DNA from: a virus
Lineage: Duplodnaviria; Heunggongvirae; Uroviricota; Caudoviricetes
Reading direction: 5' to 3' (one strand)
Length of the DNA stretch: 30,105 nt
Virus record (IMG/VR): IMGVR_UViG_3300006151_000006
Coordinates: 64,001 to 94,105 of that record
A program made the position numbers and the translations under genes. Positions within the stretch are counted from its first letter, which is position 1, and the number at the start of each line of letters is the position of its first letter. The notes below the pieces were generated by a model. It did not search any database and was not told the origin of the DNA. It saw only the letters and a list, made by a program, of their open reading frames with translations. This document shows positions 1-30,105 of the stretch, one piece after another.

Positions 1-120
1 CCTGCCGCTCAGAATATCTTGAAAAACGATAAGCTCAAGCTCAAATATTCCATTATTCCGATGGGTTACTCGAAAATTATCGAAGTGGAAGAAGGGTTTG
101 CGCTTTCTCAACAATCCTAA
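1..120 (+). CDS. Tail sheath protein, C-terminal fragment (truncated by window start)
   Basis: Frame 1 reads PAAQNILKNDKLKLKYSIIPMGYSKIIEVEEGFALSQQS* with stop at 118-120. It resembles the QNxL..l.i.iiP.G...I.v..gF C-terminus of Bacteroidetes phage sheaths and lies directly before the tube gene. Not in the ORF track. Confidence 0.7.
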   Translation, partial: PAAQNILKNDKLKLKYSIIPMGYSKIIEVEEGFALSQQS

Positions 121-123
121 TAA

Positions 124-579
124 ATGGCAACGATTGTAAATAATGTAGCCTATTCGTGGGCGATGATTGAGCTGACTGCTCCTGCACTTACTGGGTCTGC
201 CAATGCTAATTCTATCACACTTCAAGGTGTGACAGGTATTAAATGGAATCGTAAGTGGAATGTGCAGACCAACTATGGTCTTGGTGGTAAGCCTGTGAAC
301 CGAGGTTTTGGCAATTGGGAGTACACCGCTTCCATTACAATGGACTACAACACACAGGTACAAATTCGTAGCCTACGCGGCTCGCTTACCGCACTTGGGG
401 AATTTGATTTGGTAATCTCTTTTGCTAATGAGTTTGAAACTGAAGATTGGACTACCGAAACTGTAACTCTAAAAGGCTGTCTGTTTACAGAGGATGGTAT
501 GGAAGCCGCTCAGGATGATACAAACATTACAAAAGAATTCGATCTCAATCCATTTGATATTATAATTGATTCACAGTAA
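124..579 (+). CDS. Tail tube protein
   Basis: 151 aa with YSW..I, NYGLGGKPVNRGFGN, and C.F...QDDT..L.PF motifs typical of Bacteroidetes myovirus tubes; follows the sheath. Confidence 0.8.
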   Translation: MATIVNNVAYSWAMIELTAPALTGSANANSITLQGVTGIKWNRKWNVQTNYGLGGKPVNRGFGNWEYTASITMDYNTQVQIRSLRGSLTALGEFDLVISFANEFETEDWTTETVTLKGCLFTEDGMEAAQDDTNITKEFDLNPFDIIIDSQ

Positions 580-611
580 AGTTCCATAATTGTTAGAACA
601 TGTTGATGTTG

Positions 612-647
612 AAAGAGAGGAGATTATGAAAAATCTCCTCTCTTTTT
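612..647 (+). terminator. Rho-independent terminator after the tube gene
   Basis: 14-bp perfect stem aaagagaggagatt (612-625) / aatctcctctcttt (632-645), 6-nt loop, T-run at the 3' side. Confidence 0.8.
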
Positions 648-670
648 CAAACCCCTATTTCTACACTGCC

Positions 671-684
671 CTATTTATAATAAA
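671..684 (+). promoter_or_regulatory. Candidate phage late-promoter motif, copy 1 (ctatttataataaa)
   Basis: 11/14 match to the motif found identically at 1337 and 18125; lies between a terminator and the chaperone start. Confidence 0.4.
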
Positions 685-707
685 CATTAAATCAATTCGC
701 AACAATT

Positions 708-1103
708 ATGGACGAAATCGACAACATCGAGGAACTGGTAGAATTAACCCCTGAGCTCGAAAAAGAAATTGAAAAAAAGGTCGCTTCTCTTAAAGCAGAT
801 AATCCGACAGTTCGCGTGATTTTCCCGATTGTCATTGAAGGAAATCCGGACTACGATGAGAAGAAGCATTATGTTGCCTACTTCCGTCAGCCTGATTTTA
901 AAACATTCTCTAAATATCTTTCGGCAGCCAGTAGCAATAATGCTGTTGCAATGCGCACTCTTGCTAAAGATTGCTTCCTTGCCGGTGATGAAGAAATGAT
1001 TAAGGACGATTCCTTGTTCTTGTTTGGAACAATGGGTCAACTCGGTCGAATCATTGAAATGCGCAATGGCAGACTGGTAAATTTATCAAAGACTCGGAAG
1101 TAA
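708..1103 (+). CDS. Tail assembly chaperone (gpG-like)
   Basis: 131-aa acidic protein directly after the tube; its 3' end carries a slippery heptamer leading into a second frame. Confidence 0.75.
   Translation: MDEIDNIEELVELTPELEKEIEKKVASLKADNPTVRVIFPIVIEGNPDYDEKKHYVAYFRQPDFKTFSKYLSAASSNNAVAMRTLAKDCFLAGDEEMIKDDSLFLFGTMGQLGRIIEMRNGRLVNLSKTRK
1079..1085 (+). other. -1 programmed frameshift slippery site A AAT TTA
   Basis: In-frame codons gtA AAT TTA fit the X XXY YYZ pattern; the -1 frame is open from here to 1285. Confidence 0.75.
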
Positions 1104-1285
1104 AAGATAACCAGTATTTCAGGCAAAAAATTATCTTCATAAGACATTACTTTCCGGGTGTCGATATAGAAAGCCTGAGCGACGAGGACTTTGCCAGTCT
1201 CTCTAATGAAGCTGAATGGTTAGATGCTCATATGTTGAAGGTTAATCAGCTTAAAGCTCTCGGAGCTATGACACAATCCCCTTGA
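1079..1285 (+). CDS. Frameshift extension of the tail assembly chaperone (gpGT-like; fused product 708-1285, about 192 aa)
   Basis: The -1 frame reads IKDSEVKDNQYFRQKIIFIRHYFPGVDIESLSDEDFASLSNEAEWLDAHMLKVNQLKALGAMTQSP*. It has no upstream start codon of its own and was missed by the ORF track. Confidence 0.7.
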   Translation, partial: KFIKDSEVKDNQYFRQKIIFIRHYFPGVDIESLSDEDFASLSNEAEWLDAHMLKVNQLKALGAMTQSP

Positions 1286-1312
1286 CGATCATTAATTGTC
1301 AAGGGGATTTTT
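1275..1312 (+). terminator. Rho-independent terminator overlapping the GT stop codon
   Basis: 12-bp stem aatccccttgac (1275-1286) / gtcaaggggatt (1298-1309) followed by a T-run. Confidence 0.75.
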
Positions 1313-1336
1313 ATAATCTGAATTCTTATAGTGTAG

Positions 1337-1350
1337 CTATTCTTCATAAA
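1337..1350 (+). promoter_or_regulatory. Candidate phage late-promoter motif, copy 2 (ctattcttcataaa)
   Basis: Exact 14-bp match to 18125-18138; ends 11 nt before the ATG at 1362 and follows a terminator. Confidence 0.5.
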
Positions 1351-1361
1351 ACAATATTTCA

Positions 1362-2462
1362 ATGAGTGTTTGGTCTAATCTAAAATTTGCCACAGCAGGC
1401 TCTGCCCAATCTATTTTGGGTGGAGTTGGCTACAGATGGATAAACGGCAATCAACCGTTGGGTGATTTGAAGTTTAAGAGCAAGCCTGCCAGCAAGATCG
1501 TGACAGCTCGTGTTGCACAACAGATTGCTATGCAGATGGCTGAGGGCGAATTAAACAGGCTGTTTTCCCGGCTTCAAAATATGGCTGCTAAGAAAATCCG
1601 TGAGGATGCTCTTAAAGTTAGTGATAAAAGTGCCTTTGCAAAACTTATTAAAGGTGGTGAGATTGCGGAATTTGATTATGGTACTATTCAGACAGCAGAA
1701 GGTGATAACGTAACTGCGCGTGATTACCTAAGCCGAAAAGTACCCGAAGCTCTAATTATGTCTTACACTGGCGATTCATCTGTCACTTATAGTTTTCCGA
1801 AGTCTATTAAATCAGAAAGCTATAAAGTGAAGAAGCAGAGCCTTATTCAAAGTTTGATTGAAACAAATCGGTCAATTGAACACAATATCGAATATGAAGA
1901 TGCCACAGAGGTGACAAGTAAAGATGTGATACATATTGATTTGTCTCCACAAGTAACATTTGCCACGAGCAAGAACCTTGTGATGACTCCAGTGCAGGGT
2001 CGTGATTCTTCACGCAAAGAGTTGATTTCTAATGGTGATTTGACCTTTACAATCAATGGTAGCGTAGCCACAGATTTGCCCGGTGTTTATCCAGCGGCGG
2101 CTGTGCAACGACTTATTAAGATGTCTCAGTATAAGGGCATTGTTCAAGTGCATCATTTTATATTCGATCAATTTAAGGTCAAGCAAGTAATCATCAAAGA
2201 TTTCTCTCTACAGCAGCAAGAATATAAGAACATCCAGCCTTACTCTATGACATGTATTGCCATTGAGGCAGATGAAATCACTTTGATCAATGACACAATC
2301 GGTCGTATTAATGAGGTATTTGAAGCGAGCCCTGCTAATTTTTGGTATAATTTGATACTTAACAACAAACTTGCAGAAATAGCAGCCGGAGCAGCGGTTG
2401 GAGCGGCCAATTCCGCACTCAGCAAGGGTTTGGACATCGAGGGTATGGTTACTAACGTATAA
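1362..2462 (+). CDS. Baseplate/tail-tube initiator-like protein (DUF6046-like C-terminal domain)
   Basis: The C-terminal half SKNLVMTPVQGRDSSRKELISNGDLTFTING...YP...QPY resembles the DUF6046 pattern of Bacteroidetes phages; position is just before the hub gene. Confidence 0.6.
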   Translation: MSVWSNLKFATAGSAQSILGGVGYRWINGNQPLGDLKFKSKPASKIVTARVAQQIAMQMAEGELNRLFSRLQNMAAKKIREDALKVSDKSAFAKLIKGGEIAEFDYGTIQTAEGDNVTARDYLSRKVPEALIMSYTGDSSVTYSFPKSIKSESYKVKKQSLIQSLIETNRSIEHNIEYEDATEVTSKDVIHIDLSPQVTFATSKNLVMTPVQGRDSSRKELISNGDLTFTINGSVATDLPGVYPAAAVQRLIKMSQYKGIVQVHHFIFDQFKVKQVIIKDFSLQQQEYKNIQPYSMTCIAIEADEITLINDTIGRINEVFEASPANFWYNLILNNKLAEIAAGAAVGAANSALSKGLDIEGMVTNV

Positions 2463-2466
2463 GGTA

Positions 2467-3957
2467 ATGGTTCCAGTTGATGATAGAAGCGACTATCGTA
2501 TTTTAATATGCTTGATAGAAATATGGCCTTTCAAAGAAGGCGATAATCCGATGAAAGAGCCGGATTCCCCGACGCTGTTTGCTGAAGTTGAGCATATTGA
2601 AATCGAAGAAACATATAGAAAACTGATTTGTGGTGCCTCTGTGAAATTTCCCAGAGGTACAATCTTGCATCGTACACTCACACCTCAGAATGGTTACATT
2701 TACGACAAGAATACGACTGCGGTTTTAAATAAAGATGGTGTCATTACAGAAACCAAAAACGTCACACCTAAAATAAAGAATGAAGCCGGAGAATGGGTCG
2801 AAATCGAAGGTGCAAAACTTGCTGAGATTGATGATTTCAAAATTGGAGATAGAATCCGAATATCTCTTGGTTACACAAAAAAGCCGGAAATAGCAGCTTT
2901 GACTGCTTATAATCCTGATGGCAAGTCAATCTATACAGATAAAGGTCTGCTCAGTGATTATAAAAAAGAACTCAAAGTCATGTTCAACGGCTACATTACC
3001 AAAGTGAGTCTTGATACACCCATCGAGCTTGAGTGTGAGAATCTTGCCAGTGCATTGAAAATGGTGACTTGCCCTAAACGAAAAGGTAAGTCAACAGATA
3101 CCGTTGCCACATTTTTGGATGAAGGATCGGGGTGTTTGAATTTGCTGGAAGGGTCTGGCATCAAGCTATATCCAAAGACGAAAGCGTCAAATATTAATCT
3201 TGGTAAGATTGACTTGACAGATGATTTGGTATTGGCTGACTTATTTGATATTTGGGCAAAGCGCAAAGTGTATTCATTTATTCGTTTTGAGGGTGATACA
3301 CCATATATAGCGGTTGGACGTTCATATTTTTCAAACACTGAAAATGATTCTATCTTGAAATTGGGAGAGTCAAATTCAGAAGTGCCAGTCATTTATTTTG
3401 ATTGGAATGTGGCTAAAAATGGGCTTTCGTTGATGAGCACGGATAAGAAGTTTGTTGCTGTTGAAGCACAGTGTTTGGAGCAAGCTGAGGGCCGTGATAA
3501 ATTTTATAAAATCACTGTCATTCGTAACCCTCAGTATGACCCGAATGACCCAAATTCCAAAGAGTTCCGAACACTAAATGAAATCAAGATTTCAAAGAAG
3601 GGCTTGAAACTTGGTAAAAGGGTTCAAACCGATAGTAAAGATACCGTGAACCTGAAAAAGTACACGGTCATTCCATATATGTCTAAAAAGATTGATTGTC
3701 CTCACGATGAGTTGGTGGCTGAAGCCATTAAATATCTTGAAACCTATAATCCAAATGGCATCGAAGGAACACTGACTTTGTTTGGTGACTTGTGCTTGAC
3801 CGCCGGAATAAAAGTTCGTCTGATTGATGATATACATAGTGGTAAGAACGGCTATTATTTTGTAGATGAAGTGAAAACTGACTTTGGAGTCGATGGCTTC
3901 CGTCAGACTATCAAATTACCATACTGCATACAACGCGACAATGAGCAATCGGAATAA
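2467..3957 (+). CDS. Baseplate hub / late-control-D-like protein
   Basis: C-terminus GIEGTLTLFGD...KVRLIDD...GYYFVDEVKTDFGVDGFRQTIKL is typical of hub proteins. The ATG at 2467, just after the upstream stop, is preferred over the track start at 2398. Confidence 0.7.
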   Translation: MVPVDDRSDYRILICLIEIWPFKEGDNPMKEPDSPTLFAEVEHIEIEETYRKLICGASVKFPRGTILHRTLTPQNGYIYDKNTTAVLNKDGVITETKNVTPKIKNEAGEWVEIEGAKLAEIDDFKIGDRIRISLGYTKKPEIAALTAYNPDGKSIYTDKGLLSDYKKELKVMFNGYITKVSLDTPIELECENLASALKMVTCPKRKGKSTDTVATFLDEGSGCLNLLEGSGIKLYPKTKASNINLGKIDLTDDLVLADLFDIWAKRKVYSFIRFEGDTPYIAVGRSYFSNTENDSILKLGESNSEVPVIYFDWNVAKNGLSLMSTDKKFVAVEAQCLEQAEGRDKFYKITVIRNPQYDPNDPNSKEFRTLNEIKISKKGLKLGKRVQTDSKDTVNLKKYTVIPYMSKKIDCPHDELVAEAIKYLETYNPNGIEGTLTLFGDLCLTAGIKVRLIDDIHSGKNGYYFVDEVKTDFGVDGFRQTIKLPYCIQRDNEQSE

Positions 3958-4909
3958 TGACCTCATTAAGAAGGCGATTCAACGAATTGCCCTTCAAGGA
4001 CATATTAATCACGAGACCGGAGTCTGGAGAGATTCGGCAAGGAAGACCGGCTACGTTGCTCTTATCCACGATGATGAGAGCGATGAGTTGTTTGGAACTG
4101 TCGATGTTCAAGAGTTTGACACACAGGGTTTCTTACAAGAAGAAAATGGTGTGAAGTATGGCTATCATGAAGGTGTATTCCTCAGTTCTATCCAAAAGAA
4201 CAAAGAGGGGTACTTAATTGTGCCCAAGCTATATTCCGAAGTAACTATTGCACTTGACCCTGAATCGCAAACTGAATATGTGGTGATGTTTTCTCATGTT
4301 GATTTGATACAATTAGATTCCCATGAAAAAGTTACCATTGGTGTTCGTGAGCGTGAAGAATTTGACGATGATGAAGACGGCGATGACATCAACGATTTGA
4401 AGATGACCGGTATTGATGCTCTGACCGAAATCACCAAGGATTTAGTCAAGACAACGGTTCATACTGAAAAAGATAATGCTGAGGCCACAGTCACACAAGT
4501 TATTGGCAATGATCCCAATGACGGGCTCGAAATTAAACACGATGTTGGTGGTAAGTCAACTCAGACAATTACTACTGATGAAATTGTATTGGAGCACGAC
4601 AAATCCAGCCTTATTCTTGATGACTCGCAGGCAAAAATGGAAATGGGCAAGTCTTCAGTGACGGTAGAAGATGGAGTGACTTACGTTGGTAGCAAAAGTG
4701 GTGTCGATGATGCTGTTCTGGGACAGCAATTAGCTACAATATTGTCTGATTTAGTTGGCTATCTCGGACAGATGATGACACCGACTATGATGGGCCCACA
4801 GCCACCAGCAAATGTGTTGGGTAGCTTCATTGCATTGAAGGCCAAGATACAGGCGTTTGCATCCAGCCATACTGGTTTCTTAACACAAAAAGTACAAATT
4901 CAGAAATAA
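3941..4909 (+). CDS. Baseplate spike / gpV-like protein
   Basis: Follows the hub. Has an OB-fold-like N-terminal half, beta-strand-rich repeats, and a C-terminus DAVLGQQLATIL...GP..P...F like Bacteroidetes phage spikes. ATG at 3941 preferred. Confidence 0.6.
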   Translation: MSNRNNDLIKKAIQRIALQGHINHETGVWRDSARKTGYVALIHDDESDELFGTVDVQEFDTQGFLQEENGVKYGYHEGVFLSSIQKNKEGYLIVPKLYSEVTIALDPESQTEYVVMFSHVDLIQLDSHEKVTIGVREREEFDDDEDGDDINDLKMTGIDALTEITKDLVKTTVHTEKDNAEATVTQVIGNDPNDGLEIKHDVGGKSTQTITTDEIVLEHDKSSLILDDSQAKMEMGKSSVTVEDGVTYVGSKSGVDDAVLGQQLATILSDLVGYLGQMMTPTMMGPQPPANVLGSFIALKAKIQAFASSHTGFLTQKVQIQK

Positions 4910-6759
4910 TGGCCGAGATAAAATTACATCCAGATATTGCTACATCTGATAAGGTCGCACAACTGGAGGCAAATGAGCCATCACGATATACTATCTTTCA
5001 GAGCCTGATTCAAGGTATGAAAGATGCCAATGCCGGTACGCCGCCTGACTATAATCAGGCCCCATATTCTGTGCCTACTGGAGAGACTTGGACAGATCCG
5101 GATGGCAATGTGATCCCAGTAATGCAGCCAGTACAATCTGTGATTGAAGCGAAAATGAATGAAATCACAGACATTCAGATGCAAAATGCGGCATATTTAT
5201 TTGCTCGTGTGATTGATACCGCATCTGTTACTGCTGCTACCGGTATTGATTTGACGAAATTGGTACAAAAAGCGGGCGACAACATGCTTGGTCTGCTTGG
5301 AGCATTGGAAGGCTTTGAAGCCGGTTATAACTCTCAGAAAATTTTTGATGTCATAGTTAATGCAGCGAAGGAAAATGTAGCACATGTCTATGGCAGGCTG
5401 ATTGTCGATAATGATGCGACTATTGATGGCCAGCTAAATTTGTCTGATACTGGAATATTTTTCTCCAAGCATCAGTGCATTTTCTATCAAGACAACAAGT
5501 TGCAGCTGGACTCTCAGGATATTAAAATTACCGGAGCGATTGAGGTTGACGGAACATTCAAACTTGGCGATGTTGTCATCAATAATCAAGGCATATTTTG
5601 GGGCACTAAAGAGTTCTATCATTCCGGAAATTGCAACAACAAGGACACGGACTGGTCGATGAAAGACGGCCATGTATATGGCGATTTGACCGTTGATGGT
5701 GGCGTTAGTCTTGATGGACGATTGAAGGCTTTGAAAGGTTTTGATTTAGGCGAGAATGGGGATGCAATCTTTTATTCGAGCTATGATGACGCCACTCAGT
5801 CTTCAAAAATAACAATGAAGACTGACTTGAATATCATTGATGGCTATGGCATCAAGTTTGATGATGAGTATATTGTACGAGTTCGTGGTGGGGCTGACAA
5901 TATTGTTTCATTTTCTGCGCCGGGTAAAATTTTGAACTTGGGTGACGTTGGCGGTACAATTGATAATCCATTGCCAACCCAATTCATATCATTGCAGGCC
6001 AACATCAAAAACGATAAAAACACTTATGTGATGGTGTCCAGCAATGGTGATGGCGATTTCAGAAACTCATTTCAAGCAGGCTGTGCTAACGGTGGCCCGA
6101 TTGTGATTAGGACATATTATGTATCTGCTGATAATTGTGGCGTGGTATTTCCTAAAAATATTGCGTTGGGCGATGAATATGGACCTTATATCTACACTGA
6201 TGGAACGCATGAACAATTAAAGTTCTCTATTCCGCACACTCATTCTGATAGTTCCGGTCAAACAACTGATCGGTTGTCAGTAAAAATGTATTTTGATGCA
6301 AGTAATTATCCTTGGCGAAACATGTCGTTATCAACGGATGTGAGCTTGTTTTATAATACGGATGCAGAATTTTTTGTCTTTCAGAAGCCTATTTTAAGCA
6401 AAAGTTTTTCGGTATTAAGCGAAAAATACCAAACAAGGCTTCAAGAAAACGCTCTATTCTTAAATACAGGGATATTCATTGAAGGCGTTGCTGATGGCAT
6501 GGCTTTCACAGGGAATGCCTATTTCAATAATAATGTTCAATCCCAGCGGTTTGCCAGTGGTTTTGCCGGTTATGGCTGGGGTATTATCAAAAGTGATTTC
6601 GTAGGAGGCTATCATGCCACCTTCGACGAGCTGACGGTTCGTAAGAGAATGCGAATCTATGAACTTGAAGTTCAGAAATCAGGCGCGACCAATGGTTCGT
6701 TGTGGGTTTCTGATTCATGTTCCGGCGATCTGGTTGAGGAAATCAGTGATGCTATTTAA
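4909..6759 (+). CDS. Tail structural protein (tail tip/fibre-associated)
   Basis: 616 aa, beta-rich, ending FASGFAGYGW...DELTVRKRMRIYELEVQK, a recurrent Bacteroidetes phage tail motif; TAATG coupling at both ends. Confidence 0.6.
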   Translation: MAEIKLHPDIATSDKVAQLEANEPSRYTIFQSLIQGMKDANAGTPPDYNQAPYSVPTGETWTDPDGNVIPVMQPVQSVIEAKMNEITDIQMQNAAYLFARVIDTASVTAATGIDLTKLVQKAGDNMLGLLGALEGFEAGYNSQKIFDVIVNAAKENVAHVYGRLIVDNDATIDGQLNLSDTGIFFSKHQCIFYQDNKLQLDSQDIKITGAIEVDGTFKLGDVVINNQGIFWGTKEFYHSGNCNNKDTDWSMKDGHVYGDLTVDGGVSLDGRLKALKGFDLGENGDAIFYSSYDDATQSSKITMKTDLNIIDGYGIKFDDEYIVRVRGGADNIVSFSAPGKILNLGDVGGTIDNPLPTQFISLQANIKNDKNTYVMVSSNGDGDFRNSFQAGCANGGPIVIRTYYVSADNCGVVFPKNIALGDEYGPYIYTDGTHEQLKFSIPHTHSDSSGQTTDRLSVKMYFDASNYPWRNMSLSTDVSLFYNTDAEFFVFQKPILSKSFSVLSEKYQTRLQENALFLNTGIFIEGVADGMAFTGNAYFNNNVQSQRFASGFAGYGWGIIKSDFVGGYHATFDELTVRKRMRIYELEVQKSGATNGSLWVSDSCSGDLVEEISDAI

Positions 6760-9311
6760 TGTCTATACCTAAGACACGAAAATTTAAAATATCGTTAAAA
6801 CCTGAATCAGCAAAAGGACAGCCTGATGGTAAGGGTGGAAAGACACAAGGGTTGAAAACTGGTGACATTGTTCGTCGTCAATATTTTGACGGCAAGAATG
6901 TCATCTACTCGCTGATGTGTGTATTGGAATATGGGGTCGATAATGTTGATGTTGAGGAAGCGGTCGTAGATGCTGATGGCAACTATGAGCTGATTTCCAA
7001 TGACCCTATTGAATATAAGACTCAAACGGTTACTAAGCAGCAACCGTGGTTTATAGGTATGCTGCTGGAGGGCGATGCTCCAATGCCCGGCGAAGTATTG
7101 GATTTTGTCAGAATCACCAACTTGTTTGACCAATCACGTTCAGGGGCGTTGTATCTTACTGCTTCTGATGATGAGAGTCCATATATGGATGTCATTGACG
7201 GAATTGGTCGAAATTGCAGCTTGACTTGGCCGGAGAATATTAACAATGGGGCGTTTGATGATCCACAGAGTCAATATATTGTCAAGGCTAATCAGTGCGA
7301 GGTAGAATATATTGCTAATGAAAATGATCGAAGTCGTATATGCCGCATCAAGAAATTAATTGGTGGTAGTGCTTCCATTCAGCAGATTTTCAGTCAATAT
7401 GTGCAGAACCCGAATCAGGTATTGGTCTCTTTTTGGGCTAAAGCATCGACTGCAAGGACTATTAAGCTAAATCTTGCTTATGTAGATGAATCACGCACTG
7501 ATGGTACTGTTGATGTTAAGCTGACTGAAAATTGGGCTTACTATTTATTCCCAATCACAGTTGACCTTTCTGGTAGGCATCGTAGAGCAATCAATTTTAA
7601 TTTGACCGAAATTCAGTCAGATGAAGAATTTTATGTGGCTGACTTCAACGCCATTTTGCTATCCAGTGTCGCTAACTATGGAGAGGCGAGCCAGATTCGA
7701 GTTGGAAAACTCAATGGCATTTCAGATCCTGTTTTTGGCAAGCTCGATAGTTATGGCGGTTACTTTCAGAAACTTTTTGCAAGTACGTCTGCTCATATTT
7801 CCGGTACATTGACTGCTGGTGATGAAAATGGGTTTGCTGCGACTTTCTATGCAGGCAAAATACATAAGAACGCATTTATCAACTCTATTGCGCCGGATGC
7901 TGATGTATTGCCTTTAGCTGATGGCGATATTTTGACGTTGCACGGAACGGTTAATCCTACTGGCATTGGTCAAGTATTTGCTATCACACAGTCAATTTCA
8001 TTGACAGCACAACTTTACAACTGGTTGTATCAGCCTGATGTAGTAAGGGTTGGTGCGGACTACACATTCTCGTTCTGGACTTACAGCAAATGTGGTGGGC
8101 AATTAACCATACTTCAAAATGCTAAGGTCGTCGGTACGGTACAAATACCACATTCAGAGATACTTGGGTGGCATCGTCAAAAGGTTACATTTAAGTTGCA
8201 AGATACTGACAATGAGGATGTAATCCTTTCAGTATCGGTCGCATTTACTCCTTTAACTGGAGACGGTGCGGATTCTGCCGAGAAACGTGTCCTATTGTTT
8301 ACGGCTCCACAATTGGAGTCGGGGCGCAATGCAACCCAGTATCAGCCAACTGATGAAATTGTTACGCACATGTGCGAAGATTATGGTGCATGGTTCAATC
8401 GCGGTGGTATTGGCGGTACTATCCAAAACCCTCTTTTGAAACTTAATGCAGATGGCGAAGGTGCGATTGAAGCTCGTAGTCATTCATTCAGAATCAATCA
8501 GGATGGTTCCGGTTATCTTGCCAATCATGGTATTGAGTGGGATGAATTTGGAAATGTGTTGTTTGGCCCGAATGTGCATTTGAATTGGGGTAACTTAGGC
8601 GAAGACACAAAGCATAATCTTGAAAATAAGACCATGCGCATTACAGGCGGTGACACTTTTGCTGTAATGGGTAGCACTGATGCGGGCGTGTTGTATTCAC
8701 CAGACTTCGTAAAGCTAACCATTGAGGAGACTGGTATGAATCAGGTTGCTGCTGGCCGTAAGTGGTTTTATTATTCTGATGGACAGGAAATTGAAATTAC
8801 TTCAGGTCTTAATGACATCCACACAGTTCTCACCATATATCCAGATGATCCGTATTGGGGCGACAAGGAAAGCCAACTGATCATTAAAGTCGTAGATACA
8901 TATCAGGATAAGGAATATACAGACACTATAACCATCCGCAAATACTTGATGGATGGTTATACCGTGGAAGTTACTTCTTCCAAAGGCAATTCATTCAGAA
9001 ATGGCAATGTTGACACGATATTGACGGCTCAGGTCTATTACCAAGGGGAGCCTCTGTCTGATGAGTTTGTTAATGAGCATTTCATTTACCAATGGCATAA
9101 ATACCAGCTTCCAGATTTGGAGCACGAAGTGGAAAACTGGTGGATAACTGAGGAGGTGTCTGACACCGGTCATGCCAATAATGTCATTGTTGATAGAAAC
9201 TCAAAGATACTGACAGTTTCAGGACAAATTTCTGGTGCCGAAGCATACATCTGTGAAATTTTAACGAAAAACGGAAACTGTTTCCCTTACGATTTCCCTA
9301 TTATTTTTTAA
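6759..9311 (+). CDS. Tail tip/fibre protein with carbohydrate-binding-like and Ig-like domains
   Basis: 850 aa. Two galactose-binding/CBM-like segments (VSFWAKA, FSFW...PQLESGRNATQYQP) and a C-terminal GYTVEVTSSKGNSFRNG..TILTAQVY Ig-like module. Confidence 0.6.
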   Translation: MSIPKTRKFKISLKPESAKGQPDGKGGKTQGLKTGDIVRRQYFDGKNVIYSLMCVLEYGVDNVDVEEAVVDADGNYELISNDPIEYKTQTVTKQQPWFIGMLLEGDAPMPGEVLDFVRITNLFDQSRSGALYLTASDDESPYMDVIDGIGRNCSLTWPENINNGAFDDPQSQYIVKANQCEVEYIANENDRSRICRIKKLIGGSASIQQIFSQYVQNPNQVLVSFWAKASTARTIKLNLAYVDESRTDGTVDVKLTENWAYYLFPITVDLSGRHRRAINFNLTEIQSDEEFYVADFNAILLSSVANYGEASQIRVGKLNGISDPVFGKLDSYGGYFQKLFASTSAHISGTLTAGDENGFAATFYAGKIHKNAFINSIAPDADVLPLADGDILTLHGTVNPTGIGQVFAITQSISLTAQLYNWLYQPDVVRVGADYTFSFWTYSKCGGQLTILQNAKVVGTVQIPHSEILGWHRQKVTFKLQDTDNEDVILSVSVAFTPLTGDGADSAEKRVLLFTAPQLESGRNATQYQPTDEIVTHMCEDYGAWFNRGGIGGTIQNPLLKLNADGEGAIEARSHSFRINQDGSGYLANHGIEWDEFGNVLFGPNVHLNWGNLGEDTKHNLENKTMRITGGDTFAVMGSTDAGVLYSPDFVKLTIEETGMNQVAAGRKWFYYSDGQEIEITSGLNDIHTVLTIYPDDPYWGDKESQLIIKVVDTYQDKEYTDTITIRKYLMDGYTVEVTSSKGNSFRNGNVDTILTAQVYYQGEPLSDEFVNEHFIYQWHKYQLPDLEHEVENWWITEEVSDTGHANNVIVDRNSKILTVSGQISGAEAYICEILTKNGNCFPYDFPIIF

Positions 9312-9324
9312 AAGCGTATGAGCA

Positions 9325-9525
9325 ATGGCATTACCAATAGAACCAAAAGTAGAGAATCAGGGCCTTACCAAACATGGCAGATTAAGTGCCGCTGAGTTTA
9401 ATGCCCTGCTTGAACAAGTAAATAAAAATACTCCACAACTTGTGGCAAGTGAAGAGGCTCTTGAACAGATGATTGCTGACGGGAGCATAGTTGAAGGCCA
9501 AATCTACTATATCCCTGAAGAATAA
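9325..9525 (+). CDS. Small hypothetical tail-module protein
   Basis: 66 aa with an LSAAEFNALL motif seen in phage fibre-associated small proteins; coupled to the next gene. Confidence 0.55.
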   Translation: MALPIEPKVENQGLTKHGRLSAAEFNALLEQVNKNTPQLVASEEALEQMIADGSIVEGQIYYIPEE

Positions 9526-9728
9526 TGCTCCCAATTGGCAGTAAAAATCCCAGTCAAATAAACATAGGCTCAACTGTCGTTGCATCCATTTATATGGGAA
9601 CAAAAGATGGCATCAAGAAGGGTGCCATTCTTTTGTGGGAAGCTGTTTCTAACTGCATTGCCGGTGGTTGGTGGCAACACGGTCATGGCTGGCAATATGG
9701 AATAGGTTGGTCTCAGAAACATAAATAA
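9525..9728 (+). CDS. Small hypothetical tail-module protein
   Basis: 67 aa, TAATG-coupled, with a Trp/Gly-rich C-terminus (GGWWQHGHGWQYGIGW). Confidence 0.55.
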   Translation: MLPIGSKNPSQINIGSTVVASIYMGTKDGIKKGAILLWEAVSNCIAGGWWQHGHGWQYGIGWSQKHK

Positions 9729-9742
9729 CTACATTCACATTT

Positions 9743-12700
9743 ATGGCAAAGAAACTAAAGGTCGTAAAGAAGACAATTGAGTCTTTGGATGAACCTTGGT
9801 GCGACCCTGATGCGGGAACGTGCCATGACATCGAAGACATTGAAAACTTCATCAAGGCCCAGTTTGAGAAAGCAGCCTCTGATTTGAATGATGGACTCTC
9901 GAAAAAGCCATCTGTATTCAAACGCTCTCAAGAAAAGGGTGCGGACAACTGCTATCACATTTATGGGTTTGCCTCTGAAGAAGACTATCTCAACTGGAAT
10001 TCTGACCCTGACACATACGCAGAATTGCTATTGTCAGATGTTTCGCTGCCTGATACCGGTGGCGGCTCATCTGCTGTCAGCTATATTGTTTCGCTATTGC
10101 GTGAAACAAGCGGTGATATTGTGACGATTGACAATACGGTGAAACTGAATGTCAAATTCACATCACAGGAATTCAACCCAATTGATCAATCGACTAACGA
10201 CACTCAGGAAGGTGGCGTAATGACTGTGCAAACTCGATTGAATGAATCGGCACAATGGACGACCAAAGGAACTATCAATATTCCTTATATCCCCAGTGAT
10301 TCTGATAAGTGGTTTGAGGCAGACCTTACGTCCATGATGGCAAGTGGCCGTCAACAAGTGCGTATCATCGTCAAAGGCGAAACCACTGAGTTGAGCACAC
10401 GCTATTTGAGCTTTTGGGTTACAAGGACTACTCTTGGCTTGCAGCTTTCAACACTTTGGGAGCAACCAGTGACTGATGGAGTATTGCGATTGGGGTACTA
10501 TATCAATGGAGCGGTTGCCAAAACACTTCATGTACTGATTGATGGAAAGCGTAAAGTAGAATTCCCTCTCGGTTTGACAACTTACACCCAGACACCTTAT
10601 CAGTGTAGTATATCAGATACAGATGATGAGCCTAACAAAATCATCACACATGGGGTACACACTGTTCAGGCTTGGCTTTCTGTCAATAATTCTGATGTCG
10701 TTAGTGAGACGCTAACATCACAGCACATGATTGTCACAGATCCGGCTGATACAACACCAAGGTTGCTACTCAATGATCTAAAGCAATCCATCACGAACTG
10801 GACTACAGAACAGCTTTTTACATACTCACTTTATAATCCGTCGGGTCAGGCATTGCCATTGAAACTTGCTTTGATGAATTATGCCGGAACTGAAAATTAT
10901 ATGACACTTGACCTTGGCGAAGTTACGCCTAATGAACGCCGAGCACTTATCAATGTCATTGAAATTGAGTCCGATGAAGTGAGCATTGATGCTTATATGC
11001 GTTTCTTGTCAGGCGAAACCGAAATTCACGAAATGATTGGCTTTTCAGTGGATAACACTGAGAACTTTGCTCCGACAGCTGGCTATGGGATGGCGATTAA
11101 CCCTCGTTCTCGTACAAATGACGAAGTTAATCCGATGTCTATTATCAACAGTGTTACTGGTGAAATTGTGCCATCGGTTTGGAAGAATTTCGGACTTGTT
11201 ACGGATGGCTGGATTACCGATGAAGATAATAACAAATGTCTTCGTCTCCCTTCTGGCACATCTATCGACATAGATTATGAAACCTTCAAAGATTACATTG
11301 GTACAGATAATCGTCGCTCACTAACCATAGAGTTAGATTTTGCAAGTCGCAATGTCACGGACGAGAACAAGCCTGCTTTGAGAATGTGTTCATATATGCC
11401 CGATGAAAAGCCTCTTGGTTTTGAATTGCTTCCTATTAGTGGACGCTTCCTAACTCAATCGAATCGTAGTGTTGATGATCAGGACGTAGGCTTCTTGCGA
11501 GACAAGCGTACACATCTGATGGTCAATATTGTGTATGGCATCAACGGCTCGTCGGTCAATATGGTGCGAATATTTGTAAATGGTACTTGTTCTCGTGAAT
11601 TTACATGGGAAACATCCGATGTATTTGTGCAGTTTGTGGATGGTGTGCGTACATCGCAAGGTATTCGCCTTGGGTCTGTAGGTACAGACATAGACATCTA
11701 TAATCTTCGTATCTACCATACTGCGTTGTCGTCATCTGATGTGCTTCAGAATTATATGGCATCGCAAGCGAGTGTGTCGCAGAAATTGGCTATCCGTCAA
11801 GCAAATGATTTGCTGGGTGATGATGGCCGGATTTCTTATGCAAAAGCTCACGAGAAATACCAAACGATTTGTTGGTGTATCGACGAAGGTGCTCACCTCC
11901 CTGCTTATGGAGATACTAAGAAATACGAAATACTTTCTCCTGTAACCATTATTGGTCGTAAAACCGCTGATGGATTTAAGGATGAGTTTTTGTATAACTG
12001 GTTCTTGCTTGGACAGGGCACGTCTTCAATGACCTATTTTGGTTGGAACATTGCAATGAACCCCAAGACCAAAAACCATAAAGACGATGCAGTATTAAGC
12101 AAAGTCAAGGGTACTTGGGTTGATATTCATGGAGTCGAACATAAAAGCGTCTATGCTTTGAATGATGGCGATCCTGAAGCAGCTAAACTTGTGGCAAAGG
12201 CAAACTGGGCCTCTTCTCAGCAAACACACAAGATGGGCTCTGTTAATGCTTTCAATGATTTGTGGAAAGCAGTCACTGGTGGCTCGACTATGACAAACAC
12301 TCCGGGTTACGAAAATTGCCGAGTATCGGTCAAACAGGAAGAATTCCTTGGCTTTGTTAAAATTGGCGATAATGAGCCTGAGTTTTTTGGGCTTTACACA
12401 TTTGGTCCGGGTAAGGGTGATAAGCCAACTTTTGCCTGTGATATGGATAAGTTTCCCCATTATTTGATGCTTGAGGGTTGCGACAACGGTCAGCCTCTGA
12501 CCAATCACCGCATCCCTTGGAATGATGACATCCAGCCAGATGAAGATGGTGAAATCTATATGTTCAATGGTGGTAAACAATGGGAAATCTGTCTCGGTTC
12601 GGCCGATAACGTAAGCTATTTCCGCAGTGCTTTCAACTTTGTATATCTGAATTCACCTCATATCCATCCGTTTGTTGGCAAACTGTCTGAACTTCAAAAA

Positions 12701-15700
12701 TCTCAGTCAGTTAATAACCAGCATTTTTATTGGGTAACACAGTCTGGGGATGGAGCTGCGCAATATGACCTATTCCGTTATGATGTGTTGACAGGGCAAT
12801 GGGTTGATGCTGGCGTTAACAAATTGGGCGATGGTCAGTATGCAAAACTTAATATGGTTACTGACTTGGGGGTCACTCCGGTATCGAATGTATGGGAAAC
12901 GGTTAATGAGCAATTCAAGACTGCTCGTGTGCAACGATTCAGAAATAATGCTCATCTGTATTTTAAGCGTGACGATGCTCTATATCATCTATGCTTTGTG
13001 CTCTTGATTGCGGCAACTGACAACCGAGCTAAAAATACATACTTGTATTTGGATTATTACGAGGGCCGCATTGTCATCCACTTTGCCCAAGATGACCTTG
13101 ACTCCATCAAGAAAACAGATAATGAGGGGCGTTTGAACAAACCGTACTACATTGAAACACACGACCGTAACGCAGACAATATGCCTTACTGGAATGGTGA
13201 AGAAAATGCTATGTATGACTTGTTTGAGTTGGCTTTCCCTGATGAAATGCGCTCAATGATGCGCTCGATACTGACAGCGATGGCATCATTGGCCTCTCAG
13301 CAAGGCGCAATTATGGAGGCGAATAGTGACCCATTGATGCAATTCATGGAGAACTATTACTACCGCATTGCTCGTTCAATTCCAGCTGTAGCATACAATG
13401 AGACAGCTCGAATTCGTTACGAGACAGCAGCTATTGCATGGCAACAGGGCAAATATGTGGCTTCAGTTCATCCGCTTGCCCAGTCACTCGGCTCTCAGTT
13501 GGAGAATGAGCTGGAATGGATGCGTCAACGTCTAATCTATATTTCATCGTATGCTTCCTACGGACAATTCTCGATGAATGGACAAGGCTCGTTGACATTC
13601 CGTTCTGTAAAGATGTTGAGTGGCGAAAACCCAACATACGATTTCGATCTGACTCCAGCATTGTGGCTCTATCCGGCAGCAAGCTCAGGTTCGTCAACAT
13701 ACTTTGGTACAGGAAATTCGCGTCCTGTTCGTGTTAAGGCTGGCGAGGTCTTTAGGCTTGCCGGTATTCCTTCTGATGGCAATACCAACATTCAGCTACA
13801 TGGCATTGACTACTACACCAATATTGGTGAATTTGGTAATAAACCGCTTCAGGGTGAGGCCTTTGGTATAGCCGGTGAACGATTGACAGAATTTGTCGCC
13901 TCTGCTATGCCAGCAGAATTTAGACCTCCCAAAGTTACTGCCACTGCACCAATGTTGCGTAAGATTGATTTGCGGAATCGAGTTTCTGTAACCGGTGCTT
14001 TGGATTTCTCTGCACAAACACGCTTAGAGTCATTAGATGCTTGGGGGACTTCTATCACACAGTTTATGGTTGGCGATCCGACTAAGATTACCAAATTGTC
14101 TTTGCCTGCAACATTGACTGCCTTATCAATGGAAAATTACACCAATCTCGATACTGAAAATTTTGAGATTGAAGGAGTTGCGCATATTCAGACTCTGACG
14201 TTCCATAATTGTCCAAATCTGAACAGCCAGCAACTGATAACCAGTTTGTTGACTGAGGATGGTTCTCAGTTAAGCAGTTGCAAGATTGACAACATTAACT
14301 GGACCAACTTCTCTATCAACAACTTGATGAAACTGGTGGATATAGATTCTGATTTGGAAGGCTATATTGAAATCAACTCAAGCCATAACTTGACTTTTGA
14401 GATGAAACAAAAGATTTTGGCAAAATGGGGCGATGTTGATAAAGAAAACAACAAGCTACGGCTGAAATACACTCAGCGTCCTTTACAGAATGTTAGCGTT
14501 GTCGGTCAGAAATACTTCGATAAGACAGGCACTTATCAATTGAAGGTACAGCCAAATTCCAATAATGCCAACAAATTCTCAGCAATTCGTTGGGCGATGA
14601 CAAATAATGGTTATGCTACAATTGACTCCAAGACTGGTATAGTTACAGTTACGAAAGTTGGCACTGAGGAGCAAGAGCCCATCGCTCAAATCACAGTGAC
14701 CGTTACTTTGACAGATGGAACAGAGGTTTCTGATACTGTGACCGTAGGTTTCTATCATAGGTCTTGTAAATTAGGTGATTATGTATTTGCTGACGGTTCA
14801 TACTCTAATGTGCTGGATCGTTCTAAGACAGTAGTAGGTATTTGCTTCTATATTGACAGGAAAAATCCGCAAAACCGTTTGGCCGTTGCATTATCAGATG
14901 TGTCAACTGGTATTCAGTGGGGATTGTATTTCAACAATACAACCACTGATCAGAACTGGATAGAAGGTAGCGCAAATGACTTGAATTACAATATTCGAGA
15001 TATAGAACTGGACGATACATTGAATTATGATGTTTATGACATACCTACAATTCAAAATATCACCAGTCGTGGCTTAACGACATTGGATGGTAAGGATAAT
15101 GCGTATATCACAGCTGAAACATTTCGCGATGAAGAATACGGTGATGAAGATGGATTTAAGATAATGAGTCCTACTACAGCAATGGGCGATATGGGCTTTC
15201 AAGAGCTTCGATCTCCTATCGCTGGGTATAAGGAGGGTGAAATAATTTCAAAAAGTTTATTGAAAACTTTACAAATTATTGAGCACCGCAACATCATATT
15301 GAATGACTCTGCGGTGAACCTTCCAGTGCCTTATGTGGGTGACAAAATGACTGAAATGGAGCACCTTAATCAGTTGATGTTAAATATTGTTAACGATTTG
15401 GGTGCTGCAAAATACCGTCAATTTTATTACCCAGCGGCTTCACTTTGTCACAGTTATCAGCCTGCGGTTAAAACCGACGAGGAGCTTTCTCCACTATTCT
15501 TAGCCGGTAAGTGGTCATTACCCTGTGAAGGCGACTTAGCTCGTTTGTGCTGGTTCCATCGCTGTGGTTACGAAGTTGGCGATGAAGGCGCGATCTTCGC
15601 TCAGGGACGAGTGGATGGAGTTTTTACAGCATTCACGAACACTTGGTACTGGAGCGCATCTGAGCTCAGTCGCTACTACGCATGGTACGTCTACTTCTCG

Positions 15701-15766
15701 GATGGCAGCACGTACGGCGGCAGCAAGTACGGCAGTAGCCGGGTTCGTGCAGTTGTCGCATTTTGA
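9743..15766 (+). CDS. DGR target: 2007-aa multidomain tail-associated/receptor-binding protein (LamG-like, CotH-kinase-like, LRR-like, Ig-like, C-terminal C-type-lectin-fold variable region)
   Basis: The last 110 bp match the TR with adenine-only mismatches. The C-terminus YWSASE...AWYVYF..G......SRVRAVVAF is the CLec-type DGR target signature. Internal domains were recognised from motifs only. Confidence 0.9.
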   Translation: MAKKLKVVKKTIESLDEPWCDPDAGTCHDIEDIENFIKAQFEKAASDLNDGLSKKPSVFKRSQEKGADNCYHIYGFASEEDYLNWNSDPDTYAELLLSDVSLPDTGGGSSAVSYIVSLLRETSGDIVTIDNTVKLNVKFTSQEFNPIDQSTNDTQEGGVMTVQTRLNESAQWTTKGTINIPYIPSDSDKWFEADLTSMMASGRQQVRIIVKGETTELSTRYLSFWVTRTTLGLQLSTLWEQPVTDGVLRLGYYINGAVAKTLHVLIDGKRKVEFPLGLTTYTQTPYQCSISDTDDEPNKIITHGVHTVQAWLSVNNSDVVSETLTSQHMIVTDPADTTPRLLLNDLKQSITNWTTEQLFTYSLYNPSGQALPLKLALMNYAGTENYMTLDLGEVTPNERRALINVIEIESDEVSIDAYMRFLSGETEIHEMIGFSVDNTENFAPTAGYGMAINPRSRTNDEVNPMSIINSVTGEIVPSVWKNFGLVTDGWITDEDNNKCLRLPSGTSIDIDYETFKDYIGTDNRRSLTIELDFASRNVTDENKPALRMCSYMPDEKPLGFELLPISGRFLTQSNRSVDDQDVGFLRDKRTHLMVNIVYGINGSSVNMVRIFVNGTCSREFTWETSDVFVQFVDGVRTSQGIRLGSVGTDIDIYNLRIYHTALSSSDVLQNYMASQASVSQKLAIRQANDLLGDDGRISYAKAHEKYQTICWCIDEGAHLPAYGDTKKYEILSPVTIIGRKTADGFKDEFLYNWFLLGQGTSSMTYFGWNIAMNPKTKNHKDDAVLSKVKGTWVDIHGVEHKSVYALNDGDPEAAKLVAKANWASSQQTHKMGSVNAFNDLWKAVTGGSTMTNTPGYENCRVSVKQEEFLGFVKIGDNEPEFFGLYTFGPGKGDKPTFACDMDKFPHYLMLEGCDNGQPLTNHRIPWNDDIQPDEDGEIYMFNGGKQWEICLGSADNVSYFRSAFNFVYLNSPHIHPFVGKLSELQKSQSVNNQHFYWVTQSGDGAAQYDLFRYDVLTGQWVDAGVNKLGDGQYAKLNMVTDLGVTPVSNVWETVNEQFKTARVQRFRNNAHLYFKRDDALYHLCFVLLIAATDNRAKNTYLYLDYYEGRIVIHFAQDDLDSIKKTDNEGRLNKPYYIETHDRNADNMPYWNGEENAMYDLFELAFPDEMRSMMRSILTAMASLASQQGAIMEANSDPLMQFMENYYYRIARSIPAVAYNETARIRYETAAIAWQQGKYVASVHPLAQSLGSQLENELEWMRQRLIYISSYASYGQFSMNGQGSLTFRSVKMLSGENPTYDFDLTPALWLYPAASSGSSTYFGTGNSRPVRVKAGEVFRLAGIPSDGNTNIQLHGIDYYTNIGEFGNKPLQGEAFGIAGERLTEFVASAMPAEFRPPKVTATAPMLRKIDLRNRVSVTGALDFSAQTRLESLDAWGTSITQFMVGDPTKITKLSLPATLTALSMENYTNLDTENFEIEGVAHIQTLTFHNCPNLNSQQLITSLLTEDGSQLSSCKIDNINWTNFSINNLMKLVDIDSDLEGYIEINSSHNLTFEMKQKILAKWGDVDKENNKLRLKYTQRPLQNVSVVGQKYFDKTGTYQLKVQPNSNNANKFSAIRWAMTNNGYATIDSKTGIVTVTKVGTEEQEPIAQITVTVTLTDGTEVSDTVTVGFYHRSCKLGDYVFADGSYSNVLDRSKTVVGICFYIDRKNPQNRLAVALSDVSTGIQWGLYFNNTTTDQNWIEGSANDLNYNIRDIELDDTLNYDVYDIPTIQNITSRGLTTLDGKDNAYITAETFRDEEYGDEDGFKIMSPTTAMGDMGFQELRSPIAGYKEGEIISKSLLKTLQIIEHRNIILNDSAVNLPVPYVGDKMTEMEHLNQLMLNIVNDLGAAKYRQFYYPAASLCHSYQPAVKTDEELSPLFLAGKWSLPCEGDLARLCWFHRCGYEVGDEGAIFAQGRVDGVFTAFTNTWYWSASELSRYYAWYVYFSDGSTYGGSKYGSSRVRAVVAF
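15653..15762 (+). repeat. DGR variable repeat (VR)
   Basis: Ungapped 110-bp alignment to 16394-16503 with 16 mismatches, all opposite TR adenines in AAC codons; invariant 3' segment cgggttcgtgcagttgtcgcatt. Confidence 0.97.
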
Positions 15767-15775
15767 AATCGGTAC

Positions 15776-15799
15776 GCCCGGCTCCTTCCAGAGCCGGGC
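15776..15799 (+). promoter_or_regulatory. GC-rich hairpin/cruciform downstream of VR (DGR target-recognition element; may also act as a terminator)
   Basis: Perfect 9-bp stem gcccggctc / gagccgggc with a 6-nt loop cttcca, starting 10 nt after the target stop codon. Confidence 0.8.
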
Positions 15800-15852
15800 T
15801 ATAAATACCGGAATATCTATATTGTTTTGCAAATCGTTGGCACACAACATAT

Positions 15853-15860
15853 TATCTTTG
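15853..15860 (+). promoter_or_regulatory. Possible Bacteroidetes housekeeping promoter -7 box (TAnnTTTG) upstream of avd
   Basis: tatctttg at 15853-15860. A tttg at 15826-15829 is 23 nt upstream, slightly longer than the usual spacing. Confidence 0.35.
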
Positions 15861-15862
15861 GT

Positions 15863-16258
15863 ATGAAACACCAATCTTCACAAACTCCTGTATATAGATT
15901 GACGGAACGACTTATGATTCTTTCAATTCCGATGATTAGTCGTCTCCCGAAATCGACTCCCTATCAAGTTTTGGGAGGTAAGTTTATAAGTAATGTAAAT
16001 GATTGTTTGGACATCATTTCAATTGCTTATGGACTTGACAGAAATTCAGCAACATATATTACCGCTCGTAAAGAATGTCATGGAAACCTACACCTACGCT
16101 TGACATCATTGAAAACAATGGTGCGCGTCTTTAAAAAGGTGAGGTTTACTAATCATAAGGGAGACTTGATTCCTGTAGTTTCGCCACGACATGAGGGTGA
16201 GTTTGTTGACTTAGTGAACCAAATCAGCGTCCAAATAGACGCATGGCTTGGGCGATAA
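15863..16258 (+). CDS. avd: DGR accessory variability determinant (Avd-like four-helix bundle)
   Basis: About 131 aa, basic and helical, with VY......RLPK..Y.LG and a terminal QI..W; sits between VR and TR. ATG at 15863 preferred; frame open from 15827. Confidence 0.8.
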   Translation: MKHQSSQTPVYRLTERLMILSIPMISRLPKSTPYQVLGGKFISNVNDCLDIISIAYGLDRNSATYITARKECHGNLHLRLTSLKTMVRVFKKVRFTNHKGDLIPVVSPRHEGEFVDLVNQISVQIDAWLGR

Positions 16259-16520
16259 AGTTGTCGCAGTGCTTCATATTACATAACTAAGGTTGTGGAT
16301 ATTAATAATCTCTTATCATTGAATGGGTGTGGCACAGAGTTACTGAGAAATCAGGACTTTGTTACGACGAAAATTAGCCACATGACTGCGCGTAGCGCAT
16401 CTGAGAACAGTCGCAACAACGCATGGAACGTCAACTTCTCGGATGGCAACACGAACAACAACAACAAGTACAACAGTAACCGGGTTCGTGCAGTTGTCGC
16501 ATTAGATGCGGAGATTAAGG
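16259..16520 (+). ncRNA. Putative DGR template RNA (structured leader plus TR); ends uncertain
   Basis: A nested stem-loop with a GAAA tetraloop at 16328-16382 lies directly upstream of the TR. DGRs are known to use a TR-containing RNA. Confidence 0.55.
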
Positions 16521-17785
16521 AAGGTTGGGTGGTTGCCAAAGATGATTGTTGTGCCAATAAATATTCTACTTCTCAATGTGAAGAATGGCGCATGATTGAG
16601 AACTGGGAATTGTGGAATCTTATGTATGAGATATACTACGGAGACTACAAACCCACTACATCAACATGCTTCATCGTAAAGTTCCCATCATTCAGGGAAA
16701 TCTTTGCAGCAGCGTTTCGTGATAGGGTTGTTCAGCATTGGATTTGTCTAAGGCTGAACCCTCTATTTGAAACCCGCTTTTTCTTACAGCACAACGTATC
16801 TTTTAATTGCAGGAAAGGCTTCGGGACTTTAAGAGCAGCACAAGCCCTTAAAGTTGATATGGAGTATATGAGTGATATGTGGACGAAAGATGATGTCCAT
16901 GTCGGAAGATTTGACATTAAGGCTTTCTTTATGCACATTGACCGCAATATTCTTTGGGCCTTACTGGAGCCATTTATCAAGGAGAATTATCACGAGAAGG
17001 ATCTTGATGTCTTGCTTAGATTGACGAAACAGCAAGTATTTCATTGCCCTCAGGATGATTGCATTAGGAAATCGGACATCCGCATGTGGGATTTCCTACC
17101 ATTTCACAAGTCTATGTTTAATAGACCGAGACACTTTGGTATGGCGATCGGGAACATTCTCAGTCAATTGTGTGCAAACTTCTACTTGTCGTTCTTTGAT
17201 GCGATAATGTTGAAATTGTGTATGAGATATGGCTGTTGTTATAAACGATTTGTCGATGATTTCACTATCGTAGGTAGTAAAGAAGCAATCTTGAAAATCC
17301 GAGCCATTGCTGAAAGATGGCTCAGCCTGTATCTCCATCTGACTTTGCACAGAGACAAATTCTATCTCCAGAAAGTATCTCACGGCTGCAAATTTGTGGG
17401 AACAACAATTATGCCTCATAGAACATATTTGGCAAGCCGTACTTATGGCGGAATGCACGATCAAATCTTTACATTGGCAGCTCTTTGTCGTTCTATCGCC
17501 AATCGTGGAGCTACCTTGAGTAAATTGAAGCGATTGCAGAACGAGGTATCTTCAATGAATTCTTACATTGGTTTCTCAGTTCATCATCGTTCATTTCAGA
17601 TGCGCTCAAAACTCTATAAACCCTATCTTGAAGACATTCGCAAGGTTTGTGTATTAAACTCTGATATGGGATTTGTAAGAATTAAGCGAAAATATGACTA
17701 TCAACAACAATTAATACGCAAGGAGGAACTTAGATATGAATATCCAAACTGGAACTACGAAACCGGAAGCAGTGACCTTCGTTAA
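16382..17785 (+). CDS. DGR reverse transcriptase (start uncertain: GTG 16295, ATG 16382 or GTG 16529)
   Basis: Motifs REIFAAAFRDRVVQH, DIKAFF, GMAIGNILSQLCANFYL (DGR-type SQ), RFVDD and KFVG; adjacent to TR and avd. Confidence 0.93.
   Translation: MTARSASENSRNNAWNVNFSDGNTNNNNKYNSNRVRAVVALDAEIKEGWVVAKDDCCANKYSTSQCEEWRMIENWELWNLMYEIYYGDYKPTTSTCFIVKFPSFREIFAAAFRDRVVQHWICLRLNPLFETRFFLQHNVSFNCRKGFGTLRAAQALKVDMEYMSDMWTKDDVHVGRFDIKAFFMHIDRNILWALLEPFIKENYHEKDLDVLLRLTKQQVFHCPQDDCIRKSDIRMWDFLPFHKSMFNRPRHFGMAIGNILSQLCANFYLSFFDAIMLKLCMRYGCCYKRFVDDFTIVGSKEAILKIRAIAERWLSLYLHLTLHRDKFYLQKVSHGCKFVGTTIMPHRTYLASRTYGGMHDQIFTLAALCRSIANRGATLSKLKRLQNEVSSMNSYIGFSVHHRSFQMRSKLYKPYLEDIRKVCVLNSDMGFVRIKRKYDYQQQLIRKEELRYEYPNWNYETGSSDLR
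16394..16503 (+). repeat. DGR template repeat (TR)
   Basis: Contains 12 in-frame AAC codons and is identical to the VR at every non-adenine position. Confidence 0.97.
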
Positions 17786-18098
17786 GGTAGTTGGAATTAA
17801 ACAGAGGACAATTAATTTCGATGTTCAAGAGAAAGAAGATGGCTCATTTGAATGGGTCAGCGCAACTCTTGGATTAGGAGTATGGAACTATGGCGCAATT
17901 GTGACTGCTATTATTTACGCAAAATATAGTTCAGACCAGATTGAGGCTATTAATTCTAATATGATGCAGCTAATGCTTGATGCTACTTCAGTTCCGGAAG
18001 ATAAAGCAAAGGAATATCGTAACGAAGCACTTGAATTGCAGGCGTGGAGAAATCACGCTAAGGAATTGGCCAAGGAATATCTTGAATGTAAGCGGTAA
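17736..18098 (+). CDS. Phage tail-module protein (possible fibre-assembly chaperone)
   Basis: 120 aa ending ...ELQAWRNHAKELAKE, a type often seen after Bacteroidetes phage fibre genes. AGGAGG at 17721-17726 precedes the ATG; the gene overlaps the RT end by 50 nt. Confidence 0.65.
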   Translation: MNIQTGTTKPEAVTFVKVVGIKQRTINFDVQEKEDGSFEWVSATLGLGVWNYGAIVTAIIYAKYSSDQIEAINSNMMQLMLDATSVPEDKAKEYRNEALELQAWRNHAKELAKEYLECKR

Positions 18099-18124
18099 TA
18101 CTTAACCCATACTTGGAGCTTGTA

Positions 18125-18138
18125 CTATTCTTCATAAA
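18125..18138 (+). promoter_or_regulatory. Candidate phage late-promoter motif, copy 3 (ctattcttcataaa)
   Basis: Exact match to 1337-1350; ends 8 nt before the ATG of the second tail operon. Confidence 0.5.
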
Positions 18139-18146
18139 CACGAAGA

Positions 18147-20918
18147 ATGGCTACAATCGCACAAGGAATGATAACATTGAACTCGGTGAACGATGCTTTT
18201 TCAGTATCGCTCTCACCGAGTTCGTGCGTTATAAATGCCGACTATAATGGACAGAATCCCAAGCTGGATTATGCTTATTCTGACATTCGAGTAATTCGCG
18301 GAGAAACAGCGATGGCATTTGACAAACCCATTATTTTGAGTACGTCAAATGCCGCAACAGCCGAGATAACCAAGGTTGATACAACAACATGGCGCATCAA
18401 AATTCTGACAATTCCCACCACTGATTTGACTGGTAACTTCCAGCTTCAAATCAAGGTTGGCGATGAATTTGTCACTACCGCCACATTCTCATATACTGTT
18501 GTCCGAGAAACATCTATGTTAGATTGGATTCTTGATTGGAACGGCACATATACTGAGATTACAGGCAAATGGGTCATTACGCCTAAGATATTTGCGGGTA
18601 CGAAAAATGCAGACGGTCAGATTACTGGTGTCTATATGGGCCCATCTTTTGGCAACAATGGCAGTACCGGTCTATATGGCTACAAAAATGATGACATCAT
18701 TTTTCAGTTGACAGAAACTGGTGGAGTAATTGGGGGGTGGCAGATTAATAATGGCGGCATACAGACTGCTGATGGATATTTGAAAATTCTTTCAGAAGGT
18801 ACCATTATTTCAGCCCCAGACAATACAATGGCTTGGCAGTTGAACAAAGATGGCTCCGCATCTTTTGCCAGTGGAAAGGTCAATTTCTATAGTAATGGTG
18901 ATGCTGATTTTGAAGGCGTTATTAAGTCTACATCAGGAGAAATAGGCGGTTGGAAGATTGGAGAACACTCACTGCGAGCACCATCCATACTTATTGATTC
19001 TGTCAGTAGATATATAGGTATCTACAATGCGTCAACTTTGGTGTATTATATAGAGCCAACCGTTGACCAATTCCATCAATTCGTGAAGGTATATGGTGGT
19101 GTGGCAATGTTTTATACCAATGGCAATTCTTATGGTCTGGAAGGTTGGCTACCTTGTGGCACCACAGCGAATATTGACGATGACAAGAAAGTATTCTCGT
19201 TAGGTAGTCAAAACAGAATTGCTGGCTGGAATTTTGACAATAATGCCTTATATCTTGGTGCCAAAAACAACACTGCCAAACAGACCACTTCAGCTGATGG
19301 CTTTATAACAATTGGCACAGCCGGTATTCGTGGTAGGAATTGGTATATAGATACAGATGGAGAAATTAGCTTTGTCGGAGGCTTGCTTCATTTCACAAAA
19401 GACGGCGGCACTATTGCTGGTTGGAAACTAAATAGCAACCACTTTGCTACTTCAAAAGCCGCTTTGGTATCTGCCACTGGATATACCGGCTTGTTTTTAT
19501 CCAATACAGATTTGCCAGAAGCATATACAAATTTTGATTCTCATATCCGTAAACACGGTGGAATTTATTTAGCCATATTACCTTCAGGACCAACATTGCG
19601 CGGTCAAGATGATGAGGGGAAAATGACCTTTCAATTAACAAATTCCATAAGTTATATTGGTGGATGGTGGTTTAGTAATGAGTGTTTGTTTACTGGAGCA
19701 CAATTCACACCGTCTGGTCAATTTGCGAAAGCTGGCAATATCACACTATCGCCAGATGGTTTAAGAGGCTATAAGTTCAGACTTGAAGCAGATGGTTCTG
19801 GCGCAATAGCTGGAGGTCACATCAGTTGGAATACTAATGGCGACATCACATTAGATAGTACAGTCAAAATTGCTTGGGGCAATGTAACTGGTACGGACGG
19901 CGTTATGACCAAAGGCACATATTTTGATGCTAATGGAATTTTTACCGGGAAGATTGATGCTAATTTGATTACAACCGGTAAATTAAAGGCTGACAGAATT
20001 GATGCAGATGAACTTTTCTCTGTGGAGGGTAAATGGGCCTTGAAGCGGGATGGTTCTGGTTATTTGGCGGCAAAGAACATTGAGTGGGATCAAGACGGGA
20101 AATTGACCGTTAAAGGTCGTATTGAAGCAGACTCAGGCAGTATCGCTGGCTTTGTAATTTCTGATGGTTATATTGGTGTTGACTCTTCGTTAAATGATGA
20201 GCCTTCATCATCAAACCCACAAGCATCTTGGGCAAACTTAACGATTTCTAAAGATTTCTTGAAAGTCGGCGGGAATAAGGGCTATGTGATGTTCGGCAAT
20301 GATGTTATTCCCGGATCTGCTGGTGGTGCCTTTACAGCTGTAGGACGTATTGTTAATAATGCTCCTAATACTATGGGAAGTTATGGATTTGACCAAGCGA
20401 ATTATGGACTTTTTATTGATGTTACAGGAGGCACTAAAAATTATGGTATTTCTTCCAATGCTGCATTGTTGGCACCAGCGTTTGTTACAACAGGAGCCAC
20501 ATTTTTAACATTTGATAGTTCTGGTACATATTCTTTGGATTTTTCTCAAAATAATCTAATATTGTTGTATGCGCCTACTGCAACGAATATGACATTGCCT
20601 CAAGAAGCATCCGTAGCAAGACAATTTGGTTATTATAATAATCTTCCAGATGATTTTGTGGCAATTGTAACCATAATGCTGCGTCCCGGTTCACAATTTG
20701 TGATTCTCAAAGACATATACAACGGCACAGGATCTAAAAGCGATTATCCAATAGCGACATCCAGATATGTTTATAAAGATTGTACTTATCAGATGCAATA
20801 TGGAGGGTCGCAAGGAGTTCGTCAAATCGCTCCCTGTTGTATCACCTTAATGATTTCTAAAAAAGATGGCTTCAGATATACTTTGGTAAATTATGAATGT
20901 TCACTTGAAAAAGCCTAA
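18147..20918 (+). CDS. Tail fibre/tail-tip protein with internal beta-repeats
   Basis: 923 aa with six I[AG]G[WF]x[IFL] repeats and three DGS[AG]..A...[IV].[WF]...G repeats; lies within the tail module. Confidence 0.65.
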   Translation: MATIAQGMITLNSVNDAFSVSLSPSSCVINADYNGQNPKLDYAYSDIRVIRGETAMAFDKPIILSTSNAATAEITKVDTTTWRIKILTIPTTDLTGNFQLQIKVGDEFVTTATFSYTVVRETSMLDWILDWNGTYTEITGKWVITPKIFAGTKNADGQITGVYMGPSFGNNGSTGLYGYKNDDIIFQLTETGGVIGGWQINNGGIQTADGYLKILSEGTIISAPDNTMAWQLNKDGSASFASGKVNFYSNGDADFEGVIKSTSGEIGGWKIGEHSLRAPSILIDSVSRYIGIYNASTLVYYIEPTVDQFHQFVKVYGGVAMFYTNGNSYGLEGWLPCGTTANIDDDKKVFSLGSQNRIAGWNFDNNALYLGAKNNTAKQTTSADGFITIGTAGIRGRNWYIDTDGEISFVGGLLHFTKDGGTIAGWKLNSNHFATSKAALVSATGYTGLFLSNTDLPEAYTNFDSHIRKHGGIYLAILPSGPTLRGQDDEGKMTFQLTNSISYIGGWWFSNECLFTGAQFTPSGQFAKAGNITLSPDGLRGYKFRLEADGSGAIAGGHISWNTNGDITLDSTVKIAWGNVTGTDGVMTKGTYFDANGIFTGKIDANLITTGKLKADRIDADELFSVEGKWALKRDGSGYLAAKNIEWDQDGKLTVKGRIEADSGSIAGFVISDGYIGVDSSLNDEPSSSNPQASWANLTISKDFLKVGGNKGYVMFGNDVIPGSAGGAFTAVGRIVNNAPNTMGSYGFDQANYGLFIDVTGGTKNYGISSNAALLAPAFVTTGATFLTFDSSGTYSLDFSQNNLILLYAPTATNMTLPQEASVARQFGYYNNLPDDFVAIVTIMLRPGSQFVILKDIYNGTGSKSDYPIATSRYVYKDCTYQMQYGGSQGVRQIAPCCITLMISKKDGFRYTLVNYECSLEKA

Positions 20919-20920
20919 TA

Positions 20921-21619
20921 ATGAGAAAAGACATTGAAATACATATAAATACTGGTGACATCACTTTACCAGCTAAGAACCGGACAGTGCTTCGAGATTT
21001 CAAATGGGTTGATCAGCCCGCAAATATGGAGCAGCGATACTTGTATGGTGAAGTGACCATTCCAGCTACACAATCAGAGGAATCCATCAAGACAAAGGGG
21101 GTTTATATCGTTATTCCATACACTCCTATTTACAAGGAGTTTAAGCTACGTTTCAAACGAGAGTATGGTAGTGAGCATGATACATATATTACCAACCCTG
21201 TAGATGGTACAGAATGGTTCTTGGTGCAGGCGGGTATATATGGGCAAGAAACTGCCAATATTTATGCCTCAGAGCTGATCATAATCTCAGAAGACCGATT
21301 TTATTGCACATTTGATTGTGGACTGGTGACGTTGTATTCAGGCAATGAATCAGACTTCAATATCATCAATGCAAATACACAAAATAAGAATATGATGTTG
21401 GCTTGTGTGCCAAGCAATAATTATCGTTATCCGCTGCTTGGAGTTGGCTTGATTCGTTGGGCCAACAGCAAGATTGATGTAGCTGGCCTTGCGGAAGTAC
21501 TTCAGAGTGAATTTTCAAATGATGGTACACCGGTAATCAGTGCGGAATATGACCACGAGCAACGGAAATTGTATCTTGAACTTGACACATCGTTAGTAGA
21601 TTCAAATGGCAAAGTATAA
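20921..21619 (+). CDS. Baseplate protein, gp25/gpW-like C-terminal domain
   Basis: C-terminus YRYPLLGVGL....L..vL..EF..DG..V resembles Bacteroidetes phage gp25-like wedge proteins. Confidence 0.55.
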   Translation: MRKDIEIHINTGDITLPAKNRTVLRDFKWVDQPANMEQRYLYGEVTIPATQSEESIKTKGVYIVIPYTPIYKEFKLRFKREYGSEHDTYITNPVDGTEWFLVQAGIYGQETANIYASELIIISEDRFYCTFDCGLVTLYSGNESDFNIINANTQNKNMMLACVPSNNYRYPLLGVGLIRWANSKIDVAGLAEVLQSEFSNDGTPVISAEYDHEQRKLYLELDTSLVDSNGKV

Positions 21620-22481
21620 AGTAAAAGGATCGCAGAATCTCTATGATATTGCGCTACATTTATATGGTACAGTTGAAGGGTTGTTTGACTTGCTGATTTC
21701 CAACCCCAACTTAAATATGAATACAGAACTGATTGCTGGCATGGAGTTGGAGTATCACGACACCTTTATTATCAATCCAAGTATAGTCAATCAGCTAAAT
21801 GACAACAATATCGTGCCTGTCAATAGTGAACGTCAAGTCTATTTCAAGCATCCGGATGCGCCATTGAGAATGATTGTCAAAACACCGGCAGAACTGGATA
21901 GTTTTATGTTCTCAGTTTCTGGCGAAGGCCAAATGATTATAGACTGGGGAGACAATTCTTTATTGGAGGTTGTTGTTCTAACTCATACACAACAGATCAT
22001 AGAACATTATTTCGACAATCAAGTAGATGTTCGCAGAATCCGCATATATGGCGAATTTGACATAATGCGTCTCGATACAACCAATATGGAAGGAGAGATG
22101 TATTTGACGCAACCATTGACGGTAGATGAGTACATCTCTCAGTCAAACGACAACTATTTAGAGGGACTATTCTTGTTCAAAGGCACTTATTTGGTTGACT
22201 TGCAACGAATGTTAGTGCTTGATTTGAAACCAATCTACGATATGGAACTGTCGCAGCTAAATCTGCTGGGCGTAAAATTTCAGACAGTAGATGTTCTCGA
22301 TGATTATCTTGAGAATTTGGTGAGCAATCACCAGAATCGTCGCGCTTGTGAAGTCTGGCTTGATACCGAACCTACCGAGAGAGGTATGCAGGCGATAGAA
22401 ACTATCATCGGTGAGCCTGAATGGAATGAGCCTAACAAATGGGTTTTCCATATCAATGACAATATTTATACAGCAGAATAA
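21606..22481 (+). CDS. Baseplate protein with N-terminal LysM/gpX-like domain
   Basis: N-terminus YKVKGSQNLYDIALHLYG..EGLFDLLISNP.L....L.AG..L matches the LysM-like pattern. Confidence 0.65.
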   Translation: MAKYKVKGSQNLYDIALHLYGTVEGLFDLLISNPNLNMNTELIAGMELEYHDTFIINPSIVNQLNDNNIVPVNSERQVYFKHPDAPLRMIVKTPAELDSFMFSVSGEGQMIIDWGDNSLLEVVVLTHTQQIIEHYFDNQVDVRRIRIYGEFDIMRLDTTNMEGEMYLTQPLTVDEYISQSNDNYLEGLFLFKGTYLVDLQRMLVLDLKPIYDMELSQLNLLGVKFQTVDVLDDYLENLVSNHQNRRACEVWLDTEPTERGMQAIETIIGEPEWNEPNKWVFHINDNIYTAE

Positions 22482-23404
22482 TGGCAAGAACACTGACTGA
22501 AATATATAGCGTAGCCAAAGGCTGTCGCGACCAATATCTTCAATTGACTGAATTTCAGAATAGCTCCAAGATGTCTATTCTTGATGCTTTTACTTGGGTT
22601 ACGTCGGCTTGTATTTGGACTTTTGAGAACATTCTTGATGTATTTAAAGTTGACTTAGCCAAAGAACTCCAAAACCGCATCAATGGAACTCCAGCTTATT
22701 ACGCCAATGCTATGTTGAAATATCAGCATGGAGATGAGCTGATGATGAATGAAGAAGGTACACAGTTTTCTTACCCGACTGTTGACACTTCAAAACGTAT
22801 AATCACCAAAGTGGCATATTCTGAAAACGAGGAAGTTGGGTTTAAGGACAAAGAATTGTTGCTGAAAGTTGCGAAGGGCGAACCGGGTCATTATGAAAGA
22901 TTGTCGGATGACGAACTACTCGCAGCTCGCGCATATCTACGTCAGATTGCATTCGCAGGCACTCATTTTGTAATGGTAAGTCGAAAAGGTGATGTGCTGA
23001 TTCCACGAGTGACAGTGTACTATGATGGGGCGGTTCCAGCGGAAGAGGTATATAGCAATATCGAAAATGCTTTGAATGATTTTATTGCAAACTTGGACTT
23101 TAACGGTGTTATTTACGCCCAAAAAGTTATTGATGCAATCCAGAAGGCGGAGCATGTTGTGGATGTCTATATTGACAATTCTGCTACTGATCGGCAAGGC
23201 ATCTTTGTCGCTCAGTATGATGATGACAACAATCTAATTCCTCGCATAACAGCAAATGATGGTTCTGTAATCTCTTATGAGGAACGTGTAGAGCGTTTCT
23301 TTGTACCGAATAGCGGGTATGTCAAGGAAAGTACCGGCACAGATTTAGAAGAGACTTTGCCTACTTGGAAATCTGCAATCGTTTTGAAAATTGAAGGCGA
23401 ATGA
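22481..23404 (+). CDS. Baseplate wedge protein (J-like)
   Basis: 307 aa, with GTPAYY and FGGVIY-like (FNGVIYAQKVIDAIQ..E.V.D) segments; position before an I-like gene and the fibre. Confidence 0.6.
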   Translation: MARTLTEIYSVAKGCRDQYLQLTEFQNSSKMSILDAFTWVTSACIWTFENILDVFKVDLAKELQNRINGTPAYYANAMLKYQHGDELMMNEEGTQFSYPTVDTSKRIITKVAYSENEEVGFKDKELLLKVAKGEPGHYERLSDDELLAARAYLRQIAFAGTHFVMVSRKGDVLIPRVTVYYDGAVPAEEVYSNIENALNDFIANLDFNGVIYAQKVIDAIQKAEHVVDVYIDNSATDRQGIFVAQYDDDNNLIPRITANDGSVISYEERVERFFVPNSGYVKESTGTDLEETLPTWKSAIVLKIEGE

Positions 23405-23958
23405 GATATGCGATAAATTTCGACAGAATAATTAATCAATTGGTTCCATATTATCTTGGAGGCAGGCGATTGATATTGTTTTTGCAATCTTGTATGAAGC
23501 CCTTGCAACATGTGAATGACAGATTTGTGAGTTGGGCCAAAGAAACAAAGATTGAAGCCGCAATGACTTCTCAAATTTTCAAGTTGGAGTGGTTTTTGAA
23601 TCGAAAGTTTCAAAAATATTTTGCAGATTCCACTCAACGGATTACTATTAAAAATGGAGAGAAAATAGGCACACCTATATTCAACCAAGCGGCTTCGGAC
23701 ATTCCAGATTCAGAGCAATTCATTCTATATCAAGGACCAGAAGCTGAGGCTGAAAACACTGCACAACTTTATCATAGCAATGAGTTAACTGAAGGCGCAG
23801 CCTATAGCTTTTTAGTCTGTTGCCCTGCATTATGGAAAGACGACACTTCTCAATTGTTGCGAGATGGTATAACTGAGAAAGAGTTTCTTGCTATGTTAAC
23901 TCATTATGTGGACAAATATCGAATCTCCGGAAAAACATATAAAATCATATTCAATTAA
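23401..23958 (+). CDS. Baseplate wedge / tail protein I-like
   Basis: 185 aa, with L.P......SQ...LE.FLN.KF and a terminal Y...GK.Y.I; lies between the J-like gene and the fibre. Confidence 0.55.
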   Translation: MRYAINFDRIINQLVPYYLGGRRLILFLQSCMKPLQHVNDRFVSWAKETKIEAAMTSQIFKLEWFLNRKFQKYFADSTQRITIKNGEKIGTPIFNQAASDIPDSEQFILYQGPEAEAENTAQLYHSNELTEGAAYSFLVCCPALWKDDTSQLLRDGITEKEFLAMLTHYVDKYRISGKTYKIIFN

Positions 23959-25724
23959 TGAAAGAGTTTAGCTCGCAAACCGGTGGACGCTTCACTTATG
24001 TCGATGATGTGCTCAACCTTCAAGAATTGGCATTAGCAATATGCTCTATTTTTGATGGTTGCGACAATTTCATAGTTTCAGGCTGTGAAGTTTCGGGGTC
24101 AACAATAACACCGGGTATAGTATATTTGAATGGCAAGCTCCGCTCATTCACAGGGGCTACCGATATTCAATCGTGGCCTCAGTTCATCTATGAAGTTAAT
24201 TCGACTGAAAATATCCCATATCAGTCTGGAGGCGAGAAGGTGGGTCGAAATATATGGGGTTGCGCAATTGGTTCTGTGGTTCCTACAACCATTACAGGGC
24301 TAACCGATAGCATCCCACAAAGTATTCGCATTACCTCTGCTGGTGGGCTTCGGTTGAAAGACGCTTGGTTTGGAAAATATGCTGTCCTAAGAGAAGCATC
24401 GGCCACTTCACAGTCTGCCAAGGGTACATTATTGGTTGAGAATCTTGAAGCGACAGGAGATGTAAAGGCAAGAAATAAGATTGCATTGGCGACACTGGGT
24501 GGTAATGCCCAGATGTATTATGACGGCTCCAATATGGTTGTTGAATCGGTTGTTGATAATGGTGCCACAAAATATCGAATGGTTGCTTCTCATGGTAGTG
24601 GTGGTTTTCTGTTTTACAAGAATTCCGCACTATTGGCAACATTGACAGATACGTTGATTACATTTGCACAACCGATTAATGTATCAAAAGCAACAGTGGG
24701 GTCGCTTGGCTTTTCCAGCACAAATCTATATAACACTTCAACTGCTGCGGATAACGGTGAACTGAATATTAACCTTATTGGTTACAAAGGCGCAAACACA
24801 TATTATCGCAATACTGTGATCGGCAATGGCAAAGGTGCAAAGTTGATTAGTGTCAATGGCAAAAATGCGTGGGTTGATATGTTTACTGGCCTTACTCTTA
24901 ATTCATCTGCTGAAACTGGCATTGTATTAAAGAGCAACAAGCCTAAGTCTGATGCGTCCTTACGCAAACTAATCAGCTGGCAGGATTCAACTGACAATGA
25001 AATGGCATATTTGGGTTACGCTGATTTGGCAAACTCCATTTTCAAACTTTACAATTTGCTTGGAGCCATTCAAATTGAGGGTGTTGATTACGTTAACATC
25101 GCCCCCATTATCCAAGAAAACGGTCAGCCATTGTCTGAGAAATATGTATTGAAAACCACTTTTGACTCTTCTATTAAAGAGAAGGTGGATGCAACGTTGG
25201 TTTACACCCAGACGGAATGCAATCAGAAATTCGCTATTAAAAATGGCGGTCTGGCTCAATTTATAACAGACAATAAAAGCAAAGACACTTTATGTAGTGA
25301 GATTGGGGCATTGACTTCAAGCGACTTGTCGGGCTATCCCACTTTGGCTAACTGTTTGAGTGATATGGCTAAAGATGAAGATGCTAAAAAGAAAATTCGT
25401 GATAATATTGGAGCTGCTGGAGTTGGAGATTATCAAGCTAAATTAACAGATACTGGTTGGGTCAAAATTAGTACCACGTTGTATGCCCGTCAAATAGGCA
25501 ATGTTGTTTCCATTCAGGGGACTTTAAGCACTATTCATAGCGGCACAGTATTTACATTGCCCAATAATATCACTGCGCCCAGATATACTGTGGGGTATGA
25601 TGCTCCAATGACCGATGGTTGCTATTGGAGTTGCCGTATTGATGGCGGAAAGAAAGCCTGCACAGTTACACGATGCAACCATCACGGAATGACTGTACCT
25701 ATTTGTATAACTTATATGACATAA
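23958..25724 (+). CDS. Tail fibre protein
   Basis: N-terminal GG...DD..NLQ...IVSGCEV...PG.VYLNG baseplate-attachment pattern; C-terminal DTGW...RQIGNVV.I.G...FTLP fibre-tip pattern. Confidence 0.7.
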   Translation: MKEFSSQTGGRFTYVDDVLNLQELALAICSIFDGCDNFIVSGCEVSGSTITPGIVYLNGKLRSFTGATDIQSWPQFIYEVNSTENIPYQSGGEKVGRNIWGCAIGSVVPTTITGLTDSIPQSIRITSAGGLRLKDAWFGKYAVLREASATSQSAKGTLLVENLEATGDVKARNKIALATLGGNAQMYYDGSNMVVESVVDNGATKYRMVASHGSGGFLFYKNSALLATLTDTLITFAQPINVSKATVGSLGFSSTNLYNTSTAADNGELNINLIGYKGANTYYRNTVIGNGKGAKLISVNGKNAWVDMFTGLTLNSSAETGIVLKSNKPKSDASLRKLISWQDSTDNEMAYLGYADLANSIFKLYNLLGAIQIEGVDYVNIAPIIQENGQPLSEKYVLKTTFDSSIKEKVDATLVYTQTECNQKFAIKNGGLAQFITDNKSKDTLCSEIGALTSSDLSGYPTLANCLSDMAKDEDAKKKIRDNIGAAGVGDYQAKLTDTGWVKISTTLYARQIGNVVSIQGTLSTIHSGTVFTLPNNITAPRYTVGYDAPMTDGCYWSCRIDGGKKACTVTRCNHHGMTVPICITYMT

Positions 25725-25726
25725 AA

Positions 25727-25906
25727 ATGAAGATTCACACTGGAGTACGAGACGCAAAACGCATGGAACTCGCTGAATTGGAGGCCATGAATCGTAGTGT
25801 TATAGCCGTACAAGCAACAACATCAGATGAAAGAGAAGACACGCCGGTCGAAGAGCCAGAAGAAACCAAAAAGTCTCGGAAGAAAAAGAAAGAAGCGGAC
25901 GTTTGA
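25727..25906 (+). CDS. Small hypothetical protein (acidic middle, basic tail)
   Basis: ATG 2 nt after the fibre stop, with an A-rich leader; 59 aa; overlaps the next ORF by 80 nt. Confidence 0.45.
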   Translation: MKIHTGVRDAKRMELAELEAMNRSVIAVQATTSDEREDTPVEEPEETKKSRKKKKEADV

Positions 25907-26195
25907 TGAAACTCGAATAGGCTTCTTCTTAAAACATGAGGCTCCATTGGAATATGACCTAATTTTCAATCAGATCTGCGGAAACAGAACGCCAACCGCA
26001 GATCTGATTGAACAAATTGGCTATTCTTCACTTAATCCATTATTCAAAAAGCCAAAATTTAGAAGGGCTTTAATCGAATATCGGAAATATGGGCTATATT
26101 GCGGAAAGCCAATTACTTCTGATGCAAAAACTGAAATGTACTACATTTTGTTACGTCGGAAGACTAATCAAAAATTAGGGGGTGAGACAAAATAA
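25827..26195 (+). CDS. Hypothetical basic phage protein (possibly nucleic-acid binding)
   Basis: 122 aa with a K/R-rich N-terminus followed by a globular-looking segment FDETRIGFFLKHEAPLEY. Confidence 0.6.
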   Translation: MKEKTRRSKSQKKPKSLGRKRKKRTFDETRIGFFLKHEAPLEYDLIFNQICGNRTPTADLIEQIGYSSLNPLFKKPKFRRALIEYRKYGLYCGKPITSDAKTEMYYILLRRKTNQKLGGETK

Positions 26196-26207
26196 ATGGT
26201 CTCACCC
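26180..26207 (+). terminator. Hairpin at the end of the tail operon (possible terminator)
   Basis: 9-bp stem gggtgagac (26180-26188) / gtctcaccc (26199-26207); only a weak T-tract follows. Confidence 0.4.
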
Positions 26208-26232
26208 TTAGTGTCTAATCATAAATTATTAT

Positions 26233-26240
26233 TAACTTTG
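26233..26240 (+). promoter_or_regulatory. Bacteroidetes housekeeping promoter -7 box (TAACTTTG-CA) upstream of thyX-nrdD-nrdG
   Basis: Matches TAnnTTTG in an AT-rich intergenic region; no clear -33 TTTG. Confidence 0.5.
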
Positions 26241-26312
26241 CAATCATAACTGAAACTCGGCTTGGTTCCGAGTCCGTATATCTTCCCCTTTACATACAAT
26301 TTTCATTATCAC

Positions 26313-27029
26313 ATGAAAGAATTTTCTGTGTCCGTTAGGAAACTGACGGATGAAGACCTCATGCGGGAAGCGTGTGAGTGCACGTTCTTAGGGAAGAGTC
26401 ACCAGTCACTCCTTTCTATCTACAAATCGGAACACTCGCCAGCTCGAACACAAATGTTCTGGATAAAGCTGGACAGAATCCCCTTATTTATTGCAACACA
26501 CCTATTACGCCACCATGTAGGTTCAATCCCATTCCAGCTAACTTGTCGTGATGACCGAGAGGGTGGCAACCCCGGTCTTATTGCCAAAATTGACGCGATA
26601 AATGAGAAGCTGGCAATGTTGTTGTCTATGATTAACAATGCCAGCTATGGCACTCAGGAAGACCTTATTAGGTCTATAATTTCTGAATGCGATTGGCTGA
26701 AAGAGAACGCAGATCGTTACACCCCAGTAAATTTGGGTCTATGTCTTAATGCTCAGGCATTATTGGATATGTCAAAGTTACGACTCTGCACAGGTTGCGC
26801 ACATCGTGAAACTGTCATCGTCTTTCAAGCGATTAAGGCAAAAGTTGCTGAGGTTGACCCAGAACTTGCATCATTAATGGTGCGGAAATGTGTCTATCGA
26901 AATGGACTTTGTGGAGAACCCCGCTGCTGCGGATTTAACCACTCGCCAGCTTTTAAAGCTGAATTGACTGACTATCTCCAGTATTTCTCGTCTAAACAAA
27001 AAGGATTGCTCCATGAAAACAGTAATTAA
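26313..27029 (+). CDS. thyX: ThyX-like flavin-dependent thymidylate synthase (phage type)
   Basis: EHSP, RHH...TCR, NAQAL..SKLRLC..A..ET, and C-terminal CVYRNGLCGE..CCG motifs. ATG at 26313 preferred. Confidence 0.75.
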   Translation: MKEFSVSVRKLTDEDLMREACECTFLGKSHQSLLSIYKSEHSPARTQMFWIKLDRIPLFIATHLLRHHVGSIPFQLTCRDDREGGNPGLIAKIDAINEKLAMLLSMINNASYGTQEDLIRSIISECDWLKENADRYTPVNLGLCLNAQALLDMSKLRLCTGCAHRETVIVFQAIKAKVAEVDPELASLMVRKCVYRNGLCGEPRCCGFNHSPAFKAELTDYLQYFSSKQKGLLHENSN

Positions 27030-29214
27030 GCGAGATGGCCGCTCTGTGCCATTCGACCATACACGAATCGACCGCGCTATATTAGCAGCAATGAAAGAGG
27101 TCGGTACAATAGATTCTGATTTTGCTCTTGACATCGCAATACAGATAGGTGACAAATGCCCTGCTTCAATCACCGTAGAAGAAATTCAGGACTTGGTAGA
27201 AGAAGCTCTGATGGCATCCCCTTACAAAGATGTTGCTCGTGCTTATATCTGTTATCGTGACAACCGCAAGAAGGCTCGTAACAGAGAAAGCGACCAAACT
27301 ATACTAAGCATCATCAACGCAGAGCACAATGACATCACACGCGAGAACGCCAATATGAATACCGACTCGCCGGCAGGCATGATGATGAAGTTTGCAAGCG
27401 AGACCACGAAACCGTTTGTCGACGACTATCTGTTGTCGGAAGAAGCGCGTGAAGCTGTCAACAACAACTATCTGCACATACACGACAAGGATTACTATCC
27501 GACAAAGTCGCTCACCTGCGTCCAGCATCCTCTGGATCGGATATTGCGTCATGGCTTTACCGCAGGCCACGGCGAATCCCGGCCTGCAAAACGCATCGAG
27601 ACGGCCAGCATAATAGGCTGCATATCGCTCGAAACTGCCCAGAACGAAATGCACGGCGGCCAGGCCATTCCCGCGTTTGATTTCTATCTGGCACCGTTTG
27701 TGCGCAGCTCTTACATTGAAGAGGTGAAAAATCTGGAAAATCTGACTGGCCAGGATTTAAGTCATCTGTATAATGCCGAGATCAGCGATTTTGATAAAAA
27801 GCCGCTGGACGGTCTTCAGGGTGACGAAAGATTCCTGCAGCATGCCATAAACCGTACCACCTCACGTGTGCATCAGGCCATGGAAGCATTCATACACAAC
27901 ATGAACACCATCCATTCCCGTGGCGGCAACCAGGTGGTGTTCAGCTCGATCAACTACGGCACCGACACTTCGGCCGAGGGCCGCTGCATAATCCGCGAAC
28001 TGTTGCTTTCCACATACGAAGGGGTGGGCAATGGAGCCACCGCCATATTCCCCATACAGATATGGAAGAAAAAACGTGGGGTAAGCTATCTTCCCGGCGA
28101 CCGCAACTACGATCTTTATCAGCTTGCCTGTAAAGTTACCGCGAGGAGGTTTTTTCCTAACTTTGTGAATCTTGACGCCACGTTCAACCGTCATGAAAAA
28201 TGGGATGCCAATGATCCCCGGCGCTATGAATATGAGGTCGCGACTATGGGTTGCCGTACCCGTGTGTTTGAAAACCGCTATGGTGAAAAAACATCTGTGG
28301 GCCGTGGCAACATCTCATTCTCCACAATCAATATAGTGCGCATTGCCATCGAGCTGATGGGCATACAGGACAAGGAAGAGAGGATACACCGCTTCTTCCG
28401 CAAACTCGACGAGATACTTGACGTGACCGCCAGGCAGCTGTGCGACCGTTATGACTTTCAGAAAACTGCTCTTGCCAAGCAGTTCCCGCTCCTGATGTCG
28501 CGTCTGTGGAACGGAGCCGACACGCTTGGTCCCAACGACACCATCGAGTCTGTCATAAATCAGGGCACACTCGGAATCGGATTTATCGGTCTTGCCGAAT
28601 GTCTGGTAGCTCTTATCGGACAACACCATGGCGAAAGCGACGAAGCACAGGCGCTCGGCCTGCGTATTGTCAGCCACATGCGATCACGGGCCAACGAGTT
28701 CTCTGAACGCTATAATCACATTTTCCCGGTGCTTGCCCCTCCGGCCGAAGGCCTTGCCGGACGGTTCACCCGGCGCGACCGCAAATCATTCGGACAGCTC
28801 TCCGGCATCACCGATCGTGAATACTATACTAATTCCAACCATGTGCCTGTCTATTACCACTGTTCGCCGCGACACAAAGCCATTATCGAGGCTCCGTATC
28901 ACGAACTCACGCGTGGCGGCCATATTTTCTATGTGGAAATAGATGGCGATGCCACTCACAATCCTGAGGCCATTGCCGACATCGTGGATCTGATGGACAA
29001 ACACAATATAGGCTACTGTTCGGTAAACCATAATCGCAACCGCTGCATGTCATGCGGCTACGAGGATGCTTCGGCCGAACTCACCGAATGCCCCAAATGC
29101 CACAGTAATGACATAGACCGTCTGCAGCGCATCACCGGATACCTTGTAGGAACCACTGACCGCTGGAATTCTGCAAAACTTGCGGAACTCAACGACAGGG
29201 TAGTGCATCAATAA
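27013..29214 (+). CDS. nrdD: Anaerobic (class III) ribonucleotide reductase with N-terminal ATP cone
   Basis: VIKRDG ATP cone, ENANMN, HIHD, MGCRT (catalytic Cys), PAE, CxxC/CxxC Zn site and glycyl-radical loop RITGYL. Confidence 0.97.
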   Translation: MKTVIKRDGRSVPFDHTRIDRAILAAMKEVGTIDSDFALDIAIQIGDKCPASITVEEIQDLVEEALMASPYKDVARAYICYRDNRKKARNRESDQTILSIINAEHNDITRENANMNTDSPAGMMMKFASETTKPFVDDYLLSEEAREAVNNNYLHIHDKDYYPTKSLTCVQHPLDRILRHGFTAGHGESRPAKRIETASIIGCISLETAQNEMHGGQAIPAFDFYLAPFVRSSYIEEVKNLENLTGQDLSHLYNAEISDFDKKPLDGLQGDERFLQHAINRTTSRVHQAMEAFIHNMNTIHSRGGNQVVFSSINYGTDTSAEGRCIIRELLLSTYEGVGNGATAIFPIQIWKKKRGVSYLPGDRNYDLYQLACKVTARRFFPNFVNLDATFNRHEKWDANDPRRYEYEVATMGCRTRVFENRYGEKTSVGRGNISFSTINIVRIAIELMGIQDKEERIHRFFRKLDEILDVTARQLCDRYDFQKTALAKQFPLLMSRLWNGADTLGPNDTIESVINQGTLGIGFIGLAECLVALIGQHHGESDEAQALGLRIVSHMRSRANEFSERYNHIFPVLAPPAEGLAGRFTRRDRKSFGQLSGITDREYYTNSNHVPVYYHCSPRHKAIIEAPYHELTRGGHIFYVEIDGDATHNPEAIADIVDLMDKHNIGYCSVNHNRNRCMSCGYEDASAELTECPKCHSNDIDRLQRITGYLVGTTDRWNSAKLAELNDRVVHQ

Positions 29215-29220
29215 CCACAC

Positions 29221-29712
29221 ATGTACGACCATAACACATCTTCTATATTAAGTGTGCTTCAGATCGTGCCGGGAACGTCAGTTGACGGTCCCGGTCTTCG
29301 CACTTCGGTCTACTTGGCCGGATGCACCCACAGATGCCCCGGATGCCATAATCCCGCGTCGTGGGATTTCAATGCAGGAACCCCGATGTCGGTCGATGGG
29401 ATCATGTCGCAGATCATGGCCCACGGTTTCAATGTGACACTTACGGGCGGCGACCCGCTCCAGCACCGGTCTGTAGAAGCACTTCGCCGCCTTGTAAGGG
29501 CTATACGTGCCGAAGGGCTGACTATATGGTGCTATACCGGCCACACATACGATGAGTTACGTGCGATGCCTGATATTGCGGATATTGTGGACTGCTTCGA
29601 AGCCATTGTCGACGGTCCGTATATCGCCGCGCTTCGCGATCCCTCGTTGCCGTTTCGCGGATCCTCCAACCAGCGCATTCTAAGGCCCGACGGTTCCGAA
29701 TGGCATAGATAA
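29221..29712 (+). CDS. nrdG: Anaerobic RNR activating radical-SAM enzyme
   Basis: DGPGLR, CTHRCPGC (CxxxCxxC), GGDP and RGSSNQR motifs; directly after nrdD. Confidence 0.96.
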   Translation: MYDHNTSSILSVLQIVPGTSVDGPGLRTSVYLAGCTHRCPGCHNPASWDFNAGTPMSVDGIMSQIMAHGFNVTLTGGDPLQHRSVEALRRLVRAIRAEGLTIWCYTGHTYDELRAMPDIADIVDCFEAIVDGPYIAALRDPSLPFRGSSNQRILRPDGSEWHR

Positions 29713-29730
29713 CCACATTATAGCCAAATA

Positions 29731-29773
29731 TAAAATCCGGCATGTCATCATGGCATGCCGGATTCGCTTTTTT
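29731..29773. terminator. Bidirectional terminator between nrdG and the convergent peptidase gene
   Basis: Stem aatccggcatg (29734-29744) / catgccggatt (29754-29764), with an A-run on the left and a T-run on the right. Confidence 0.8.
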
Positions 29774-29785
29774 ATCTGTCTGGAT

Positions 29786-30105
29786 TTACTGTTTCTTGGA
29801 ATCTATCTCTTTGAGCAGTTCGTTCACAGCGGTGATCAGCTGGTCGTCAATGCCCGCAGCCAGACGCTCGGGAGTGTTAGCTACTCGGATGTCCGGTTCT
29901 AACTGCTTGTTTTCCAGATAAGAGCCGTCAGGTAGACGGTATCCGATGATGGGAATACCGAAATACATGCTCGGGTCCTGCAGTGTCACCCAATTCACCG
30001 ACGTCATGGTGCCCGGCACAGGCATACCTACGAGTTTGCCTATACCGCGGTGTTTGTAGACCCATGGAGTGCCGTAGGCGTTGCTGTAGTTGGCTTCTCC
30101 CTGTA
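29786..30105 (-). CDS. S41 family (tricorn-like) peptidase, C-terminal fragment; host gene truncated by the window end
   Basis: The minus frame is open to the window end: QGEANYSNAYGTPWVYKHRGIGKLVGMPVPGTMTSVNWVTLQD...FGIP...LEN.QLEPDI. Confidence 0.85.
   Translation of the reverse strand, partial: QGEANYSNAYGTPWVYKHRGIGKLVGMPVPGTMTSVNWVTLQDPSMYFGIPIIGYRLPDGSYLENKQLEPDIRVANTPERLAAGIDDQLITAVNELLKEIDSKKQ

Follow-up and report, generated by a model that had tools for sequence, protein, structure and literature searches.

A very probably active DGR of the BPP-1 kind with two target genes and its template repeat inside the reverse transcriptase frame in a phage of mouse-gut Bacteroidales

The question raised by this locus is whether a cassette that has all the parts of a DGR still diversifies its target genes, or whether it did so only formerly. 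To our knowledge, no natural system other than DGRs hypermutates chosen proteins in microbes, and the phages of gut Bacteroides carry many of these elements. We analysed a stretch of 30,105 nucleotides (the window, positions 64,001 to 94,105 of IMG/VR record IMGVR_UViG_3300006151_000006), in which a target gene ending in a variable repeat (VR1), an avd gene, a template repeat (TR) and a reverse transcriptase (RT) gene follow one another on the plus strand. The cassette is preceded by baseplate hub and tail genes and followed by Baseplate_J-like genes, all on the same strand, in agreement with a sequence-only reading that had described a complete, apparently functional DGR embedded in the tail operon. 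Every part named in that reading is present, and population contigs now back the claim of function. It is very probable that this is an active DGR of the BPP-1 kind, with two targets, in a myovirus-like phage of about 100 kb from mouse-gut Bacteroidales. The class of element is already well known and the principle gains little from a further member, but the locus is an unusually clean natural example, and its lineage has features of its own in that the TR lies within the RT gene and is immediately preceded by a conserved, hitherto undescribed RNA stem-loop.

VR1 (positions 15653 to 15762, plus strand) and the TR (16394 to 16503, plus strand) were recovered by a repeat search as a single direct repeat of 110 nt with 85% identity. 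A recount of the alignment agrees exactly with the one first reported: all 16 mismatches fall on TR adenines (nine A>G, six A>T and one A>C), and VR1 keeps an adenine at each of the 13 TR adenines that are not part of an AAC codon. With 37 adenines among 110 positions, the probability of such a distribution by chance is 1.8e-9. Read in the frame of the target, the TR has 12 AAC codons, all 12 of which are changed in VR1, and the mismatches are confined to the first two positions of these codons. They yield about 12 hypervariable residues on a putative DUF1566/C-type-lectin-like surface, presumably a ligand-binding site. Related loci show the same pattern, with VR/TR mismatches at adenines in 18/18 (L016), 10/10 (L020), 16/17 (L005) and 16/18 (the cultured phage BS-TP1) cases, and in 16/16 and 14/15 cases in one strain from a metagenome-assembled genome.

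VR1 is the 3' end of an open reading frame (positions 9743 to 15766, plus strand) that encodes a 2007-aa protein of the baseplate/tail-fibre module. Its C-terminal domain, which bears VR1, is probably of the DUF1566/Lcl_C (C-type-lectin-like) type; Pfam Lcl_C matches residues 1905–2004 below the gathering cut-off when the whole protein is searched (E 2.2e-6), and the C-terminal part alone gives E 5.5e-7 over model positions 24–116 of 117, with 30.3 bits against a cut-off of 34.9. The protein also matches PHROG family phrog_24896 (1e-101), whose function is unknown, and has syntenic counterparts of 1995–2187 aa in L005, L016 and BS-TP1.

The 3' end of VR1 was said to hold an invariant G/C segment, of which the invariance stands and the composition does not: the 24 nt at 15739–15762 are constant in every VR copy, the positions seen to vary lying within 15665–15738, but they have 58% G+C and are not a pure G/C run. 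Beyond the shared GCATT the two repeats part as reported, VR1 continuing with TTGA and the TR with AGAT. Together with the 13-nt VR-specific flank that contains the stop codon (15763–15775), the constant segment makes up an IMH-like region at 15739–15775 on the plus strand. A GC-rich hairpin or cruciform (15776–15799, plus strand) begins 13 nt past the end of the VR/TR homology, and folding gives the 9-bp stem that had been proposed, 15776–15784 with 15791–15799, closed by a 6-nt loop, CTTCCA. It lacks the T-tract that would follow a typical intrinsic terminator, and its stems are preserved by compensatory changes in L016, L005, L004 and more distant relatives.

A second variable repeat, VR2, lies 44 kb away and outside the window, at genome positions 35771–35880 on the opposite strand, in the gene for a 227-aa protein of probable lectin fold (target 2) that is not part of the tail module. 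Over the 105 homologous nucleotides 10 of the 12 mismatches between VR2 and the TR are at adenines. The 3' element and hairpin are those of VR1; from the VR1 3' end through the flank and hairpin, to about position 15814, the two differ by one base in this genome's VR2, while the TR diverges after GCATT. The two non-adenine changes, one of which is within the invariant 3' segment, suggest that this particular copy of VR2 may have lost its quality as a target. Target 2 matches Lcl_C/DUF1566 with E 7.9e-4, again under the gathering score of Pfam, and three of its relatives have precomputed PF07603 assignments. A PDB match of its C-terminus to 8q4e, 'HbP1' (E 0.006), was set aside, and a literature search on HbP1 returned nothing. 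A genome-wide self-comparison found no further adenine-biased repeat family. The function under selection would be receptor binding or host range, in line with the tropism switching proposed in the sequence-only reading. Target 2, however, lies outside the tail module, and this is of interest for a question still under study, namely what leads phages to diversify two different proteins (PMC10743442).

The avd gene (positions 15863 to 16258, plus strand) encodes 131 aa, and direct searches of Pfam, PHROG, NCBIfam and PDB sequences found no match to the product, nor did profile searches of the PDB with Avd alignments find any Avd; from the Atlas came no more than a weak lead to bAvd. A profile search, in contrast, brought in 48 distant relatives, and 12 of 37 aligned members match Pfam PF22296, bAvd. 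A first structure prediction from 10 close relatives (pLDDT 57) led to an uninformative fold search and was superseded by one from the 37-sequence alignment, which reached pLDDT 94.4. The top 19 Foldseek matches to this model are Avd-family bundles (2gsc, 4dwl, chains B–E of 8ub7, 8ub8 and 8ube, and 2rld), with probability 0.95–1.0 and TM of about 0.52–0.83. Despite the lack of a direct family match, the intermediate sequences and predicted fold thus identify the protein as a divergent, bAvd-like four-helix-bundle accessory protein, and the claim of an intact avd is borne out on these grounds.

The RT reading frame (positions 16295 to 17785, plus strand; 496 aa) matches RVT_1 (3.1e-8) and phrog_1423 (2e-47). 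Its best match among solved structures is the BPP-1 bRT (8ub7, E 5.5e-11), in which IGSLTSQ and YMDD align with IGNILSQ (17147–17167) and FVDD (17249–17260). Its scores against models of group II, retron and DRT enzymes stay under the respective cut-offs, and the nearest phage RTs are those of Bacteroides DGRs. With its IGxxxSQ and FVDD motifs the RT is intact, as had been claimed; what was overlooked is that the frame takes in the TR, as codons 34–70, together with a structured element at its 5' end, with the RT core beginning only at about residue 100.

Whether the cassette has been at work was judged from assembled contigs of four independent mouse-gut studies, so that the variation described here is variation between samples. 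In all four, target gene 1 differs from the window inside VR1 only, and each VR1 is different; the status of the cassette can thus be raised from an intact BPP-1-type DGR to a recently active one. Among the variable positions listed, 24 of 24 correspond to TR adenines (P about 3e-15); a further 27 rows of differences fall outside this listing. In runs X5, X6 and X10 the TR is identical to that of the window while VR1 differs at 13–20 positions, and a 926-nt contig carrying avd and the TR shows no differences in these three of the four studies. Between samples, then, the VR is hypervariable at TR-adenine positions against an invariant TR. Contig breaks at the VR were considered as a sign of heterogeneity and rejected: neighbouring contigs share k-1 nucleotides where VR1 and VR2 have their common repeat, and the VR1/VR2/TR repeat explains the breaks. 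The X10 contig end on the VR2 side is listed as identical to the window's VR1, which may be a reporting artefact and was left out of account. No RNA run was found to contain the locus. A megablast of the cassette against deposited phages gave no match, and exact-pattern scans gave none either, whether of viral contigs with the TR and the VR1 and VR2 5' flanks or of metagenome contigs with the shared VR 3' element, perhaps because near-identical records are absent from the sets scanned.

We consider it very unlikely that the cassette is an inactive relic, which formerly diversified VR1 and left differences that are now old and fixed. Such a reading could draw on the fact that the window is a single genome, on the two non-adenine substitutions in its VR2, and on signs of decay elsewhere, since the RT frame is split in one natural strain (L006) and some TRs have lost adenines. 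Fixed differences do not, however, agree with VR1 copies that differ at 13–20 adenine positions between samples in which the flanking 353 nt and the following 926 nt are identical, nor with L016 and L020, which have identical TRs and yet different VRs. Target 2 argues in the same direction: 69 distinct sequences fall in one 90% cluster, and in 18 natural variants that were aligned residues 1–194 are near-invariant and variation is found mainly at AAC-encoded positions and a TAC codon. The RT, avd and hairpin, moreover, are intact and conserved. Less probable again is that a second RT (genome positions 31614–32870), only about 3 kb from VR2, rather than the cassette RT, diversifies VR2. That enzyme belongs, over its full length, to RT_UG27 (E 1e-224), another class of RT; it shows no relationship to the cassette RT (E 0.15), no TR accompanies it, and VR2 matches the window's TR and shares the 3' element and hairpin of VR1; as a candidate second DGR the UG27 gene was rejected. 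The least credible proposal, to which we give almost no weight, is that VR variation reflects ordinary diversifying selection or allele recombination and that the TR is a decayed gene fragment. Receptor-binding tips are often under diversifying selection, and VR1, VR2 and the TR are repeats able to recombine (compare L019), but neither process would restrict dozens of independent differences to the adenines of a third, invariant copy, and the TR itself, adenine-rich and with 12 AAC codons, is conserved in relatives.

The active element that we favour would work as follows. A transcript bearing the TR (16394–16503) would be copied into cDNA by the element's own RT, aided by the divergent Avd, and template adenines would be read at random during this synthesis. 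The copies would then serve two targets, VR1 in the adjoining 2007-aa tail/baseplate protein and VR2 in the distant lectin-fold protein. We infer both the cDNA intermediate and a role of the hairpin and 3' segment in targeting.

Directly 5' of the TR, and also within the RT frame, is a conserved stem-loop element of about 75 nt (positions 16318 to 16393, plus strand). It comprises an AATGGG motif, an outer stem (16327–16333 with 16377–16383), an inner stem-loop (16334–16362) and an unpaired stretch (16363–16376), and the same fold is found in 12 relatives. In the MAFFT column alignment some rows have the outer stem 2 nt out of register, and anchor-based and model-based tests were therefore used. 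When arms were swapped between relatives, each of the two stems showed 6/6 pairing of its cognate arms in 12 of 14 cases, and none of 20,000 permutations reached the observed total. Pairing is kept in 83.9% of cells, compared with 67.2% after shuffling, and in 10 of the 12 pairs both partners have changed. A first model, R1, drawn up from close relatives alone, proved too dependent on sequence, so a second, R2, was used instead; it matches 19 of 19 loci in the clade and gave no hit among the 66 other sources searched, and a search of Rfam gave no match to the element. The element is clade-specific in this search and probably belongs to the template RNA. For a long-range duplex around the TR, similar to cPRT Stop and suggested by RNAalifold as 12 bp, no support was found, as cognate arms scored 8.7 of 10 and non-cognate arms 8.8 across 12 relatives; the sequence 3' of the TR codes for protein.

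Translation through the TR is the reading that we prefer for this layout. The competing view is that the RT starts downstream of the TR, at an unusual or unseen start codon, and that the TR and 5' element are an untranslated leader whose frame is open by virtue of a stop-free TR and of chance or RNA constraints upstream. This is a possibility of some substance, though an unlikely one. In its favour, the 12 codons preceding the TR have no third-position bias (2 synonymous versus 33 non-synonymous differences) and residues 15–21 are hypervariable; the LNG[CR]xT peptide motif coincides with AATGGG and the outer stem, so that RNA constraints can account for it; and the TR lies in a short separate frame in L027 and in an ORF separate from the RT in the Bacuni phages. 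Against it, there is no in-frame ATG, GTG or TTG from the start of the TR to the first residues after it, where the coding signal is already clear, and no stop codon interrupts the frame across the TR in 11 of 12 related loci, whose RTs are as little as 40% identical, or in the annotated BS-TP1 coding sequence. A start codon stands about 7–10 codons ahead of the LNG[CR]xT motif in nearly all relatives, with GTG in the window and ATG in L016, L017 and L018 occupying the same alignment column. Third-position bias, finally, is seen in residue 71 onward and also in residues 2–14, which have 31 synonymous and 12 non-synonymous differences.

Since the 5' element and TR are inside the RT frame, one RNA might be both the messenger for the RT and the template, and this would couple translation of the enzyme to use of the template. 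Tentatively, and with less than even confidence, we suggest that the element may be a lineage-specific module of such a dual-purpose RNA, replacing functions of the BPP-1 3' spacer such as cDNA positioning, priming or stopping, or the binding of Avd and RT. The clade-wide placement of the TR in the RT gene, the covarying upstream element and hairpin loops outside the GRNA consensus suggest that the rules of RNA and DNA recognition worked out for BPP-1 are not universal, which is relevant to the prediction of DGR targets and to the engineering of DGRs taken from Bacteroides phages; these points can be tested in BS-TP1, a relative that is in culture on B. salyersiae. The phage has been sampled in six mouse-gut studies, with a constant template, a variable region that is different each time and two target genes, and so clean a natural example should be a good system in which to follow DGR dynamics in a laboratory animal.

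Among the closest known systems is the DGR of BPP-1 (mtd VR, avd, TR and brt), and the assignment of the present cassette to that architecture holds for its parts, adenine pattern and hairpin, but not for the hairpin loops, the TR inside the RT frame or the number of targets. The order of target VR, avd, TR and RT is the same, mutation is adenine-only, and the VR is at the 3' end of a gene for a C-type-lectin-fold tail protein; in both, an invariant 3' segment is followed by divergence of TR and VR and by a GC-rich hairpin just downstream of the VR. The bRT in 8ub7 is the best structural relative of the RT and the predicted Avd fold is as in 4dwl, although the two RTs have very little sequence identity and direct sequence searches miss the Avd. 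The IMH of BPP-1-type elements, at the 3' end of the VR, consists of (GC)14 and of a 21-bp element whose VR and TR versions are not the same (Guo et al. 2011, PMC3240598). Here a 24-nt segment constant in TR and VR, with no 14-nt G/C run, is followed by 13 nt that are the same in VR1 and VR2 and unrelated to the TR; by analogy of position these are a plausible counterpart of the IMH, but the defining sequence features differ. BPP-1-type targets have a GC-rich hairpin of 7–10 bp at 4–34 bp downstream of the VR (PMC3240598), and the 9-bp stem at a distance of 13 nt falls within both ranges. The loop of those hairpins has 4 nt with the sense-strand consensus GRNA (PMC3240598), whereas the sense-strand loops of the window and its relatives have 4–6 nt and are T/C-rich (CTTCCA, TTTTC, TTTTCA, TTTC, TTCC and TTAA); they do not fit GRNA, and a GRAA-like sequence is found on the antisense strand instead. 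In BPP-1 DGR RNA, sequences upstream and downstream of the TR pair into a duplex around it (cPRT Stop), and a stem-loop follows at its 3' side (Handa et al., bioRxiv 10.1101/2023.10.23.563531); such spacer elements 3' of the TR were not found here, where the structured element is 5' of the TR and the 140-nt TR-RT spacer of BPP-1 is absent. The target domain of BPP-1 is of the Mtd type, and here two targets are probably of the DUF1566/Lcl_C type.

Among Bacteroides phages, Bacuni_F1, F2 and F4 of Bacteroides uniformis (PMC8143477) have two DUF1566/C-type-lectin targets, one adjoining the cassette and one distant, with VRs in about the last 35 residues, the order VR target, Avd, TR-containing ORF and RT, and RTs 34–36% identical to that of the window. 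They differ in being siphoviruses of 40 kb with the TR-containing ORF annotated apart from the RT, where here there is one frame, and in having targets described as fimbrial-tip-like (PMC8143477), where here VR1 is in a 2007-aa baseplate-module protein. BS-TP1 (PQ571274.1, 111.7 kb, host B. salyersiae) is of the same genome size class and has the same gene order, with a protein of about 2187 aa, a four-helix-bundle protein, a 493-aa RT and baseplate genes. The TR lies inside its annotated RT coding sequence, and it has a 10-bp hairpin and the 5' RNA element, although its RT is only 36% identical; no paper on the DGR of BS-TP1 was found in the literature. The 'group 3' architecture of Schillinger et al. 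(2012, PMC3521204) was defined by annotation only, whereas in the lineage described here the overlap of TR and RT frame is complete and conserved across the clade, with a conserved start codon and a covarying RNA element.

A repeat search of the window returned a single 110-nt direct repeat, in which the variable repeat (VR1, 15653-15762) and the template repeat (TR, 16394-16503) are 85% identical. All 16 mismatches fall on TR adenines (nine A>G, six A>T and one A>C), which has a probability of approximately 2e-9 by chance given the 37 adenines among 110 positions. The mismatches are confined to codon positions 1 and 2 of the TR's 12 AAC triplets, none of which is left unaltered, and the 13 TR adenines outside these codons are the same in VR1. 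VR1 closes the ORF of target 1 (9743-15766, 2007 aa), whose C-terminal domain matches DUF1566/Lcl_C slightly below the Pfam threshold. Over 11081-13699 of this gene Pfam returned no family at E up to 1, and the protein's other matches, to BspA-type LRR, Long Rib and CBM-like domains, are weak. The TR and VR1 diverge 3' of GCATT, and a hairpin with a 9-bp GC-rich stem and a 6-nt loop is predicted by folding at 15776-15799, with no T-tract 3' of it. The sequence-only reading had reported this 110-bp alignment, the 16 mismatches at adenines, the 13 unchanged adenines, the divergent ends and the 9-bp downstream hairpin, and our recount was identical on each.

The RT of the cassette, which that reading considered intact, matches RVT_1 and PHROG 1423, and scored under the cut-offs of the group II, retron and DRT models. 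Among solved structures its closest match is the BPP-1 DGR RT (8ub7, E 5.5e-11), with IGNILSQ opposite IGSLTSQ and FVDD opposite YMDD of bRT. In a natural strain with a 99% identical avd (L006:559-2049), the RT ORF is broken into pieces of 220 and 233 aa, and that cassette is likely inactivated. The avd product (15863-16258, 131 aa) gave no matches in Pfam, PHROGs, NCBIfam, PADLOC or PDB sequences and has only ten close relatives, to which an exhaustive profile search added 48 more distant ones. Pfam bAvd PF22296 recognises 12 of the 37 members of the aligned family. An AlphaFold model built on this alignment (pLDDT 94.4) is a four-helix bundle with a short beta-hairpin, and its top 19 PDB fold matches are all Avd-family bundles, including 2gsc, 4dwl (BPP-1 Avd), chains B-E of 8ub7/8ub8/8ube, and 2rld. 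The PF22296 matches in relatives and the predicted fold identify the 131-aa protein as a divergent Avd, in agreement with the earlier claim of an intact avd.

A third copy of the TR lies 44 kb upstream of the window on the minus strand (VR2, genome 35771-35880), where it closes a 227-aa lectin-fold protein, target 2 (genome 35767-36450, minus strand; L002:1497-2180); comparing the full 94-kb genome with itself revealed no further adenine-biased repeat. VR2 differs from the TR at 10 adenines and at two other positions, AGT>AGG and GCA>GGA, which are private to this phage's copy, one of them inside the invariant 3' segment. The stop codon, 13-nt flank and hairpin 3' of VR2 are all as for VR1, and identity between the two VRs extends approximately 50 nt past the end of TR homology, while their upstream sequences are unrelated. 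The shared 3' element fits the rule of BPP-1, in which targeting requires only the VR 3' end and the sequence beyond it (PMC3240598). Target 2 adjoins an M42/M28-like peptidase gene outside the tail module. A full-length RT_UG27 gene (genome 31614-32870, minus strand; L021:1614-2870; E 1e-224) lies 3 kb from VR2 and was rejected as a second DGR; it is unrelated to the cassette RT and has no TR. Two-target phage DGRs with one remote target are already known from the Bacuni phages (PMC8143477) and from cases in PMC10743442.

Natural variation was examined by comparing the assembled contigs of different samples over 15300-16700 in four runs from four studies. In the contigs that include the 3' part of target 1, 13 to 20 positions differ from the window, and the VR1 sequence is distinct in each of the four samples. 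Among the difference rows listed, beside which 27 further rows exist, 24 of 24 positions lie within 15665-15738 and all correspond to TR adenines (P ~3e-15). The contig spanning avd and the TR has 0 differences from the window in three runs. In related cassettes, VR/TR mismatches lie at adenines in 18/18, 10/10, 16/17, 16/16, 14/15 and 16/18 cases, and two of these loci from different samples (L016 and L020) have identical TRs and different VRs. Eighteen natural variants of target 2 hardly differ across residues 1-194, and their variation is mainly at residues encoded by AAC in the TR and at the TAC codon; one 90% cluster of this protein holds 69 distinct sequences. Contig breaks at the VR were discarded as a sign of heterogeneity, as the repeat itself accounts for them. 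The related cassettes, the contigs of four studies and the target 2 variants together argue that the element, an intact DGR, has evidently been active recently; the earlier description of a complete, apparently functional DGR is supported.

Changes within the TRs themselves are at adenines only: the TRs of the related loci L017 (628-737) and L018 have 8 and 12 such differences from the otherwise identical TR of L016, run X12 has AAC>TTC at window 16448-16449, and A>T occurs at TR position 13 of the 99%-identical strains. These changes suggest VR-to-TR conversion, or homing that occasionally strikes the TR by mistake; if so, the diversifying capacity would erode. In the 1187-nt contig L019 (1-1187), the usual place of target 1, immediately 5' of avd, is taken by a gene of the target 2 type (70% identical to target 2) together with its VR and hairpin. 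Either the inverted VR/hairpin copies, which lie 44 kb apart, have recombined to give an inversion isomer, or the contig is a chimera joined via that repeat. A 43.8-kb contig from run X10 reaches from VR1 to VR2; its own VR1 has 20 differences from the window, and its VR2-side end is reported, at window 15658-15774, with 0 differences from the window's VR1, reflecting either copying between VRs or a scoring artefact of the record's second piece.

The TR forms codons 34-70 of the RT ORF (16295-17785), in the same frame as the VR. This layout is present in all close relatives, in 11 of 12 loci at RT identities of 40-85%, and in the cultured Bacteroides salyersiae phage BS-TP1, where the TR is likewise within the annotated RT CDS. 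The start codon, GTG in the window and ATG in L016, L017 and L018, occupies one alignment column, and nearly all relatives have a start approximately 7-10 codons 5' of a conserved motif. Third-position excess, a coding signal, is seen at residues 2-14 and returns immediately 3' of the TR, where there is no in-frame start. From the conserved start and this coding signal, the RT is quite probably made with an N-terminal extension of approximately 100 residues that includes an Asn-rich peptide encoded by the TR. Pfam assigns residues 4-67 of the ORF to the end of an Lcl_C domain, which suggests that the TR originated when the 3' end of a target was copied and became fused to the RT. A TR overlapping the annotated RT ORF is a listed DGR architecture, group 3 (PMC3521204), and the layout is therefore not new in kind.

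The sequence before the TR evolves unlike coding DNA, residues 15-21 of the RT ORF being hypervariable and residues 22-33 conserved in nucleotide sequence but showing no bias towards third positions. The approximately 75 nt 5' of the TR share one fold in all relatives, consisting of AATGGG, a 6-7-bp outer stem, an inner stem-loop closed by AC...GT, and 12-14 unpaired nt (GTTAYGA...) on the 3' side. For each stem, 12 of 14 sequences show 6/6 pairing of their cognate arms, although 12 distinct outer and 9 distinct inner arms occur among them; exchanging arms between sequences gives 6/6 in only 21% (outer) and 7% (inner) of cases, and none of 20,000 permutations matched the observed total. A covariance model built on these sequences found a single site per locus in all 19 loci of the clade, non-seed loci among them, always on the RT strand and just 5' of the TR wherever the TR was mapped, with no match in the other 66 sources searched. 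In the model-based alignment 83.9% of cells are paired versus 67.2% in shuffles, and 10 of 12 pairs are altered on both sides, with slid controls much lower. Rfam contains no match, and this is a previously uncatalogued RNA element common to a clade of Bacteroidales phages. In BPP-1, the flanks of the TR in the RNA are essential and wrap around the RT-Avd complex; the elements described there are a duplex of upstream with downstream sequence and, 3' of the TR, stem-loops (bioRxiv 10.1101/2023.10.23.563531). A BPP-1-style duplex bracketing the TR is unsupported in this phage and its relatives. The 5' element is most simply read as a lineage-specific part of the template RNA, though it may act in RT translation.

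The IMG/VR record (94,105 bp, approximately 85% complete), of which the window is the final 30 kb, has minus-strand genes up to approximately 56 kb, among them those for an NAD ligase and an O-like replication protein. The structural module that starts at 56.5 kb is on the plus strand and comprises portal, protease, tail sheath and baseplate hub genes, followed by the cassette and then Baseplate_J-like genes, which bears out the placement of the DGR in the tail operon. A 120-aa ORF (17736-18098) overlaps the RT stop by 50 nt, keeps its position in all relatives (102-120 aa) and has no family match, and BS-TP1 encodes a DUF4376 protein at this site; it could be an extra cassette-associated gene or the first baseplate gene. 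The phage is present in mouse-gut metagenomes from six studies. Its nearest genome relative (RT 85% identical) is found in a mouse-gut Bacteroidales MAG as a contig of 202 kb, remoter relatives are in assemblies of Muribaculaceae and other Bacteroidales, and BS-TP1 (111.7 kb) has the local gene order of the window; these relatives make a Bacteroidales host likely.

Compared with BPP-1-type targets, the hairpin stems (8-11 bp, GC-rich) and their spacing from the VR are within the published range, but the loops are T/C-rich and 4-6 nt long and do not match the sense-strand GRNA tetraloop, so that GRAA-like sequences lie on the opposite strand. The sequence-only reading had also described an invariant 3' G/C segment; the segment is invariant but, unlike that of BPP-1, lacks a (GC)14 run. 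The class of DGR is already known, and what characterizes this element within it is a divergent Avd, two targets, a TR within the RT gene and the RNA element of its clade.
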